From NCBI GenBank assembly GCA_040767805.1, contig JAXGNU010000005.1, positions 72,152 to 136,151 on the forward strand: a stretch of DNA of 64,000 bases. The letters run 5' to 3'. A program made the position numbers and the translations under genes. Positions within the stretch are counted from its first letter, which is position 1. The number at the start of each line of letters is the position of its first letter. The stretch is from Thermovirgaceae bacterium (GTDB lineage Bacteria; Synergistota; Synergistia; Synergistales; Thermovirgaceae). This document shows, piece by piece, positions 1 to 64,000 of this stretch. The notes under the pieces were generated by a model, which was given only the letters and a program-made list of their open reading frames with translations, searched no databases and had not been told where the DNA came from.

Positions 1-349
1 CCACCACGAAGGAGTCGAACTGGTAGTCGGGGTTGAGGCCGTTCCTGGGCCTCTCCGCTTCCCGGGAGATCCGCTCGGCCCGCTTGATCTCGTCCTTCTT
101 GGCGCCGCCCACCTCGAGGACGATCTTGTCGGCCAGCCCCCTCTGGGAGGAAAGGGCGGTGAGCTTCTCGATGAACCTCGACTGGATCTGCTCCCTCACG
201 AAGACGTTCGGGACGTCCAGCGTGAGCACCTTGCCCTCCAGGGAGACGGGGAGACACGTCTTGAGCCAGATGTCCGCGGCTCCCTTGGGCAGACTCTCCT
301 CGGCTATCCCGAGGATCTCTCTCCAGACCTGATCGGTTTTTTCCTGCAA
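1..349 (-). CDS. dnaA: chromosomal replication initiator DnaA, 5' part (runs off window)
   Basis: Not in ORF track. Manual translation from TTG at 349 gives MQEKTDQVWREILGIAEESLPKGAADIWLK...PNVFV...GLNPDYQFDSFVV (domain I, then the LNPxYxFDxFVV start of domain III). Adjacent DnaA boxes support the call. Confidence 0.93.
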   Translation of the reverse strand, partial: MQEKTDQVWREILGIAEESLPKGAADIWLKTCLPVSLEGKVLTLDVPNVFVREQIQSRFIEKLTALSSQRGLADKIVLEVGGAKKDEIKRAERISREAERPRNGLNPDYQFDSFVV

Positions 350-600
350 GGGGGCTCACCTCACGACCTTTTTGGACCGATGGCGAAGTCAATATTACCA
401 TATTTGAATCCACAAATTTTATCCACATATCCACATTTTGTTCATAATGCCCGGATAAGGGGAAAAACCCGCAGGGTGATGTATGTTTTCAAACTGGTCG
501 TAAAAAAAATACTATTTGACCAATCGTAATTAAGCCGGTCCTTTCGGGCCGAAAAGTTGTTCGCATTCCTGTTCACATCGGCTGTGGATTTCTGGCCTAT
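350..600. other. putative oriC region with DnaA boxes
   Basis: Perfect TTATCCACA at 419-427, ATATCCACA at 427-435, GAATCCACA at 406-414 and reversed TGTGGATT near 583-591. AT-rich tract at about 480-535, directly upstream of dnaA. Confidence 0.75.
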
Positions 601-665
601 AATACCGGTAGCCCGCCGCCGCCCCGCGGGGCGCCGATCCTCGGGCTGGGAAGGAGGCCCCTACC

Positions 666-1676
666 ATGAGCCGTGCCGGCCTTCACGTGATAAGCCATAC
701 CGATCTCGACGGCGTGACGTCGGCCCTCGTGGCGTGGACCTACGCCCGCCCCAGGATGAGCCCCGTCAGGGTTTCCCTGGTCGGCTACGGCGAGGTGGAC
801 CTCCTGGTGATGGATTCCCTCTCCAGGGGCGAGCCCTTCGTGGTGCTGGACCTCTTCTGCCAGAGGCCCCAGACGGTGGAGGAGATCGACCGCGCCTTCG
901 TCCAGGGTGATCCTCCCCTGTTCTTCGACCACCACCAGAGCACGCTGGAACGGTACGGGAACAGGCCCTGGGTTCACGGTGACGTGAAAAGCTGCGCGGC
1001 CCTGGTCTATTACCGCTGGCTCATGGAGAAGGCCGCCGGGGAGGACCGCCGGCGGCTGGCTCGCCTGGAGGGGATCGTGGAGACCGCCAACGACCGCGAC
1101 CTCTGGCTCAACCGGATCCCCGAGAGCAGGCTGTGGCAGGCCCTGGTCACCCTCTGCGGCCCGTGGGCCGTCCTGGCCCGCCTGATCGAGGACCCTTCAC
1201 CGGGGCTGGGGCCCGACGAGAAGGCCTTCACCGAGGCCTTCGTCCGGGAGCAGGAGGCGCGATTCGGCCTCGCCCTGGAGAAGGCGATGCGGTCCGGTGA
1301 GGACCTGCTCTTCGTCGGCCCTGGTTCACTCGAGTTCGGCGACGTCTCGGACTTCTGCGGCCTCGTCCTGGATCGGATGGCGTCGCCCCCGAGGCTGGTG
1401 GCGGTCCTCAGCCGGCGCCCCGCCGGCGACTGGAGCGTCTCCCTCAGGAGCAGGGAGGGCTTTGCGGGGAGGGTGACGGGGCTGCTCCGGGACGGCAAAA
1501 AGGTCCGGGGAGGCGGCCACGAGGACTCGGCGGGGCTTTACTTCCCGCCCCATTACAGGCCCGAGGAGATCCGCGATTCGCTCCTATCGGCGGTGAGATC
1601 CGCCCTGGAGTCCGACGCCCCCTCGGGGCTTACGCTGGGCGACCTGCTGAAACAGGCCATGAAGGAAAAGGAGTGA
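666..1676 (+). CDS. DHH/DHHA1 family phosphoesterase
   Basis: SHTDLDG, FDHH and GGGH motifs; GGAGG RBS. Confidence 0.85.
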   Translation: MSRAGLHVISHTDLDGVTSALVAWTYARPRMSPVRVSLVGYGEVDLLVMDSLSRGEPFVVLDLFCQRPQTVEEIDRAFVQGDPPLFFDHHQSTLERYGNRPWVHGDVKSCAALVYYRWLMEKAAGEDRRRLARLEGIVETANDRDLWLNRIPESRLWQALVTLCGPWAVLARLIEDPSPGLGPDEKAFTEAFVREQEARFGLALEKAMRSGEDLLFVGPGSLEFGDVSDFCGLVLDRMASPPRLVAVLSRRPAGDWSVSLRSREGFAGRVTGLLRDGKKVRGGGHEDSAGLYFPPHYRPEEIRDSLLSAVRSALESDAPSGLTLGDLLKQAMKEKE

Positions 1677-1688
1677 AACCCGGGGAGG

Positions 1689-2810
1689 GTGAGGTCCTTG
1701 TCATTTCGAGCGGCCCTTCTTTACGCTTCCGTCGGGACCGGCCACAGGAGCGCGGCCCTGGCCCTGGAGAAGTGGTTCGGGCGGGAGGTGCCCCACTCGC
1801 GGGTCCTCTGCCTGGACACGCTCTCCTTCGCCCTACCCATAGTGAGGGGCGTCTACACCAGGTCCTACCTGGAGATGGTGAGGCACATGCCCCACCTCTG
1901 GGGTTACTTCTACGAGACCACCGACGACCTCCAGACGAGGGACGGCGTTCTAGCTACCCTGGGGGAACTGACGGAAAAACTGAACCTCCAGGGGCTCAAA
2001 AAGGCCCTCTCCTCCTTTTCACCCGACGTCATCATCTTCACCCACTTCTTCGGCGCCGCCGCCATAGCCGAGTCCTTCGCCCCGGGCGTTCCCATCTGCT
2101 ACGTCAACACCGACTTCCTGAGCCACGTCTTCCACCGTAATCCCTCTTTCTCGGCCTGGTTCGTCTCCAGCGACGAGACCCTTCGCCAGTACCTGGCCGA
2201 CGGCCTGCCCCCCGACAGGGTCTTCCCGACGGGTATCCCCGTGGACCCCGTCTACGCCGAGCCCCCGGGGAAGGAAGAGGCCCGCCGGCGCCTAGGCCTG
2301 GACGCCGATGACAGGGTCGCCCTGGTGATGGGAGGGGGGATAGGGGTGGGCCCCATCGAGGAAGTGGTGGCCTCCCTCGTGAGGGGCGGTTTCACCGCGG
2401 AGGTCATCTGCGGCATAAACGAGAAGGTCCGGGAGGCCATCCTGGAAAGGTTCACCGGCCGGCCGGGCCTGCGGGTCCACGGTTTCGTGGACGACATGCC
2501 CTACCGCTACGCTTCGGCGGACATCATTTTCATGAAACCCGGGGGTCTCTCCACCTCGGAAGCCCTCTGCGTGGGTACCCCCATAGTGATCACCGACCCC
2601 ATACCGGGGCAGGAGCAGCGCAACAGCGACTTCCTGCTCGACCGGGGAGCCGCCAGGACCCTCTTCGACTACCGGCTGGCCGCCGAGAAGGCCGAGGCCC
2701 TTCTCTCCGCCGGTGGTGAGAGGGATCGCCTCCGGCGGGCGGCGGCCGAAATAGCCCGACCCCACGCGGGAAGGGATATCGTCGGGAAGGTCCTGGGACT
2801 CAAAGGTTAG
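1689..2810 (+). CDS. MGDG synthase/UgtP-like glycosyltransferase (GT28)
   Basis: ASVGTGH, TGIPV, KPGGLSTSEA and PGQEQRN motifs. Confidence 0.85.
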   Translation: MRSLSFRAALLYASVGTGHRSAALALEKWFGREVPHSRVLCLDTLSFALPIVRGVYTRSYLEMVRHMPHLWGYFYETTDDLQTRDGVLATLGELTEKLNLQGLKKALSSFSPDVIIFTHFFGAAAIAESFAPGVPICYVNTDFLSHVFHRNPSFSAWFVSSDETLRQYLADGLPPDRVFPTGIPVDPVYAEPPGKEEARRRLGLDADDRVALVMGGGIGVGPIEEVVASLVRGGFTAEVICGINEKVREAILERFTGRPGLRVHGFVDDMPYRYASADIIFMKPGGLSTSEALCVGTPIVITDPIPGQEQRNSDFLLDRGAARTLFDYRLAAEKAEALLSAGGERDRLRRAAAEIARPHAGRDIVGKVLGLKG

Positions 2811-2976
2811 TAAAAGATAAGGTTTTCGTCCTCTTATTTTCCCTTCTCCTCTCCCGCCCGCAGGGATCCTCTCCCGCCACCACCGGCCGTCGGGGCGAAC
2901 CCGGATCGGGCCTGAAGAGAAAGCTCCTTTTCGTGTATCATCGACCCAGGCAAGTCCTTACCAGGAGGTGTTGATC

Positions 2977-3954
2977 ATGAAGATCGATCCCGGTATTACC
3001 GACGTTCTGCTGGCAGCCCGCTTCCTCCAGGGGAGGGTCCGCCGCACTCCGACGGAGCGGTCCGAGCCCTTGAGCAGGATCACGGGGGGCGAGGTGTTCC
3101 TGAAATGGGAGAACCAGCAGCTCTGCGGCTCTTTCAAGATCCGGGGGGCGCTGAACAGGATGTACAGCCTCACCGCCGAGGAGAGGGCCCGGGGGGTTGT
3201 GACGGCCTCCAGCGGGAACCACGCCCAGGGCGTCGCCCTGGCCGCCAGGGCCCTATCGACCAGGGCGGTGATATGCGTGCCCGGCGTCTGCCCCGAGACG
3301 AAGAGGGAAGCCATCAGGAGGCTGGGCGGCGACAGGGTCGAACTCAGGGTCACGGGTCATTTCTACGACGACGCCGAAGAGACGGCCCACCGCCTACAGG
3401 AAGAGGAAGGCATGACTTATATATCATCCTACGCCGACCCCTTCATCATCAGCGGTGCCGGGACCCTGGGGCTGGAGATGGTCATGGACGAGCCGGAACT
3501 GGACATGGTCATCGTGCCGGCCGGCGGCGGCGGGCTGATAAACGGCGTAGCCATAGCGGTGAAGGCTCTAAGCCCCGAAACCCAGGTATGGGGCGTCCAA
3601 TCGGTGGCGTCCAACCCCTTCGTGGTCTCCTGGCCGGGCGGCAAGGTGCTCGAGGTGGAATACCAGGACTCCCTGGCCGACGGCCTCACGGGACTGATAC
3701 CCCAGAGCCTCCTGGACCTGGCGAAAAAAAGGGTGGCGGGCTTCGTGGATGTCGAGGAGGTGGACATCGCGAAGGCCATAGCCTTCCTTCATTCCAGCCA
3801 TCACCAGGTGGTCGAGGGTTCCGGGGCCGTGGGCGTGGCGGCCATGGCCAGTGGCAGGATCGCCGTGAAGGGTTTGCGGGTGGGCGTGGTCATCTCAGGC
3901 GGGAATATCGACCACCACCGCCTCATGGAGATCCTGCAAGAATATTCCCATTGA
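2977..3954 (+). CDS. PLP-dependent threonine/serine dehydratase, no regulatory domain
   Basis: GSFKIRGA, ASSGNHAQG, GGGGLI and SGGNID motifs; AGGAGG RBS. Confidence 0.85.
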   Translation: MKIDPGITDVLLAARFLQGRVRRTPTERSEPLSRITGGEVFLKWENQQLCGSFKIRGALNRMYSLTAEERARGVVTASSGNHAQGVALAARALSTRAVICVPGVCPETKREAIRRLGGDRVELRVTGHFYDDAEETAHRLQEEEGMTYISSYADPFIISGAGTLGLEMVMDEPELDMVIVPAGGGGLINGVAIAVKALSPETQVWGVQSVASNPFVVSWPGGKVLEVEYQDSLADGLTGLIPQSLLDLAKKRVAGFVDVEEVDIAKAIAFLHSSHHQVVEGSGAVGVAAMASGRIAVKGLRVGVVISGGNIDHHRLMEILQEYSH

Positions 3955-3963
3955 AGGGACCGT

Positions 3964-3979
3964 TGTTTCACGTGAAACA
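3964..3979. promoter_or_regulatory. parS site
   Basis: Perfect palindrome TGTTTCACGTGAAACA. Confidence 0.92.
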
Positions 3980-4007
3980 TGGGCGGCCCGGGCCGCCCAT
4001 GTTTTTT
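3978..4007. terminator. intrinsic terminator
   Basis: CATGGGCGGC-CCGG-GCCGCCCATG hairpin followed by GTTTTTT, between convergent genes. Confidence 0.65.
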
Positions 4008-7000
4008 AATCGCCGGCGCTCTCCCCCGTCGGGATGCTGATGGTCACCTTGTGTCCCCTGTCGTCCTGCAAAGTCTGGCCCGTGCCGTTGGGGTCCTGTG
4101 GGGGTCTGGAGGCATCCCGGGGCGGAGCCACCCTGAAGTTGGTGAAGAGGGGGTTGGACCAAGTACCTTCCACCCGGAAGCTGGTGTCCCGAAAGTCCTG
4201 CTTCCCCATGCCCCCAACGACCCCCCCGATGAGGCCTTCCAGGATCGCCCCGGGGGAGGCCGTCCCCGCCACGGCCAGCCCCTGGATGGCGCCGAGCAGG
4301 GTATTCAGGGCCTGCACGTTGACGAGCCCCGAACAGTAGAGGTTGAGGTTGCCGCCGGGGCCGGCCGCCCCGTCGACGGTGAGGTAGCGGTAAAGGGCGT
4401 CGTCGCCCCGGGCGGTGGCCCGGCTTCCGGGGAGGAGAGTCACCACGTTGCCGTCCACCTTGAAGTTGGCGTCGATCCTCCCGTAGCGAAGGGAGGACAC
4501 GCCGTAGGTCGAGGAAATGGCCTTGAGGGCCTTGAAACCCGACACCTCCCCCTCGGTGGCGGTGAAGTTTCCGCCGCCCGTCACGAGGAGGTGCTTCCCG
4601 AGGGCTCCCGAAAGGGCAAGGTCAAGGTCGCCCCTCCCGGTGATCCTTCCGTCGATGTCCGTGAGGGCTTTGACGGCCCTGTCTATGTCGGCGCCCCGGA
4701 GGGAGGCCCTGATGTTCCAGCGGCCCGTGCCCGTTTCGAGACCGCCGCCGCCCTCGAGGCGCCCCTCGAAGAGCCGCGCCGAAACGTTCTCGGCCCTTAC
4801 GCCCCCTTCCCCGAGCACCAGGGGAAGGGTGACCCCATCGAAGTCTAGGCCGAAGGCCCTCATCCTTTCGGAACGGAGTTCTCCCCTGCCGGCCCAGGCT
4901 CCATCCTTCAGGGAACCCGAGAGGGTCACGTCCGCCGTGCCCGACAAGGCCGGCGAACCGTTACGCTTGAGTTCTTTCGTTACCTGGGCGAGATCGAGGT
5001 CGGAACCTTCCAGGCTGAAATCCAGTTCTACGCCGCCCGGCAGGAGGTCCACCGTCCCCGTCGCCGTAAGGGCGCCCCGGCCGGCGTAACCCTTCAGCTC
5101 CTCCAGGGCCATGTGGGTACCGTCGCCCCGGGCGGTGAAGACGAGGTCCGTCAGGTGGAGTCCGCCGAGGAAGATGGAGGGTGAGCGCCCCGTGAGGGTG
5201 ATCGTGGGGCCGGGCAGGGCGCCCTTGATGGAGAAGTCCGTCTCCAGGGGCCCGTGAATGTCGAAGGGAGCCTTGTCGCCCAGGATGGATAAATCCACCC
5301 CGGTGGCGGTGCCCCTGAGGTCAACGCTGCCGGCCCCGCTGCGCCCGGGCAGTTTCGCCGACCCGGTGAGGGAGAAGGAGGCGCCGAGGGTCTCGCCCTG
5401 GGCGTTCTCGATGTTCATGACCCCTGAAGTGACGGTGAAAGCCGTCCTCAATCCTGTGAGTGTCCCCGAGGGGAGTTCAAGGCTTTCGGCGGCCAGGTCG
5501 AGCCTCATGTCGGGGGTGTCCCCCGACGATGGAAGGTAGACCTTGGTGAGGATCTTCATCCCCGAAAGGCACGCCCTTTCGGGGACGGTCACCCTGGGGG
5601 AGCGTATTTCCAGGGCGAGGACGGGCCTCTCGAGGGGGCCCTTGAGAGACCAGGCCGTCGTAGCGGTGCCCTCAAGGCCCAACTCCTTCAGCGCCGGGAC
5701 AAAGGCGGCAAGGCTGGAAACGGGCCCTTCCGTGGCGTTCCCCCTGAGATCGAAAGCCCCGGCGCCGCCCTTCAGGCCCGTGACCTGCCCCGATCCGGCG
5801 ACGGCCGAACCCCTCCACCGGGCTGCCAGGGAGCTGAAGGTCAAAGTCCCGTCGGAGTAGGCGAAGGCGACCTTCGGTTTTTCGAGGATCTCCCCCGATG
5901 CTTCGACTCGCTCGGAACGGATGGTCCCCTCGGCTTTAAGGGCGTCGGGAGCGCCGAAGAGGCGGACCTTGGCGGCGGCCCTGCCCGAAAGGGTCAGTTT
6001 CAGGTAGGGCAGGGCTTCCGCGGTGCGTTTTAGGTCTAGACCGCTTCCAGAGAGGGTGAGGTCCAGGGCCGGCCCGGCGCCGAAGGCGACGGTTCCCTCC
6101 CCCTTCACGACGGAGCCTAGCCATTCCGCCCCCAGGTCCAGCTCCAGGGTCGAACTATCCTTGAGTTCCAAGGCGCCTTCGATCCCTGAGAGGGGCTGTC
6201 CCGCCAGTTTTAGTTCCGAGGTCTTGAGGGTGATCATCCCCGACAGGGAGTTCGAGGGACCGACGAGGTTAACGTCGAGGGAGTCGATGACACCCTCGGC
6301 CAGGGGGTGGAGCCAGGGGAAGGTTTTCGCCCACGACTTAACCTCGGCTCCGCGGGCCGTGATGTCGATGGCCGTGACGGGCGGCAGGGCGCTGAAGGAA
6401 AATCGCAGCGTCCCCGATAGGGCTGTTCCGTTGGCCGCGCCCCTGACTTCCCTCATTTCCAGGGTGTCGCCGCTGTAGGACCAGGAGGAGGAAAGGTCCT
6501 CCACGTCGATGCCGTAGACCTCGCCTCGGGTGGCGACCAGGCGGCCTTCCATGGCGACCCCTGGCCAAGGGCCCCTGGCCGTGAAAGATGTAGAGAACTT
6601 CCCGGAATAACCCTGCCCTGCCAGTTCGGGCCAGAATCCCTCCAGCACCCCTACGTCCAGATCGGAGACCTCACCCGCCAGGTCCATCACGGGGAGGACC
6701 CGCCCTGAAGCGGTCAGACCGCCCTGGGCGGTCTTGACGAAGAGACGGCGAAGGAAGAGCTCCTCCCCGGCCGGTTCGAGTTCCGCCCTTATCGAAAAAG
6801 GTGTCTCCCTGTAAAGGAGGGACCCCGACGCGTCGATCGTCCCATCACCGAGGGAAACCTTACCTTCCTCTATCTTGAGGTCGCCCTTGGGTGTCCGCAG
6901 GATGCATTTTTGGACCAGCAGCGTGTCGAAGGGAAGCGCCATCGGCCCCGGCGCCCCATCCTTGGGAGGCCGGAGGTGAAGGTCGCCCGGGTCAAACAGG

Positions 7001-7326
7001 GCTCCGCCGAGGGAGATGGACCTGATCCTCGGCGATCCCTTGAGCAGCGAGAGGGGTTCAAAGGCTACGGCCACCTCGGGTGCGGAAAAGAACACCCGGC
7101 CGCCGCGCCTGAGGGCGACGTTTTTCATCTTGAAGCCCTTGATGGGGTTACCCGACAGCGACGAAAGGGATAGTTCGGCATCCAGTTGCCGCCTGGCGGC
7201 CTTCCCAAGTTCGGAGACGGCGAAACCGGCCCCTATGTCGCCCCTCGAGATCAGGACGAGGACCCCTGCGGCGGCCAGGGAGAGCAGGATGAACAGGACC
7301 AGCAGAGCCTTCCAGCATTTTGCCAA
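4006..7326 (-). CDS. AsmA/TamB-like large beta-rich envelope protein
   Basis: N-terminal TM anchor and about 1100 aa of Gly-rich beta-strand repeats. Probable TTG start at 7326 after GGAGG. Confidence 0.7.
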   Translation of the reverse strand: MAKCWKALLVLFILLSLAAAGVLVLISRGDIGAGFAVSELGKAARRQLDAELSLSSLSGNPIKGFKMKNVALRRGGRVFFSAPEVAVAFEPLSLLKGSPRIRSISLGGALFDPGDLHLRPPKDGAPGPMALPFDTLLVQKCILRTPKGDLKIEEGKVSLGDGTIDASGSLLYRETPFSIRAELEPAGEELFLRRLFVKTAQGGLTASGRVLPVMDLAGEVSDLDVGVLEGFWPELAGQGYSGKFSTSFTARGPWPGVAMEGRLVATRGEVYGIDVEDLSSSWSYSGDTLEMREVRGAANGTALSGTLRFSFSALPPVTAIDITARGAEVKSWAKTFPWLHPLAEGVIDSLDVNLVGPSNSLSGMITLKTSELKLAGQPLSGIEGALELKDSSTLELDLGAEWLGSVVKGEGTVAFGAGPALDLTLSGSGLDLKRTAEALPYLKLTLSGRAAAKVRLFGAPDALKAEGTIRSERVEASGEILEKPKVAFAYSDGTLTFSSLAARWRGSAVAGSGQVTGLKGGAGAFDLRGNATEGPVSSLAAFVPALKELGLEGTATTAWSLKGPLERPVLALEIRSPRVTVPERACLSGMKILTKVYLPSSGDTPDMRLDLAAESLELPSGTLTGLRTAFTVTSGVMNIENAQGETLGASFSLTGSAKLPGRSGAGSVDLRGTATGVDLSILGDKAPFDIHGPLETDFSIKGALPGPTITLTGRSPSIFLGGLHLTDLVFTARGDGTHMALEELKGYAGRGALTATGTVDLLPGGVELDFSLEGSDLDLAQVTKELKRNGSPALSGTADVTLSGSLKDGAWAGRGELRSERMRAFGLDFDGVTLPLVLGEGGVRAENVSARLFEGRLEGGGGLETGTGRWNIRASLRGADIDRAVKALTDIDGRITGRGDLDLALSGALGKHLLVTGGGNFTATEGEVSGFKALKAISSTYGVSSLRYGRIDANFKVDGNVVTLLPGSRATARGDDALYRYLTVDGAAGPGGNLNLYCSGLVNVQALNTLLGAIQGLAVAGTASPGAILEGLIGGVVGGMGKQDFRDTSFRVEGTWSNPLFTNFRVAPPRDASRPPQDPNGTGQTLQDDRGHKVTISIPTGESAGD

Positions 7327-7516
7327 AGGGTGAACCTCCCGGAGATCGATCACAGGAGACCTCATAATAAAGGCGGGCCGGGAAAGAATCAATCGGGGTA
7401 AATACCTAGAGACCCGCAAGGGCGGAAAGATTTTCTAAATACCCGTTAAGAACGGATGCCGGAAACCCGGGGGAGTCAAGGTTGCATGCACAAGGCGGCC
7501 TCGGGGGGTATTCTCT

Positions 7517-7587
7517 GTGGAGTACTGTCGATTAATGTCAAAATGACCGGAAAGGGGATGTGGAGATGTGGAAAAACTTGTGGATAA
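7517..7587. promoter_or_regulatory. second DnaA-box cluster
   Basis: TGTGGATAA (perfect, 7579-7587), TGTGGAAAA (7567-7575), TGTGGAGAT (7560-7568) and TGTGGAGTA (7516-7524), all in the same orientation. Confidence 0.6.
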
Positions 7588-7594
7588 GACCGGG

Positions 7595-8371
7595 TCATCG
7601 GGATGACAATACCTGGGACGGATCGGTCAGCAGGATCTCGGGTCCTCCGAAGCCGGGCGTGACCTTTCCCACGACGGTGAGGGTTTTCCCGACTGACTCC
7701 TCGAAGGGGCCGAATTGACCGGCATCGCTCTTGTGGACGATGAGGGAGGCGTTGCCCTTATCGGAGCGTAGGGTGATGCGGGTCTCCGATGAGACCACCT
7801 CCTGGACCTTGAAACGGACAGTGATGAAGTGCCCGGCCACCGTGGGCAGTTCAGCCCAGACCTGGGCCGGCGTGAACACTCTCCCCCGGGCCCTGGACCA
7901 GAGGCCCTTCCCCGAAGCCCGTGCACGGCCGAAGGCCTCCCTGAAAAGTTCCGTGTGCCGCAGATTCGGGGGAAAGCTGTAGGGGAGGGCGAAGCCCTCG
8001 GCCACCATCAGTTCGTTGATCATGGCGCCCTTTCCCTCGTCGGCGAGCCACAGGTAGGCCAGGGTCCTCCCGTAGCGGTCCCTCCTCTGCAGGTCAAACT
8101 CAAGGAGGACCCTCTTCCCCAGCACCAGCGACTCGTTGAACCGGGAGGCCTCCCGCCCCAGTTCTTCCACCCTCCTGCGAGGGTGGTGGGTCTCAGGGGA
8201 GTCGATGCCGATATAACGCACCTGCTCGACGGTCCCATCGTCGGTGGCGACGGTCACCGTATCACCGTCGGCGACCCTCACGACCCGGCCCGGGAGGGCC
8301 GCCCCGGGCCAGGCCTGAAGGGGCGTGAGAAGGAGCAGGAGGCAGGCGGCCAGGGCCGCGAAGCCCTTCAT
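7595..8371 (-). CDS. secreted thermonuclease (SNase family)
   Basis: Signal peptide; DGDT, RYIGIDSPE and DRYGRTLAY motifs. Confidence 0.9.
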   Translation of the reverse strand: MKGFAALAACLLLLLTPLQAWPGAALPGRVVRVADGDTVTVATDDGTVEQVRYIGIDSPETHHPRRRVEELGREASRFNESLVLGKRVLLEFDLQRRDRYGRTLAYLWLADEGKGAMINELMVAEGFALPYSFPPNLRHTELFREAFGRARASGKGLWSRARGRVFTPAQVWAELPTVAGHFITVRFKVQEVVSSETRITLRSDKGNASLIVHKSDAGQFGPFEESVGKTLTVVGKVTPGFGGPEILLTDPSQVLSSR

Positions 8372-8793
8372 TTTTTCCCGGGGAAGAATCTCATGGGCTC
8401 TCCCTCTACGACGAGCTTCCTTTCGAAGGCAAGTCCCTTGGGCACCAGGAACACCATCTCGCAGGTGAAGTTGACCGTCGCGCTGAAGAGATGGCCTCCG
8501 ACGACGGAATGATCCTTGCCCGCCAGTGAGGCATGGGCGTGGATAAAGGGCTTTCCGTCCTGCTGGCGGTTCACCGTCCCCGAAAGGGAGAGGATCTCGC
8601 AGGGTTCGTGGAATCGTTTCTTCTCGTAACCTTCGGGGCCCAGCCAGCCTATTTCAAAGTCGCGGAGCATGCCGACGGCGGAGATGATCACCGCCGATGT
8701 TGTATCACCCAGGGTCTCGAGGAGGCGGGGCATGAGGTCCTCGCCGTCGTCGAAACGCAGGGCCACCATGTTCTCGTCCCGTTCAACGATCAA
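8368..8793 (-). CDS. PPC/DUF296 domain protein
   Basis: EILSLSGT, HAHASL and VVGGHL motifs. Confidence 0.85.
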   Translation of the reverse strand: MIVERDENMVALRFDDGEDLMPRLLETLGDTTSAVIISAVGMLRDFEIGWLGPEGYEKKRFHEPCEILSLSGTVNRQQDGKPFIHAHASLAGKDHSVVGGHLFSATVNFTCEMVFLVPKGLAFERKLVVEGEPMRFFPGKK

Positions 8794-8950
8794 ACTTTAC
8801 CCTCCCTTCCGTGATCTATCCAGGGTCCCTTGCCCCTTTAACACCAGTCTATCACCGAAAAGCACCATCCACACGCCGGGTTTTTCGGGTAAGATAGCAA
8901 TGCGGGAGGGAACTTGGAAGGGGTCGGCCTCCCCGGAAGGATGGATAAGC

Positions 8951-9652
8951 TTGCCTGAAACCTTTCCCGAATACAGGCTGCAGCCGGAGGATTATCTCGT
9001 CGAACTCCAGAAGAACAGGGAAAGGATAGAGTATTACGCCTTCCTCCTGGCTTCATTCAACGAGAGGGCGAGGCTCACCGGTCCCACGGAGCCACCGGAG
9101 ATAATGGAACATATCAGGGATTGCGCCGTATCCCTCGTCTTCGCCCCCGACATCGGCGCCGTCGTGGATATCGGGACCGGGGGGGGCCTTCCGGGGATTG
9201 TCTGGGCCCTGTGCAGGCCGAAACTGAAGATCACACTGGTCGAGAGCGTCGAGAAAAAGTGCGGTATCCTCGAGGAGATGGCCCGGATGCTCCGGCTGCC
9301 CAACGTGGAGGTGGCCTGCGCCCGGTCGGAGGCTCTCTCCCTGGAGCGGCGGGAGAACTATCGCATCGCCCTTTCAAGGGGTGTGGGCCACCTCGGGGTC
9401 GTCGCCGAATACGCCTCCCCCCTCCTCGGTGTGGGCGGTTTCGCCTACTTTTTCAAGGGGCCCAAGGCCGCCGAGGAGTTGCGGGATGTGGGGGACCGGT
9501 GGGTGACCCTGGGTTTTGACGACCCCGTGATCTATCCTTACGATCTGGATGGGAAGAGCCTTTGCCTGGTGGGGCTCGAAAAGACCGCCCCCTGCCCGGT
9601 CAAGTACCCGAGGCGCCCCGGCAAGGCCGGCAAAAGTCCCTGGTGGAGGTGA
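8951..9652 (+). CDS. rsmG: 16S rRNA m7G527 methyltransferase RsmG (GidB); start uncertain (8900 or 8951)
   Basis: DIGTGGGLPG, ESVEKK and YPRRPG motifs; lies upstream of parA. Confidence 0.9.
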   Translation: MPETFPEYRLQPEDYLVELQKNRERIEYYAFLLASFNERARLTGPTEPPEIMEHIRDCAVSLVFAPDIGAVVDIGTGGGLPGIVWALCRPKLKITLVESVEKKCGILEEMARMLRLPNVEVACARSEALSLERRENYRIALSRGVGHLGVVAEYASPLLGVGGFAYFFKGPKAAEELRDVGDRWVTLGFDDPVIYPYDLDGKSLCLVGLEKTAPCPVKYPRRPGKAGKSPWWR

Positions 9653-9657
9653 GGCTT

Positions 9658-10428
9658 TTGAAGACCGTCGCCGTCGCGAACCAGAAGGGGGGTGTGGGCA
9701 AGACCACCTGCTGTGTGAACCTGGCCGCCGAACTCGGCAGGCAGGGCAAGAAGGTGCTCGTGCTCGATATCGACCCCCAGGGCAACAGTACCAGCGGCCT
9801 TGGTGTGGATGTCTCCAACGTCAATAACAGCATGTATCACGTGATCCTCGACGAGGTGTCCCCCACCAGCGCGATCATCCCGTCGGCCTGGGAGGGGGTC
9901 TGGGTACTTCCGGCCACCCTCGACCTGGCCGGCTCCGAGGTGGAACTGGCCGGGGTGATGAGTCGCGAGACGAGGCTGGCGAGACATATGGACGCTATGA
10001 AGGACTTCGACATCGGCTTCATCGACTGCCCCCCTTCGCTGGGACTCCTCACCGTCAACGCCCTCGTCGCCGCCGACAGCCTCATGGTCCCGATCCAGTG
10101 CGAATATTACGCCCTGGAGGGCGTGGGTCAGCTCATGAGGACCATTTCGCTGGTTCAGCGTTACCTCAACGAGAATCTCAACCTCGACGGCGTAGTCCTC
10201 ACCATGTACGACGTCAGGACCAACCTCTCCAAGGAGGTGGCCGACGAGGTCAGGAACCAGTTCCGCGAGGCCGTCTTCGATACCCTCATACCGAGGAACG
10301 TCAGGCTTTCCGAGGCCCCCAGCCACGGCAAGCCCATCTGCTACTACGACCCGGATAGCGCCGGCGCGGGCGCCTTCCGGAACCTTGCCCGGGAGGTGCA
10401 GCAGCGATGGCTCGCCCAAGAGCGCTAG
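9658..10428 (+). CDS. parA: ParA/Soj ATPase
   Basis: NQKGGVGKTT, DIDPQGNSTSG, DCPPSLG and QCEYYALEG motifs. Confidence 0.95.
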   Translation: MKTVAVANQKGGVGKTTCCVNLAAELGRQGKKVLVLDIDPQGNSTSGLGVDVSNVNNSMYHVILDEVSPTSAIIPSAWEGVWVLPATLDLAGSEVELAGVMSRETRLARHMDAMKDFDIGFIDCPPSLGLLTVNALVAADSLMVPIQCEYYALEGVGQLMRTISLVQRYLNENLNLDGVVLTMYDVRTNLSKEVADEVRNQFREAVFDTLIPRNVRLSEAPSHGKPICYYDPDSAGAGAFRNLAREVQQRWLAQER

Positions 10429-11291
10429 GGAAAGGCCTGGGGGCCCTCATACCGGGGGCGCAGGCGGAGCCCCTGCCGCCGGAAGGTGCGACGGAGGTCC
10501 TCCGCTTGAACCTTGGGGAGATAAAACCCTCGCCGAACCAGCCCAGGAAGGACTTCGACATCGAGGGCCTGGAAGCCCTGGCAGCCTCCATCAGGGAGCA
10601 CGGCGTCGTCCAGCCCGTGGTCGTCCGAAAGCTCGATGGCGGTTACGAGATCGTGGCCGGTGAGAGAAGGTGGCGCGCCGCAGGTATGGCGGGCCTTGAC
10701 GAGGTGCCCGTCCGGGTCATCGATGTGGACGAGAACAGGGTCATCGAGCTGTCCCTGGTGGAGAACCTCCAGAGGGAGGACCTCTCCCCCCTGGAGGCCG
10801 CCAAGGGTATAGGCGAGCTGGTGGATAAGTTCTCCCTCACCCAGGAACAGGCGGCCCGGAAACTGGGGTGGAGCAGGGCGGCCGTGGCCAACAAGCTGAG
10901 GCTTCTGAACCTCCCCGAGGAACTCCAGGCGATGCTCCACCGGGGGGACTTGAGCGAGGGGCACGCCAGGGCGCTGCTTTCCCTGGAGGATCCCCTGGAA
11001 CAGGTCCAGCTCGCCAGGCAGTGTGTGGACCGGGGCATGTCCGTCCGGGAGGTCGAAGAGGCCGTCCGCAAGCCCTCGGGCGGGGGGAAGTCCGGGAGGA
11101 GCCGGTCGTCCCAGTCGATCCTGGTCCCTGAGCCCCTTCTCAGGGTCTCGGAACGCTACGGCATTGATATCAGGGTCAGCGGGCGCGGGGACAACGTGAG
11201 GGTCATGCTGGGCGGGTTGAGCGAGGACGAAGCCCGCAGGCTCTTCGAAATGATAGACCGGAGCGGGGAGATACTCTTCCCCGGCAAGTGA
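10407..11291 (+). CDS. parB: ParB/Spo0J
   Basis: ALGKGLGALI, QPRKDF, AGERRWRA and ENLQREDL motifs plus HTH. Confidence 0.95.
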   Translation: MARPRALGKGLGALIPGAQAEPLPPEGATEVLRLNLGEIKPSPNQPRKDFDIEGLEALAASIREHGVVQPVVVRKLDGGYEIVAGERRWRAAGMAGLDEVPVRVIDVDENRVIELSLVENLQREDLSPLEAAKGIGELVDKFSLTQEQAARKLGWSRAAVANKLRLLNLPEELQAMLHRGDLSEGHARALLSLEDPLEQVQLARQCVDRGMSVREVEEAVRKPSGGGKSGRSRSSQSILVPEPLLRVSERYGIDIRVSGRGDNVRVMLGGLSEDEARRLFEMIDRSGEILFPGK

Positions 11292-11521
11292 AGCCGAGGG
11301 TCGCGGCGATGTCGAGGCTCACCGGGGACCTAGCCGCCTTCTCCAGGGTGCTTTCCTCGGCGCTTCTCCTCTGTGGCTTCATTATCCTCGGCGTGGTGGG
11401 CGGAAGGGCCCTGGTCACGCGGGGGTACCCCGGGTGGACACAACCGGCGGCGATCGTGGGTGGAACAGCCCTCGGCGCCTGGCAGGCCTGGGGTTTTCTG
11501 AAGGCCGGGATGAAGAGGTGA
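11288..11521 (+). CDS. small 2-TM membrane protein
   Basis: Overlaps the parB stop; two hydrophobic segments. Confidence 0.5.
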   Translation: MKPRVAAMSRLTGDLAAFSRVLSSALLLCGFIILGVVGGRALVTRGYPGWTQPAAIVGGTALGAWQAWGFLKAGMKR

Positions 11522-11534
11522 CGGGAGCGGAAGC

Positions 11535-11562
11535 CGTGAATCGTAAATCGTGAATCGTGAAT
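11535..11562 (+). repeat. 7-bp tandem repeat (CGTGAAT x4, one variant)
   Basis: CGTGAAT CGTAAAT CGTGAAT CGTGAAT. Confidence 0.8.
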
Positions 11563-11725
11563 CGGAAAGGCAAGGAGGCAGAAAACCCCGGAACTAAGAC
11601 AAAACCTAAAGGCGGGAGACGAAAGGGCAGGGTCCGGGAAGCGAAAGACCTTGAGCTGGGGTTTGCAGCCCTTGACCATTGAATCTCTCAGGCTTTTCAT
11701 TTTAAGACCGGCGGCCCGCCGCGGG

Positions 11726-11741
11726 TGTTTCACGTGAAACA
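11726..11741. promoter_or_regulatory. parS site
   Basis: Perfect TGTTTCACGTGAAACA downstream of parB. Confidence 0.92.
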
Positions 11742-11777
11742 TACACGGTCACGGCCGTCATGGAAGGGGGGGGCTCT

Positions 11778-12275
11778 TTGGACCAACTCTTCGCACCCTG
11801 GCGGATGGCCTATATCGACGGGGCCGACAAGCAGGAAGGGTGCATCTTCTGCGATTTTCCCAAGGCGAATGAAGACAGGAAGCGGCTCATCCTCGCCCGG
11901 GGGGAACTGGTTTTCGTGATACTCAACGCCTTCCCCTACAACCCCGGGCACCTCATGGTGGCCCCCTTCAGGCACGAGGGGGACTACGAGAACCTCAAGG
12001 ACGAAGAATGCCTGGAGATGCACCGCTTCGGGCAGAGGTGCGTCACCGTCCTCAAGGAAGCCATGAACCCCCAGGGCTTCAACCTGGGCATAAACATCGG
12101 CAGGACCGCCGGGGCGGGCTTCGCCGATCATGTCCATCTTCACATCGTCCCCAGGTGGAACGGGGACACCAACTTCATGCCCGTCATAGCCGGCACGAAG
12201 GTCCTGCCGGCCTCGCTGCAGGAGACCTGGGAGAGCCTGAAGAAGGTTTGGGAGGCCCATGACCGGCGGCGGTGA
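11778..12275 (+). CDS. HIT family hydrolase (Ap4A phosphorylase-like)
   Basis: LFAPWRMAYI, CIFC and HVHLHIVPRW motifs. Confidence 0.9.
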   Translation: MDQLFAPWRMAYIDGADKQEGCIFCDFPKANEDRKRLILARGELVFVILNAFPYNPGHLMVAPFRHEGDYENLKDEECLEMHRFGQRCVTVLKEAMNPQGFNLGINIGRTAGAGFADHVHLHIVPRWNGDTNFMPVIAGTKVLPASLQETWESLKKVWEAHDRRR

Positions 12276-12885
12276 ATTCTTCGAGCCGGCCACCTTCGCC
12301 GAGGTCGAAACTAGGCACAAGCGCTCCCTTTTCATTGGTAGGGTCTTTCGCGCGGGCACCGAAGAGGAAGCCCGGGAATACGTCAGAGAGATATCTCGGC
12401 GACATGCTGACGCTACGCATCACTGTTGGGCCTACAAAGTGGGCTTCCCCCAGGCGACGGAGTACTACTCCGATGCCGGCGAGCCTTCGGGGACGGCGGG
12501 CAGGCCCATCCTCGGGGCCATCCACCGGGCCGGCGTCGTCAACACGGTGGTGGTGGTCACCCGGTACTTCGGGGGGACGAAGCTGGGCGTGAGGGGCCTC
12601 ATCGAGGCCTACGGCGAGTGCGCCGCGCTGGCCCTGGCGGCGGCCGGGCGAAGGGGGCGCGTCAGGTCCAGGGAGGCTTCCCTGGAGTGCCCCTATGAGC
12701 ACGCCCGGTCGGTCCTGAAGCAGCTGGCGGACCTCGGCCTGCCAGAGAGCGCCGTGGAGACGGAGTGGGGTGCCGCGGTGACCCTCACAGCGGCGGTGCC
12801 CCTGTCCCTCGCCGACGATGCCGCTTCCCTCTTCGATAATTACGAAGAAAGAGGTTTAATTACCCGCTGGGAATGGAAAAAATAG
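12259..12885 (+). CDS. YigZ/IMPACT family protein
   Basis: ATHHCWAY, DAGEPSGTAG and VTRYFGGTKLG motifs. Confidence 0.92.
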   Translation: MTGGGEFFEPATFAEVETRHKRSLFIGRVFRAGTEEEAREYVREISRRHADATHHCWAYKVGFPQATEYYSDAGEPSGTAGRPILGAIHRAGVVNTVVVVTRYFGGTKLGVRGLIEAYGECAALALAAAGRRGRVRSREASLECPYEHARSVLKQLADLGLPESAVETEWGAAVTLTAAVPLSLADDAASLFDNYEERGLITRWEWKK

Positions 12886-12903
12886 GACTGGAGGGGATCA
12901 TCA

Positions 12904-14409
12904 GTGCAGCACACCGATGACCGTTCATCGTTCAGTGAGAAGCTGGCCCACCCCGTGAGCCGGAGCCTCCTCCGGGACGTCACCGAGGATGAACTCAGGG
13001 CCATGGCTTTCCACGAAGCCGTGCCCAACGACCAGGGAGCCTCCCTCTACGTAACGAAAATCCGCTCCAGGAGCGCGGCCTTCACCGATATCGTCTACGA
13101 GGTCGACGAGCCCCTGGTGGCGCTGCTGGAACAGGTATGGGGTTACCTCCGGTGGCAGCAGATGATCCGCGTAACGGCCAGGATAGGCTCACCGGACCGC
13201 CGGCCGATGCTGGCGAACTTCTACGTGACCCGCAGGTATGCCAGGCTGGCCCAGATGTTCGCCATGAACTTCTCCACGGAACTGGACCGGGACTATGCCG
13301 ACATAGTCACCGTGGCCGTCCCCGAGTGGCACCAGCGCAAGATCATCGTCCTCCCCAGGCAGAGGGTCACCTACATCCTGGGGAGCGACTACTACGGCGA
13401 GACCAAGATGGCCACCCTGAGGATGGTCATGCACCTGGGGCGCGAAACGATGAACGCCCTCGGCCTTCACGCCGGCAGCAAGGTCATCAGGGTGAACACC
13501 CCCAGGGGGCTGGAGGAGAAGGGAGTGCTCATCTTCGGGCTTTCCGGCACCGGCAAGACCACCATCACCACGGCCGATCACGGCCTGGAGGCGCCCGAGG
13601 GCGTGGAGGTGCTTCAGGACGATATAAACATCCTCCTCTCCAACGGCAGCGCCCTGGGTTCGGAGGCCAACTTCTACATAAAGACCGACAACGTGACGAA
13701 GCAGCCGGCTCTCCTGTGGGCCGCCCGGGACAGGAAGGCCCTCATAGAGAACTGCTGGGTGGACGATGACGACCATATCAACTTCGACGACCACGCCCTG
13801 ACGACCAACGGCAGGGCCGTCGTCCCCCGGGAGGCGATACCCAACACGTCGGGCCGGATAGACCTGGACAAGGTCGACTGCCTGCTTTTCAACATGAGGA
13901 GGTACGACACCCCGCCCATCGGGCGCCTCGTCTCGCCGGAGCAGGCCGCGGCCTACTTCATGCTGGGGGAGTCGACCATCACCAGCGCGGACGACCCCTC
14001 CAGGGTGGGCCAGGCCAAGAGAGTGGTTGGCTTCGACCCCTTCGTCATCGACAACCCCCACATCAACGGCAACAGGCTGTTGAGGATCCTGAGGGACAAC
14101 CCGGGCATCCGGTGCTACCTCCTCAACACCGGGAGGATTGGGGGCAAGGACGGGGCCAACATCACCGTCGAGGCCACCACCACGGCCGTCAGAGAAGCCA
14201 TGAGGGAGACCCTGGAGTGGCGCTACGACGATATCCTGGGTTACGAGGTACCCTCGTCGCTGCCGGTGCCCCAGGGAGGGGACCTCGACCCCTACCGGTG
14301 GTACTCCCGGGAGGAATACGCCTCCATGATCGGCGACCTTCGCAGGGAAAGAAAGGAATACCTGCAACAGTTCAAGGGCCTGGCCCCGGAGATCGTCGAC
14401 GGGGTCTGA
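12904..14409 (+). CDS. pckA: phosphoenolpyruvate carboxykinase (ATP)
   Basis: GLSGTGKTT, QDD, NGRA and YLLNTG motifs. Confidence 0.82.
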   Translation: MQHTDDRSSFSEKLAHPVSRSLLRDVTEDELRAMAFHEAVPNDQGASLYVTKIRSRSAAFTDIVYEVDEPLVALLEQVWGYLRWQQMIRVTARIGSPDRRPMLANFYVTRRYARLAQMFAMNFSTELDRDYADIVTVAVPEWHQRKIIVLPRQRVTYILGSDYYGETKMATLRMVMHLGRETMNALGLHAGSKVIRVNTPRGLEEKGVLIFGLSGTGKTTITTADHGLEAPEGVEVLQDDINILLSNGSALGSEANFYIKTDNVTKQPALLWAARDRKALIENCWVDDDDHINFDDHALTTNGRAVVPREAIPNTSGRIDLDKVDCLLFNMRRYDTPPIGRLVSPEQAAAYFMLGESTITSADDPSRVGQAKRVVGFDPFVIDNPHINGNRLLRILRDNPGIRCYLLNTGRIGGKDGANITVEATTTAVREAMRETLEWRYDDILGYEVPSSLPVPQGGDLDPYRWYSREEYASMIGDLRRERKEYLQQFKGLAPEIVDGV

Positions 14410-14433
14410 CGGGAGAACCGCCCTAAGGCCAAG

Positions 14434-15069
14434 CTAGAGCCCTTCCTGGACGGCCCTCTCCCAGGCGCTCCCGAGGTGGCAGGCCTCGCCCAGGACGAGG
14501 ACCTCCAGCCCCCGGGGCGTCTCCTCCAGGAGGGTGATGCTGCCGTTCCCGAGGCGGAACCTCCAGAAGCTGTCCAAGGGCGCGTCGAAGACCCGGCAGA
14601 GGAGGACCTTGAGGACCGCGTCGTGGGAGAAGAGGGCCAGGGTGTCCCCCGGGCCCGCCAGGATCTCCCTGAAGGCCCCCCATGCCCGGCGGGAGACCCC
14701 GTGGAGGTTCTCCCCCCCCGGCATGGTCACCTCCTCCGGCCTGGAGTGCCAGAGGGAGAGCATCCCCGGCCACAGGCTTTCCACTTCCCCGGCGGTGTGC
14801 CCCTCCCAGAGACCATGGTCTATTTCGATCAAGCCCGGGTGGGTCTCAATACCTAACCCAAGGAGGGAGGCCGCGGCCTCCGCCGTCCCGGCGGCGCGGG
14901 AGAGGGGGCTCGACACCACCCTGTCCACGGAAGAACGCAGGAGCGCCCCCGCGGCGGAGCGGGCCTGCCCCCTGCCCAGGTCGTTCAGGGGGATGTCCCT
15001 CCTGCCCTGGAAGCGCCCTTCCCGGTTCCAGTCCGTCTCGCCGTGCCTTACCAGGAAGATCCGCCTCAT
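14434..15069 (-). CDS. histidine phosphatase, probable PspA-type phosphoserine phosphatase
   Basis: LVRHGETDWN motif; last gene of the serA operon. Confidence 0.78.
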   Translation of the reverse strand: MRRIFLVRHGETDWNREGRFQGRRDIPLNDLGRGQARSAAGALLRSSVDRVVSSPLSRAAGTAEAAASLLGLGIETHPGLIEIDHGLWEGHTAGEVESLWPGMLSLWHSRPEEVTMPGGENLHGVSRRAWGAFREILAGPGDTLALFSHDAVLKVLLCRVFDAPLDSFWRFRLGNGSITLLEETPRGLEVLVLGEACHLGSAWERAVQEGL

Positions 15070-16716
15070 CTAGAGGTCCTCCGTAAAGCGGACCTTCACC
15101 GCCCAGAGCAGGTCCACATCCTTTTTCAGTTCCTCCAGGACGGGCATGGGGACGTCGTCGTCGATCTGCAGGGCCCCCACGGCCAACCCGCTCCCGTTCC
15201 TGCGCCCCAGGGCGAAGTTGGCGATGTTCGTCCCGGCTCTCCCCAGGAGGGTCCCCACCTTCCCGATCACGCCGGGGCGGTCGTGGTTGCTGAAGAGGAG
15301 TACCGTCCCCTCGGGGATGAACTCTATCCAGTAGCCCCCTATGTTGACCACCCTCTGGCGTCCCTCTTCGGTTATCGTCCCCGACACGGTGATGCCCTCC
15401 CGGGAACCGGGCGACAGGAGCTCCAGTTCGACCTGGTTGCGCCAGGTCCCGGGGCCGGTACGGCTCTCCTCGATCCTGATGCCCTTGTCCTCCGCCAGCA
15501 TCGGCGCCGACATGTAGTTCACCTCGGGACCGTGGGAGTATTCCAGGTAGCCCTTGAGCCCAGCCACAGTGAAGGGGGAGAAATGATAGGGTATTTCGAA
15601 GCACACCGGCTCGTCGGCGGGCGAGAAGAGGGGGCCCCGCAGGCTGACCTTCAGCCGCGTAGCCGGCTCCCGCGAGAGGTGCGCCGCCAGGTAACCGAGT
15701 TTGCGGGCCAGCGAAAGGAAGGCCCTGGTGCCCTCGGGGAGGGACTGCTCCACGAAAGGTAAGTTCACGGCGTTCTCGCAGGGTTTCCCCTTGAGGGCGG
15801 CCAGGAGGTTCGAGCAGGCTATGACGGCCACCGCCGACTGGGCCTCCTCGGTGTTGGCCCCGATGTGGGGCGTCAAGACCACCTTCTCACGGATATCATC
15901 GGCAAGCAGGGGGTTGTCGGGCCGCGGGGGTTCGCCGTCGTAGACGTCGATGGCGGCCCCGGCCAGGTGCCCTGAGCGCAGGGCCTCCGCGCAGGCAGCC
16001 TCGTCCACGAGCCCGCCCCTGGCGCAGTTGACCAGGTAGGCTCCCGGCCTGCAGGCTTTTATTGCCTCCCCGTCGATGATACCCCGCGTCTCGGACGTCA
16101 GGGGGACGTGCAGGGTGACCACGTCGGCCAGGGACAGGGCGCCCTTGAGGTCTTCCATCAGGCGGACGCCGGCCCTGTCGGCCTTGGCCTGGGAGACGTA
16201 GGGGTCGTAGGCGGAAACCTCCATGCCGAAAGCCCTGCACCGGGCCGCCACCTGGGTCCCTATCCTGCCCAGCCCGACGATGAGGAGCCTTTTGCCCGAG
16301 AGCTGCCTGCCCAGGAAGCGGCTCCTCTTCCACTCCCCGGAGGTCAGCGATTGAAAGGCCTGGGGTACCTTCCTTACCATGGAGAGCATCACGGCCATGG
16401 TGTGTTCCGTCGCCGCCAAGGTGTTCCCCGTGGGCGCGTTTATGACCACGACGCCCCTGCGGCTAGCTTCGGCCAGGTCGATGTTGTCCAGCCCTACGCC
16501 GGCCCTCGCCGCAGCCCGCAGCCTTTTCGCGGCGTCCAGGATCTCGGGGTCGAGGGGGGTCCCGCTCCGGGTGATCATCCCGTCCACGTCCCCCACCTCC
16601 GCGAGGAGTTCCTCCCGGGAGAGGCCCGTTTTGACGAGCAACTGCACCTCCGGGTCCTGCCGAAGTACATCCAGCCCAGCCTCGGAGATATTTTCCGTTA
16701 CCAGTACCTTCAGCAT
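15070..16716 (-). CDS. serA: D-3-phosphoglycerate dehydrogenase with ASB and ACT domains
   Basis: RAGVGLDNID, GLGRIG, NCARGG and TPHIGANT motifs; C-terminal NHDRPGVIG. ATG at 16716. Confidence 0.93.
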   Translation of the reverse strand: MLKVLVTENISEAGLDVLRQDPEVQLLVKTGLSREELLAEVGDVDGMITRSGTPLDPEILDAAKRLRAAARAGVGLDNIDLAEASRRGVVVINAPTGNTLAATEHTMAVMLSMVRKVPQAFQSLTSGEWKRSRFLGRQLSGKRLLIVGLGRIGTQVAARCRAFGMEVSAYDPYVSQAKADRAGVRLMEDLKGALSLADVVTLHVPLTSETRGIIDGEAIKACRPGAYLVNCARGGLVDEAACAEALRSGHLAGAAIDVYDGEPPRPDNPLLADDIREKVVLTPHIGANTEEAQSAVAVIACSNLLAALKGKPCENAVNLPFVEQSLPEGTRAFLSLARKLGYLAAHLSREPATRLKVSLRGPLFSPADEPVCFEIPYHFSPFTVAGLKGYLEYSHGPEVNYMSAPMLAEDKGIRIEESRTGPGTWRNQVELELLSPGSREGITVSGTITEEGRQRVVNIGGYWIEFIPEGTVLLFSNHDRPGVIGKVGTLLGRAGTNIANFALGRRNGSGLAVGALQIDDDVPMPVLEELKKDVDLLWAVKVRFTEDL

Positions 16717-17861
16717 GACCGATCCCCTTCCCTTTCCCACGTCTTGAAGGCTTTGTCCAGAAAACCGCCCCCCGCGTCGATGCCGCATTCCCTGGCTGCG
16801 CCGAAGACTCCGCCGGCCAGGAGGCATACCTCCGGCCACCCACCGGGGTTGTAGTGGGCGATCCGCAGGGTGCCGCCGCCCCTTCCCTGCCCCTCGGCGA
16901 CGGTGATGCCCATATCTTCGAGGGCCTTCTTCATGGGCCGCTCTTTCCCTGAGGGCACCTCGAGGGCGGTCATGACGGGCGATCGGTACTCCCTTTCCCT
17001 CACGAAAAGTTCGAAACCCATCGCCTCGCAGGCGGCCTCGAAGGAGCGAGCCTTCCTGCGCGTCCTGTCGGCCCAGGCGTCCCATCCGAAGCCCTCGAGA
17101 AGGCGGAGCGACTCGGCCAGTCCGTAAAAGACGCTCACGGGAGGAGTGAAGGGGTTCTGGGGCCTCCCCTTTTTCAGGAATCTCCTGTGGAGGGTCAGGT
17201 CGAAGAAGTATGAGGGGCAGGCCCCCTTGGCGGCCCTTTCCCAACCCCGTTCCGAGAGGTGGACCAGGGCAAGGCCGGGGGGAGCGAGAAGCCCCTTCTG
17301 GGAGCAGGAGGCGAGGCCGTCGATCCCCCACTTCGAGGGGCGGCAGGTCATGGCTCCGAGGGAGCTCACGGCGTCGACCAGCACAAGCGGTCCGTCGGCG
17401 GGGACCTCCGCCAGGAGTTCTTCCAGGGGGTTGACCACGCCCGTGGAAGTCTCGTGGTGGGTGAAAAGTAGTGCATCAGCCCCGGGATATCTTTCCAGGG
17501 CTTCCCTGACGTGCCCTCTCGTGAATCCCTCGCCCCGGGGTGCGTCAAGGGCGTGGATCTTGGCGCCTCTCCTCGATGCGATCTCCCGGAAACGGTCCCC
17601 GAAGGTCCCGCAGGAGAAGGAGATCACCTCGTCGTCGGGCGACAACAGGTTGGCCGTCAGGGTTTCCAGGGCCCCTGTGCCGGAACCCGGAAGGATGACC
17701 ACGGGTTCCTCGACGTCCAGGAGTCTTTCAAGGCGGCCCGTTACTTCCTCCAGCAGGTCGGACCATTCCTCGCTCCGATGGCTGATCATGGGCCCGGCCG
17801 CCGCCCTCCTGACGGAAAAGGGCACGTCCACCGGCCCGGGAGTGTACAGGTATCGCGTCAT
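16710..17861 (-). CDS. class V aminotransferase, probable phosphoserine aminotransferase
   Basis: TPGPV, HETSTGV, DAVSS and SQKGL motifs; coupled to serA. Confidence 0.8.
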   Translation of the reverse strand: MTRYLYTPGPVDVPFSVRRAAAGPMISHRSEEWSDLLEEVTGRLERLLDVEEPVVILPGSGTGALETLTANLLSPDDEVISFSCGTFGDRFREIASRRGAKIHALDAPRGEGFTRGHVREALERYPGADALLFTHHETSTGVVNPLEELLAEVPADGPLVLVDAVSSLGAMTCRPSKWGIDGLASCSQKGLLAPPGLALVHLSERGWERAAKGACPSYFFDLTLHRRFLKKGRPQNPFTPPVSVFYGLAESLRLLEGFGWDAWADRTRRKARSFEAACEAMGFELFVREREYRSPVMTALEVPSGKERPMKKALEDMGITVAEGQGRGGGTLRIAHYNPGGWPEVCLLAGGVFGAARECGIDAGGGFLDKAFKTWEREGDRSC

Positions 17862-17881
17862 GGGATCCCCTCCTCGTAGAT

Positions 17882-17913
17882 AAAAAAGGCCGGGAGAACA
17901 CTTCTCCCGGCCT
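17882..17913 (-). terminator. attenuator terminator in ser operon leader
   Basis: AGGCCGGGAGAA-GTG-TTCTCCCGGCCT followed by TTTTT, about 20 nt before the first start codon. Confidence 0.85.
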
Positions 17914-17957
17914 GTATCTCCCTGAAACGCTGTGTTTTTTCCCCAGTTGTCCTGGGT

Positions 17958-18071
17958 CTACCGCGGTCCTCCCCCTGCCGGCAAAGAGAGGCCTGCCCTT
18001 CCGGGCCAACCGGAAGAGGAGCTGGAAGAAGAGCTACCGGCCTTGCCGACAAAAAGGTAAACCTCGATCAA
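17958..18071 (-). CDS. putative ser operon leader peptide, 37 aa, MIEVYLFVGKAGSSSSSSSSGWPGRAGLSLPAGGGPR
   Basis: TTG start after GGGGAAG. Eight consecutive mixed Ser codons at 18012-18035. Lies between a promoter and a terminator. Confidence 0.75.
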   Translation of the reverse strand: MIEVYLFVGKAGSSSSSSSSGWPGRAGLSLPAGGGPR

Positions 18072-18104
18072 GAGAAAACACTTCCCCGTGAAAACATTGT
18101 CCGA

Positions 18105-18133
18105 TTTATACCACGAGAGCGTTCAAAGGTAAA
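18105..18133 (-). promoter_or_regulatory. sigma70-like promoter of ser operon
   Basis: TTTACC-17 bp-TATAAA with extended TG. Confidence 0.55.
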
Positions 18134-18262
18134 TAGCCGCCCCGGGCCCCGGGCGGCGCCTCTTGTTTGACGTATGCGTCTGCAGCCTCTACGATGATGC
18201 CTCAAATAGACCCTCCAAGGGGCTCGATCTTTAACGGGAAAACGCGAAGGGAGATGTAGAAA

Positions 18263-19825
18263 ATGAGGATAGCCTGTGTCCAGATGGAAGCGCCGGAATT
18301 GGCCGATTTTGAAAAGACTTTTAGCAGGATCCAACGTCTCCTGGATGAGGCCCTCCGGCCCGGCGTCGACCTGGTGGTGTTCCCGGAATGCTCATGGCCG
18401 GCCTACTTCATCGATCCCGCGGAGAAACAGTCCCTCAAGGAGGCCCTGTCGCTCAACGAACGATTGATCGACCATATCAGCAGGAAAGCCAGTGAACACG
18501 CTTCCTACGTGGCTTTCGGGCTGGTGGAGGAAAAGGACGGGAAGCTCGGCAACAATGCCATCCTCGTGGACCCCTCGGGAGAAATAGTCCTCAGGGTGTC
18601 AAAGATGAACCTTTGGCATTTCGACAGGGACCTCTACGAGCCGGGCCGAAGTTTTGACGTGGTCGATTCACCCTTTGGGCGGATCGGCCTCCTGATATGC
18701 GCCGACGCGCGTCTCCCGGAAATCGCCCGGGTGCTCTCCGTGATGGGGGCCGATCTCATCATCGACCCGGCGAACCTCACGGGCTACGCCGCTTCACACC
18801 AGGGCCTGACTAACCCGCAGCTGGATTTCATGCTGCCCGCCAGGGCTTTCGAGAACGGGGTATGGTGGGTCCTCTCAAACAAGTGCGGGATCGAATCGGC
18901 GGCGGTGCCCTACGTGGGCGGCAGCAGGGTGATATCCCCGGAGGGGGTCCTCGTCGCCTCGGCAAGCCCGGACAGGGAAGAAGTCATCTTCGCCGATATA
19001 GACCTGCCGGTGAAAAGGCCCGCGGCCCTTCCGGAAAGGGCGCCGGCGGCGTACGGGGTGCTCACTGAGCCCACCGAGAATCTTCCTGTGACGGGGATCA
19101 CTACCCAACCCGCCATCCCCTCCTGCAATAGCTTTTTCCTGGGAGCCGCCCAGTTCGGGGCCGGTGATGCCGAAGAGTACGTCCTCAAGGCAGGGAAGCA
19201 CCTGGCCGCACTGGGGCGGCTGCATGCGTCCGTCGCGGCCCTCCCCCCGGCCGGCTTTCTTCCCCCCAAGGGGATCCTCCATTTAGCCGAAGCAATAAGG
19301 GAAAGGTATGGAGCGGCGATCGGGGGGATGGTCGTCGCCCTCGCCCACGGCGGGGGTGACGGTGAACCCCTTGGAGTACTTTTCGACGCGGGGAAGATCC
19401 TGGCATCCTCCCGGGGCCTTCCGCCCCTCTCGGGATCGGATGTCATCGGGACGCCCCACGGTAACTTCGCCTTCGTCCACGGCGAGGGGATCGTCCTCCC
19501 CGAATACGCCAGGATCCTGACCCTCCTGGGCGCGGATTTGCTGTTTTCCCTTACGGACACCTTGACGGGGCCTTCCCTTGAGATCGCCAGGACGCGGGCC
19601 TACGAGAACAAGGTCTTCCTGGTGCGCGCCGCCTCCCCCGGTGAGGGCAAGAGGTCCTTCATCTGTGACCCCTACGGGAGGGTCCTCTCCAGTGCCTTCA
19701 TCGGGGTTGAGCAGGTCTTCGGCTGCCAGGCGGAACTCTTGTCGGCGAGGTGCAAAGAGGTCGTCCCGGGCACCGACGTGATAAGAGGCAGGAGACCTTC
19801 CGACTATCGGTCGCTCTGCCGGTAA
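18263..19825 (+). CDS. two-domain carbon-nitrogen hydrolase (nitrilase superfamily)
   Basis: Domain 1 has FPE/K/LICAD triad motifs and ARAFENG. Domain 2 is degenerate (TRAYENK). Confidence 0.85.
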   Translation: MRIACVQMEAPELADFEKTFSRIQRLLDEALRPGVDLVVFPECSWPAYFIDPAEKQSLKEALSLNERLIDHISRKASEHASYVAFGLVEEKDGKLGNNAILVDPSGEIVLRVSKMNLWHFDRDLYEPGRSFDVVDSPFGRIGLLICADARLPEIARVLSVMGADLIIDPANLTGYAASHQGLTNPQLDFMLPARAFENGVWWVLSNKCGIESAAVPYVGGSRVISPEGVLVASASPDREEVIFADIDLPVKRPAALPERAPAAYGVLTEPTENLPVTGITTQPAIPSCNSFFLGAAQFGAGDAEEYVLKAGKHLAALGRLHASVAALPPAGFLPPKGILHLAEAIRERYGAAIGGMVVALAHGGGDGEPLGVLFDAGKILASSRGLPPLSGSDVIGTPHGNFAFVHGEGIVLPEYARILTLLGADLLFSLTDTLTGPSLEIARTRAYENKVFLVRAASPGEGKRSFICDPYGRVLSSAFIGVEQVFGCQAELLSARCKEVVPGTDVIRGRRPSDYRSLCR

Positions 19826-19899
19826 ACCGTTCCTTCGAAGTCGCCTGCGGGCCTATTTCCCAGTTCACCAGGGTGATCCTCTATAAGTGCATTGCCGTC

Positions 19900-19933
19900 T
19901 TGACAAGATTCATATAGTCTATATTCTATAGAC
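19900..19933 (+). promoter_or_regulatory. promoter with overlapping palindromic operator
   Basis: TTGACA at 19900; inverted repeat GTCTATA-TTC-TATAGAC at 19917-19933. Confidence 0.55.
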
Positions 19934-19979
19934 CATAGGAACTGGACCACGCCATCCACTATTCTCAGGAGGTGCTTGT

Positions 19980-20378
19980 ATGGAGAAAAAGGTCATACCG
20001 TTCGGCAGCGCCATGGGAATGAAGGTAGCCTTCAGTACCGCCGTAAGCGTGGATGTCAAGTCCGTCGAGAAGATCATCTGGGTCTCCGGCCAGGTCTCTT
20101 TCGACGAAAAGGGGAACATCCTGGGTAAGGACGACATGTTCGTCCAGACGGAGCACGTTATCCGGAACATTCAAAGCGCCCTGGCGGAGTTCGGGGCCGG
20201 CCTGGATGACGTGGTCGAGGTCAACGTGTTCGTCAGGGACATGAGCCGGCTCAAGGAGATCCACGAAGCGAGGCTCAAATATTTCAAGGAGCCTTTCCCC
20301 ACCAGCACCCTGGTTGAGGTCAACAAATTCGTGCATCCCGACGCCCTGATCGAGATCAATGCCGTGGCAGTGATCTAG
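19980..20378 (+). CDS. RidA/YjgF family protein
   Basis: VSGQV, PTSTLVEV and LIEINAVA motifs. Confidence 0.88.
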   Translation: MEKKVIPFGSAMGMKVAFSTAVSVDVKSVEKIIWVSGQVSFDEKGNILGKDDMFVQTEHVIRNIQSALAEFGAGLDDVVEVNVFVRDMSRLKEIHEARLKYFKEPFPTSTLVEVNKFVHPDALIEINAVAVI

Positions 20379-20427
20379 AAACCAGGTCCGGGAAAGCAGA
20401 TATCTGACATCGTAAGGGGGAGAAGAG

Positions 20428-21480
20428 ATGAAAAGGAAGAGCTTTATCGCGGTTCTGCTGGTTGTACTGGTTATGAGCCTGGCCTCGGCCGCCGTGGCCG
20501 AGGAAAAGTTCCACTGGAGACTGCAGTCCAGTTGGGCCACGGGGCTGGAGATCCAGAGGCAGGTCGAGAGGTTCGCCGAACTCGTGACAAAAATGAGTGG
20601 AGGACGGTTGACTATTACTGCCCTTCCGGCGGGCGCGGTGGTGGGGGGGCTTGAGGTTTTCGACGCCGTGAGCCAGGGCGTCATTGACGCCATGAACAGC
20701 CTTTCCGCGTACTGGATCGGGAAAGAGCCCGCGGCGCCCATGTTCTCGGCGATCCCGCTCGGTATGGATGTCATGCAGTACTACGCCTGGTATTACTACG
20801 GTGACGGCCTCGACCTCATGCAGGAGATGTACGCCAAGCACAACATCGGTTACGCCGCTTTCTGCGCGATAAACCCGGCCGAGGACTTCCTCTGGGCCCA
20901 CAAACCGATCACGAAGCTCAGCGATTTCAAGGGCCTGAAGATCCGCACCGTCGGCTACTGGGGCGAGATCGCGACCAAACTCGGTGCCCGCGTCGTCACC
21001 CTCCCGGGCGGTGAGCTCTACGGCGCCCTTGAGAAACGAATAATCGACGCGGCCGAGTTCTGCAACCCCGAGTCGGATTTCAAGTCCGGCCTGCATGAAG
21101 TGGCGAAGTACGTCCACGTCCCCGGCGTCCACCAGCCCGTGTCTTTCCTCGAGCTCCTCATCAACAAGCAGTCCTGGGACGCCCTGCCCGAAGACCTCCA
21201 GGAGATCGTGAAGTCGGCGGCAAAGGCTTCCGTCCTGGAAGGGTATGTCACCTGCCTCATGGCCGACGGCGAGGCCCTGAGGGAATTCGAGAAGAATAAG
21301 AACGTCATAGTGAAGCTCCCCCCGGAGATGATCGCCGAACTGAAGAAACTCGCATGGGAGCTCTACGACGAGAAGGCGGCGAAAGACCCGTTCTTCAAAA
21401 AGGTTTGGGATTCCCAGCGCAAGATCATAGCTGATTACGACCACTGGGCATCCTACATGGTCCCGCCGAGGCTGGACTAA
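20428..21480 (+). CDS. TRAP substrate-binding protein DctP
   Basis: Signal peptide; GLKIR and ELYGALEKRIIDAAE motifs. Confidence 0.9.
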   Translation: MKRKSFIAVLLVVLVMSLASAAVAEEKFHWRLQSSWATGLEIQRQVERFAELVTKMSGGRLTITALPAGAVVGGLEVFDAVSQGVIDAMNSLSAYWIGKEPAAPMFSAIPLGMDVMQYYAWYYYGDGLDLMQEMYAKHNIGYAAFCAINPAEDFLWAHKPITKLSDFKGLKIRTVGYWGEIATKLGARVVTLPGGELYGALEKRIIDAAEFCNPESDFKSGLHEVAKYVHVPGVHQPVSFLELLINKQSWDALPEDLQEIVKSAAKASVLEGYVTCLMADGEALREFEKNKNVIVKLPPEMIAELKKLAWELYDEKAAKDPFFKKVWDSQRKIIADYDHWASYMVPPRLD

Positions 21481-21593
21481 GTTCGCCTGTCCGTCCCCCC
21501 GGACGGTCGGGCTTATGGGGGGCAGGGCCACGGATCGTTCCTCCGTGGCCCTGATCTTATTGACCCAGGAGACGTTCTGAGAGGAGAAATTCC

Positions 21594-22118
21594 ATGGTCC
21601 GTAAATTCGTGAATTTCATCGATGCCCTCAACCTTTTCGTCGGACGGTCCGCGAGGTGGCTCGTGCTCATATTGACGGGCTGTTTCACCTATGAAGTGAT
21701 AATGCGGTACGGGTTCAACAACCCCACGGTCTGGATCTTCGACGTCAGCTACATGCTCGGGGGGAGCTTCTTCGTCCTCGGGATGGGTTACACCCTGTTG
21801 AAGAACAACCACGTCAGGGTCGATGTTTTTTCTTCCAAGTTCAACGTGAAGGTGAAGGCCTTCATAGAGATCGTGCTCACCCTTTTCCTCTTCTACCCGG
21901 CGTGGGGCATCCTGATATACCGGGCTATCCCTTACGTCTACCGGTCCTGGATCACCAGGGAAAAGGCCCTGGAGAGTTTCTGGCAGCCCCCGATATACCC
22001 ATTCAAGACGATCTTTCTCCTGGGCGTGATCCTGCTCCTGCTCCAGGTGACGGCCGAATTGTTCCGTTCCTTCGAAGTGTTCTTCAGCAAGGGAGGTGCC
22101 GGTGATGCCAACGTTTAG
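21594..22118 (+). CDS. TRAP small permease DctQ
   Basis: 4 TM segments; VIMRY and HVRVD motifs. Confidence 0.88.
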   Translation: MVRKFVNFIDALNLFVGRSARWLVLILTGCFTYEVIMRYGFNNPTVWIFDVSYMLGGSFFVLGMGYTLLKNNHVRVDVFSSKFNVKVKAFIEIVLTLFLFYPAWGILIYRAIPYVYRSWITREKALESFWQPPIYPFKTIFLLGVILLLLQVTAELFRSFEVFFSKGGAGDANV

Positions 22119-23454
22119 CCCCGAGATGAACACCCTCCTGATGTTCGGCTCCTTGCTGATCCTCCTGTTCCTCGGTTTCCCGCTGGCCTTCGTGTTGACC
22201 GGCATCGGCCTCCTGTTCGGCGTCTCCCTTTTCGGGCTGAATTACGCCGGGGCTTTCATCCTCGCCTTCCTGTCGACGATGAAGAACTACATCCTGCTGG
22301 CGATCCCCCTTTTCGTGTTCATGGGGGCGATAATGCAGTACTCCGACGTCAGCGACAGGCTTTTCGGCACCGTCTACGTGCTGTTCGGGAAGTTGCGGGG
22401 AGGCCTTGCTATTACCAGCAACATACTGTCGACCATTTTCGCCGCCTGCACGGGGGTCGTGGGGGCGTCGGTGGTGACCGTGGGGCTGCTCTCCATGCCC
22501 CCGATGCTGAAAAGGAACTACGACAAGAAACTCATCGCCGGGATAATCTGCGCCGGCGGCTGCCTGGGGGTCCTGATCCCGCCGAGCATCATGGTGATAG
22601 TCTACGGGCCCGCGGCAGGGGTCTCGGTGGGCAAGCTCTTCATGGGACTGATCGGGCCGGGGCTTTTGCTCTCAGCCCTTTACACCCTCTACATCGTCGT
22701 CCTGACGTCGATCTTCCCTGAAGCGGGCCCCCCGATCTCAAAGGAGGACCTCGCCGATTTTCCCTGGGCTAAAACAAAGAGAGGCGTGGCCTTAAGGGTC
22801 CTCTCTTCCCTTGTGGCGCCCCTCGTGATCATCCTGGCAGTCCTCGGCACCATATTCTTCGGCGTGGCTTCCCCGACGGAAGCGGCCGGGGTGGGCGCGG
22901 CGGCGGCGATAGCCCTCGCCTTCGCCTATAAAAAACTGAACGTGAAGATGCTCGTCGACGCCTCGGACTCGGCCCTCAAAACGACCTGCATGATCCTGAC
23001 CATGACGGTGGGGGCCGTCCTGTTCGTGTCAACCTTCATGTCGATGGGAGGCGGCGCCGTCGTTGAGCGTTTCATCATGGGTCTCCCCTTCGGGAAATGG
23101 GGGATCTTCTTCCTCATGTTCGCCGTCGTCACCATACTGGGCATGTTCCTGGACTGGATTGGGATCGTCCTCCTGATCGTCCCCCTATTCACGCCCATCG
23201 CCGCCAACCTGGGTTTCGACCCGGTCTGGTTCTCCATAATGATGATCCTCTTCCTGCAGCTGTCCTACCTTACGCCGCCCTTTGCGCTGGCGATATTCTA
23301 TTTCAAGGGCATCTGCCCACCGGAGATCACGACGATGGACATCTACAAGGGGGTCGTTCCCTTCATCGCGATCCAGGTTTTCGCCTTCACTCTCTGCATC
23401 CTGTTCCCGGGGATCATCCTGTGGCTGCCCTCCGTGTCAGTCACGGGCTGGTAG
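22105..23454 (+). CDS. TRAP large permease DctM
   Basis: LAIPLF, IPPS, PTEAA and LTPP motifs. Confidence 0.92.
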   Translation: MPTFSPEMNTLLMFGSLLILLFLGFPLAFVLTGIGLLFGVSLFGLNYAGAFILAFLSTMKNYILLAIPLFVFMGAIMQYSDVSDRLFGTVYVLFGKLRGGLAITSNILSTIFAACTGVVGASVVTVGLLSMPPMLKRNYDKKLIAGIICAGGCLGVLIPPSIMVIVYGPAAGVSVGKLFMGLIGPGLLLSALYTLYIVVLTSIFPEAGPPISKEDLADFPWAKTKRGVALRVLSSLVAPLVIILAVLGTIFFGVASPTEAAGVGAAAAIALAFAYKKLNVKMLVDASDSALKTTCMILTMTVGAVLFVSTFMSMGGGAVVERFIMGLPFGKWGIFFLMFAVVTILGMFLDWIGIVLLIVPLFTPIAANLGFDPVWFSIMMILFLQLSYLTPPFALAIFYFKGICPPEITTMDIYKGVVPFIAIQVFAFTLCILFPGIILWLPSVSVTGW

Positions 23455-23499
23455 CAGCGCTGTCGAGGGTTTTATCATGAATTCAAGGAGGGTTCGCTC

Positions 23500-24087
23500 G
23501 TGAAAGAGATCCTGGTCAAGGGAGGCACCGCGGAAGCTTTCGAGGTCCGGAAGGGCGGGAAGTTCAAACTTACCGACGTCGTGGGCGGCCAGGTCGCCGA
23601 TTTCGTGGCCTTCAACAAGAACGACCTGAAGGAAAAATCTTCGCCCGGCCATACCCGCATCTCCAACCGTTCACTGAGGTTGAAGACCGGTGACAGCATC
23701 CGCTCAAACTTGAGGCATGAGATGATCCGACTGCTGGAGGAGACCGCCGGGCACCACGACATCCTGATCGTCGCCTGCGATGAGCAGCGGTACCTCGTGG
23801 ATTACGGGGTGGCCGATCATCGAAGCTGCGTGAACAATTTCGAGCAGGTGCTCGGGCGATACGGGATCGACCGGTGGGTCCTCCCTGACCCTGTCAACTT
23901 TTTCCAGCACACCCGGATCGGTGACGACGGAGAGATCATACAGTTGCCCTCGATCAACCCAGGCGGCTCCTTCGTGATGATGGAGGCCCTGATGGACCTG
24001 GTCTGCGCCGTCTCGGCATGCCCCATGGACCTCAACCCCATCGGCGGGAGCGATATTACCGATATTCTCGTCACTCTATATGACTAA
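23500..24087 (+). CDS. urea carboxylase-associated family protein (DUF1989)
   Basis: GGQVADF, HD...AC, HRSC and SACP motifs. Confidence 0.85.
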   Translation: MKEILVKGGTAEAFEVRKGGKFKLTDVVGGQVADFVAFNKNDLKEKSSPGHTRISNRSLRLKTGDSIRSNLRHEMIRLLEETAGHHDILIVACDEQRYLVDYGVADHRSCVNNFEQVLGRYGIDRWVLPDPVNFFQHTRIGDDGEIIQLPSINPGGSFVMMEALMDLVCAVSACPMDLNPIGGSDITDILVTLYD

Positions 24088-24182
24088 CATGCCGGGGTAG
24101 GAGGCGAAGGGGACCCTGTTGGAGTCCTTTGCGCGGCCGCCCGGTACTGCTGCCAAAGGACATAAAAAGAGGTGTGACCGGG

Positions 24183-24896
24183 ATGACAGCGAGAAAAACG
24201 GAAAAGGGCTACCTGACGAAAAGCCAATACGCCTACAGGACCATCAGGGAGGGGATAATCACCCGGCGTTACCTCCCGGGGTCTCCGATGATAATCACGA
24301 GCCTCAGCAAAAGCCTCGGCGTGAGCGAGACGCCCGTCAGGGACGCCATAAAGATGCTCCTTTCGGAAGGGTTCGTTGTATCCAATGATCACGTGGGAGC
24401 CAGGGTGGCCAGTCCCTCCCTGGAGGACCTGAAGAACATGTTCGAAATGCTCCTCAGCCTCCAGGGCATCGCCACGAGGATGGCGGTCTACCAGGATCCG
24501 GGAGGCCTCCTTGACGAGCTGGAGGAGATCCTGGAGAGGACGAAGCTTTACATCCATGAGCAACGCCACGAGGAATACGGGATCCTGAACGACCGGTTCC
24601 ACGATTCCATCGAGAGCCGGTGCTGCAACCTTGAACTGGCCTCGACCATCAATTCCTACAGGGAAAGGACCGGCTGGGTGCGGTCCCTCTTCGTGTTGAA
24701 CCCGAAACGCCTTGAGGAGTCCTTTGACGAGCACGTCGAGATTTTTGAGGCCATCAAGGGGAGAAAGGCCAGGACGGCGGAAAAGATCCTGAAAAAACAC
24801 CTGCTCATATCCTTCAACGGCTACCTTGATTTCCTGAAAAAAGAGAAAGGGTACGAGGGGAAGGAATATGAGATAGACGGGAGCCGCTGGATCTGA
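24183..24896 (+). CDS. GntR family regulator (FCD)
   Basis: LGVSETPVRDAI HTH; FH and EH residues. Confidence 0.9.
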   Translation: MTARKTEKGYLTKSQYAYRTIREGIITRRYLPGSPMIITSLSKSLGVSETPVRDAIKMLLSEGFVVSNDHVGARVASPSLEDLKNMFEMLLSLQGIATRMAVYQDPGGLLDELEEILERTKLYIHEQRHEEYGILNDRFHDSIESRCCNLELASTINSYRERTGWVRSLFVLNPKRLEESFDEHVEIFEAIKGRKARTAEKILKKHLLISFNGYLDFLKKEKGYEGKEYEIDGSRWI

Positions 24897-24986
24897 ACCG
24901 GCAGGGCCTTCGAGCCGGCCGGACCACGAGAGGGCTCTCCGCCCCTGTGCGGGGACGGGGAGCCCTCGGGTGCGCGCCCTTTTCAG

Positions 24987-25394
24987 TTACAGGGCGGCGA
25001 CAGTCTGGACCTCGACGAGGAAAGGCTCCTGGACGAGCCTGTCTACCATCAAAAGGGTGTTGGGCGGGTAGACCCCGTCGGGGAAAAGGCGAGGAAACTC
25101 CCGTTTCCGGAATTCCATGAATTTCGGAATATCCTGGGAGTGGACCAGGTAGGTCGTGAACTGTACGACCTGGCCCCAGCCGGCACCTGCCGAGGCAAGG
25201 GCTTCACCGATGTTTTTGAAAACCTGGGTGCACTGGGCGTCGAAGTCGTCTTTCCCGACCACGTTACCGGCTCCGTCGGATGAGAGCATGCCCGAAATGA
25301 AGAGCAGCTCACCGGCCTTGACGCGGGCTATGTGGGAATACTGTCCCAGGGGTTTACCCAGGGTTTCGGCGTTGTAGATCTTGATCTCCGCCAT
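24987..25394 (-). CDS. RidA/YjgF family protein
   Basis: YSH, FISG, PPNTL and VEVQ motifs. Confidence 0.85.
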   Translation of the reverse strand: MAEIKIYNAETLGKPLGQYSHIARVKAGELLFISGMLSSDGAGNVVGKDDFDAQCTQVFKNIGEALASAGAGWGQVVQFTTYLVHSQDIPKFMEFRKREFPRLFPDGVYPPNTLLMVDRLVQEPFLVEVQTVAAL

Positions 25395-25606
25395 TGGTTC
25401 AACCTCCCCTATCATTTATTGGGCTTCGGGTCCCGGGACCGAGGAGTCCAAGGTCGAAGCGCTCGTTACCGGTTCCTTCGGGTCATTCTTCGCAAGTATA
25501 TAACACAAGGTGCGCCCTGGAGCAAGATAGTATACATCAACGGGCCGCCCCTAAAGCGACACGACAGGTCGATCAAGAAAAAGAAAAGGAGAGGAGAGTT
25601 TTCGCG

Positions 25607-26794
25607 ATGTGGAAGGACATTAAATTCGTGACCCCCGATATCGTTTTCGGCATGAATGCCGTAAACACCGTCGGGGACAAGATCAAAGCCCTCAAGGGAA
25701 AAAGGGCCCTGGTGGTAACCGGCCCCTCGGTTAAGGCTTCAGGAGCGCTGGACAAGGTGTTGCAATCCGCCAGGGACGCCGGCGTGGACTTCGACGTCAA
25801 CGTCCAGCAGCGGTCTACACCCGAGCCCACCACCGAACTCGCCGAGGAAGTGGCGAAGTACATCGTTGACGGCAAATTCGACGTTGTAGTGGGACTTGGA
25901 GGCGGCAGCATTCTAGACGTGGCGAAGATGTCCTCGGCGCTCACCACGAACCCCGGCAAGACGAGAGACTATTTCGGCCCCGGGAAGGTCAAGAACAAGG
26001 GTCTCCCCACCATCATGATCCCCACCACCGCTGGGACCGGTTCAGAGGTCACCAAGCACGCCATCTTCCTGGACCAGGAGAACAACGTGAAAAAGGCCGT
26101 CGCTTCTTCGGCCCTGCTCCCCGATGTGGCCATCGTCGACCCGATGTTGACCGTGTCATCGCCACGCCACGTCACCAGCGCTTCGGGTTTCGACGCCTGG
26201 CTTCACGCCGCGGAGCCCTTCGTGTCGAAGAACACGAACCCCATCACCGACGCCCTGGCACTGCAGGCGGTGAGCATCATCGCGAAGCACCTGGGCGTGG
26301 CCTGGTCCGACCCCAACGACCTGGACGCCCGGTACCACGTATCCCTCGGTTCCCTGATGTCCGGCATGGTCCTCAACAATGCGGGGACCAGCCTGGTGCA
26401 TGCCCTGGCTTACCCCATAGGAGGCGAGTACCACGCAACCCACGGTATCTCCCTAAGCGTGCTTCTCATCGCCTGCTTCAAGGCGATAGCCGCCTCCAAG
26501 GGGGAGCGCCTCGTCCAGATAGCCAGGGCCATGGGCGAGAACGTGGACGGCCTTTCCACCCGGGAGGGTGTGGAGGTCGCCCTCGACGCCATGGCGGCTT
26601 TCATGAAGAGCGTGGAACTGCCCATCAGCCTCGAGGAGATAGGGATAACGGACCGGTCCGGCGTCGAGCGGTGGGCCGTGGAGGGTTGGAATGAAAGGCG
26701 CCTCCTGGGCCGCTGTGCCCGCGACCTGACCGTCGAGGATATAGCCGCTATTTACAGGGATGCCTTCGAGGCGAGGAACTTTTGCTGGGAATAG
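25607..26794 (+). CDS. iron-containing alcohol dehydrogenase
   Basis: GLGGGSILD, PTTAGTGSEVT, DAWLHAAE, VHAL and HG motifs. Confidence 0.92.
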   Translation: MWKDIKFVTPDIVFGMNAVNTVGDKIKALKGKRALVVTGPSVKASGALDKVLQSARDAGVDFDVNVQQRSTPEPTTELAEEVAKYIVDGKFDVVVGLGGGSILDVAKMSSALTTNPGKTRDYFGPGKVKNKGLPTIMIPTTAGTGSEVTKHAIFLDQENNVKKAVASSALLPDVAIVDPMLTVSSPRHVTSASGFDAWLHAAEPFVSKNTNPITDALALQAVSIIAKHLGVAWSDPNDLDARYHVSLGSLMSGMVLNNAGTSLVHALAYPIGGEYHATHGISLSVLLIACFKAIAASKGERLVQIARAMGENVDGLSTREGVEVALDAMAAFMKSVELPISLEEIGITDRSGVERWAVEGWNERRLLGRCARDLTVEDIAAIYRDAFEARNFCWE

Positions 26795-26965
26795 GCGGCG
26801 CGATCCGTGAGAATAGGGCGTGAGAGGGCGTCATCGACGGGCCTGCCCGGTGGCGGTCGAGCCTAAGCCCATCGCCCGCGATAGATGAACAGGACACCCA
26901 CGCCGGCTTTCCCGGGCGCCCTGCGTAAACCGGCCCCGGGTGGCTTTGCAGAGGAGGAATGAAAA

Positions 26966-28216
26966 TTGGCTACGATCCACAACAAGAGCGCGACACCCTG
27001 GAAGACTGACAAGTGGTACACGAGTCCCTGGAACTTCATCCCCGAGGTCCGGGAGGGGATGAAGTTTTCCCCGAACATCCAGTTCCACGACGTGTCCCTC
27101 CGGGACGGCGAGCAGCAGGCGGGCCTCCTTTTCAACAAGGACCAGAAGATAGCCATTGCCGAAAAACTGGCTGAACTGGGCATCCAGAGGATCGAGGCCG
27201 GCATGCCCGTGGTTTCGGAGCAGGATGCCGAGGCCATCAGGGAGATCGTCAAGAGGAACCTCGGTCCGAAGATCTTTTCCTTCGCAAGGTGCATGAAGGA
27301 GGACGTGAAGAGGTCCGTCGATATCGGCGTGAAGAACATAGTCATGGAGGTCCCGGCCAGCGACCATATCCTGAAGTACGCCTACCGTTGGGAGTTCGAG
27401 AAGGCCATCGAAGTGTCGATCGAGGCCACCCTCTACGCGAAGGAGAACGGCCTTTACGTCTCCTTCTTCACCATCGACGGCACCAGGGCCGACATCGACG
27501 ACTACCTGAAGATCGTCGACCGGGTCGCCTCGGAGGGGCACATGGATGAACTCACCGTGGTGGACACCTTCGGCGGGCTGAACCCCCACTCGGTCCCCTA
27601 CCTTATCAAGAAAGTCAAGGAGCATATACCCGACAAGCCCATCGGTGTCCATTTCCACGACGACTTCGGCCTGGGCGCGGCCACGACGATCATGGGTCTG
27701 GCCTCGGGCGCGGACATCGCCCACACCTCCATATCGGGCATCGGCGAGAGGGCCGGCAACGCGCCCTACGAGGATGTGGCCATGGCCCTTTTGACGATGT
27801 ACGGTGTCGATACGGGTCTACGCTACGAGAAGATCTATCCCCTCTCGAAATACCTCCGGGAGATCACGGGGCTTACGGTGCGCCAGAACAGGGGCATCGT
27901 AGGGGATCACGTGGCCGATATCGAATCGGGGATAGTAGCGGCCTGGTACAAGAACGTGGAGGGTATAGCGCCCCTTGAACTTTCCCCCTTCCTCTACGAC
28001 CTGGTGGGCCACCCCGACACGAAGGTGGTCATCGGGAAGCTTAGCGGGCTCCCCACGGTGGATATCTACCTGGACAAGCTGGGCATCGAGACCGATGACA
28101 AGGACGCCAAGGCAGAGATCCTGAAGAGGATCAAGGACACGGCGCTGGAGAAGAGGCGCCTGCTGACCATCGAGGAGTTCGGAGAGATAGCGACGTCGGT
28201 CCTGGATAAGTCCTAA
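26966..28216 (+). CDS. DRE-TIM metallolyase (LeuA/homocitrate synthase-like)
   Basis: DVSLRDGEQ, HFHDDFG, GIGERAGN and GKLSG motifs. Confidence 0.85.
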   Translation: MATIHNKSATPWKTDKWYTSPWNFIPEVREGMKFSPNIQFHDVSLRDGEQQAGLLFNKDQKIAIAEKLAELGIQRIEAGMPVVSEQDAEAIREIVKRNLGPKIFSFARCMKEDVKRSVDIGVKNIVMEVPASDHILKYAYRWEFEKAIEVSIEATLYAKENGLYVSFFTIDGTRADIDDYLKIVDRVASEGHMDELTVVDTFGGLNPHSVPYLIKKVKEHIPDKPIGVHFHDDFGLGAATTIMGLASGADIAHTSISGIGERAGNAPYEDVAMALLTMYGVDTGLRYEKIYPLSKYLREITGLTVRQNRGIVGDHVADIESGIVAAWYKNVEGIAPLELSPFLYDLVGHPDTKVVIGKLSGLPTVDIYLDKLGIETDDKDAKAEILKRIKDTALEKRRLLTIEEFGEIATSVLDKS

Positions 28217-28564
28217 GGAGGTTCTGTCATTCTCCTGACTCCCTCTCCTGAGGGTGATTGCCCTGGGCATCCGGATTTTGTAGGTTTGGGGGAGTTGCCC
28301 CCGGATGCTGTTTTTGAAATGACCCAACGAGGCGCTATCGAAGATGTTGTGGCAGCGTCGGTCAACATGACCGTCGGGGTCGCCAGGGAAAGGGCCTCTA
28401 TTATCGTAGTAACAGGAGAGAGCAACCAGGGATACATTGAAAAGTTGGGTCTGACCTCTGCCCCCGATTTCTCTACGGCAATGGGATTGGCAGAAAAGAA
28501 ATCGGGAGGCATCGAAAGCATAGGGATCATCACCCACGGTGGAGATTTCGCGCCCAAGTTTTAA
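28217..28564 (+). pseudogene. 3' fragment of a LarA (nickel-pincer racemase)-like gene
   Basis: No start or RBS. GGSVILLTPSPEGDCPGH...AMGLAEKKSG...IITHGG resembles the LarA C-terminus; lower GC. Confidence 0.5.
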
Positions 28565-28610
28565 CAAAAGTGAAATTATGCAAAGATTCTATGGGGTTGA
28601 GGTAGTCATC

Positions 28611-29120
28611 GTGGAACGTGAACCGATACTTGACAGAGTCGAATCCCTGGGTATTGAGTATGAAAGAAAGTACGGAGGATGCTCCCAGTGCGTTATAGGA
28701 GCCATCCGGGATACTTTCGGCGGGATCGACGACAGCGTGTTCAAGGCTGCTACTGGTCTGGCCGGCGGAGTTGGGCTAACAGGGGCTACCTGCGGGGCTT
28801 TGACTGGTGCGGCAATGGCGATCGGTGCCTTCTTGGGAAGGGAGTATGATCAGTTCGCCGATCCCGAAAGGATCAGGTTCACGACCTTTGAACTGGTTCG
28901 TCGCATGGTGGCCCGCTTTGAACAAGAATACGGAAGCACCCTGTGCCGGCATATTCAGGAAAAGATCATGGGCCGCTCCTACAAGCTCTATGACGAAGGT
29001 GAGCACAAGGCCTTTATTGAAGCCGGGGGCCACGACGACAAATGTCCTGTTGTCGTCGGTAAGGCCGCCCGATGGGTGGCCGAGATCCTGCTTGAGGAGG
29101 GCCTTGTGCAAGGTCATTGA
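28611..29120 (+). CDS. C_GCAxxG_C_C family putative redox protein
   Basis: GCSQCV, CGALTG, LCR and KC motifs. Confidence 0.85.
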   Translation: MEREPILDRVESLGIEYERKYGGCSQCVIGAIRDTFGGIDDSVFKAATGLAGGVGLTGATCGALTGAAMAIGAFLGREYDQFADPERIRFTTFELVRRMVARFEQEYGSTLCRHIQEKIMGRSYKLYDEGEHKAFIEAGGHDDKCPVVVGKAARWVAEILLEEGLVQGH

Positions 29121-29153
29121 GCGTTTAAGATCTCAACCTGGGAGGTCAACTCA

Positions 29154-29522
29154 ATGAAAAGAGAGATCCGCACCGATCGGTCGCCCGACCCGATAGGACC
29201 CTATTCCCAGGGCCTGGTGGTGGGCGGCAGGATCTACGTCTCTGGGCAGGGGCCGCTGGACCCCGCCACCGGCAAGATCCCCGGGACCATCGAGGAACAG
29301 ACGCGGCAGGTCCTGATCAACATCAGGAATATCCTCGAAGCCGGCGGGGCCACCATGGAACAGGTGGTCAAGACCACCGTCCACCTCGCCGATCTCAAGG
29401 ATTTCCAGGCCTTCAACGACGTTTACAAGGAATTTTTTAATCCCCCTTACCCGGTGAGGACCACCGTGGGTAGCGCGCTGCTGGGCATCCTCGTGGAGAT
29501 CGACGTCATCGCGGAGCTGTAA
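29154..29522 (+). CDS. RidA family reactive intermediate deaminase
   Basis: IGPYSQG, SGQ, PVRT and VEID motifs. Confidence 0.92.
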   Translation: MKREIRTDRSPDPIGPYSQGLVVGGRIYVSGQGPLDPATGKIPGTIEEQTRQVLINIRNILEAGGATMEQVVKTTVHLADLKDFQAFNDVYKEFFNPPYPVRTTVGSALLGILVEIDVIAEL

Positions 29523-29539
29523 AAGGCTGCTTTTCGCAA

Positions 29540-29554
29540 GTTAAGAAATGTTAA
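29540..29554. promoter_or_regulatory. possible CpxR/OmpR-type box
   Basis: GTTAA-N5-GTTAA upstream of the response regulator. Confidence 0.35.
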
Positions 29555-29645
29555 GGCTCCTTTTACAAGGGGTTACCCTTCTTGACGGCCCTTAAGACCT
29601 CCATGGGGTAGTATGGTGAGAACCTTGCCGATCGGGGGGAAAGCC

Positions 29646-30353
29646 GTGGAGAGGATACTGCTCGCCGATGACGACGCGGGCCTTTGCGAATTGCTCACCG
29701 AGTTCCTTGAATCGGAAGGCTTCAAGGTCGAGTCCGTCCACGACGGGAGCAAGGTCGTCGCTAGGGTCCTGGCGGAACGGTTCTCGCTGCTGATACTGGA
29801 CGTAATGCTCCCCGGGCTCTCGGGCATGGAGGTCCTCAAGGAGATCCGGCGGCAGTCGGCCATCCCCGTCCTGATGCTCACCGCCCGTGGCGACGACGTG
29901 GACCGCATCGTGGGCCTCGAACTGGGGGCCGACGATTACCTGCCCAAGCCCTTCAACCCCAGGGAACTGGTGGCCAGGATCCGGGCGGTGCTGCGCCGGG
30001 GGCGCCTCGATGGTTCCCGGGCCCCCCAGGCGGAGGTCTACCGCGTAGGCGACATGGTCATTGACCCCGCCGCGAGGCATGTGAGCTCCGGCGGCACCCG
30101 CATAGAACTGACCACGGTGGAGTTCGACCTGCTGGAGACCCTCGCCCAGTCGTCGGGGGTCGCCCTGTCGAGGGAGGCCCTGGTGAAAAGCGTCCTGAAA
30201 AGGTCCTTCTCCCCCTTCGACAGGAGCCTCGATGTCCATATCAGCAACCTCCGCCGGAAGATCGGCACCTACCCCGACGGGTCCGAGCGCATCAAAACCA
30301 TTCGGGGCCTGGGCTACATCCTCGCTCTGCCGCCCGAGGACTTCAAGCCGTGA
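29646..30353 (+). CDS. OmpR-family response regulator (CpxR-like)
   Basis: LDVMLP, GADDYLPKPF and DRSLDVHISNLRRK motifs. Confidence 0.92.
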   Translation: MERILLADDDAGLCELLTEFLESEGFKVESVHDGSKVVARVLAERFSLLILDVMLPGLSGMEVLKEIRRQSAIPVLMLTARGDDVDRIVGLELGADDYLPKPFNPRELVARIRAVLRRGRLDGSRAPQAEVYRVGDMVIDPAARHVSSGGTRIELTTVEFDLLETLAQSSGVALSREALVKSVLKRSFSPFDRSLDVHISNLRRKIGTYPDGSERIKTIRGLGYILALPPEDFKP

Positions 30354-31768
30354 GGGAGCGGAAGCTTTTCCTGAGGATATTCCTATGGTTTCTGGGGGCC
30401 ATGCTCTTGATGGCCCTCGTGAGCGTCCTCCTGACGGTCTTCATGACCCAGCAGGGCATCATCCTCACCGGGCAGCAGGAAGCCCTCTCGAACGCCCTGG
30501 ACAGGAACGGGAAAAGGCTTCTGGAGCTCCATGAGACGGAGACCCCCTCCCGCCTGAGTGAAGAGATCGAAAGGATCAGGAATGAAACGGGCCTCGCCAT
30601 ATTCATCTTCGACGGGCGGGGGACGCCGGTGCCCATCGAAGGCGGCCCCTCGGGGGAATTCCTGGTGAGGCTCGGCAAGGACGCCCTGAACCTCCTCGAC
30701 CAGGGGACCACTTTCCAGACCAGGGGGCAGTTCTCCTCGGTCTTCAGGCGGCTGGTTTCCCCCTCCGGCAAGGACTACATCCTGGTCGGGTCCTTCCGGA
30801 GGTCGCCCTACATCGCAAGGGTCCTTACGGGAAACCCCAAGGCGTTGGCGATCCACCTCCTGGGGCTCCTTGTCACGGCCCTCGTGTTTTGCTTCCTCCT
30901 CGCCCGGTACCTCGCGGATCCCCTGGTCCGGCTGAGCAGGACCGCCCGGTCCGTCTCGGGGGGGCGCCTGGATACCCCGGTGGACGACGGGGTGAAGAAA
31001 CGTTCCGATGAGATAGGGGAACTGGCCCGCAGCTTCGAGGCCATGACCAGGCATCTGACGACCCTGCTCGAAGCCCAGCGGCGGCTCATCCAGGACATCT
31101 CCCATGAACTGCGCACCCCCCTCGCCCGGCTTGGTGTGGCCCTTGAACTGGCGCGGAAAAAGTCCGGGGCCGTGGCGAAGGAGTCCCTGGACAGGATAGG
31201 ACGTGAATCGGAGGTACTGAACGTCATGATAGGGGACCTGCTCTCCCTGTCGAGGCTCGAGGCGGAGATGGAGCACATGGACTATGAGAAGGCCGATCTC
31301 GGGTCTATCCTCGAATCCGTCGTCGAGGACGCCAACTTCGAGGCGAGGGCTATGAAACGCAAGGTGGAGCTCGTCTACCCCGATGACCTGGGGCTGGTGA
31401 GGCTTTACAGCGAACTGGTCCGAAGGGCCGTAGAGAACATCGTTCGCAACGGTCTCCGGTACGCCCCCGAAGGGACCTCCGTCATAGTCAGGGCGGAACT
31501 TCTGGACAGGGATGGCCGCCCGGGGGTCTCCATCTCGGTCCGCGACCGGGGGCCCGGGGTTCCTGAAGCGGAACTGGAGGAGATCTTCAAACCCTTCTAC
31601 AGGACCGAGTCATCCCGCTCCCGTGATACGGGCGGTACCGGCCTCGGCCTCGCCATCGCACGGAAGGCGGCCCTCGCCCACGGGGGCGATATCCGTGCCG
31701 TGCTGCCCCCGGGAGGCGGTCTTCTGGTGGAGATGTGGCTCCCTATCCACCCGCAGGGCCGGGTATGA
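30350..31768 (+). CDS. HAMP sensor histidine kinase (CpxA-like)
   Basis: 2 TM segments, HAMP, SHELRTPL, DRGPG and GGTGLGL motifs. Confidence 0.92.
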   Translation: MRERKLFLRIFLWFLGAMLLMALVSVLLTVFMTQQGIILTGQQEALSNALDRNGKRLLELHETETPSRLSEEIERIRNETGLAIFIFDGRGTPVPIEGGPSGEFLVRLGKDALNLLDQGTTFQTRGQFSSVFRRLVSPSGKDYILVGSFRRSPYIARVLTGNPKALAIHLLGLLVTALVFCFLLARYLADPLVRLSRTARSVSGGRLDTPVDDGVKKRSDEIGELARSFEAMTRHLTTLLEAQRRLIQDISHELRTPLARLGVALELARKKSGAVAKESLDRIGRESEVLNVMIGDLLSLSRLEAEMEHMDYEKADLGSILESVVEDANFEARAMKRKVELVYPDDLGLVRLYSELVRRAVENIVRNGLRYAPEGTSVIVRAELLDRDGRPGVSISVRDRGPGVPEAELEEIFKPFYRTESSRSRDTGGTGLGLAIARKAALAHGGDIRAVLPPGGGLLVEMWLPIHPQGRV

Positions 31769-31868
31769 TCGCCGCCCCTTTAGCAATGATCTCTTCAGTG
31801 TGTATAATCGAAAGCGCTGAGGCAGTCCAAGTTCACAAAAGGTGAGATGACCCTTGAAGGACGATCGC

Positions 31869-32771
31869 ATGACGCCCCCGGTCCTGGCCGCCCTGGTAGC
31901 GGTTTATTTTTTTTGGGGGACCACGTACCTGGGGATGAAATTCGCCATCGAGACGCTTCCCCCTTTCATCATGCTCGGCCTCCGGTTCATCGCGGCGGGG
32001 GCCATCATGTTCGCCTGGGAATGGGTGCGGCTCAGGCCCAGGATAACCTGGGGCCAGTGGAAGGGCATGGGAATTGTCGGCGGCCTCATGCTCCTGGGCG
32101 GGACCGGCGGCGTCGCATGGTCGGAGCAGGTGGTGCCCTCCAACATCGCCGCCGTCGTGGTGGCCACGGTGCCGCTCTGGATAGCCGTCATCCGCTGGGC
32201 CTTCCTCCGCCACGACCGCCCCGAGAGGGTGACCATCGTCGGCTTGCTGACGGGTTTCGCCGGGATAATCATGCTCGTGGTCTACACCAGCGGTCCCTCC
32301 GCGGCCGAGGGTTACGGCCTGGGGCTCGTCGTCCTCGGTTTTTCGACCTTCCTGTGGTCGGCGGGTTCCCTCTATTCGAGGGCGGCCGATCAGCCCGACT
32401 CCCCGGCCCTGGGCATCTCGATGCAGATGCTCGTCGGGGGCCTTCTTAACCTCATCGTGGGGATCCTGTGCAACGGCGGTTCCATGGTGCCCCTGGCAGA
32501 GGTGTCGATGAGGTCCGCCGTGGCCCTGGCCTACCTAGTCGTGTTCGGGTCGATCGTGGGCTTCAGTTCCTATATCTGGCTCCTGAAGAAGACCGACCCG
32601 GCCCTGGCCTCCAGCTACGCCTACGTGAACCCCGTGGTGGCGATTATCCTCGGATGGTTGCTGGCCGGCGAGAGGCTCAACACGGGGAGCCTTGCCGCGA
32701 CGGCGGTCATCCTCTTCGGGGTGATCCTCATCGTGAGGGGGACGGTGAGGCCCGCCGCCCAGTCGTCCTGA
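31869..32771 (+). CDS. EamA/DMT transporter (YedA-like)
   Basis: WGTTY and YAYVNPVVA motifs; about 10 TM segments. Confidence 0.88.
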   Translation: MTPPVLAALVAVYFFWGTTYLGMKFAIETLPPFIMLGLRFIAAGAIMFAWEWVRLRPRITWGQWKGMGIVGGLMLLGGTGGVAWSEQVVPSNIAAVVVATVPLWIAVIRWAFLRHDRPERVTIVGLLTGFAGIIMLVVYTSGPSAAEGYGLGLVVLGFSTFLWSAGSLYSRAADQPDSPALGISMQMLVGGLLNLIVGILCNGGSMVPLAEVSMRSAVALAYLVVFGSIVGFSSYIWLLKKTDPALASSYAYVNPVVAIILGWLLAGERLNTGSLAATAVILFGVILIVRGTVRPAAQSS

Positions 32772-32800
32772 TATCCTGGGCTTCGTCGGGTAACGATAAG

Positions 32801-32840
32801 AAAAGGGAGGGTTCACCCCCAAGGGTGAACCCTCCCTTTT
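32801..32840. terminator. bidirectional intrinsic terminator
   Basis: AAAAGGGAGGGTTCACCC-CCAA-GGGTGAACCCTCCCTTTT. Confidence 0.88.
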
Positions 32841-32856
32841 GCCGCTTGTGGGAATC

Positions 32857-34245
32857 CTATTTCCCGTCCTTTACAGGTTTCGTCACCACCGGCGGAAGCG
32901 GTTTTTTCTGCCCCGGGGCTGGTCCGGGGTTCTTCGTCAGTATCGGCGGCACCGGCTTGTTCGGTGCCTTTGGCGGCGCCGGTTTTTCCTGGAACTTCGG
33001 TGGCGCCGGCTTGTTCGGTGCCTTCGGCGGCACCGGCTTTTCCTGGAACTTCGGTGGCGCTGGCTTGTTCGGTGCCTTTGGCGGCGCAGGCTTTTCCTGG
33101 AACTTTGGTGGTGCCGGTTTCTCCTGGAACTTTGGTGGCGCCGGTTTCTCCTGGAACTTTGGCGGTACCGGTTTCTCCTGGAACTTTGGTGGTGCCGGTT
33201 TCTCCTGGAACTTTGGCGGTGCCGGCCTGTTCGGCACATTAGGCGGCGCCGGTTTTCCCTGGTACTTCGGCGGCACCGGCCTGTCCTGGAACTTCGGCGG
33301 CGTCGGCCTTTCGCGGCCCCCCTGCCGGTTTTCCCTCTCCCGGATCAGGGAATCGAAGGTCTTGCGCTGTCCGTCATCGAGTATCGACCGGAACCTGTCC
33401 CTCGAGTCACGGGGCGGTGTCAGGCTTTCCCGGCGCCTTTGGAGTAGGTCCCGCCTGTACCTGTCGATGTCGCGGAAGGAATCGCGGTCCCAGTTCCTCT
33501 TGAGGTAATCCTTCTCGAGGTCCCTGTAGCGCCTCTCCCTGTCCCACCGGCGTTTGTACAGGTCGTCGTAGTAGCGCTCCATGTCCCTCCTCTGCTTTTC
33601 GCTCAGGTGGAGCCTGCGGTCCCAATCCCTCATCGCTTCCCGGTAGTAGCGGTAATGGTAGTCCCTGAAGCGGTCGGGCCTGTAGTAGTAGTCGTCGTAC
33701 CAGCGGTCGAAGTATATCTTGAAGGTATAGCGCTGGTTCATGTCCAGGATCCTGAAGAACAGGTAGAGAAAATCGTCGATCCTGATCCAGCGGCCGGGCC
33801 CGTAACCATAACCGTAACCGTAACCATAATCGTAGCCGTAGCCGGGGTCGTAATACCTGTCGGTGTCCTGGGCCTGGCTGAGAAGGAGGCCGAAGGCGAG
33901 GAGGGCCAAAAAGGTCCGAAAGTTGTCGTTCTCCCGTTCGATCACGACCCTGGGGCCGCCGGGCCTTATCATCCCGCCGAGGCTGAAGATTGCGTCCAGC
34001 CCGCCGGAATACCGCTGGTCGGGCCGGTAACCCCAGTCCCTGCCGCGGAGTTCCTGGAAGGTGCTCCTCTGGCTGGGCGTAAGGGCGAGGGCCCTCATCA
34101 GTTCCGGTGAAAAGAGGCTGTCCACCTCCTCCTCGGCCCAGTAAACCATCCCGTCGAGGTCGGGCCCGGCGGCCGAAGCCGCCACGGAGAGGCCCGTGCC
34201 GAGGAACAGGCTTCCCAATAGGAGCAGGGCTGTTATCTTTCTCAT
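32857..34245 (-). CDS. exported protein with LTxxQ-like (Spy/CpxP) motifs and Pro/Lys repeat tail
   Basis: Signal peptide; LALTPSQR, LHLSEKQR and ILDDGQR motifs; GGAGG RBS. Confidence 0.65.
   Translation of the reverse strand: MRKITALLLLGSLFLGTGLSVAASAAGPDLDGMVYWAEEEVDSLFSPELMRALALTPSQRSTFQELRGRDWGYRPDQRYSGGLDAIFSLGGMIRPGGPRVVIERENDNFRTFLALLAFGLLLSQAQDTDRYYDPGYGYDYGYGYGYGYGPGRWIRIDDFLYLFFRILDMNQRYTFKIYFDRWYDDYYYRPDRFRDYHYRYYREAMRDWDRRLHLSEKQRRDMERYYDDLYKRRWDRERRYRDLEKDYLKRNWDRDSFRDIDRYRRDLLQRRRESLTPPRDSRDRFRSILDDGQRKTFDSLIRERENRQGGRERPTPPKFQDRPVPPKYQGKPAPPNVPNRPAPPKFQEKPAPPKFQEKPVPPKFQEKPAPPKFQEKPAPPKFQEKPAPPKAPNKPAPPKFQEKPVPPKAPNKPAPPKFQEKPAPPKAPNKPVPPILTKNPGPAPGQKKPLPPVVTKPVKDGK
32944..33300 (-). 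repeat. 27-bp coding tandem repeat, about 13 units (PPKFQEKPA / PPKAPNKPA)
   Basis: Visible 9-aa periodicity in the translation. Confidence 0.92.
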
Positions 34246-34353
34246 GGGGCGTACCTCCGTTTCTCGAGAAAGGTATTCCCTTTCATGATCTCTTCGCGGT
34301 CCATTACCGATCCTCATTCTAGGGTCCATCTCATTAAGGTGCCCTTTGAAAAT

Positions 34354-34368
34354 GTAAAGAATTGTATA
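34354..34368. promoter_or_regulatory. possible CpxR box
   Basis: GTAAA-N5-GTATA about 110 bp upstream of the Spy-like gene. Confidence 0.45.
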
Positions 34369-34416
34369 GACCGCGAACGGGAGGGTGCGCCTCAAGGTCA
34401 GCCCCTCGAGGGGGCT

Positions 34417-35244
34417 TTATTCGATCTCCTGCATGGCCTGGGCCCTCGCTTCGGCCGAAAGGGTTCGGGCCCTCGCGGAAGCCGCACTGATGGCCTTCAT
34501 GAAGGCCGTCCGGATGCGGCTTTCCTCCAGTTCGTAGATCCCGTCAATGGTCACCCCTCCCGGGGTCAGCACCATGTCCCTCAACTCGGCGGGGTGTTTT
34601 CCCGTCTCAAGGAGGAGGCACGATGCCCCTATGGCCGTGTGGGCCGCCGCTATCAGGGCGAGGTTCCTGGGGAGCCCCTCCCTGAGCGCCCCGTATATCA
34701 TGGATTCGATCACGGTGAAGATGTAGGCCGGCCCCGAGCCCGACATGGCCGTAAGGACGTCCAGGTATTGTTCATCCACCTGCTGGATCTCTCCCAGTTC
34801 CATCAGTATCCTCTCCAGCAGGGGGAGCCTCTCCGCGGGGAAATCCCGCTCGGGGTAGAAGAGGGTAAACCCCTTGTGGATCCGGACGGCGATATTCGTC
34901 ATCGCCCTGACGAAGTGGGCCTTCGGCGCCGCCAGCTTCAGTATATCCGTCGAAATGGCCGCGGCGAAGGATACGACGGTCTTGCCGCTGACGGTCTCGG
35001 CGATCTCCTTGAGGACCGGGACCACCTGCGCCGGCTTGACGGACAGGATCACCAGGTCGGCGTCCTCGGCGGCCGCCCTGTTGTCGGAGGTCACCCTGAC
35101 GCCCTTTTCGCTGAGCCCGTTCAGTTTGTCGAAGCTTCGGCGCGTCGCCGTCACCGGGTATCGCGGCACAAGCGCCTCCGCGATGGCCCCTCCGACGATT
35201 CCGGCGCCGATCACGCAAATCCTTGTCTCGTCTTTCTCCTTCAT
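34417..35244 (-). CDS. proC: pyrroline-5-carboxylate reductase
   Basis: IGAG, LSVKP, TAMSGSGPAY and TPGGVT motifs. Confidence 0.93.
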   Translation of the reverse strand: MKEKDETRICVIGAGIVGGAIAEALVPRYPVTATRRSFDKLNGLSEKGVRVTSDNRAAAEDADLVILSVKPAQVVPVLKEIAETVSGKTVVSFAAAISTDILKLAAPKAHFVRAMTNIAVRIHKGFTLFYPERDFPAERLPLLERILMELGEIQQVDEQYLDVLTAMSGSGPAYIFTVIESMIYGALREGLPRNLALIAAAHTAIGASCLLLETGKHPAELRDMVLTPGGVTIDGIYELEESRIRTAFMKAISAASARARTLSAEARAQAMQEIE

Positions 35245-35261
35245 GATGATCCCCCCTGGGT

Positions 35262-35293
35262 AATAAAATGCCGCCGACCCGGAGGTCGGCGGC
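35262..35293 (-). terminator. attenuator terminator in proC leader
   Basis: GCCGCCGACC-TCCG-GGTCGGCGGC followed by ATTTTATT, just before the proC RBS. Confidence 0.75.
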
Positions 35294-35326
35294 CCTGGAT
35301 GCTTTCGCGTTGAACATGTCACTGGG

Positions 35327-35422
35327 TCAGGACAAGACCGTACCTTCCCGGGAGGGGCTCTTTCGGGACCTGGGCGGGACGCACGGGTTAGGTCGGGTCG
35401 TTCTTCTGACGGAAACCTGCAT
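35327..35422 (-). CDS. putative proC leader peptide, 31 aa, MQVSVRRTTRPNPCVPPRSRKSPSREGTVLS
   Basis: GAGGAG RBS 7 nt before ATG. Five Pro codons in 13. Lies between a promoter and a terminator. Confidence 0.6.
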   Translation of the reverse strand: MQVSVRRTTRPNPCVPPRSRKSPSREGTVLS

Positions 35423-35465
35423 GACAACGCTCCTCGCTTGAAGTCACCTTGATCGGTCGAGGAAA

Positions 35466-35494
35466 AAGATACCCCCAGATCCCGCTTTCGTCAA
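35466..35494 (-). promoter_or_regulatory. sigma70-like promoter of proC leader
   Basis: TTGACG-17 bp-TATCTT. Confidence 0.65.
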
Positions 35495-35565
35495 TACCCG
35501 GGTTCGATCCTGCTTGAAAAGAGGGGGACCTTGAGGTTAACCTTCTTAACGGGAGGGGGTCCGTA

Positions 35566-35775
35566 ATGGCAAGATGGCTCATGGCCGCCGGCGTGGTCCT
35601 GTTGTTGCTGGGGGCGGTCCTTCACTTCGCCCCCTGGCTCCTGTCATGGTTCGGCAAACTCCCCGGGGATATCTGCTACGAGACGGGGCGGACGAGGGTT
35701 TTCATACCCATCACTTCGATGGTCATCATCAGCCTTGTCCTTACGCTGGTGATGAACCTGCTCTCCAGGAGGTAA
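35566..35775 (+). CDS. DUF2905 family small membrane protein
   Basis: FGKLPGDI and FIPITS motifs. Confidence 0.88.
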   Translation: MARWLMAAGVVLLLLGAVLHFAPWLLSWFGKLPGDICYETGRTRVFIPITSMVIISLVLTLVMNLLSRR

Positions 35776-35793
35776 CGGGTACTCCGGCAGGCC

Positions 35794-37041
35794 TTACCCT
35801 TTCGCTTTCTGGCTGTCGATGGCCGTCACGGCGTGGTAAAGCAGTTCTACGCCCTTTTGCAGGTCCTCGTAATCGGTCCATTCCTCCGGGCAGTGGCTCC
35901 TGCCTCCCCTGCTCGGGACGAAGATCATCCCCGTGGGGAAAAAGGGGGCCATTATCATGGCGTCGTGTCCCGCCCCGCTGCTCATGGTCCGCCAGGAAAA
36001 GCCCAGCCCGTCGGCCTGGTCCTGGAGCACCCGGCGTATCCCCTCGTCCAGTTCCACCGGTTCGACTTCGAGAAGCTGCTCCACCCGGTAGGCCGTCCCG
36101 TCGGCGGCGGCCCTCTCGTCCAGGTCCCTCCTGACCCTGTCCTTGACCGCCTTGATCGACAGGGTGTCGAGGGAGCGGATATCCACGGTGAATTCGACCT
36201 CGCCGGGGACCACGTTCGCGGCCCCGGGCCTCACGACGAGGGAACCCACCGTCGTCACGGCGTCTCCGCCCTGTTCCGCGGCGAAGGATGGGATCCTCCC
36301 GATGACGACCGCCGCCGTCTTGAGGGCGTCGAGCCTCATGTCCATGGGGGTCGTCCCGGCGTGGTCCGGCCTCCCTTCGACGGTCACCCGGGTGAGGTCG
36401 GTGCCCACGATGCTCGTGACGATGCCCAGTTCGAAGCCCTCCCTTTCCAGCACGGGGCCCTGCTCAATGTGCATTTCCAGGAAGGCCCGCACTTCCCCCG
36501 GCTTTCTCCTCGCTTCGGCGATCCTCGCGGGGTCGAACCCGAAGCGGGTCAAGGCCTCGGCCAGGGTGACCCCGCCCTCGTCCTTGCGCTGTTCCAGTTC
36601 CTCCCGGGCGATCCCAAGGGTCATGGCGCGGCTTGAGAGGAAGCCGGCCCCGAAGCGCCCCCCTTCCTCCTCGATCATGGCTATCATCTCGACGGGGTGG
36701 GCCGTACGCACGCCCCTTTCCTCCAGGCAGCGGAGTACTTCCAGCGCCGCCACCACCCCGGCCTGCCCGTCGAAGTTGCCTCCGTGCCGCACGGAGTCGA
36801 AGTGGGAGCCCATCATGATGGGCGGGAGGGAAGGGTTGCCGCCCTCCCTTCTCCCGACGAGGTTCGCGGCGGCGTCTTCGTAGACATAGACCCCAAGTTC
36901 CCTAAGGCGCTCGGACAGGTAGTCCCGGGCTCCACGGTCCTCGGGCGTCAGGGAAAAGCGGGTGAGACCCTTCCCCGGGGTCGCGTTGAAGAGGGCCAGG
37001 TTTTCCAGGTCCTTCCGGATCCTGTCGAGGTCCGTCTTCAC
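35794..37041 (-). CDS. M20 Zn-dependent hydrolase (allantoate/N-carbamoyl-amino-acid amidohydrolase-like)
   Basis: GSHFDSV, EEEGGRF, EMHIEQGP, HAGTTPM and SGAGHDA motifs. Confidence 0.9.
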   Translation of the reverse strand: MKTDLDRIRKDLENLALFNATPGKGLTRFSLTPEDRGARDYLSERLRELGVYVYEDAAANLVGRREGGNPSLPPIMMGSHFDSVRHGGNFDGQAGVVAALEVLRCLEERGVRTAHPVEMIAMIEEEGGRFGAGFLSSRAMTLGIAREELEQRKDEGGVTLAEALTRFGFDPARIAEARRKPGEVRAFLEMHIEQGPVLEREGFELGIVTSIVGTDLTRVTVEGRPDHAGTTPMDMRLDALKTAAVVIGRIPSFAAEQGGDAVTTVGSLVVRPGAANVVPGEVEFTVDIRSLDTLSIKAVKDRVRRDLDERAAADGTAYRVEQLLEVEPVELDEGIRRVLQDQADGLGFSWRTMSSGAGHDAMIMAPFFPTGMIFVPSRGGRSHCPEEWTDYEDLQKGVELLYHAVTAIDSQKAKG

Positions 37042-37628
37042 GAGGCTTCCTCCTCTCCCGCCCCGGGCAGCAACTCGCCGCTGATGGTCTCCCTATCCCG
37101 TAAGGATACCAGGACACGGCGGGCGAGGTTCCTGCAAAGATCCAGGAAGATGCCGTAGGGGCGGCCGGCAAGGGAAAATATCAGCGACATGAAGGCCGAG
37201 GAAACCGCTATCTGCTTCCAGGTCGCCCCTGCGAAGAGGAGGACGATGACATAAAGGGGCACCTGGAAGATGACGAAGGCCAGGGTGTCGCCCCCGATCA
37301 TTTTCAGGGGCATTGTCCGGTCGATCCCCAGGAAGGTGAAAAGCCTGTCCCTGAACCAGCCGTAAGGCCTCCCGGTGACCAGGTTGACCGGTATGGCGGC
37401 GATCCTCGCCTGGACGGACTGGAAAAAGGTGAGCCTGGCGATGAAGATCTCGATCATCATGCACAGGGCCGTGGAGAAGATCATCATGGCCGTGATATCG
37501 GCGGCGGCCATGACGAGCCTGTCGCGCCTTTCACCCCGCCTGATGGTCCCATCCGACAAGGCATCCCGCCCCCTTCTCGCCCGCCGACGGGCCGGCTCTT
37601 CAAGACGCGCCGGCCGGTCGACCAACAA
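37038..37628 (-). CDS. L-alanine exporter AlaE-like (start uncertain)
   Basis: RPYGWFRD and DTLAFVIFQVPLY motifs. Confidence 0.75.
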   Translation of the reverse strand: MLVDRPARLEEPARRRARRGRDALSDGTIRRGERRDRLVMAAADITAMMIFSTALCMMIEIFIARLTFFQSVQARIAAIPVNLVTGRPYGWFRDRLFTFLGIDRTMPLKMIGGDTLAFVIFQVPLYVIVLLFAGATWKQIAVSSAFMSLIFSLAGRPYGIFLDLCRNLARRVLVSLRDRETISGELLPGAGEEEAS

Positions 37629-37769
37629 TTTTTAAATACTATATGAAAAACCCTCGAAGGGCCAGTCTTCCGGCGTTGCGGCGCCGAAGGTCCGTTTCGA
37701 TGGGGTGAGCCTGGTGCTATGATAACAGGGTAAATATCCCCGATCCGGACAGGAAAGGAGCTGGAGGAG

Positions 37770-38237
37770 TTGGCGAAAAGGTCGTTTTCCTCCTGGACCG
37801 TCCTTTTTTTACTTCTCGTCTCCTTCAATGCCGCCCAGGCCCAGGATCTTTCCGGTTACTGGGATGTCAAGGTGCAAGGCGCCGATCATTTCACCGACAG
37901 GGAACCCTCCCAGGTGCCCATCGCTGAGACGGAGACCTTCATGCAGATCGACCGCGACAACGGGAAGGTGGTGATCACCTTCGGCGGTTTCGGGGGGGTC
38001 CACTCCGCCACGATCTTCAAGGGGGCGGCGGGAGAGGACCGCTTCGTGGCGACCTGGTGGTACGAGGCCTACCCCTACGAGACCAAGGTCCTCACGGGGC
38101 TGTACGAACCTTCCAGCGGCAAGCTAAGGGGGAGGATGATCTACCCCAGGGTCTCCGACAGGCCCGGGATTGCGCCGGGCTGGGTGGATGTCGAATACGT
38201 GGCTACCAGGAGGACCGTCATGGCGCCCAGCCGTTGA
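37770..38237 (+). CDS. hypothetical secreted protein
   Basis: GGAGG RBS; signal peptide. Confidence 0.6.
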   Translation: MAKRSFSSWTVLFLLLVSFNAAQAQDLSGYWDVKVQGADHFTDREPSQVPIAETETFMQIDRDNGKVVITFGGFGGVHSATIFKGAAGEDRFVATWWYEAYPYETKVLTGLYEPSSGKLRGRMIYPRVSDRPGIAPGWVDVEYVATRRTVMAPSR

Positions 38238-38256
38238 GACCGGTCATCCACGCCGT

Positions 38257-39459
38257 TCAAATGATAATGTTCCTCCTCCGGGCCATTTCGAGGACCCTCT
38301 CCTCGAGATCCGGGCCTTCCAGTTCGGCAGCGACATCCTTAAGAAGAAGGGGGATATCGAGGCCCTGGGGGCATTTCCCCAGGCACTGCCCGCACTCGAC
38401 GCACTGGGAGGCGAAACCGCTCCCGCTCCTCTGCAAAACGCCGCTCATCCTCATCACGTAAGAGTCCTTGCCCCCCTCGAGGTCGCCGAAGAGGTGGACC
38501 CTGTCGAAGACCTCGAAGCAAGCGGGGATGTTAACCCCCGCGGGGCAGGGCATGCAGTAACCGCATCCGGAACAGCCGACCTTCATCAACTCCCTGTACC
38601 GGGCGGCTGCCCGCTTGACGAGGCCCCTTTCTCCGGGGGTCAGCGAATTGGGCAGGGCTTCGCCGGCTGTCCCCAGGTTCTCCTCTATGTGGGCTTCATC
38701 GTTCATGCCCGAGAGGACCATGACGACGCCGGGATGGTCCCAGACCCAGCGCAGGGCCCATTCGGCGGGGGTTCTCTTCAAGGGGGCCTCATCCCACAGG
38801 GCGGCGATCGGGGGCGGCGCCCCGGGCAAGCCCAGGTTCCCTCCCCGGAGGGGTTCCATGACGAAGACCCCCAGGCCCTTCGAGGCGGCGTACTCGAGCC
38901 CCCTGGTGCCGGCCTGGTTCTCCTCGTCCAGGTAGTTGTACTGGATGAGGCAGCATTCCCAGGGGTAGGCGTCGACGATGGGGGCGAAATCCGTCCCGAG
39001 GCCGTGGAAGGAGAATCCCGCGTTCACGATCCGGCCGTCGGCCTTGGCCCTGTCGAGGAAATCCCTTGCGCCGAGGGCGTCGAGGCGTTCCCATAGTGGC
39101 CCGGTGAGGGTGTGCAGGAGGTAGTAGTCGATGCGGTCTGTCTGGAGTTTCTCCAGTTGGGCCTCCAGGAAGCGGTCCATGTCGCTCCGGGACTTCACCA
39201 GGAAGGAGGGCAGCTTCGTGGCCAGCCTCACCCTCTCCCGGTAGCCGTCCCGGAGGGCCCTCCCGAGGAAGCTCTCGCTCTCCCCCCCGTGGTAGGTCCA
39301 GGCGGTGTCGATATAGTTGACGCCCCTGTCAATGGCGTACCGGACCTGGGCGGCGGCCCGCTCCTCGTCGATACGGCCTTCCTTCGTCGGGAGGCGCATG
39401 CACCCGAACCCCAGTATGGACAGTTCATCGCCCGTTTTCGGCACTTTGCGGTAGAGCAT
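38257..39459 (-). CDS. aldo/keto reductase with C-terminal Fe-S domain
   Basis: LGFGCMRLP, DTAWTY, MEPLRGG and two CxxCxxCxxC(P) clusters. Confidence 0.9.
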   Translation of the reverse strand: MLYRKVPKTGDELSILGFGCMRLPTKEGRIDEERAAAQVRYAIDRGVNYIDTAWTYHGGESESFLGRALRDGYRERVRLATKLPSFLVKSRSDMDRFLEAQLEKLQTDRIDYYLLHTLTGPLWERLDALGARDFLDRAKADGRIVNAGFSFHGLGTDFAPIVDAYPWECCLIQYNYLDEENQAGTRGLEYAASKGLGVFVMEPLRGGNLGLPGAPPPIAALWDEAPLKRTPAEWALRWVWDHPGVVMVLSGMNDEAHIEENLGTAGEALPNSLTPGERGLVKRAAARYRELMKVGCSGCGYCMPCPAGVNIPACFEVFDRVHLFGDLEGGKDSYVMRMSGVLQRSGSGFASQCVECGQCLGKCPQGLDIPLLLKDVAAELEGPDLEERVLEMARRRNIII

Positions 39460-39536
39460 CGCAAGGATCACCTCTTCCTGGAGAGCCGCCGAAGCCGCTC
39501 CCCCGGCGTTTCAGTCTCTTCGATTTAAGGTTTCAA

Positions 39537-40256
39537 TCATTCTTGGGGGTCTAGTCCACTTGGAGCAGGCGCCTTTCCGTTTTCTAGGATTTTCCAGAGG
39601 CTGTCCATGATGTGCTCCTGCATTAGGTCCCTTGCGCCTTTTGGATCCTTGTTCTTGATCTTGTCCAGGATCTCGGCGTGTTCGAGGGAAAATTTGCGGC
39701 GGTCCTCTATAGGCCATTCCTTGAATTTTTTTCTCTGAATCGAAATCTCCGCCCTGATCGAGTTGTAAAGCTGGATCAGGAGCTTGTTGCCCGAGAGTTT
39801 CACTATGGTGTCATGAAACCTGGCGTGAAGGTCAACATCAGGTTCCGGCAGGAGCTCGTCCTCCTTGAGGATTGCCTCCAGTTCAGAGATCGTTTCTTTT
39901 GTCGCTCGCTCGGAAGCCCAGTAGGCCGCCTGGGCTTCAATAAGAAGACGGACCTCCATCAGCTCGATGAGTGAGGATCGTCCCGAAATGAGCTTGACAA
40001 GCTCTGTGTTGTGGATATTCCTCAAAGCATTGGGGGAGAGAAAAGTACCGTTGCCTGGACGGGGCTCGACTATCCCGAAGAAGGCGAGGGATTTCATTAC
40101 TTCCCTGATCGAGTTGCGGCTCACCTGGAACTCTGAAGCCAACGCGCTCTCTCCAGGCATGCGGCTGCCTGGTTCCCAGTAACCTCTTTCAATGGCGGTC
40201 AACATCTGCGTCAGGACCGATTCGTAAAGGGTTGAACGCACAACCGGTTTGATCAT
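39537..40256 (-). CDS. FadR/GntR regulator
   Basis: VSRNSIRE, GNGTF and ELMEVR motifs. Confidence 0.9.
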   Translation of the reverse strand: MIKPVVRSTLYESVLTQMLTAIERGYWEPGSRMPGESALASEFQVSRNSIREVMKSLAFFGIVEPRPGNGTFLSPNALRNIHNTELVKLISGRSSLIELMEVRLLIEAQAAYWASERATKETISELEAILKEDELLPEPDVDLHARFHDTIVKLSGNKLLIQLYNSIRAEISIQRKKFKEWPIEDRRKFSLEHAEILDKIKNKDPKGARDLMQEHIMDSLWKILENGKAPAPSGLDPQE

Positions 40257-40346
40257 TTCCTATCCTCTTTCTCTTGTTTTGTCGTTTGCTCCCAACGAGG
40301 GGGGGGAATCCCAAAAAGGGTAATCCATTCTTTTTCTCAAAATTAT

Positions 40347-41615
40347 GGAATCTCTGAAAAAGTCCTCTAGAAACGGACCTTGACCTAGTAAAATATGGTT
40401 GTGACAGCCTTGGTTTGTCCATTCCAGCCTTCTGTACGACCATACCATCCTTTGAGGGAGCTGATCCCGCATGAAGAGCCAGAAGAGCCTTGCCAACGCC
40501 GTGACCTTCGAGAAGTTTAAAAAGACCACAAGGCGCGAGCAATTTCTGGCCGAGATGGAACAGGTCGTCCCCTGGAAGGAACTTTGCGCCCTCATTGAAC
40601 CTTACTACCCCAAGCTGGGAAGGGGTAGACCTCCCATAGGACTGGAACGGATGCTTCGGATCCATTTCCTGCAGAGTTGGTTCAACCTCAGCGACCCCGG
40701 AGCCGAAGAAGCGCTCTACGATATGGAATCCATGAGGCGATTTGTTGGGATAGACCTCGGCAACGAGCCTGTACCGGACGAAACGACGATCTGCAAGTTC
40801 CGCCACCTTCTCGAGGCCCATGACCTTGGCAAGATGATCTTCAGGGAGGTCAACGCCCACCTTGAATCAAGAGGTATGAGGCTCTCCGAGGGTACCATCG
40901 TTGATGCCACCATCATCAACGCTCCGTCTTCGACGAAGAACAAAGAGAAGAAGCGGGACCCAGAAATGCACTCCACGAAGAAAGGCAACCAGTTCTACTT
41001 CGGCATGAAGATCCACATAGGTGTCGACAAAGCCACTAAACTGGCCCACAGCCTTGTCACTACGCCTGCCAACGTGCACGACTCGCATCTCATCGGCGAA
41101 CTTCTTCATGGGGGAGAAAGCGGAGTATGGGGCGACTCGGCCTACATGGGCAAGACGGAAGAGATCAACGACAAGGCTCCCATGGCCTCGGATAACACGA
41201 ACAAAAGGTCCACCAGAAACAGGAAGCTCACGGAAGAGGAGAAGGAAAGGAACAAGATGCTTTCCAAGACCCGCGTTCGGGTAGAACACGTCTTCGGTGT
41301 GGTCAAGAACGTATTCGGATACAGGAAGGTTCGCTACAAGGGTCTTGCGAAGAACACCAATGGCATCCATGTTCTCTTTGCTTTGTCTAACCTTTACATG
41401 GTCAGGAGGGAACTGCTCTCGCTCCTGGCAGGGGTGTAGTGTCCCTGGATATGGGGAGAAAGGCCAGAAAAGGAAGCAAAAGGGGCGATACAATCCTCCG
41501 AAGGCCTTGAAATGATCTTCTTAAGACCGGAATAGCCTGACTTATCCACAGGAAACGGATTCGGTTGTCAAGGTCCCAATGTTGCAACTATCAAGGTCTT
41601 TTGTTCAGAGGTTCC
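40347..41615 (+). mobile_element. IS5-family element, 1269 bp
   Basis: IRs GGAATCTCTGAAAAA / GGAACCTCTGAACAA; TTAT direct repeat on both flanks. Confidence 0.9.
40471..41439 (+). CDS. IS5 family transposase
   Basis: PDETTI, VDATII, GDSAY and RVRVEHVF motifs. Confidence 0.95.
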   Translation: MKSQKSLANAVTFEKFKKTTRREQFLAEMEQVVPWKELCALIEPYYPKLGRGRPPIGLERMLRIHFLQSWFNLSDPGAEEALYDMESMRRFVGIDLGNEPVPDETTICKFRHLLEAHDLGKMIFREVNAHLESRGMRLSEGTIVDATIINAPSSTKNKEKKRDPEMHSTKKGNQFYFGMKIHIGVDKATKLAHSLVTTPANVHDSHLIGELLHGGESGVWGDSAYMGKTEEINDKAPMASDNTNKRSTRNRKLTEEEKERNKMLSKTRVRVEHVFGVVKNVFGYRKVRYKGLAKNTNGIHVLFALSNLYMVRRELLSLLAGV

Positions 41616-41655
41616 TTATATATTAGAGCCCGTCAATGCTCCAATTTTAATAAAG

Positions 41656-42565
41656 GGTGATTGCACCCTATTTGGCACTGGTATTAGGATGGTGCCATGG
41701 ACCTCAAAGCCTATGAACACTTGATCCGTACCGAGTCTGCAGCCAGGAAATTCATGTTGGGATTTTGCTGGAAAAACCAACAAAGATTTTGTCCTAAATG
41801 CAGACAAAGAAAACTTTACAGGCTTACTGACGGTAGACGTCGATGCTCCCGTTGCGGTTATACCTTCCACGACTTCTCCGGAAGGTGGATTAATCTGGTT
41901 GACCTTGACTGCGGACAGTGGCTTCGGCTAATAAAGCTCTTCGAGCTGGAGCTTTCATCCCGAAAGATCGCCCAACAGCTGTCCGTTTCATACAAGGTCG
42001 CCCACAGGGCTGTAATGGTTCTTAGAGGGGCCATAATGGCCCATGCACCCGACGCCCAAAAACTTCTGGGCGGCGAGGTGGAAATAGATGAATCCTATTT
42101 CGGCGGCAAACGTAAAGGCAAACGCGGCCGCGGCGCCTCCGGCAAGGTCCCGGTCTTCGGCATCCTGGAAAGGGACGGACTTGTTCACGTGGAGGCCGTC
42201 CCGAACGTAAGGGCCGAAACGCTCCTTGGCATGACCATCAAGAAGGTGCGCCGCGGAAGCATAGTCTACACGGACAAGTTCAAGGTCTACGATTCCCTTA
42301 TGTTCTGCGGATACAGGCACCTCAAGGTGGATCACGGCAAAAGGGTCTATGCCAGCGGCAAAGTCTACATCAACGGCCTGGAAGGCTTCTGGAGCTTTGC
42401 CAAGGAACGCCTTATCAAGCACCATGGTGTTTCAAGGACCTGGTTCCCTTATTACCTGAAAGAACTCGAGTTCCGGTACAATAACCGACGAAACGAAATA
42501 TTCAATGTTCTCTGTCAGTATATATGTGACTTTACACCTCTTGTGCCAGATAGGGAGTAATCACC
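41656..42565 (+). mobile_element. IS1595-family element, 910 bp
   Basis: 23-bp IRs GGTGATTGCACCCTATTTGGCAC / GGTGATTACTCCCTATCTGGCAC; 8-bp TSD TAATAAAG. Confidence 0.92.
41697..42560 (+). CDS. IS1595 family transposase
   Basis: Zn ribbon; EIDESY, YTD, INGLEGFW and YLKELEFRYN motifs. Confidence 0.95.
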   Translation: MDLKAYEHLIRTESAARKFMLGFCWKNQQRFCPKCRQRKLYRLTDGRRRCSRCGYTFHDFSGRWINLVDLDCGQWLRLIKLFELELSSRKIAQQLSVSYKVAHRAVMVLRGAIMAHAPDAQKLLGGEVEIDESYFGGKRKGKRGRGASGKVPVFGILERDGLVHVEAVPNVRAETLLGMTIKKVRRGSIVYTDKFKVYDSLMFCGYRHLKVDHGKRVYASGKVYINGLEGFWSFAKERLIKHHGVSRTWFPYYLKELEFRYNNRRNEIFNVLCQYICDFTPLVPDRE

Positions 42566-42631
42566 TAATAAAGAGGTCCTCCCTCCCCCTCGCCCCTTTT
42601 TAGCTGATATCCCCCCTCACGTAGGATTATA

Positions 42632-42696
42632 TTGACAGCAGTATGCCCATTTGTTACTCTATTTGAGCACTGTGAATTATCCTACAATAGGATAAT
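42632..42696 (+). promoter_or_regulatory. promoter and palindromic operator of the reductase operon
   Basis: TTGACA-17-TACTCT at 42632-42660; ATTATCCTA-CAA-TAGGATAAT at 42676-42696. Confidence 0.7.
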
Positions 42697-42763
42697 AATA
42701 TTATCAAGGTAGGGAGAATGATTCATCGCTTTCGCTCAATCTTAACCAAGGGGGAGGGAAATC

Positions 42764-43285
42764 ATGACTGCAAAAGACGTTGTGAAAAGGCTTTGGTCAA
42801 TGCTATACGAAATTCAGGGGTTTGTGTTGTTCATACTGATGCTTGGCGTAACGGTCCTCGTCTTTGTGCAGGTAATCATGCGGTATGTTCTTCATGCTCC
42901 TCTCATGGGCATTGAGGAACTGTTGCTTTTCCCGGCAATATGGCTCTACCTCCTGGGAGGAGCAAGCGCTTCTATGGAAAGGACCCATATAGAGTGCAAT
43001 GTGATCAATGTTTACGTGAAGGGTCCCCTCGCGCTCAAATTACTGGAGATCCTGAAATCGTCCATCTCCCTGGGCGTATGCTTGTGGCTCACCTATTGGG
43101 CCTTTGAATACTTGCAGTATTCGTTGAGAGTTTGGAAACTCAGTAACCTCCTTTACATCCCCCTCTTCTTTGGCGAAAGCGCCCTCTTCATCTGTCTTAC
43201 CCTTATGGCGGTTTACACCGCCGTGGAACTTGGAGACGACTTCCTTGGCCTCAGGGCTGCTTTAAAAAGCGAGGAGGCGGAATAG
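42764..43285 (+). CDS. TRAP small permease DctQ
   Basis: QVIMRYV motif; 4 TM segments. Confidence 0.88.
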   Translation: MTAKDVVKRLWSMLYEIQGFVLFILMLGVTVLVFVQVIMRYVLHAPLMGIEELLLFPAIWLYLLGGASASMERTHIECNVINVYVKGPLALKLLEILKSSISLGVCLWLTYWAFEYLQYSLRVWKLSNLLYIPLFFGESALFICLTLMAVYTAVELGDDFLGLRAALKSEEAE

Positions 43286-43287
43286 CC

Positions 43288-44601
43288 ATGAGTCTCACGA
43301 CAGTAATACTTCTCGATGTTCTGATCCTTATCCTTCTTTTGATCTTGAGTGTTCCACTGCCCTTCTGTTTTGGAGGCGCCCTGCTTTTTTTGACCCTATT
43401 CGGGAACGTGTCCATGGCCAGCATGATGATGTGGGGATTCAACCAGATGATAGCCATGGTCCTCTTGGCCAGTCCCCTTTTCATTTTCGCCGGGCTACTC
43501 ATGGCTAACAGCGGGATTGCTGACACGCTTTTAGATTTCGTGGATTTGTTCGTAGGAAGGATCAAGGGAGGATTGGGTGTCGTCAGTACAGTAACCTGCG
43601 CCATAATCGGGGCCATTTCGGGCAGCGGCTTTACCGGCGTAGCGGCCACCGGGCCCATAATGGTTCCCCGGATGGTGGCCCAGGGTTACCCCAGGGGTTA
43701 CGCCACGGCCCTGGTTACTGTTTCCTCCATCCTGGGACTACTGATACCGCCGAGTGTGACCATGATCATCTTCGGATGGATTACGGAGACATCGATCCTG
43801 GCCTGTTTCCTTTCCACGGTGGGGCCAGGGCTCCTGATCACCCTATCTCTATCGATCGTCAACCTCGTATGGGTCCGCAAGATGCCCGGTATTATCCTGG
43901 AAGACCTCGAGACGCATAAACAAAGAAGAAAGGAAATGCCCGCCCGTTTCTCCAAGGCCATCCCGGCCCTTTCTATTCCCTTCGTGATCTTGGGGGGGAT
44001 TTACGGTGGAGTTTTTACTCCCACCGAAGCGGCCGCCGTGGCCGCGATCCTGGCCCTGCCGATAGGGTTCTGGGTGTACAAGGGGCTGAACCTCAAGAAT
44101 TTCATCCCCCTCGTGAGAGAATCGGCAACGTCCGTAGGGGCCATTATGACGATGATCCTTTTCACCCTGATCCTGAGCCAGACCTTCGTCATGCTCAGGG
44201 TTCCCCAAATGCTTGTACAAGTGGTGTTCCGTTTAACGGAGAACTACTGGCTGATCCTTTTCCTCATCAATATTTTTCTCTTCTTTGTAGGGATGATAGT
44301 CAATGACATTACGGGGATAATCCTGATCGCCCCTCTCCTTCTCCCCCTTGTCCGGGAGATGGGTATGAACCCGATCCAACTCGCGGCCATCATGGGAACC
44401 AACCTCGCCATGGGCGGTGTGACGCCTCCTTATGCCAGCATCCTCTATCTTGGGATGAGGGTAGGCAAATGTGAATTCACCGACATCTTCAAGCCGACCA
44501 TGATTTTTTTGATCGTTGCCTATATCCCCATCATCTTCCTAACGACCTATTGGGCTCCGCTCTCAATGTGGCTGCCGACGGTCCTCGGTTATGTGAAATG
44601 A
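43288..44601 (+). CDS. TRAP large permease DctM
   Basis: IPPS, FTPTEAA and TPP motifs. Confidence 0.92.
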   Translation: MSLTTVILLDVLILILLLILSVPLPFCFGGALLFLTLFGNVSMASMMMWGFNQMIAMVLLASPLFIFAGLLMANSGIADTLLDFVDLFVGRIKGGLGVVSTVTCAIIGAISGSGFTGVAATGPIMVPRMVAQGYPRGYATALVTVSSILGLLIPPSVTMIIFGWITETSILACFLSTVGPGLLITLSLSIVNLVWVRKMPGIILEDLETHKQRRKEMPARFSKAIPALSIPFVILGGIYGGVFTPTEAAAVAAILALPIGFWVYKGLNLKNFIPLVRESATSVGAIMTMILFTLILSQTFVMLRVPQMLVQVVFRLTENYWLILFLINIFLFFVGMIVNDITGIILIAPLLLPLVREMGMNPIQLAAIMGTNLAMGGVTPPYASILYLGMRVGKCEFTDIFKPTMIFLIVAYIPIIFLTTYWAPLSMWLPTVLGYVK

Positions 44602-44653
44602 GAAAAGGGGGGTTCCCCTGTTGTGACCCTCAGGTATCAAGGAGCGTGGTGAA

Positions 44654-45748
44654 ATGAAACCGGTAGTGACTGTTCTAGGTGCGGGAAATGGCGGACAGGC
44701 CCTGGCAGGTCACTTGGCGCTCAAAGGCTACAGTGTGCGGCTTTTTGAACACCCCGATTTTGGAGATAAGGTCCCCGTCATAGAGGACATGGGCGGGATC
44801 GAATTGAGAGGTAAACTCGAAGGCTTCGGCGAACTCGAAAAAACCACGACAAACGCCGCAGAGGCCCTGGCGGGGGCTGATGTCGTCTACGTTGCCGCGC
44901 CGTCTTTTGCTCAGAAACCCATCATCGATAAAGCAGGTCCTTATATTTCCGAAGGGATGAAAGTGGTGTTCCTACCGGGGAACTTCGGCTCCCTGGAAGC
45001 CGTTAACTGGCTGGATGCCGGGAAAAAAGAGGGGATCCTTTTGGGGGAGACCAATACACTCCCCTATGCCTGTAGACAGATCGAACCCGGCATTGTGGAC
45101 ATCTGGGGGATCAAGACGAAGGTCTTGTTGGCGGCCCTGCCGTCAAAAAGGAACGGAGAACTGCTTGAAGCAGTGGGGGAAATGTTTCCCACCGCTATCG
45201 TGGAAGCGTCCAACGTCCTTGAGACTGGTTTTTCCAATATGAACATGGTGGTCCACTGCTCGACGATGATCCTGAATGCCGGACGCATTGAATCTGAAAA
45301 AGGTAATTTCCGTTTTTATACTGACGGAATGAGCCCATCGGTATGCAAAATTTCTGAATTTGTCGATGCTGAAAGGATCGCCGTCGGGAAGGCTCTAGGT
45401 CTTAAGCTTCAGACAGAGATCCAGTGGCTTAGAGAAACTTACAGCCTGGAGGGTGAGACTCTCTACGAGGTTCTCCAGAGTAGCAACGTTTACGGAGGTC
45501 ATGGTCCTGACGCTCCAAAAACCTTATCCCATAGGTACCTTACGGAAGACGTTCCCTATTTGCTGGTGCCGGTGGCTTCCCTGGGACGTGCTCTCGGTGT
45601 GCCCTGTCCCGTGATCGAGAGCATAATTCTACTGGCGGGGAAGATCAACGGCAGGGATCACTTTTCTGAAGGGCGGACAATGGAAAGGATGGGATTCCGC
45701 TCCGCCGGTATCGAAAGCATCAGGGAAAAGCTGGTGGAAGGAGCATAG
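44654..45748 (+). CDS. NAD/NADP octopine/nopaline (opine) dehydrogenase family
   Basis: GAGNGG, ETNTLPYAC, DAER and HRYLTEDVPY motifs. Confidence 0.88.
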   Translation: MKPVVTVLGAGNGGQALAGHLALKGYSVRLFEHPDFGDKVPVIEDMGGIELRGKLEGFGELEKTTTNAAEALAGADVVYVAAPSFAQKPIIDKAGPYISEGMKVVFLPGNFGSLEAVNWLDAGKKEGILLGETNTLPYACRQIEPGIVDIWGIKTKVLLAALPSKRNGELLEAVGEMFPTAIVEASNVLETGFSNMNMVVHCSTMILNAGRIESEKGNFRFYTDGMSPSVCKISEFVDAERIAVGKALGLKLQTEIQWLRETYSLEGETLYEVLQSSNVYGGHGPDAPKTLSHRYLTEDVPYLLVPVASLGRALGVPCPVIESIILLAGKINGRDHFSEGRTMERMGFRSAGIESIREKLVEGA

Positions 45749-45766
45749 CTCGGGGAGGATCAGGGG

Positions 45767-47353
45767 ATGGCTGTTCTCGAAGTACCGGGAAGCATTTTTG
45801 ACATACTGGGCCCCATCATGACGGGACCCTCAAGCTCCCACACTGCCGGAGCCGTCCGCGTAGGTCTCATGGCGCGCGGCATCGCCGGGGGGGCCCTGAA
45901 GGGGGCCGTCATCACCTTTTACGGGTCCCTGGCCGAGACCTACAAGGGGCACATGACGGACTCGGGAGTCGTCGCGGGGCTTCTGGGCATGGGTGTCGAC
46001 GATCCCGGCATAAGGGAAGCCCTCGAAAGCGCGGAAAAAAGAGGCATCTCCATCCGGGTCCTTGCTCTTCCCTCGGAAACGAAAAACCCCAACACGATAG
46101 TAGTCGAACTCGAGACCCGCGAGGGGGAAACGCGGCGCGTGGAGGGCGTCACCATTGGCGGCGGGGAGATACAGGTCTCCTCCATCGATGGTTTCCCCGT
46201 GGACTTACGGGGGAAGCACGACGAGGTCCTTTTATTCACCGGGCCCGGCGCGGCCTTCCCCGATGAGGCGGCGGCCATCGCCGCCGGGAGTGAGCCCTCC
46301 GTCTCGGAAGGCCCTGGCGGCGCGAGGCTGTTCGTGATCAGGCCCTTCGCGTCCCCTGAAAGATCCGTGCTAGAGGGGCTGGGAAAGGCGAACGGTGTCC
46401 TGGGGGTCAGCTTCCTCCCGCGGCTTTACGACTACGGAAAGGCGGACGGTCCCGCCCTTTTCAGCACCGTGGAGGGGATGGTCCGGCTTTCAGGGGAGAT
46501 CGGGCTCCTCCCGGCCTTGGAAAATTACGAAGCAGGGCGCAGCGGGCTGAGCAGGGAAGAGACTCGGGAGAAACTGGCCCGTGTCTGGTCCGTCATGGAG
46601 GGATCGACGAAGGCGGGCCTTTCGGGCCGCAACAGGATGGTCGGCGGCTTTATGCCGGGCGATGACGGGCGCAAACTCCTCGATGCCTTGAACTCGGGGG
46701 TCACCCTGTCGGGGCCGGTCCTGCCCTTGGCCGTAGCGAAAGCCATTTCCGCCATGGAGGTCAACGCTTCCATGGGTCGGGTCTGCGCCGCGCCGACGGC
46801 GGGCTCCTGCGGGGTGCTGCCGGGGGTCCTTTCCGCTATGAAGGAACAGAGGTCTTTGCAAGACGATACTCTGGTGGACGCACTGCTGGTGGCGGGTGTC
46901 TACGGGGCCCTAGTAGCTTTCAGGGCGCCCATATCCGGGGCCCTGGGGGGGTGCCAGTCCGAGATAGGGGTGGCCTCGGCGATGGCCGCCGCCGCCCTGG
47001 CCTACCTAGGGGGAGGATCGGCCGAGGCGACGGCCCACGCCATGGCGCTGGCCTTGAAGAGCCTCTTGGGGCTCGTCTGTGACCCCGTGGCCGGCCCCGT
47101 CGAAATCCCCTGCATCAAGCGAAACGCCGTGGGCGTAGCCAACGCCTTCGCCGCCGCCGACATGGCGCTGGCCGGGATAAGAAGCGTAATCCCCCCCGAT
47201 GAAGTGATCGATGCCCTGGTGAACGTCCAGCAATTAATGCCGGCTGAGCTCAGGGGTTCCACCCAGGCGAGCCTGGGGGTGACGAAGACCGCGATACGCT
47301 TGAAAGAAGAGTGGCTCTCGCGGTGCAGGCACTGCAAGGAAGAATGTCCTTGA
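45767..47353 (+). CDS. Fe-S L-serine ammonia-lyase, fused beta and alpha subunits
   Basis: GPSSSHTAG, PTAGSCG, GGCQSE and GLVCDPVAGPVEIPCIKRN motifs. Confidence 0.9.
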   Translation: MAVLEVPGSIFDILGPIMTGPSSSHTAGAVRVGLMARGIAGGALKGAVITFYGSLAETYKGHMTDSGVVAGLLGMGVDDPGIREALESAEKRGISIRVLALPSETKNPNTIVVELETREGETRRVEGVTIGGGEIQVSSIDGFPVDLRGKHDEVLLFTGPGAAFPDEAAAIAAGSEPSVSEGPGGARLFVIRPFASPERSVLEGLGKANGVLGVSFLPRLYDYGKADGPALFSTVEGMVRLSGEIGLLPALENYEAGRSGLSREETREKLARVWSVMEGSTKAGLSGRNRMVGGFMPGDDGRKLLDALNSGVTLSGPVLPLAVAKAISAMEVNASMGRVCAAPTAGSCGVLPGVLSAMKEQRSLQDDTLVDALLVAGVYGALVAFRAPISGALGGCQSEIGVASAMAAAALAYLGGGSAEATAHAMALALKSLLGLVCDPVAGPVEIPCIKRNAVGVANAFAAADMALAGIRSVIPPDEVIDALVNVQQLMPAELRGSTQASLGVTKTAIRLKEEWLSRCRHCKEECP

Positions 47354-47384
47354 CATAATTTCAGAGAATGTGGGGGAGGATAAC

Positions 47385-48383
47385 ATGTTTAAAACAAGAC
47401 TATTGAGCCAGGAAGAAGTAAAGAAACTGATTTCAATGAAGGACGTGATCGATGCGGCGGAGAAGACCTTCAGGGGCATGGGAGAGGAGACGGTGGTCAA
47501 CCCCACGAAAGTCGGCCTCGACCTTGGAGAGACAGCGGAGTTCCCACCCTACGAGGGATTCATGAATGCTATGCCCGCTTATATCGGCTGGCTGGACTCG
47601 GCGGGGATCAAGTGGGCGGGCGGTTTCCTGGGCGAGAGAAAGAAAAGGGGTCTTCCTTACATTACCTCCTTGATCCTTCTCATCGATCCGAAGATAGGTA
47701 ATTTCCGGGCCGTAATGGATGGCGCCTACATCACCAATATGAGGACCGGGGCCCAGACAGCGGTAGCCCTGAAGTACCTCCACCCGGAGAAAAACTTGAA
47801 GCTGGGACTTTTCGGGGCCGGGATGCAGGGGCATACCCAGACCATGGCGATAGCGGAACTCTTCCATATCGACGAGGTCCACGTCTACGATATTTCCCCC
47901 GAGGCCAGCAGGAAATACGCGGAAGACATGAAGGATACGGTCCAGGGGAAGATCGTCATAGCGAAAACCCCGGAAGAGGCTGCGACCGGTGCCGACGTCG
48001 TCGTCTGCGTAACCCAGTCCAAGGACAAATTTGTCAAGGATTCCTGGATCAAACCCGGTGGGATCCTCTTCCCCATGGGTTCGTACCAGGAGTGTGAAGA
48101 TGCTTACATCCTCAACGCCGACAGGATCATCGTGGACCATGTCGGACAATGCCTGCACAGGGGAGCACTGAAGGAACTGAGCGAAGCCGGAAAGATCACC
48201 GAAAAGAGTATCTACGCCACGATAGGAGAGATCGTGGCCGGGAAAAAGAAGGGTCCGGGATCGCCGTCGGAAAGGACTCTTTGCATTCCCATAGGGACCG
48301 GGGCTATGGACATAGCGGTCGCAACGATTGCTCTCAAGAAAGCGGAAGAGAAGGGAATCGGGGGGTTCTACGAATTCGCGTGA
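47385..48383 (+). CDS. ornithine cyclodeaminase/mu-crystallin family protein
   Basis: AMPA, RTGA, GAGMQG and GTGAMD motifs. Confidence 0.88.
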   Translation: MFKTRLLSQEEVKKLISMKDVIDAAEKTFRGMGEETVVNPTKVGLDLGETAEFPPYEGFMNAMPAYIGWLDSAGIKWAGGFLGERKKRGLPYITSLILLIDPKIGNFRAVMDGAYITNMRTGAQTAVALKYLHPEKNLKLGLFGAGMQGHTQTMAIAELFHIDEVHVYDISPEASRKYAEDMKDTVQGKIVIAKTPEEAATGADVVVCVTQSKDKFVKDSWIKPGGILFPMGSYQECEDAYILNADRIIVDHVGQCLHRGALKELSEAGKITEKSIYATIGEIVAGKKKGPGSPSERTLCIPIGTGAMDIAVATIALKKAEEKGIGGFYEFA

Positions 48384-48421
48384 GAAGTTCCTCAACCCTT
48401 ATAAACACAGGAGGTGATGTG

Positions 48422-49417
48422 GTGGCCACTCTTCTTGTCACGCAGAAAGAAATCGTCGAACTGGTTTCCATGGCTGAAGTGATCGACGCAGTGGAGAAAA
48501 CCTTTCGGGGCATGGGGGAAGGATCGGTCATCAACCCCACGAAGGTTCATCTGGACCTAGGGGATGGTGAAAGCGGTCTCCCCTATAACGCCGGAATGAA
48601 CTCAATGCCGGCCTACGTCGGTTGGCTTGAGTCAGCAGGGATTAAGTTCATCGGGGGATGGGAGGATAACCCCTCAAAAGGAATGCCTTACATCAGCGGG
48701 ATGATCCTTCTGGTTGACCCCAGGGATGGTCGATTTCTGTCCGTCATGGATGGGACCCTTGTGACGGCTCTCAGAACAGGGGCCCAGACGGCGGTCGCCC
48801 TGAAATACTTGGTATCAGAACCCCGGAACCCTGTAATAGCTCTCTATGGAGCCGGGGCCCAGGGACGGACCCAGGTCGAAGCCATTGCTACCGCTTTCAA
48901 GGTGAAGGAATTCCGGGTCTTCGATATCAGGAAAGAAGCCTCCCAGGCATTTGCAGAGGAAATGGCTCCAAAGATGGGGGTGCCTATAACGGTCGTGGAC
49001 CGCCCGGAAGACGCCGTCAAGGAAGCCCATGCCGTTGTGTCGGTAACCCACGCCCGTAACAAGTTCATCAGGAACGACATGATAGGTGAAGGTGTCACCG
49101 TCTGTCCCCTGGGCTCTTTCAGGGAGTGTGAGGATGAACTGATCCTTTCAATGGACAAGATCATTGTGGATCATGTCGGCCAAACCCTGCACAGGGGAGC
49201 GCTCAAGGATGTCAGCGAATCAGGCCGTCTCGGGGAGGAGGACCTGTACGGGACCATAGGGGAGGTCGTTGCGGGAAAGAAGAAGGGCAGGGAAAACTCA
49301 AAGGAAAGGATCCTCTGTATTCCCATAGGTACAGGGGCAATGGACGTTACCGTCGCCACCCTGGCTTACCGAAAAGCTCTTGAAAAAGGCGTGGGAAAGG
49401 AATTTCCCTTCATCTAG
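48422..49417 (+). CDS. ornithine cyclodeaminase/mu-crystallin family protein (paralog)
   Basis: SMPA, RTGA and GAGAQG motifs; similar to the upstream gene. Confidence 0.88.
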   Translation: MATLLVTQKEIVELVSMAEVIDAVEKTFRGMGEGSVINPTKVHLDLGDGESGLPYNAGMNSMPAYVGWLESAGIKFIGGWEDNPSKGMPYISGMILLVDPRDGRFLSVMDGTLVTALRTGAQTAVALKYLVSEPRNPVIALYGAGAQGRTQVEAIATAFKVKEFRVFDIRKEASQAFAEEMAPKMGVPITVVDRPEDAVKEAHAVVSVTHARNKFIRNDMIGEGVTVCPLGSFRECEDELILSMDKIIVDHVGQTLHRGALKDVSESGRLGEEDLYGTIGEVVAGKKKGRENSKERILCIPIGTGAMDVTVATLAYRKALEKGVGKEFPFI

Positions 49418-49523
49418 GTCAAGCAGTTTTTTGACCTGGTATTGGGGAAATCTCACCGGTGACAACGGGATGTTGCCGGTGAATGGCAAGGACAAAATTA
49501 GTAGAAAAGGGGAGGGAAAAGAG

Positions 49524-50534
49524 ATGAGAGCGAAATGGTTGGTTCTTGGGACAGCGTTGCTGGTTGCCATCATGGTTATAGCGACCGGCACGGCTGTCGC
49601 AGCGCAGTACCAGTGGAAGATCGGGCATATAAGGCCTACCGGGACGGATGTCGACAATGACGTAAACTGGCTTGTCGAGAAGATCAAGGAAGAGTCCGGC
49701 GGACGGATCGTGATCGACATCTTCCCCGCAAGCCAACTGGGCGACTACACTGTGGTCCAGGAAAGGGTATCGATGGGCGCCATCGAGATGCAGCTGGCCT
49801 GCCTGGGTACGACGGTCTCCAAGGCCCTGAACCTTCCCGGAGCTCCGTACCTTGCCACTAATTACGAAGAAGCGGAGAAGCTCTTCGGCCCGGGTGGGAT
49901 CGTGTACGAAATAGTGGATGAGATCCTCGACCAGAAGGAGAACATACACCTCATCGCAGGATGGCCTTGCTATTTCGGAGGGATCGCCCTGGGCAAGGAA
50001 GCCCCGGCTCCAGGAGATCCCGATGTTCCCAAGAACATCAAGATCCGCGTCCCGCCGATCAAGTCCTACGAATTGGTCGCCGATGCACTGGGCTACATGG
50101 CCACCCCTATCCCCTGGGCCGAAACCTTCACAGCCATGCAGACGGGCATAGTTGACGGGGCTATCGGGGCGGGAGCCGAGGGGTACTATGCGAACCTCCG
50201 GGACCTCATGAAGGTCTACCTCGTCATCAACGACCACTTTGAAATGTGGTTCTGGTACATGAACAAGGACCTCTGGAACAAGCTCTCCAAGGAGGACCAG
50301 GAACTACTCACCAAAGCGGGTCGAGAACTCGAGGCCAGGAGATGGAAAGCAGCTCCCGAAGCCCAAATAGCAAACGAAAAGAGGTTGGCCGATTTTGGTG
50401 TAAAGGTTATCTACATCAAGCCGGAAGAATTCAAGGCCATAGTGAAAAAGGCGGAAGAATTAGTGTGGCCGGGCATCAAGGGAGATATCGGGGAAGAGTA
50501 CTTTAACAGGACCATGGAAGCGCTGAAGAAATAG
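49524..50534 (+). CDS. TRAP substrate-binding protein DctP
   Basis: Signal peptide; KIRV and TAMQTGIVDG motifs. Confidence 0.9.
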   Translation: MRAKWLVLGTALLVAIMVIATGTAVAAQYQWKIGHIRPTGTDVDNDVNWLVEKIKEESGGRIVIDIFPASQLGDYTVVQERVSMGAIEMQLACLGTTVSKALNLPGAPYLATNYEEAEKLFGPGGIVYEIVDEILDQKENIHLIAGWPCYFGGIALGKEAPAPGDPDVPKNIKIRVPPIKSYELVADALGYMATPIPWAETFTAMQTGIVDGAIGAGAEGYYANLRDLMKVYLVINDHFEMWFWYMNKDLWNKLSKEDQELLTKAGRELEARRWKAAPEAQIANEKRLADFGVKVIYIKPEEFKAIVKKAEELVWPGIKGDIGEEYFNRTMEALKK

Positions 50535-50689
50535 CCTGACAATGCTTGGCGCTTTCCGCTTCACCGTTCATTGTTGATGGGCCGGGGGGCGCAAGTCCCC
50601 CGGCTTGTTCCAAGGACCTTGGGAAAGGCCGTAGTCTGGCGATTGGAAAGAAGAGTCTTCAAAGAGGGGCTTAAGAATTCGAATGTTGG

Positions 50690-52066
50690 GTGGTACGAGA
50701 GGGTGTGAATACCGTGGTTGTTGAAACCTGTCTTGAAAAGCAAAAGAAGGAAGGCGCCGTTGTAACAGAAGGGCCGTTGAAAATACGGAAGGTATTGGTA
50801 AAGGACGTGCAATTCGGCGAAGAGACGGAAATCAGGGGCGAAACCCTTTTCCTGAATGCCGATGATATGGAAAGAGAATTGCTCGAGGACAAACATCTCC
50901 TTTCCGTCGATGTGAAGATCGCCAGGCCCGGGGAGAGCATCAGGATAATCCCCGTAAAGGATATCCTGGCGCCGGCGGTTAAAGTGGACGGTCCCGGTTG
51001 TGTCTTCCCGGGCTTTATCGGAAACCCCACCAGGACGATCGCCGGGAGGGGTACTACGGCGTTCCTCGAAGGCGTGGCCGTGGTGACCTCGGGAAGATTG
51101 GTCAACTTCCAGGAGGGGCTGATCGACATGACCGGTCCCGGGGCCGAGTATTCGATCTTCTCCAGGTTGGTCAACGTGGTCCTCGTCCTTGAACCCGTTG
51201 AAGGGCTCGGGAAGTACGAACATGAGAGGGTCGTCAGGGAAGCCGGCGTTAAGGCGGCTGCTTTCATAGGGAAGGCCGCCGCAACGGCTGAGTATTTCGA
51301 GGAGACGGTCTATGCCAACGAAGCCATCCCCGAGATCCACTCCAAATACCCTGACCTGCCGAAAGTGGTCTATGTAAGGCAGGTCCTGGCTCAAGGACTG
51401 CTCCATGACAATTACCTTTACGGATTGAACGCAAGGGAAGGTGCTGTCCCTCTGTATATGCAGGCCACGGAACTCTTTGACGGGGCCATTGTCAGCGGGA
51501 ACTGCGCCGCCCCCTGTCATAAACACACCACCTATCATCACCAAAGGGACCCCATTTCCGAGGACCTTCTCGCTGAGCACGGGAAGTCCCTGGCTTTCCT
51601 GGGTATCATCGCCCAACCCGTGAGGACGGCTTTCTCTGAAAAAGAAAGGAATTCTTTCCAGGTCCTCAAAATCGCGAAAAGCCTGGGAGCCGACGGGGCC
51701 ATAATCGCCGAGGACGGAGGCGGCAATCCCGAGTGTGACCTGATGCTTACGGCCAGTATTCTCGAACAGGCCGGCATCAAGACCGTCATCGTGACCGACG
51801 AATACGCCGGTGGCGACGGGGCGTCTCCCGGGCTGGCGGATATTTCTCCATACGCCGATGCCGTTGTCACCAACGGTAACGGGAACGAACGCGTGGTATT
51901 GCCCCCGATGGAAAAAGTCATCGGACACTTGGAGACTATCGAAGTGATCACCGGTGGTCATTCGGGAAGCCTTTTGAAGGATGGATCGATAAACATGGAA
52001 ATAGCCGGCATCATGGGCTCCACGAACGAACTGGGGATGGAAAACCTCTCCACAAGGGCAATATGA
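50690..52066 (+). CDS. glycine/sarcosine/betaine reductase component B proprotein (GrdE-like; start uncertain)
   Basis: RIIPVKD, GLIDMTGPGA, DGAIVSGNC, GGNP and TDEYAG motifs. Confidence 0.9.
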   Translation: MVREGVNTVVVETCLEKQKKEGAVVTEGPLKIRKVLVKDVQFGEETEIRGETLFLNADDMERELLEDKHLLSVDVKIARPGESIRIIPVKDILAPAVKVDGPGCVFPGFIGNPTRTIAGRGTTAFLEGVAVVTSGRLVNFQEGLIDMTGPGAEYSIFSRLVNVVLVLEPVEGLGKYEHERVVREAGVKAAAFIGKAAATAEYFEETVYANEAIPEIHSKYPDLPKVVYVRQVLAQGLLHDNYLYGLNAREGAVPLYMQATELFDGAIVSGNCAAPCHKHTTYHHQRDPISEDLLAEHGKSLAFLGIIAQPVRTAFSEKERNSFQVLKIAKSLGADGAIIAEDGGGNPECDLMLTASILEQAGIKTVIVTDEYAGGDGASPGLADISPYADAVVTNGNGNERVVLPPMEKVIGHLETIEVITGGHSGSLLKDGSINMEIAGIMGSTNELGMENLSTRAI

Positions 52067-52083
52067 GGGACGGTGCTGGGAAG

Positions 52084-53433
52084 ATGAAAAAGTACAGGAT
52101 CGTTCACTATATCAACCAATTCTTTGCCGGCATCGGGGGTGAAGAAAAAGCGGGGATCGGTCCCTGGTTCGAGGACAAACCGGTGGGTTTCGGCAAGCAG
52201 ATCGAGGCGGCTTCCGGCGGCCGTCTTGAGGTCGTGCGGACGGTGATATGCGGGGACAACTATGCTGCGGAAAACCTTGAGGAATTTGAGAGGACCATTC
52301 TCCCCTGGATAAAAGAAGTTGACGCTGATCTTCTTTTCGCCGGCCCGGCCTTCGGTGCCGGGCGTTACGGGACCGCATGCGGGACCCTTTGTGACCGCGT
52401 TTCATCCCTATTGGGTCTGATTGCGATCTCTGCAATGCACGAGACAAATCCCGGGGTGGATGTAGCGAAAAGGACGACTTACGTTTTGAAGACCGGAGAT
52501 TCGGCGAGAAAAATTGGCAAGGTGGTTCAAGATATGATCCGGTTCGGCCTCCGTCTCCTCGATGGAGAAGAAATAGGAAGCCCGGAAGTGGAAGGATATC
52601 ACCCTCGTGGAGTCCGGATAAACTTCCGAAGAAAAGAGCGGGGATCGAAAAGGGCCGTATCCATGCTCCTCAAGAAAATTCACGGCGAGCCTTTTGAGAC
52701 GGAACTACCCATGCCTGTCTATGACCTCGTCCCGCCTGCGCCTCCCGTGGCGAACCTTGAGGAAGCCCTTATTGCCATCGGCACGGAGGGTGGCATCGTC
52801 CCCAGGGGTAACCCCGATCGGATCGAAGCTCACAATGCTTCCAAATGGTGTGCCTATCCCCTGGTGGGTTTGGACAACCTCAAGAAAGGCGATTACGAAG
52901 TCGCCCACGGCGGTTATGACTTGGTCCATGCCAACGAGGACCCCGACAGGGTTCTGCCCCTGGATGGCATGCGGCGCCTTGAAAAAGCGGGCAGGTTCCG
53001 AAAACTGCTTGAGAAATATTTCGTCACCGTGGGAAACGTAACGGCGGTGAAATCAGCTGAACGATACGGGCGCGAGATCGCGGCGATGCTCCACGATGAG
53101 GGAGTCGATGGTGTGGTGATGACCTCCACCTGAGGCACCGGCACGCGTTGCGGCGCAACGCTGGCAAGGGAGATCGAAAGATCCGGGATACCGACAGCCC
53201 TGATCACGGCCATACCCAGCATCGCCCTCACCGTCGGAGCCAACAGGATAGTCCAGGGGGTGGCGATACCTCACCCCGTCGGTTCCATCACGGAGGACAG
53301 CTACGAGGCGGAGATGGAGATAAGGATGGAGATATTGGAGAGAGCCCTGAACGCCATCTGCACGCCCATCACCGAGCAGACCGTTTTCCGCAAGGGAGAA
53401 CAGGTGGAGGTGGCTGGTGCTGGAAGGGAGTAA
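52084..53433 (+). CDS. glycine/sarcosine/betaine reductase selenoprotein B (GrdB-like), Sec at UGA 53131-53133
   Basis: VHYINQFFAGIGGEEKA and GPAFGAGRYG motifs. TST-UGA-GTGTRCGA continues in frame 99 codons (VGANRIV, IPHP) to TAA. Confidence 0.9.
53139..53165 (+). promoter_or_regulatory. putative bacterial SECIS hairpin
   Basis: GCGTTGC-GGC-GCAACGC stem starting 11 nt after the UGA. Confidence 0.65.
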
Positions 53434-53815
53434 GAACCTCCCAAGGAGCAGGATCATCACTAACAACCCACTCGTGATCGAAAGGTTCAAAGAGAGCATT
53501 CCAGTAGAAGGGGGCCCCGCCGAGGTTTTCAAGGAGGCCCTGCAGCACCTTGAAAAGGGCGCTGTTCTCTCGGGGCATCCCCTTTCTGGAAGCATAAGGC
53601 TCACAGCGAACCCTTACCGTTCCATCGTCGTCGATGCTCCGGAAGGGGCCGCCCTGGACAGGAATGGAGTAGCCGCCCTCCTGGACGCGATCGATCGTGT
53701 CGAGAGAGCGTCGAGAGAAAGGATCGCGCCGCAGGAATGCCTGGAGGATTACGCGTTCATAGATTTGGACCTTTTGAAGGCCGGTATCAGCGACGACCCG
53801 GAGAAAAAGGTTTGA
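53417..53815 (+). CDS. grdX: GrdX family protein
   Basis: IITNNPLV, HPLSGS, PYRSI and DYAFIDLDL motifs. Confidence 0.85.
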   Translation: MLEGSKNLPRSRIITNNPLVIERFKESIPVEGGPAEVFKEALQHLEKGAVLSGHPLSGSIRLTANPYRSIVVDAPEGAALDRNGVAALLDAIDRVERASRERIAPQECLEDYAFIDLDLLKAGISDDPEKKV

Positions 53816-53843
53816 ACCCTGAGGTTCTTCCCACGGGAGCGGT

Positions 53844-54596
53844 TCAGGCGCAGTAATTCCTCAGGGTGCCCACCCCTTCGATCTCCACTTCCACCACGTT
53901 GCCGGGCCTCAGGGGGCCTACGCCAGCCGGGGTGCCCGTGGCGATCACGTCGCCCGGGGAGAGCGTGGCGAAGCGGCTTATGAGGGCTATGATCCGGGTG
54001 GCGGGAAACCCCATGGCGTCGGTGTTCGACGACTGGACCACCTTGCCGTTGAGCCTGGTCTCGATCTTCCTGCCCCCCGCGTCTCGGCTGTCCACAAGCC
54101 ATGGCCCCATGGGGCAGAAGGTGTCGAAGCTCTTGGAGCGGGTCAGGCGCGCGTCCTTTTTCGTCAGGTCCCTGGCCGTGACGTCGTTGAGGCAGGTCAG
54201 CCCGAAGATCACGTCCCGGGCATCTTCTTCGGGGACGTCCCTGCACCTTTTGCCGATGACCACCGCCATCTCCCCCTCGTAGTCGACCCTCCCCGGCCAG
54301 GTGGGGATGATTATCGTCCCCTCGTGCCCTAGGAGTGAATTCACCCCCTTGAGGAAGATGTTCGGCTCCTCGGGCATCGGGGTGCCCGATTCCTCGGCGT
54401 GGTCGGCGTAGTTCAGGCCGACGCAGAAGATGTTGCCCGGCTCCGCCGGCGGCAGGAGCTTCACTTCTCCGATCAGGGTCTGTTCCCCCGTCGGTTCCCT
54501 GGTGACCCAGGGCGCCCCCGCCAGGGCGGATATCACGTCGCCCTCGAGCATACCCCAGCTCGTTTCACCGGCCTTTTGATACCTGACGAATTTCAT
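53844..54596 (-). CDS. fumarylacetoacetate hydrolase family protein
   Basis: VGLNY, DYEGE, NDVTARD, KSFDTF and TGTP motifs. Confidence 0.92.
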   Translation of the reverse strand: MKFVRYQKAGETSWGMLEGDVISALAGAPWVTREPTGEQTLIGEVKLLPPAEPGNIFCVGLNYADHAEESGTPMPEEPNIFLKGVNSLLGHEGTIIIPTWPGRVDYEGEMAVVIGKRCRDVPEEDARDVIFGLTCLNDVTARDLTKKDARLTRSKSFDTFCPMGPWLVDSRDAGGRKIETRLNGKVVQSSNTDAMGFPATRIIALISRFATLSPGDVIATGTPAGVGPLRPGNVVEVEIEGVGTLRNYCA

Positions 54597-54732
54597 GGAC
54601 CTTCCTCCCCTTCTTTCGGCCGTCCCGCCCCCAAAGGGGCGGGAAGCCCTGTTTTTATGAACATGCCGTGCCTTACCTTCACCAAGTATAGCCTCATCCT
54701 CCCGGTCGTGACGGCGGGGGCGGGCCTCCCCG

Positions 54733-55593
54733 TCATCCCGCCGCCAACAGCGCTACACCGGCCAGGATGACGGCCGACCCCGTCATCCTGCGCTTCCTGT
54801 CGCCCTCGCCGAGGACCGTCGTCCCCAGGTACGTCCCGATCACGACGCTGACCTCCCTCGCCGGGGCCACCAGGCTCAGGGGGGTGAAGGAGAGGGCGTA
54901 GAGCACGGCCAGGTAAGCCGCTGCCGACATCAGGGCGATGAAAAAGGCCGGCCTCCTGTTGCGCTCCCACTGGAAGAGGATCCCCTCGGGGTCGCGGAGG
55001 GCTGGAGGCGAGAGAAGGACCGTCTGGAAGGCGATGATGGCGAAGAAAAAAAGGACGGGGGGGAAGGACCGGAGCCCCACGGCCACCCTGTCCACCAGGG
55101 AGTAACCGGCGATGCACGCCCCCGTCGCGATGCCCAGCAGGGGTGCCGCCCTGGAGCGGGAGTCCCTGAAGAGGGAGGCGCCCCCGGCGATCCAGAGTAT
55201 CCCCGCGATGACCAGGCCCGTACCGGCCTGGTTCAGCAGCGTGGGCTCCTCGCCCAGCAGCGCGATCGCCAGCAGGGTGGAAAGCAGCGGCCCCGTCCCC
55301 CTCGCGAGGGGGTAGACGATGGACAGGTCGCCGGCCCTGTACCCCTTCTGGAGGAGGATATAGTAACCGGCCTCGAAGGCGGCGCTTGCCGCGGCCAGGA
55401 GTACGAGGGGCGTCCCGAAGCGGCAGGCCCCGCCCCGGGAGGCGAAAAGAGCGAAGGGAAAAAGGAGCAGCGAGGCGAAAAGGGAGAAAAGCCACGCGAA
55501 GGCCGCGCCGCCGGCGACGCGCTTGGCGACCAGGTTCCACCCTGCATGGAGAAAAGCCGCTGTAACGACCAGGAACAGGGAAAACAGCGTCAT
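54733..55593 (-). CDS. EamA/DMT transporter
   Basis: HAGWN and DLSIVYPLARG motifs. Confidence 0.85.
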   Translation of the reverse strand: MTLFSLFLVVTAAFLHAGWNLVAKRVAGGAAFAWLFSLFASLLLFPFALFASRGGACRFGTPLVLLAAASAAFEAGYYILLQKGYRAGDLSIVYPLARGTGPLLSTLLAIALLGEEPTLLNQAGTGLVIAGILWIAGGASLFRDSRSRAAPLLGIATGACIAGYSLVDRVAVGLRSFPPVLFFFAIIAFQTVLLSPPALRDPEGILFQWERNRRPAFFIALMSAAAYLAVLYALSFTPLSLVAPAREVSVVIGTYLGTTVLGEGDRKRRMTGSAVILAGVALLAAG

Positions 55594-55657
55594 GGCAGCC
55601 GTTGACCTTTCGCGCCTTCTGGCTTTTCCGATTCACAACTGGCTATTCACGGTTTCT

Positions 55658-56593
55658 TCACTCCACCCCCGGCTCCACCACGGTCAGCGTCGACCTCGAA
55701 CCGTCCAGCACGGCCCGCGCCCCCATGGGCAGGGTGGCCTTCCTCGGCCCGTGGCCGAAGCAGGCGTTCACCAGCGTCGGCTTCCCCTCGGGGACGAGGA
55801 TCGCTTCCAGGACCTCCGGCAGGGTGAAGGAATCCTTCGGCTTCCTCGGCGGGATACGAGTGAACTGGCCAAGCACGATCCCCGCCGCGTCGTCCAGTTT
55901 CCCGGCCAGCCTCAATTGGGTCAGCATCCTGTCAATGCGGAAGACGGGCTCGTCGGTGTCCTCGAGCAGCAGGATCTTCCCCCGGGTGTCGATCTCCCAG
56001 GGGGTCCCCATCAGGGCGCAAATGAGGGCGAGGTTCCCGCCGGTCAGTTCGCCTTCGGCCGTACCCGGGACGAGGGTCTCCATGGCGGGGCCGCCCGGGC
56101 AGGGGGCGATCTCCTCCAGCGGTTCCACGCCGGTGACCGCCCTGAGAAGGCCGTCGCGAACGTAGCCGGGGAAGGAACTGCTTATGAAATCGGTGGCGGG
56201 CATGGGGCCGTGAAAGGTGATGAAGCCCCTGGGCCTGTTCAGCACCAGGTGGAGGATCGTTACGTCGCTGTAGCCCAGGAACACCTTGGGGTTCCTGTAG
56301 ATCGCGTCGAGGTCCAGCCGCTGGGGGAGCCTTATGGCGCCGTCACCACCGCGGACGCAGAATACGCCCCTGACCTCGGGGTCGAGGAACGCCCTGTTTA
56401 TGTCATCGGCCCTGACGAAGTCCCCCCCGGCGTGGTAGCCCTCGGACTCGTAGCAACTCCGGGACAGTTTGACCCGGAACCCCATGTCTTCGGTGACCCT
56501 GACGGCTTTTTCGATGGAATCCATCGAGGACTGGCTCGAAGGGGACACGAAGGCGACCGTATCGCCCTCCCTGAGGGCCGGGACTTTCCGCAT
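55658..56593 (-). CDS. LD-carboxypeptidase (S66)
   Basis: RGG, GYSDVT, GGNL and FGH motifs. Confidence 0.9.
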   Translation of the reverse strand: MRKVPALREGDTVAFVSPSSQSSMDSIEKAVRVTEDMGFRVKLSRSCYESEGYHAGGDFVRADDINRAFLDPEVRGVFCVRGGDGAIRLPQRLDLDAIYRNPKVFLGYSDVTILHLVLNRPRGFITFHGPMPATDFISSSFPGYVRDGLLRAVTGVEPLEEIAPCPGGPAMETLVPGTAEGELTGGNLALICALMGTPWEIDTRGKILLLEDTDEPVFRIDRMLTQLRLAGKLDDAAGIVLGQFTRIPPRKPKDSFTLPEVLEAILVPEGKPTLVNACFGHGPRKATLPMGARAVLDGSRSTLTVVEPGVE

Positions 56594-56722
56594 CGCTGGA
56601 CACCCCTTTACCGTGTTTTTTACCCGGTGGCCGTGGCCCACCGGAACAAGGATAATGGATAGGGCTCCCGATAGCACCCCCGACCATCGGGATCGGGCCC
56701 GAAAACGAAGGGAGGGTCTTCA

Positions 56723-57250
56723 ATGATATTCGATCCGGGACTCGTCCAGGTCTACACCGGCGACGGCAAGGGCAAGACCACGGCGGCCCTGGGCCTCGCG
56801 GTGAGGGTTTGCGGCCACGGCGGGAAGGTGGCCTTCATCCAGTTCATGAAGGGCTGGGATTTCTACGGGGAGATAACGGGGCTCTCCTTCCTGCCCGGCG
56901 TCCGCCACGAGCGCACCGGCACCCCCGAATACGTCTACCGGGGCAAGGAGAGCGAAAGGGACCGCGCCGAGGCCGCCAGGGGGCTGTCCCTGGCGAAGGA
57001 ATGCCTGGCCTCGGGTTTCTACGACCTGGTCGTGCTGGACGAGGTGAACGTCGCGGCCGACTACGGGCTCGTCGACCCCGGGGAGGCGGCCGAAGCGATA
57101 AGGGAGAGGCCTCCCCACGTGGAGGTGGTCCTCACCGGCAGGTCCGCCCCGGAGGTCTTCCTGGGCTTGGCCGACCTGGTAACGGAGATGAAGGAGGTCA
57201 GGCACCCCTTCAGGAAAGGGCTCGCCTCGAGGAGGGGCTCCGATTTTTGA
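56723..57250 (+). CDS. cobO: cob(I)yrinic acid a,c-diamide adenosyltransferase CobO/BtuR
   Basis: YTGDGKGKTTAALG, QFMKG, LDE and TGR motifs. Confidence 0.9.
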   Translation: MIFDPGLVQVYTGDGKGKTTAALGLAVRVCGHGGKVAFIQFMKGWDFYGEITGLSFLPGVRHERTGTPEYVYRGKESERDRAEAARGLSLAKECLASGFYDLVVLDEVNVAADYGLVDPGEAAEAIRERPPHVEVVLTGRSAPEVFLGLADLVTEMKEVRHPFRKGLASRRGSDF

Positions 57251-57366
57251 ACTCCCTGCTGGTCAATGTTTTATATTGGATGTAAAATGATGCATCTACC
57301 CTTCATGGTAATGATAATCATGTTCATCTAATCCGCCCTCGGGCGAAAAAAGGAGGTAGGTGCGTT

Positions 57367-58662
57367 ATGGAAAAGCGTTCGGATCTATTGTCCTTCGGAG
57401 CACTCGCGGTTATCTCGGCGGCCCTGTTCTCCGGGCATTTCGGCGTGGGAGACGTGATATTCCCGCCGATCCTGGGCAAGGGCGCCGGGGCGGCCTGGTT
57501 CACCGCCGCCATGGGGTACGGGATCATCAACAGCCTGGGGGTCCTCGTGGCCTATCTCGCCGTGGCGCGGCAGCAGAAGACCCTCCTGGAGATGAGCTCC
57601 CGGACCCTGGGAAGGGCCTTCGGCGTGGTCTTCACCACGATATGTATGCTGATCATAGGCCCCGTCTTCATCCTGCCCCGCGTCTCCTCGGCCACCCACG
57701 AGATGGCCGTGGCCCTCTTCTTCCCGAACTTCCCCCTCGTGGTGACGCTGGCCGTGTTCTTCGCCCTGAACTACTGGGTGGCCTGCAACAGGGCCCAGGT
57801 CATCGACCGGCTCGGCAAGGTCCTTTCCCCGGCACTGATAGTCTTCATGGCTATTCTCATCATAAAGGGGATCGTCTCGCCGATCGGGCCCGTCCCGGCG
57901 ACGGGTTGTGAGAACCCCCTCGCCGAAGGGGTCATCAACGGCTACAACACCATGAACGCCCTTGGGGCCGCCCTGTTCGGGGGATGGGTCCTCAAGGAAC
58001 TGCACATGAGGGGCATCACCGACAAGGACGCCCAGACGCTGAACCTCTTCTACATCGGCCCCGCCGTCGCCCTGGCGCTCCTCGTCACCTCCACGGGTAT
58101 CACCTACCTGGGCGCGACGGCCGCCACGGTCTTCCCCGAGGCCGACATAGGCGTCTACACCGTCCTGATCGCCGAGGGGGTGCTCGGGGCCGTGGGCAAG
58201 GCCGTCTTCGCGCTCCTCCTGGCCTTCGCCTGCTTCACCACCTCGGTGGGTCTCACCTCCACCGCCGGCGACGTCTTCCAGGAGATGTCCGGCGGTAAAC
58301 TGCAGTACAAGGCCATCGTCGCGGCCTCCAGCGTCGTGGGCTTCGGGATCGGGACCATAGGCCTCGGCAAGATCGTCGGCTACACCGTGCCCTGGCTTAT
58401 GCTGGTCTATCCGGCTATCATAGTGCTGCTGGTGGGGAGCCTTTTCGACTTCGAGAAGTTCAAGGCCGCCCTCCAGGGGGCCATCGTCACGGCGGTCATC
58501 CTGAGCATCGGCGATTTCCTCGGCGCCATGGGCATGGCCGACAACCCCTTCAGCTCCCTGACGGCGAAGCTCCCCCTCGGGGGGCAGGGCCTGGGGTGGC
58601 TGGTACCGGCCCTCGTCGTCGGCGCCCTGGCGATGCTTTTCGCCGGCCGGTCCAAAAAATAG
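57367..58662 (+). CDS. BrnQ-family branched-chain amino acid transporter
   Basis: FGVGDVIFPP, IGP...PR, GKVLSP, GYNTM and ACFTT motifs. Confidence 0.85.
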   Translation: MEKRSDLLSFGALAVISAALFSGHFGVGDVIFPPILGKGAGAAWFTAAMGYGIINSLGVLVAYLAVARQQKTLLEMSSRTLGRAFGVVFTTICMLIIGPVFILPRVSSATHEMAVALFFPNFPLVVTLAVFFALNYWVACNRAQVIDRLGKVLSPALIVFMAILIIKGIVSPIGPVPATGCENPLAEGVINGYNTMNALGAALFGGWVLKELHMRGITDKDAQTLNLFYIGPAVALALLVTSTGITYLGATAATVFPEADIGVYTVLIAEGVLGAVGKAVFALLLAFACFTTSVGLTSTAGDVFQEMSGGKLQYKAIVAASSVVGFGIGTIGLGKIVGYTVPWLMLVYPAIIVLLVGSLFDFEKFKAALQGAIVTAVILSIGDFLGAMGMADNPFSSLTAKLPLGGQGLGWLVPALVVGALAMLFAGRSKK

Positions 58663-58684
58663 CGGCCCGGGAGGTTGGGACTAT

Positions 58685-59563
58685 ATGAAATTCAAGGGTG
58701 AACTGGATTCAGCGCGGATCATCACGGTCCTCGACGACTACGCCGGGTACGAGACGTCCTTCTTGGCCCAGCACGGTATAGCCATCCTGCTGGAGGCCTC
58801 TTCGGGAGGGGTGTGCAAGCGGGTCCTGCTCGACGCGGGGCAGTCCGCCCTCCCGATACTGCACAACCTGGATCTCCTGGGCATCGACCCCTGCTCGATC
58901 GACGCCGTCGTGATCTCCCACTGCCATTACGACCACACCGAGGGGCTCGTGGACGTCCTCAAGGCCATCGGGCGGGAAAACGTCCCCGTGGTGGCCCACA
59001 CGACGATGTTCAGGCCCAATTACATCTTCGACCCCTTCATCCGCAACATCGGCGTCACCGGGAAGAACGGCCCCGCCGCCATAGAGGAGGCTGGGGGGAT
59101 GCTGGTCCTTGTCGACGAGCCCTTCGAGATCATGCCCGGCGTCATCGTGACCGGCGAGGTCCCCCGGAGGAGGGCCTTCGAGAAGCAGGGGATCGGGACC
59201 TACAACATCGAAGAGGGGAGGGTCGTCCCCGACGAGATCCGCGACGACCTCTCCCTGGCCGTGAAGGTCAAGGGGAAGGGCCTGGCCGTCATCTCCGGCT
59301 GCAGCCACGCCGGCATCATCAACATCATCGACTGGTCCAGGGAGATCGCGTCGGAGCCCAGGGTGGACCTGGCCATCGGCGGCTTCCACCTGATCGAGGC
59401 CTCGCCGGAAAGGATCCGGGATACCGCCCAGGCCTTGAAGGACCTCGACGTGGGCAAGGTCGTCACGGGCCACTGCACGGGCCTGGCCGCCCTGTGCGAG
59501 TTTTCCAGGGTGCTGGGGGACCGGTTCGAACAGCTCCACGTCGGGACCACGATAGAGCTTTAA
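58685..59563 (+). CDS. MBL-fold metallo-hydrolase
   Basis: SHCHYDHT, GCSHAG, GGFH and HCTG motifs. Confidence 0.88.
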   Translation: MKFKGELDSARIITVLDDYAGYETSFLAQHGIAILLEASSGGVCKRVLLDAGQSALPILHNLDLLGIDPCSIDAVVISHCHYDHTEGLVDVLKAIGRENVPVVAHTTMFRPNYIFDPFIRNIGVTGKNGPAAIEEAGGMLVLVDEPFEIMPGVIVTGEVPRRRAFEKQGIGTYNIEEGRVVPDEIRDDLSLAVKVKGKGLAVISGCSHAGIINIIDWSREIASEPRVDLAIGGFHLIEASPERIRDTAQALKDLDVGKVVTGHCTGLAALCEFSRVLGDRFEQLHVGTTIEL

Positions 59564-59580
59564 GCCTATCGGCTGTTCCC

Positions 59581-59614
59581 AAGGCGGCGCCCGTCCCGGA
59601 GCGCCGCCTTTTTT
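59581..59614 (+). terminator. intrinsic terminator
   Basis: AAGGCGGCGC...GCGCCGCCTT followed by TTTT. Confidence 0.7.
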
Positions 59615-59638
59615 CAAAATGAAAGGGGCTGAGAGGGG

Positions 59639-60049
59639 ATGAAAAAGATCCTGATCCTTTCATTGGCGGTTTTGTTGTCGCTCCCGGCGGCATTGCCGGC
59701 CTCCGCCGGCGGATGCGCCCCCGCGTCCGAAGACCAGGAGCGAAGGGGCATCGTCGAGGCCCTCCAGGCGGAACTGTCCGAGACCCTCGGCGTCGAGGCC
59801 GAATTCGACTTCAACTGGTTCGGCGTCGAAGACGGGTGGGCCTGGGTCGAGACGGAACCCCGGTCGGCTGACGGCCTGAACCGTTACGAGCCCTTCCTCG
59901 CGCTCCTGAAAAAGGATGGCGATACCTGGGTCATCGTCGATGTGCCCGCCCTGGAGGAGGACTCCCCTCCCGTCGATGACGCCTACTTCAGGGGGCTCAT
60001 GGAGGTCCACCCCGGCCTGCCCGAAGGGATCTTCCCCTGGGGTGAATAA
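59639..60049 (+). CDS. hypothetical secreted protein
   Basis: Signal peptide; RBS. Confidence 0.6.
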   Translation: MKKILILSLAVLLSLPAALPASAGGCAPASEDQERRGIVEALQAELSETLGVEAEFDFNWFGVEDGWAWVETEPRSADGLNRYEPFLALLKKDGDTWVIVDVPALEEDSPPVDDAYFRGLMEVHPGLPEGIFPWGE

Positions 60050-60121
60050 TGCCCCCGCCGCGGCGGGCGGCCCTCCATGGGAGGCCGACCGATGACGGTC
60101 CGGGATAACCCGGGAGGAGCA

Positions 60122-61642
60122 ATGGGCAGGAGCTGCGGCGTCCTTCTTCCCGTGGCCTCCCTTCCCTCCCGGTGGGGCGTCGGCGACCTGGGGAGGGGGG
60201 CCGGCCTTTTCCTGGACTTCCTTTTTTCCTCGGGCCAGGGCCTCTGGCAGGTCCTGCCCCTTTCGCCCACCGACCCCGCCCAGGGCCACTCGCCCTACAG
60301 CGGCCCCTCGGCCTTCGCGGGGAATACACTTTTCATCAGCCCGGAACTCCTTGTCGAGGAGGGCCTTCTCCATCCTTCGGACCTCGAAGGCCACGAGCCC
60401 CTGGGGGGCGGCGCCTGTGATTACGAGGCCGCCGCCGGTCTTAAGCGGGCCCTTTTCAAAAAGGTCTTTGAGAGGTCCGGCCTCATCCCCGGGGAGGAGT
60501 ACCGGCGTTTTCGCGGGGACAACGCCTTCTGGCTGGAGGACTACGCGCTCTTTTCATCCTTGAAGAGGTCCCTGGGGCTCCCCTGGTACCATTGGCCCGC
60601 GCCGCTGCGCGACCGGGACAGGGTCGCCCTCGAGGAGGCGAAGAGGGGCCTGGCCGACGAAATAGAAAGGGAGGTCTTCCTCCAGTTCCTCTTCTTCCGC
60701 CAGTGGGAGCGCCTCCACGGCCTATGCCGGGAGCGGGGGGTCCGGGTGATCGGCGACGTGCCGGTCTACGTCAGCCACGACAGCGCCGACCTGTGGGCCC
60801 ACCGGGAGATCTTCGACCTCGACGCCTCGGGGCGCCCCTCCAGGGTGGCCGGCGTCCCCCCCGACTACTTCTCGGCGAAGGGGCAGCGGTGGGGCAACCC
60901 CGTCTACCGCTGGGACGCCCTGGAGCGGGAAGGTTTCAACTGGTGGCTCCAAAGGCTCCGTCACGGGCTGGCCCTGTTCGACCTGGTCCGTATAGATCAC
61001 TTCCGGGGCCTGGTGAAATTCTGGTCCATCCCGGCCCGGGAGGATTCCGCCGAGAAGGGCGAGTGGGTCGACGCCTCGCCGGGGGTGTTCTTCGAAGCGG
61101 TGCGGGAGTACTTCCCGGCGCTCCCCTTCATCGCCGAGGACCTGGGTCACATCACCCCCGACGTAACGGCTCATATCCGGGACCTGGGCATCCCCGGTAC
61201 CCTGGTGCTGCAGTTCGCCTTCGGCGCCGGGTTCGATAAAAGCCCCTACGCCCCCCAAAACCACCGAGAGAACGCCTGCGTCTTCACGGGGACCCACGAC
61301 AACAACACCGCCCGGGGGTGGTTCGAATCCGAGGCGACTCCCCTGGCGCGGGAACAGCTGTCGGCCCTGGTGGGAGGTGCCGTGACCGGTGAGGACGTCT
61401 CCCTCAATATGGTGGAACTGGCCCTCTCCTCCCGGGCGAGGTTCGCCCTCTACCCCATGCAGGACCTCCTCGGGCTGGGCGCCGAGGCGCGGCTCAACAC
61501 CCCCGGGAAACCCAGGGGCAACTGGCTCTGGAGGGTGGAAGAGGGACAATTGCTGAACGCCCCGGCCGGCGAATTGGCGGCGATGTCGGCCGCGCACGGC
61601 CGCTTATCATCGGGGAGGCAAAACCCGCCCGGGGTGAGATAA
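60122..61642 (+). CDS. malQ: 4-alpha-glucanotransferase
   Basis: WQVLPL, GVPPDYFS, RIDHFRG, IAEDLG and THDN motifs. Confidence 0.93.
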   Translation: MGRSCGVLLPVASLPSRWGVGDLGRGAGLFLDFLFSSGQGLWQVLPLSPTDPAQGHSPYSGPSAFAGNTLFISPELLVEEGLLHPSDLEGHEPLGGGACDYEAAAGLKRALFKKVFERSGLIPGEEYRRFRGDNAFWLEDYALFSSLKRSLGLPWYHWPAPLRDRDRVALEEAKRGLADEIEREVFLQFLFFRQWERLHGLCRERGVRVIGDVPVYVSHDSADLWAHREIFDLDASGRPSRVAGVPPDYFSAKGQRWGNPVYRWDALEREGFNWWLQRLRHGLALFDLVRIDHFRGLVKFWSIPAREDSAEKGEWVDASPGVFFEAVREYFPALPFIAEDLGHITPDVTAHIRDLGIPGTLVLQFAFGAGFDKSPYAPQNHRENACVFTGTHDNNTARGWFESEATPLAREQLSALVGGAVTGEDVSLNMVELALSSRARFALYPMQDLLGLGAEARLNTPGKPRGNWLWRVEEGQLLNAPAGELAAMSAAHGRLSSGRQNPPGVR

Positions 61643-61682
61643 TGAACGCACCGAGCAAGAGAGAGGCAGGGGGTATCGAAGC

Positions 61683-63419
61683 ATGCCGAAGATGAACTAC
61701 GGCAACAACATCGGTGTTTCACTGCGCTTCATGATGGAGCAGGACCCTTCGTTCCGAACGGTGGCGTACTTTTCCATGGAGGTCGGGCTTAAGGCGGGCA
61801 TACCCACCTACTCGGGCGGACTGGGGGTCCTGGCCGGGGACATCCTTAAAAGCGCCGCCGACCTGGGGGTGCCCATGGCAGGCGTCACGCTGCTCTACCG
61901 CAAGGGCTACTTCCGGCAGGCCTTCGACGACTGCCTCCAGGAGGCCCTACCCGTCGAGTGGGACCCCGGGAAGGAACTGACCCTCCTGCCCAACGAGGTC
62001 ACGGTAATCATCGAGGAACGGATCGTGAAGGTCCGCGCCTGGTGCCTGGAGATACAGGGGAGGACGGGGTTCACCGTCCCGGTCTACTTCCTGGACACCG
62101 ACCTCGACGGCAACACCCCTGAGGACCGGGAACTCACGTGGTACCTCTACGGGGGGGACGAGCGCTACCGCCTGTGCCAGGAGATCATCCTCGGCTCGGG
62201 CGGCCTGAGGATGCTCCGCGACCTGGGTTACTCCAACATCGACGACTACCATCTCAACGAAGGCCACGCCGCCTTCCTGCTGCTGGAACTCATACGGGAG
62301 ATGGGCTACGAGAACTACGACCGGGTCCGGGAGAGGGGCATCTTCACGACCCACACGCCGGTTTCGGCGGGCCACGACCACTTCAGCTGGGACCTGGTGA
62401 ACCAGGTGATGCACCGCTCCATGGCCGGCCGGTTACGGAGGATGATGCCCACCGATGACGTCTCCATGACGGAGATAGCCCTGCGTTACAGCCACTACAT
62501 AAACGGCGTCTCGGAAAAACATGCCGAGGTCAGCAGGGCCATGTACGGGAGGGAGGACGTGGACTGCATCACCAACGGCATCCATTCGCTCACGTGGGTG
62601 AGCCCCGAAATGGCCCTACTCTTCACGAAATACATCCCCGGGTGGGATAACGCCCCCGAGCGGCTGGTCAAGGCCTCGCAGATTCCCGTCGAGGAGATCC
62701 GCCTTGCCCACGGGGCGGCCAAGAGGAGGCTGCTGGACTACGTGAAGGCTACGACGGGGAAAGACCTCGACCCCGGCATGCTCACCATCGGGTTCGCCCG
62801 GAGGGTGGCCCATTACAAGAGGACCGACCTCGTCCTCCGCGACGCCGAACGGTTGGTCAAGGCCGCCGGCGGGAAGGTGCAGTTCATCTTCTCCGGCAAG
62901 GCCCACCCCCAGGACGGCCCGGCCCGGGAGGTGCTGAAGAAACTGCTCTGTGAGGCCCAGAACATGGTGGGCACCGACACCCCCGTCGTCTTCATCGAGG
63001 ATTACGATATGGACAAGGCCGCCCTTCTCGTGCAGGGCGTCGACCTGTGGCTCAACAACCCCATCAGGCCCCGGGAGGCCTCCGGGACGAGCGGGATGAA
63101 GTGCGCCCTCAACGGCATCCCCAACTTCTCCGTCCTGGACGGGTGGTGGATCGAGGGATGCATCGAGGGCGTCACGGGGTGGAGCATCGGTCCCGAACCG
63201 AAGGAGGGCATCGACGACCGGTACGACGACGCCGTCGACCTCGACGACCTCCTGGAGAAACTGGAGAAGGTGATCATCCCCGCCTTTTACGATACCCCCG
63301 ATGAATGGGGCAAGGTCATGCGTGGGGCCATCGCCCTGAACGCCAGCTACTTCAACACCCACCGCGTGGTGCGGGAGTACTGCGAAAAGGCCTACGGCAT
63401 ACAGATGAGGGGACTTTAA
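61683..63419 (+). CDS. glgP: alpha-glucan phosphorylase (short form)
   Basis: YSGGLGVLAGD, NEGH and EASGTSGMK motifs. Confidence 0.92.
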   Translation: MPKMNYGNNIGVSLRFMMEQDPSFRTVAYFSMEVGLKAGIPTYSGGLGVLAGDILKSAADLGVPMAGVTLLYRKGYFRQAFDDCLQEALPVEWDPGKELTLLPNEVTVIIEERIVKVRAWCLEIQGRTGFTVPVYFLDTDLDGNTPEDRELTWYLYGGDERYRLCQEIILGSGGLRMLRDLGYSNIDDYHLNEGHAAFLLLELIREMGYENYDRVRERGIFTTHTPVSAGHDHFSWDLVNQVMHRSMAGRLRRMMPTDDVSMTEIALRYSHYINGVSEKHAEVSRAMYGREDVDCITNGIHSLTWVSPEMALLFTKYIPGWDNAPERLVKASQIPVEEIRLAHGAAKRRLLDYVKATTGKDLDPGMLTIGFARRVAHYKRTDLVLRDAERLVKAAGGKVQFIFSGKAHPQDGPAREVLKKLLCEAQNMVGTDTPVVFIEDYDMDKAALLVQGVDLWLNNPIRPREASGTSGMKCALNGIPNFSVLDGWWIEGCIEGVTGWSIGPEPKEGIDDRYDDAVDLDDLLEKLEKVIIPAFYDTPDEWGKVMRGAIALNASYFNTHRVVREYCEKAYGIQMRGL

Positions 63420-63423
63420 AAAA

Positions 63424-63498
63424 AGTGTGAAGTGTGAAGGGTGAAGTTTGAAAGGAAAGCCAGAAGGAAAAGTTTGAAGTTTGAAGTTAGAAGTGAGA
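63424..63498 (+). repeat. two arrays of 7-bp repeats (AGTNTGA-like, 4+4)
   Basis: AGTGTGA AGTGTGA AGGGTGA AGTTTGA ... AGTTTGA AGTTTGA AGTTAGA AGTGAGA. Confidence 0.8.
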
Positions 63499-63618
63499 AA
63501 AGGGAAGCAGGGAGCCGAACTTAAAGGGCGAAAGGCAAGTCCAGTGGAAGGGACGAAGAAAAGGGTAATTTGGAACCGGCTATCCTGGAAGTAGTTTTTC
63601 CTCTAGAAGGAGAAAAGA

Positions 63619-63975
63619 ATGAAATCCAATATTCCTCAAAGGACCTTCGAATTTGCCAGAGAAATAATCGCCTTATGCATTGACCTGGAAAAGCAACCAG
63701 GAGTATCTAGGATTATCGGGCGACAGCTTCTTCGTTCAGGTACTTCGGTTGGAGCTAATATCGAAGAAGGTCAGGCTTCTCAAAGTGATGCAGACTTCAT
63801 CAACAAATACAGTATAGCTTGCAAGGAAGCCCGTGAGACCCGTTATTGGCTTCGTCTGCTTGCTGCTTCGGCAATCGCACCTGGAGAAACGCTCGATAGG
63901 ATTGATACAGAATGTAATGAGATCATTGCTATCTTGACCAGTATTATCAAGAAAATGAGAGCAAAGCTGAAATAA
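63619..63975 (+). CDS. four helix bundle protein (23S rRNA IVP/Avd-like)
   Basis: QLLRSGTSVGANIEEG and KEARETRYWLRLL motifs; low GC. Confidence 0.9.
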   Translation: MKSNIPQRTFEFAREIIALCIDLEKQPGVSRIIGRQLLRSGTSVGANIEEGQASQSDADFINKYSIACKEARETRYWLRLLAASAIAPGETLDRIDTECNEIIAILTSIIKKMRAKLK

Positions 63976-64000
63976 AGACACGGTTTTGGAGAACCGAGGG

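Follow-up and report, generated by a model that had tools for sequence, protein, structure and literature searches.

The serine operon and its leader region

The window, the whole stretch of 64,000 nucleotides analysed here, comes from a Thermovirgaceae (Synergistota) MAG and carries on its minus strand three genes that together probably encode the phosphorylated pathway of serine biosynthesis. The first encodes a class-V aminotransferase (16710..17861; Pfam PF00266) with the Shine-Dalgarno (SD) sequence GAGGAGGGG upstream; no NCBIfam equivalog matched this protein above its cut-off, and from its operon context it would be the phosphoserine aminotransferase. It is followed by SerA, a D-3-phosphoglycerate dehydrogenase with an ACT domain (about 15070..16722, the start being approximate), in which the domains 2-Hacid_dh, PGDH_inter and ACT are recognized and which scores 563 bits with NCBIfam TIGR01327 (cut-off 454). 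The third gene product, a protein of the histidine phosphatase family (14434..15069; His_Phos_1, PF00300), resembles PspA (NF045917, 131 bits) and alpha-ribazole phosphatase, in both cases below the respective cut-offs, and may serve as the phosphoserine phosphatase.

The region ahead of the aminotransferase gene, which lies between the serine genes and a CN-hydrolase gene on the opposite strand, contains the elements of a regulatory leader, all on the minus strand. A putative promoter (18105..18133) consists of TTTACC (18133..18128), a 17-nt spacer and an extended -10 element, TGgTATAAA (18113..18105), the -10 box TATAAA itself occupying 18110..18105 with the TG one base upstream. It was not called by a consensus promoter scan because the tool demands that the -10 box end in T, and here it ends in A; TGGTATAA or TGATATAA stands at the equivalent position in 11 of 11 close relatives. 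The purine-rich, SD-like GGGGAAG (18087..18081), a weak SD, precedes a leader ORF (17958..18071) of 37 codons plus TAG with a TTG start, the translation of which, as read on the minus strand, is MIEVYLFVGKAGSSSSSSSSGWPGRAGLSLPAGGGPR. Within it are eight consecutive Ser codons (18012..18035; AGC TCT TCT TCC AGC TCC TCT TCC), the proposed regulatory codons. An intrinsic terminator (17879..17913 including the U-tract; AGGCCGGGAGAA-GUG-UUCUCCCGGCCU) follows, its stem-loop (17913..17887) having 12 pairs, 8 of them G-C, around a loop of 3 nt, with a T-rich tail behind; it folds at -22.5 kcal/mol and was called independently by a terminator scan. In such leaders the terminator comes 25-70 nt past the ORF stop, with the aminotransferase SD immediately after it, and thus ahead of the operon's first gene. 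The original prediction for this DNA, made from the letters alone, had described this same arrangement: its promoter (TTTACC-17-TATAAA) is present on direct reading of the minus strand, its 37-codon TTG ORF with eight mixed Ser codons matches exactly, and the order of a strong terminator followed by aminotransferase, serA and phosphatase is borne out.

Public sequencing runs, considered as contigs only, also touch the locus. Run X3 (RNA) yielded a 152-nt contig over 17924-18075, which covers the leader alone, contigs of run X1 (probably DNA) span the leader region, and runs X2 and X4 (RNA) gave short contigs within the aminotransferase gene; the contig ends and uncovered stretches in these runs carry no information on transcript ends or levels.

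Conservation of a serine-rich leader ORF in the Synergistales

Fifty Synergistales loci provided 45 unique upstream regions after the removal of five duplicates, and 42 of these extended 250 nt or more upstream. In 36 of the 42 there is a forward short ORF with a 10-residue window holding five or more Ser. The reverse strand has such an ORF in 2 of 42 regions, 50 dinucleotide shuffles have it in 1.6 regions on average and in 5 at most, and in outgroup phyla it occurs in 4 of 52 regions ahead of the same aminotransferase family; these counts overstate significance because the relatives are not independent. The remaining six regions fall under the Ser threshold, and one of them (L025) lacks any leader. 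By a strict rule, a terminator follows the ORF in 34 of the 42 regions. An SD-led leader ORF occurs in the relatives as well, and the enrichment for Ser is limited to the forward frame that has the SD and the start codon. An unselected test of the 42 upstream regions revealed enrichment of no residue besides Ser.

The encoded peptides form 23 clusters, of which 22 were used, and they have little in common except their richness in Ser. Across the 22 non-redundant leaders Ser accounts for 25.8% of residues, a 3.4-fold enrichment, with Cys enriched 2.6-fold and Gly 1.4-fold, and the choice of Ser codon varies among TCC, TCT, TCA, TCG, AGC and AGT. The comparison of related serA-operon upstream regions, proposed with the original prediction as a check, thus gave the expected outcome, in that the Ser-rich ORF, its synonymous and length variation, and the terminator are conserved across the order.

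An alignment of 11 close leaders (A2) bears on whether the frame is read. Each of the 22 gap blocks within the ORF has a length divisible by three, as against 31 of 82 outside it, the 22 blocks stemming from only about three distinct indel sites, and the aligned start-codon column contains TTG, GTG or ATG. The leader frame behaves as if it were translated, and from this pattern of sequence change translation appears probable.

Mutually exclusive helices in the leader RNA

Several conserved helices, some of which are mutually exclusive, link a stretch inside the ORF with sequence just 5' to the Ser run or, alternatively, with the 5' arm of the terminator. The segment in question, region 2 (17977..17992; GCCUCUCUUUGCCGGC), lies inside the ORF 12 nt ahead of the stop codon and has three alternative partners, namely region 1, the terminator 5' arm and, within hairpin B, the 3' strand. 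Region 1 (18037..18050; GUCGGCAAGGCCGG) falls within the footprint of a ribosome modelled as stalled on the first Ser codons. The helix between regions 1 and 2 (columns 58-69 with 119-130; duplex -19.9 kcal/mol) is paired in 89% of cells, with compensatory change at two pairs. Hairpin A (17993..18021; -14.2 kcal/mol), in which the last Ser codons and Gly (CUCCUCUUCCGG) pair with CCGGAAGGGCAG, is paired in 96.7% of cells on A2 with two compensatory pairs, and the combination of hairpin A with the helix between regions 1 and 2 reaches 93.1% of cells, against 36-64% in slid controls, with four compensatory pairs. Hairpin B (17966..17994; GGCCUCUCUUUG / CAGGGGGAGGACC; -15.1 kcal/mol), a third way of tying up region 2, is paired in 94% of cells with two compensatory pairs. 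On A2 the terminator helix is paired in 96% of cells (two compensatory pairs), hairpin B together with the terminator in 95.2%, and region 2 with the terminator 5' arm in 97.7% (slid controls 38-68%; two compensatory pairs), the 11 related sequences used for these counts being also those from which all of these helices were derived.

Two pairings had been proposed by eye at the outset. The first, of GTCGGCAAGGCC with GGCC...TTTGCCGGC, is supported in the relatives. The second, the antiterminator, held in part: its GGCCU:AGGCC component is paired in 91% of cells, but its CUCUUUG:CAGGGAG component in 62%, no better than slid controls. A chain of alternating helices of the his type was also considered for the serine leader and could not be reproduced; it was rejected because the hairpin B 3' strand and the terminator 5' arm are both purine-rich.

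Folding and ribosome-footprint models

The complementarity between antiterminator and terminator was compared with shuffled sequences, with leaders from E. coli, hisL among them, serving as controls both here and in the footprint tests. It exceeds that of shuffles (p<=0.05) in 16 of 34 leaders with a median z of -1.6, compared with -1.9 for thrL and -2.0 for trpL, and two leaders (L068 and L074) have antiterminators of 13-15 bp. The score of the window's own leader is not significant (z -1.1, p 0.145). In that sequence hairpin B (-15.1 kcal/mol) is predicted to be more stable than the duplex of region 2 with the terminator arm (-12.8 kcal/mol), and the minimum-energy fold of the stalled state retains hairpin B; the modelled antiterminator energies are thus ambiguous for the window's own copy. 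The duplex of regions 1 and 2 surpasses shuffles in 2 of 34 leaders, in a comparison that has no power for the E. coli controls either.

Equilibrium folding under footprint masks with the full terminator present never disfavoured the terminator and was uninformative for that reason; a terminator that wins at equilibrium is also expected for classical attenuators. Constraining the fold with a ribosome footprint, a further check that had been proposed, gave partial support. In a first model, stall-dependent sequestration of the terminator arm was seen in 1 of 34 leaders and in all three E. coli controls, a negative outcome due in part to transcripts that began upstream of the likely start and to the admission of helices spanning the ribosome. 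In a second model that excluded ribosome-spanning helices, the terminator 5' arm has a median paired fraction of 0.73 with the ribosome stalled and 0.41 with it at the stop codon. A difference of 0.2 or more in the expected direction is seen in 21 of 34 leaders, and one of that size in the opposite direction in none, an outcome that follows in part from the design of the model, since the stop state leaves less RNA free to pair. Without a ribosome, this second model sequesters the arm to the same degree (0.67) as with a stalled one.

A model for serine-responsive attenuation and its alternatives

The reading that best accommodates these observations, to which we assign a probability of roughly 0.8, is that the leader is a ribosome-mediated (leader-peptide) transcription attenuator with Ser as its regulatory codons, controlling the three-gene operon of the phosphorylated serine pathway. 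As in an attenuator, a short leader ORF with a start codon and a ribosome-binding site (here a weak SD) places a run of Ser codons before the SerA operon, and the consensus antiterminator, exclusive with the terminator, uses a segment downstream of the Ser codons, although the window's own copy does not reach significance. The attenuator interpretation was that of the original prediction, and conservation of the Ser-rich ORF, indels that keep its frame, an alternating start codon and exclusive helices all argue for it.

In such a mechanism, transcription would start a few bases past the -10 box and a ribosome would begin to translate the 37-codon leader. With seryl-tRNA plentiful, the ribosome would pass the Ser run and region 2 and reach the stop codon, region 2 would then lie under the ribosome or return to pairing with region 1 or within hairpin B, and the terminator would form, ending transcription ahead of the aminotransferase gene. 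With seryl-tRNA scarce, the ribosome would stall in the Ser run and mask region 1 and hairpin A, and region 2, or perhaps the exposed 3' part of the Ser run, would pair with the terminator 5' arm and permit read-through into the operon. Translation of the ORF, stalling on the Ser codons, the helix that prevails in each state and the response to serine are the predicted parts of this scheme.

A different possibility, itself unlikely, is that translation of the leader ORF does control the terminator, and that the signal is not serine-specific, reflecting instead translation capacity or ribosome-polymerase coupling, the charging of Cys or Gly tRNAs, or nascent-peptide arrest. The enrichment of Cys and Gly in the 22 non-redundant leaders and the lack of a clean dependence on Ser codons in the folding tests are consistent with this, as is the peptide stretch SGWSGRAGLP(L/V)PAG, which is conserved in the close subgroup. 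This stretch coincides with hairpin A and region 2, and its conservation is therefore explained by RNA pairing; moreover, across the peptide clusters no shared motif is found outside the close subgroup. Ser is also by far the dominant enrichment, and the sole one in the unselected test, and the genes under regulation are those that make serine.

It is very improbable that the leader is instead a structured RNA acting independently of translation, for instance a riboswitch or a leader that binds tRNA or protein, with pyrimidine-rich strands that happen to read as Ser codons. The last Ser codons do form one strand of a conserved hairpin, a core of about 50 nt is nearly invariant in the close relatives, third codon positions included, and the CU-rich and GA-rich strands of the leader permit many pairings. 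Against this, the region matches no Rfam family, the T-box and the serC motif included, and across families the Ser-rich ORF and the terminator are common to the leaders while sequence and structure are not. The TCA, TCG and AGY codons of distant leaders would not form the same helix, and neither the frame-keeping indels, nor the alternation of TTG, GTG and ATG at the start, nor the confinement of Ser enrichment to the forward frame with SD and start is what such an RNA would predict. Scarcely tenable is the idea that the ORF is a free-standing gene for a small protein or peptide precursor, which has a terminator of its own and stands ahead of the serine genes by accident: short Ser/Cys/Gly-rich peptides do exist as natural-product precursors and one metatranscriptome contig covers the leader alone, but it is the position before the same operon and not the sequence that is conserved across genera, the neighbours are the CN-hydrolase and serine genes with no maturation genes nearby, and the terminator follows closely on the stop codon with the aminotransferase SD directly after it.

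Returning to the serine-responsive attenuator, the enrichment of Cys and Gly codons suggests that the leader may also sense amino acids derived from serine. A whole-genome scan for SD-preceded short ORFs with a window rich in a single residue, followed by a terminator, returned 112 rows, three of them flagged for Ser; a true Ser run occurs only in the serine-operon leader, the other two being ORFs of 56 and 68 codons with scattered Ser. In the same genome a Tyr-rich leader with a terminator precedes a DAHP synthase / prephenate dehydrogenase operon, and two leaders built on one scaffold, with codon runs of Tyr/Phe in one and Ile/Leu in the other, precede paralogous membrane proteins, a pair that amounts to a natural experiment on codon identity as the determinant of specificity. 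A Leu-rich ORF (G000:C5:12452-12520) with a 5'-3' exonuclease gene downstream was set aside as a chance occurrence.

A broader proposal, possible though on balance doubtful, is that Synergistota sense amino-acid supply largely via lineage-specific leader-peptide attenuators. The serine element would then be the first serine-specific one known, and multivalent, with Ser, Cys, Gly and perhaps Trp codons integrating tRNA charging for all serine-derived amino acids, and the same set of parts would be put to new use through exchange of codon runs on an unchanging RNA scaffold, examples being the Tyr/Phe and Ile/Leu leaders of the paralogous transporter-like genes and the Tyr leader of the aromatic operon. 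With a serine-specific attenuator, perhaps one multivalent for the serine family, that is conserved across an order of a little-studied phylum, a textbook mechanism would be extended to a new amino acid; leader-peptide attenuation would be seen to arise repeatedly; and it would be explained how amino-acid-fermenting anaerobes decide on the timing of serine synthesis.

Comparison with known leaders

Leader attenuation has been described for Phe, Ile/Val, Cys and aromatic amino acids in addition to the curated families. The latter, as far as they are named in one passage of Rfam-based work, comprise Trp, His, Leu and Thr (PMC3766115). Serine biosynthesis appears in the literature consulted as a target of RNA-level control by T-boxes, by the serC motif with its unknown ligand and by the glycine riboswitch. 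Literature phrase searches, with coverage that stopped short of the 'serine codons' passages of the review PMC12857756, returned no published serine leader or attenuator, which agrees with the earlier statement that there is no well-characterised Ser leader for serA operons. No Rfam family matches the leader. In the whole window T-box, serC and the His, Thr, Trp, Leu and Phe leaders gave no match at gathering score, and within 17000-19000 no leader family, T-box (RF00230) or serC (RF00517) matched at E<=1; the leader is not a sequence relative of His_leader, Thr_leader, Trp_leader, Leu_leader or Phe_leader. Weak matches to ylbH, ar7 and Antizyme (E 0.5-1) lie on the wrong strand or are due to chance. 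A T-box reading, entertained because GGGGGAGGACCGCGG resembled T-box sequence, was rejected, with neither a T-box nor any other Rfam match to sustain it. Elsewhere in the genome, on other contigs, there are two T-box-like elements that score 80.9 and 65.6 bits, short of the 93-bit cut-off.

In the Firmicutes, serine biosynthesis is known to be under T-box control, serA of Paenibacillus polymyxa being one example (PMC8002221). The serine leader shares with it the pathway and RNA-level control through tRNA-Ser charging and a terminator, whereas a T-box binds uncharged tRNA directly and without translation, and the serine leader has no T-box match. The serC motif (RF00517) of alpha-proteobacteria, listed with unknown ligand in a compilation (PMC3766115), is likewise a conserved 5' leader, ahead of serC-serA; unlike the serine leader it is a small structured motif for which no leader peptide is described, and it finds no match here at E<=1.

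Further parallels are leader ORFs outside the classical set. Cys-codon leader ORFs precede cys operons in Actinobacteria, where no terminator hairpin was found (PMC1262725), in contrast to the clear intrinsic terminator of the serine leader. The cysS element uORFC-8-2 is described as a Cys-codon leader ORF (PMC8632094) and poly-Cys leaderless ORFs are described in mycobacteria (bioRxiv 10.1101/834739), and the uORF-12/13 attenuators are aromatic (PMC6429828). These Cys and aromatic cases resemble the present one as non-classical, amino-acid-specific leader ORFs recognized by comparative genomics outside the enterobacterial set, but none concerns serine or the Synergistota. Within the Thermovirgaceae, the genus Thermovirga has been cultured. 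A systematic survey of noncoding regions flagged, as "unnamed" and without interpretation, an intergenic stretch that precedes a T. lienii class-V aminotransferase gene (PMC6429828).

An architecture similar to that of the serine leader is that of hisL in E. coli and Salmonella (His_leader, RF00514), in which an SD-led short ORF likewise contains an uninterrupted run, of seven His codons as compared with eight Ser codons here, and in which successive alternative hairpins lead to an intrinsic terminator just ahead of the first biosynthetic gene; the amino acid, the phylum and the sequence differ, and there is no Rfam match here. Cys and Gly are both made from serine. In this respect thrL of E. 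coli offers a parallel in that codons for the end product are mixed with those for a derived amino acid, Thr and Ile in that case and Ser with enriched Cys and Gly in the serine leader, and the footprint tests of the two are similar in direction; unlike in thrL, multivalency here is a matter of statistical enrichment alone, and the Gly codons may reflect G+C-rich stems.

Organization of the leader and its operon

It is clear on re-reading the minus strand that the arrangement described in the original prediction, in which a promoter-like element, a serine-rich open reading frame and a terminator precede serine genes, is real, and that the eight serine codons then listed (AGC TCT TCT TCC AGC TCC TCT TCC) are identical. 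A -35 element, TTTACC (18133..18128), and a -10 element, TATAAA (18110..18105), can be read in the sequence of this strand with a 17-nt spacer between them, the latter being an extended -10 with TG one base upstream. This promoter was not called by the consensus scan because the rule of the scan demands T at the last -10 position; TGGTATAA or TGATATAA is kept at the same place in all 11 of 11 close relatives. The SD-like, purine-rich GGGGAAG (18087..18081, minus strand) lies ahead of the leader ORF, which has 37 codons and a TTG start (MIEVYLFVGKAGSSSSSSSSGWPGRAGLSLPAGGGPR; 18071..17958, minus strand) and is separated by 44 nt from an independently called terminator hairpin of 12 pairs with a T-tract (17913..17879, minus strand; -22.5 kcal/mol). 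On the 3' side of the terminator follow an SD sequence, GAGGAGGGG, and the ATG of the class-V aminotransferase gene, the whole stretch running from 18133 to 17862. SerA, encoded by the second gene, carries 2-Hacid_dh, PGDH_inter and ACT domains and scores 563 bits against TIGR01327 (cut-off 454), and the third gene encodes a histidine-phosphatase-family protein whose likeness to PspA-type phosphoserine phosphatases scores below the cut-off. Judged by gene content, the three genes would make up the phosphorylated serine pathway of this metagenome-assembled genome (1.65 Mb, 29 contigs, 80.6% complete).

The gap that separates the serine operon from a divergent CN-hydrolase gene (18263..19825, plus strand) contains, immediately 5' of the -35 box, a perfect palindromic hairpin composed of G and C only (GCCGCCCGGGGCCCGGGGCGGC, 18136-18157; 7 pairs, 8-nt loop), which might serve as an insulator or bind a protein.

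Public sequencing runs were compared as contigs. One run, X1, which is probably DNA, yielded a contig across the whole region, with T in place of the C of the window at plus-strand position 18087, in the SD-like stretch; this difference is strain variation (one contig, depth 5). The sole contig here from the metatranscriptome X3 is 152 nt long and free of mismatches, and covers the leader alone (17924-18075), starting 4 nt upstream of the TTG and stopping 11 nt short of the terminator stem. Two further metatranscriptomes gave short contigs within the aminotransferase gene, and these contigs amount to no more than a faint hint of leader transcription.

Conservation across the Synergistales

Orthologous aminotransferase loci were taken from 41 related genomes, 31 of which had a match, and from a titled genome collection, and the 50 Synergistales loci, less 5 duplicates, gave 45 unique upstream regions. 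For every residue, the maximum count per 10-residue window was scored across the ORFs, all included, of the final 300 nt of each upstream region, since the choice of an ORF by its serine content was to be avoided; 42 regions were scored, three (L004, L010 and L077) being too short. Windows with at least five serines per 10 residues occur on the forward strand in 36 of the 42 regions and on the reverse strand in 2, and any other residue reaches this threshold on the forward strand in at most 2 of 42, counts that are descriptive and carry no test because related genomes are not independent. Dinucleotide shuffles (n=50) gave a mean of 1.6 serine-rich regions and a maximum of 5, and among upstream regions of this gene family from other phyla a serine-rich ORF was present in 4 of 52. 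The leader peptides fall into 23 clusters with little in common except their richness in serine (for example ...GCGSCSSDSSSSWRGE..., ...SGSAGWSSSISSASSCGRG... and ...YSSSISSSSLSSGCPSCGC...) and span at least five GTDB families. All six serine codons are used, which is the synonymous variation proposed earlier as a check on the conservation of the run, and the comparison supports the interpretation of the leader as a serine attenuator well, as far as sequence can indicate. One relative has a second leader copy with the first 114 aminotransferase codons at a contig end (G012:C126:3984-4169, locus L036), its full locus being on contig C71; either duplication or an error of assembly may account for the extra copy.

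Signs of translation are found in an alignment of 11 close leaders, in which every one of the 22 gap blocks within the ORF has a length divisible by three, compared with 31 of 82 outside it; the 22 blocks trace to about three distinct indel sites (3, 3 and 6 columns), and at two of these sites the serine run changes in length. At the aligned start, five leaders have TTG, four ATG and two GTG. Among 22 non-redundant leaders the serine codons are TCC (81), TCT (41), TCA (32), TCG (22), AGC (16) and AGT (13), with a TCN share of 0.86 vs 0.78 in the downstream genes. Serine makes up 25.8% of their residues, a 3.4-fold excess relative to the downstream genes; this figure is circular in that the ORFs were picked by serine content. 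Cysteine is also enriched in these leaders (4.5%, 2.6-fold, binomial p 4e-7), as is glycine (12.7%, 1.4-fold, p 7e-4); tryptophan is not significantly so (1.3-fold), and threonine, proline and alanine are depleted, though mutationally as near to serine codons. Because serine is the precursor from which cysteine and glycine are synthesized, multivalent sensing of all three, in the manner of the thr leader, is possible; the excess of glycine codons may instead reflect G+C-rich stems.

Alternative RNA structures and ribosome position

A T-box reading of the leader, prompted by GGGGGAGGACCGCGG, was rejected as the leader has no Rfam match at E<=1. No Rfam family matched anywhere in the whole window at gathering score, and two full-length T-box-like matches on other contigs of the genome (G000:C10:8507-8730, L149, and G000:C14:5123-5356, L150; 80.9 and 65.6 bits, cut-off 93) are probably T-boxes that have diverged in this lineage.

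The most likely mechanism is classical attenuation in which serine would be the amino acid sensed. A ribosome stalled on the serine run would mask region 1 (18050..18037), directly 5' of the run, together with hairpin A, and free a pyrimidine-rich strand that mimics the terminator 3' arm and would capture the terminator 5' arm; a ribosome that translates without hindrance as far as the stop codon, 12 nt past region 2 (17992..17977), would allow the terminator to form. RNAalifold on the 11-leader alignment gives three hairpins in succession, namely A, in which the last serine codons (CUCUUCCGG) pair with CCGGAAGGG, B, in which CCUCUCU pairs with GGGGGAGG, and the terminator. When only the RNA left free by the stalled ribosome is folded, cut before the terminator 3' arm, region 2, the 5' strand of hairpin B, pairs with the terminator 5' arm, and once the ribosome has moved on it pairs with region 1. 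In this alignment, where the counts are favoured because the helices derive from the same 11 sequences, the antiterminator formed by region 2 and the terminator 5' arm is paired in 97.7% of cells (slid controls 38-68%; 2 compensatory pairs), region 1 with region 2 plus hairpin A in 93.1% (36-64%; 4 pairs), and hairpin B plus the terminator in 95.2% (55-65%; 4 pairs). The antiterminator of the original prediction reaches 74% overall (slid controls 25-64%; 3 compensatory pairs): its GGCCU:AGGCC portion holds at 91%, and CUCUUUG:CAGGGAG, at 62%, does not rise above the slid controls.

In 16 of 34 leaders the free segment is more complementary to the terminator arm than shuffled sequences are (p<=0.05), and the median z is -1.6 (thrL -1.9, trpL -2.0, hisL 0.0). 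Very strong values, with z from -3 to -5.8, occur at loci L068, L071-L075, L078, L079 and L082, and L068 and L074 have a 13-15-bp antiterminator drawn from codons towards the 3' end of the leader ORF. The window's own leader gives a weak signal (z -1.1, p 0.145), and in it the duplex of region 2 with the terminator arm (-12.8 kcal/mol) is less stable than hairpin B (-15.1 kcal/mol). When the ribosome stalls at early serine codons, the 3' part of the serine run that is left exposed pairs with the terminator arm, and either strand may act as the antiterminator in this copy.

The effect of ribosome position was modelled with E. coli thrL, hisL and trpL as controls. Equilibrium folding with the whole terminator present always retained it, an outcome without discriminating power; sequestration was measured as pairing of the terminator 5' arm before the 3' arm exists. 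A first version gave 0.4-0.7 for the stalled controls vs 0.04-0.18 at the stop codon, and control-like behaviour in only 1 of 34 Synergistales leaders. In a second version, transcripts begin nearer the start site and ribosome-spanning helices are forbidden; the Synergistales medians (n=34) are 0.73 stalled, 0.41 at the stop codon and 0.67 ribosome-free, and the controls give 0.61-0.67, 0.01-0.30 and 0.06-0.39, respectively. The difference lies in the expected direction by at least 0.2 in 21 of 34 leaders and in the opposite direction in none, a result that is partly built in because the stop state leaves less RNA available, and the ribosome-free state is non-discriminating.

Other leader-like ORFs of the genome and relation to known systems

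Scanning the whole genome for SD-led short ORFs with a residue-rich window followed by a terminator returned 112 rows, the serine leader among them. Outside the window, a tyrosine-rich short ORF (...RYYAYYSYTYY..., MSSVLRFTRSVRYYAYYSYTYYVGTACWRLTDKDP; G000:C12:37263-37370, minus strand, locus L143; terminator -21 kcal/mol) lies directly upstream of genes for DAHP synthase, prephenate dehydrogenase, DHQ synthase and EPSP synthase and is a candidate tyrosine leader-peptide attenuator. Two leader-like ORFs, also outside the window (G000 C6:103853-103939, L141:254-340, and C6:109371-109457, L142:172-258), share the ending ...PSWRG and are almost the same in their 3' halves and terminators, but carry different codon runs (FFGCYFYGYYFYF vs LINIIILL). 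Downstream of each lies a gene for a membrane protein; these two proteins are paralogues with 85% identity and 7-8 hydrophobic segments, and neither has a Pfam match. This pair looks like a regulatory-codon swap on one attenuator scaffold. That the tyrosine-rich ORF and this pair share a genome with the serine leader suggests a lineage in which codon-sensing leaders serve as a general device.

The literature search, which covered openly available papers and part of their supplements, found no published description of a serine leader peptide or attenuator, in keeping with the earlier statement that no well-characterised serine leader is known for serA operons. In the portions available, the main text of the Naville and Gautheret attenuator survey (PMC2965389) does not contain 'serine', 'serA' or 'serC', a survey of Actinobacteria (PMC1262725) gives elements for Trp, Cys and Leu only, and a regulon survey (PMC3766115) lists leaders for Trp, His, Leu and Thr, a serC motif with unknown ligand, and a glycine riboswitch over serC/serA in one Clostridium. 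Thermovirga lienii was analysed by Stav et al. (2019; PMC6429828), in whose main text, as accessible, 'serine' and 'serA' do not occur; the supplement holds one example of an 'Unnamed' element of function '?' (NC_016148.1/864750-865110) with 'Class V aminotransferase' downstream, and the accessible parts of the successor papers (PMC8632094, PMC11109978) do not mention serine. The serine leader would represent a textbook mechanism with a new amino acid and in a new phylum, possibly with multivalent sensing.
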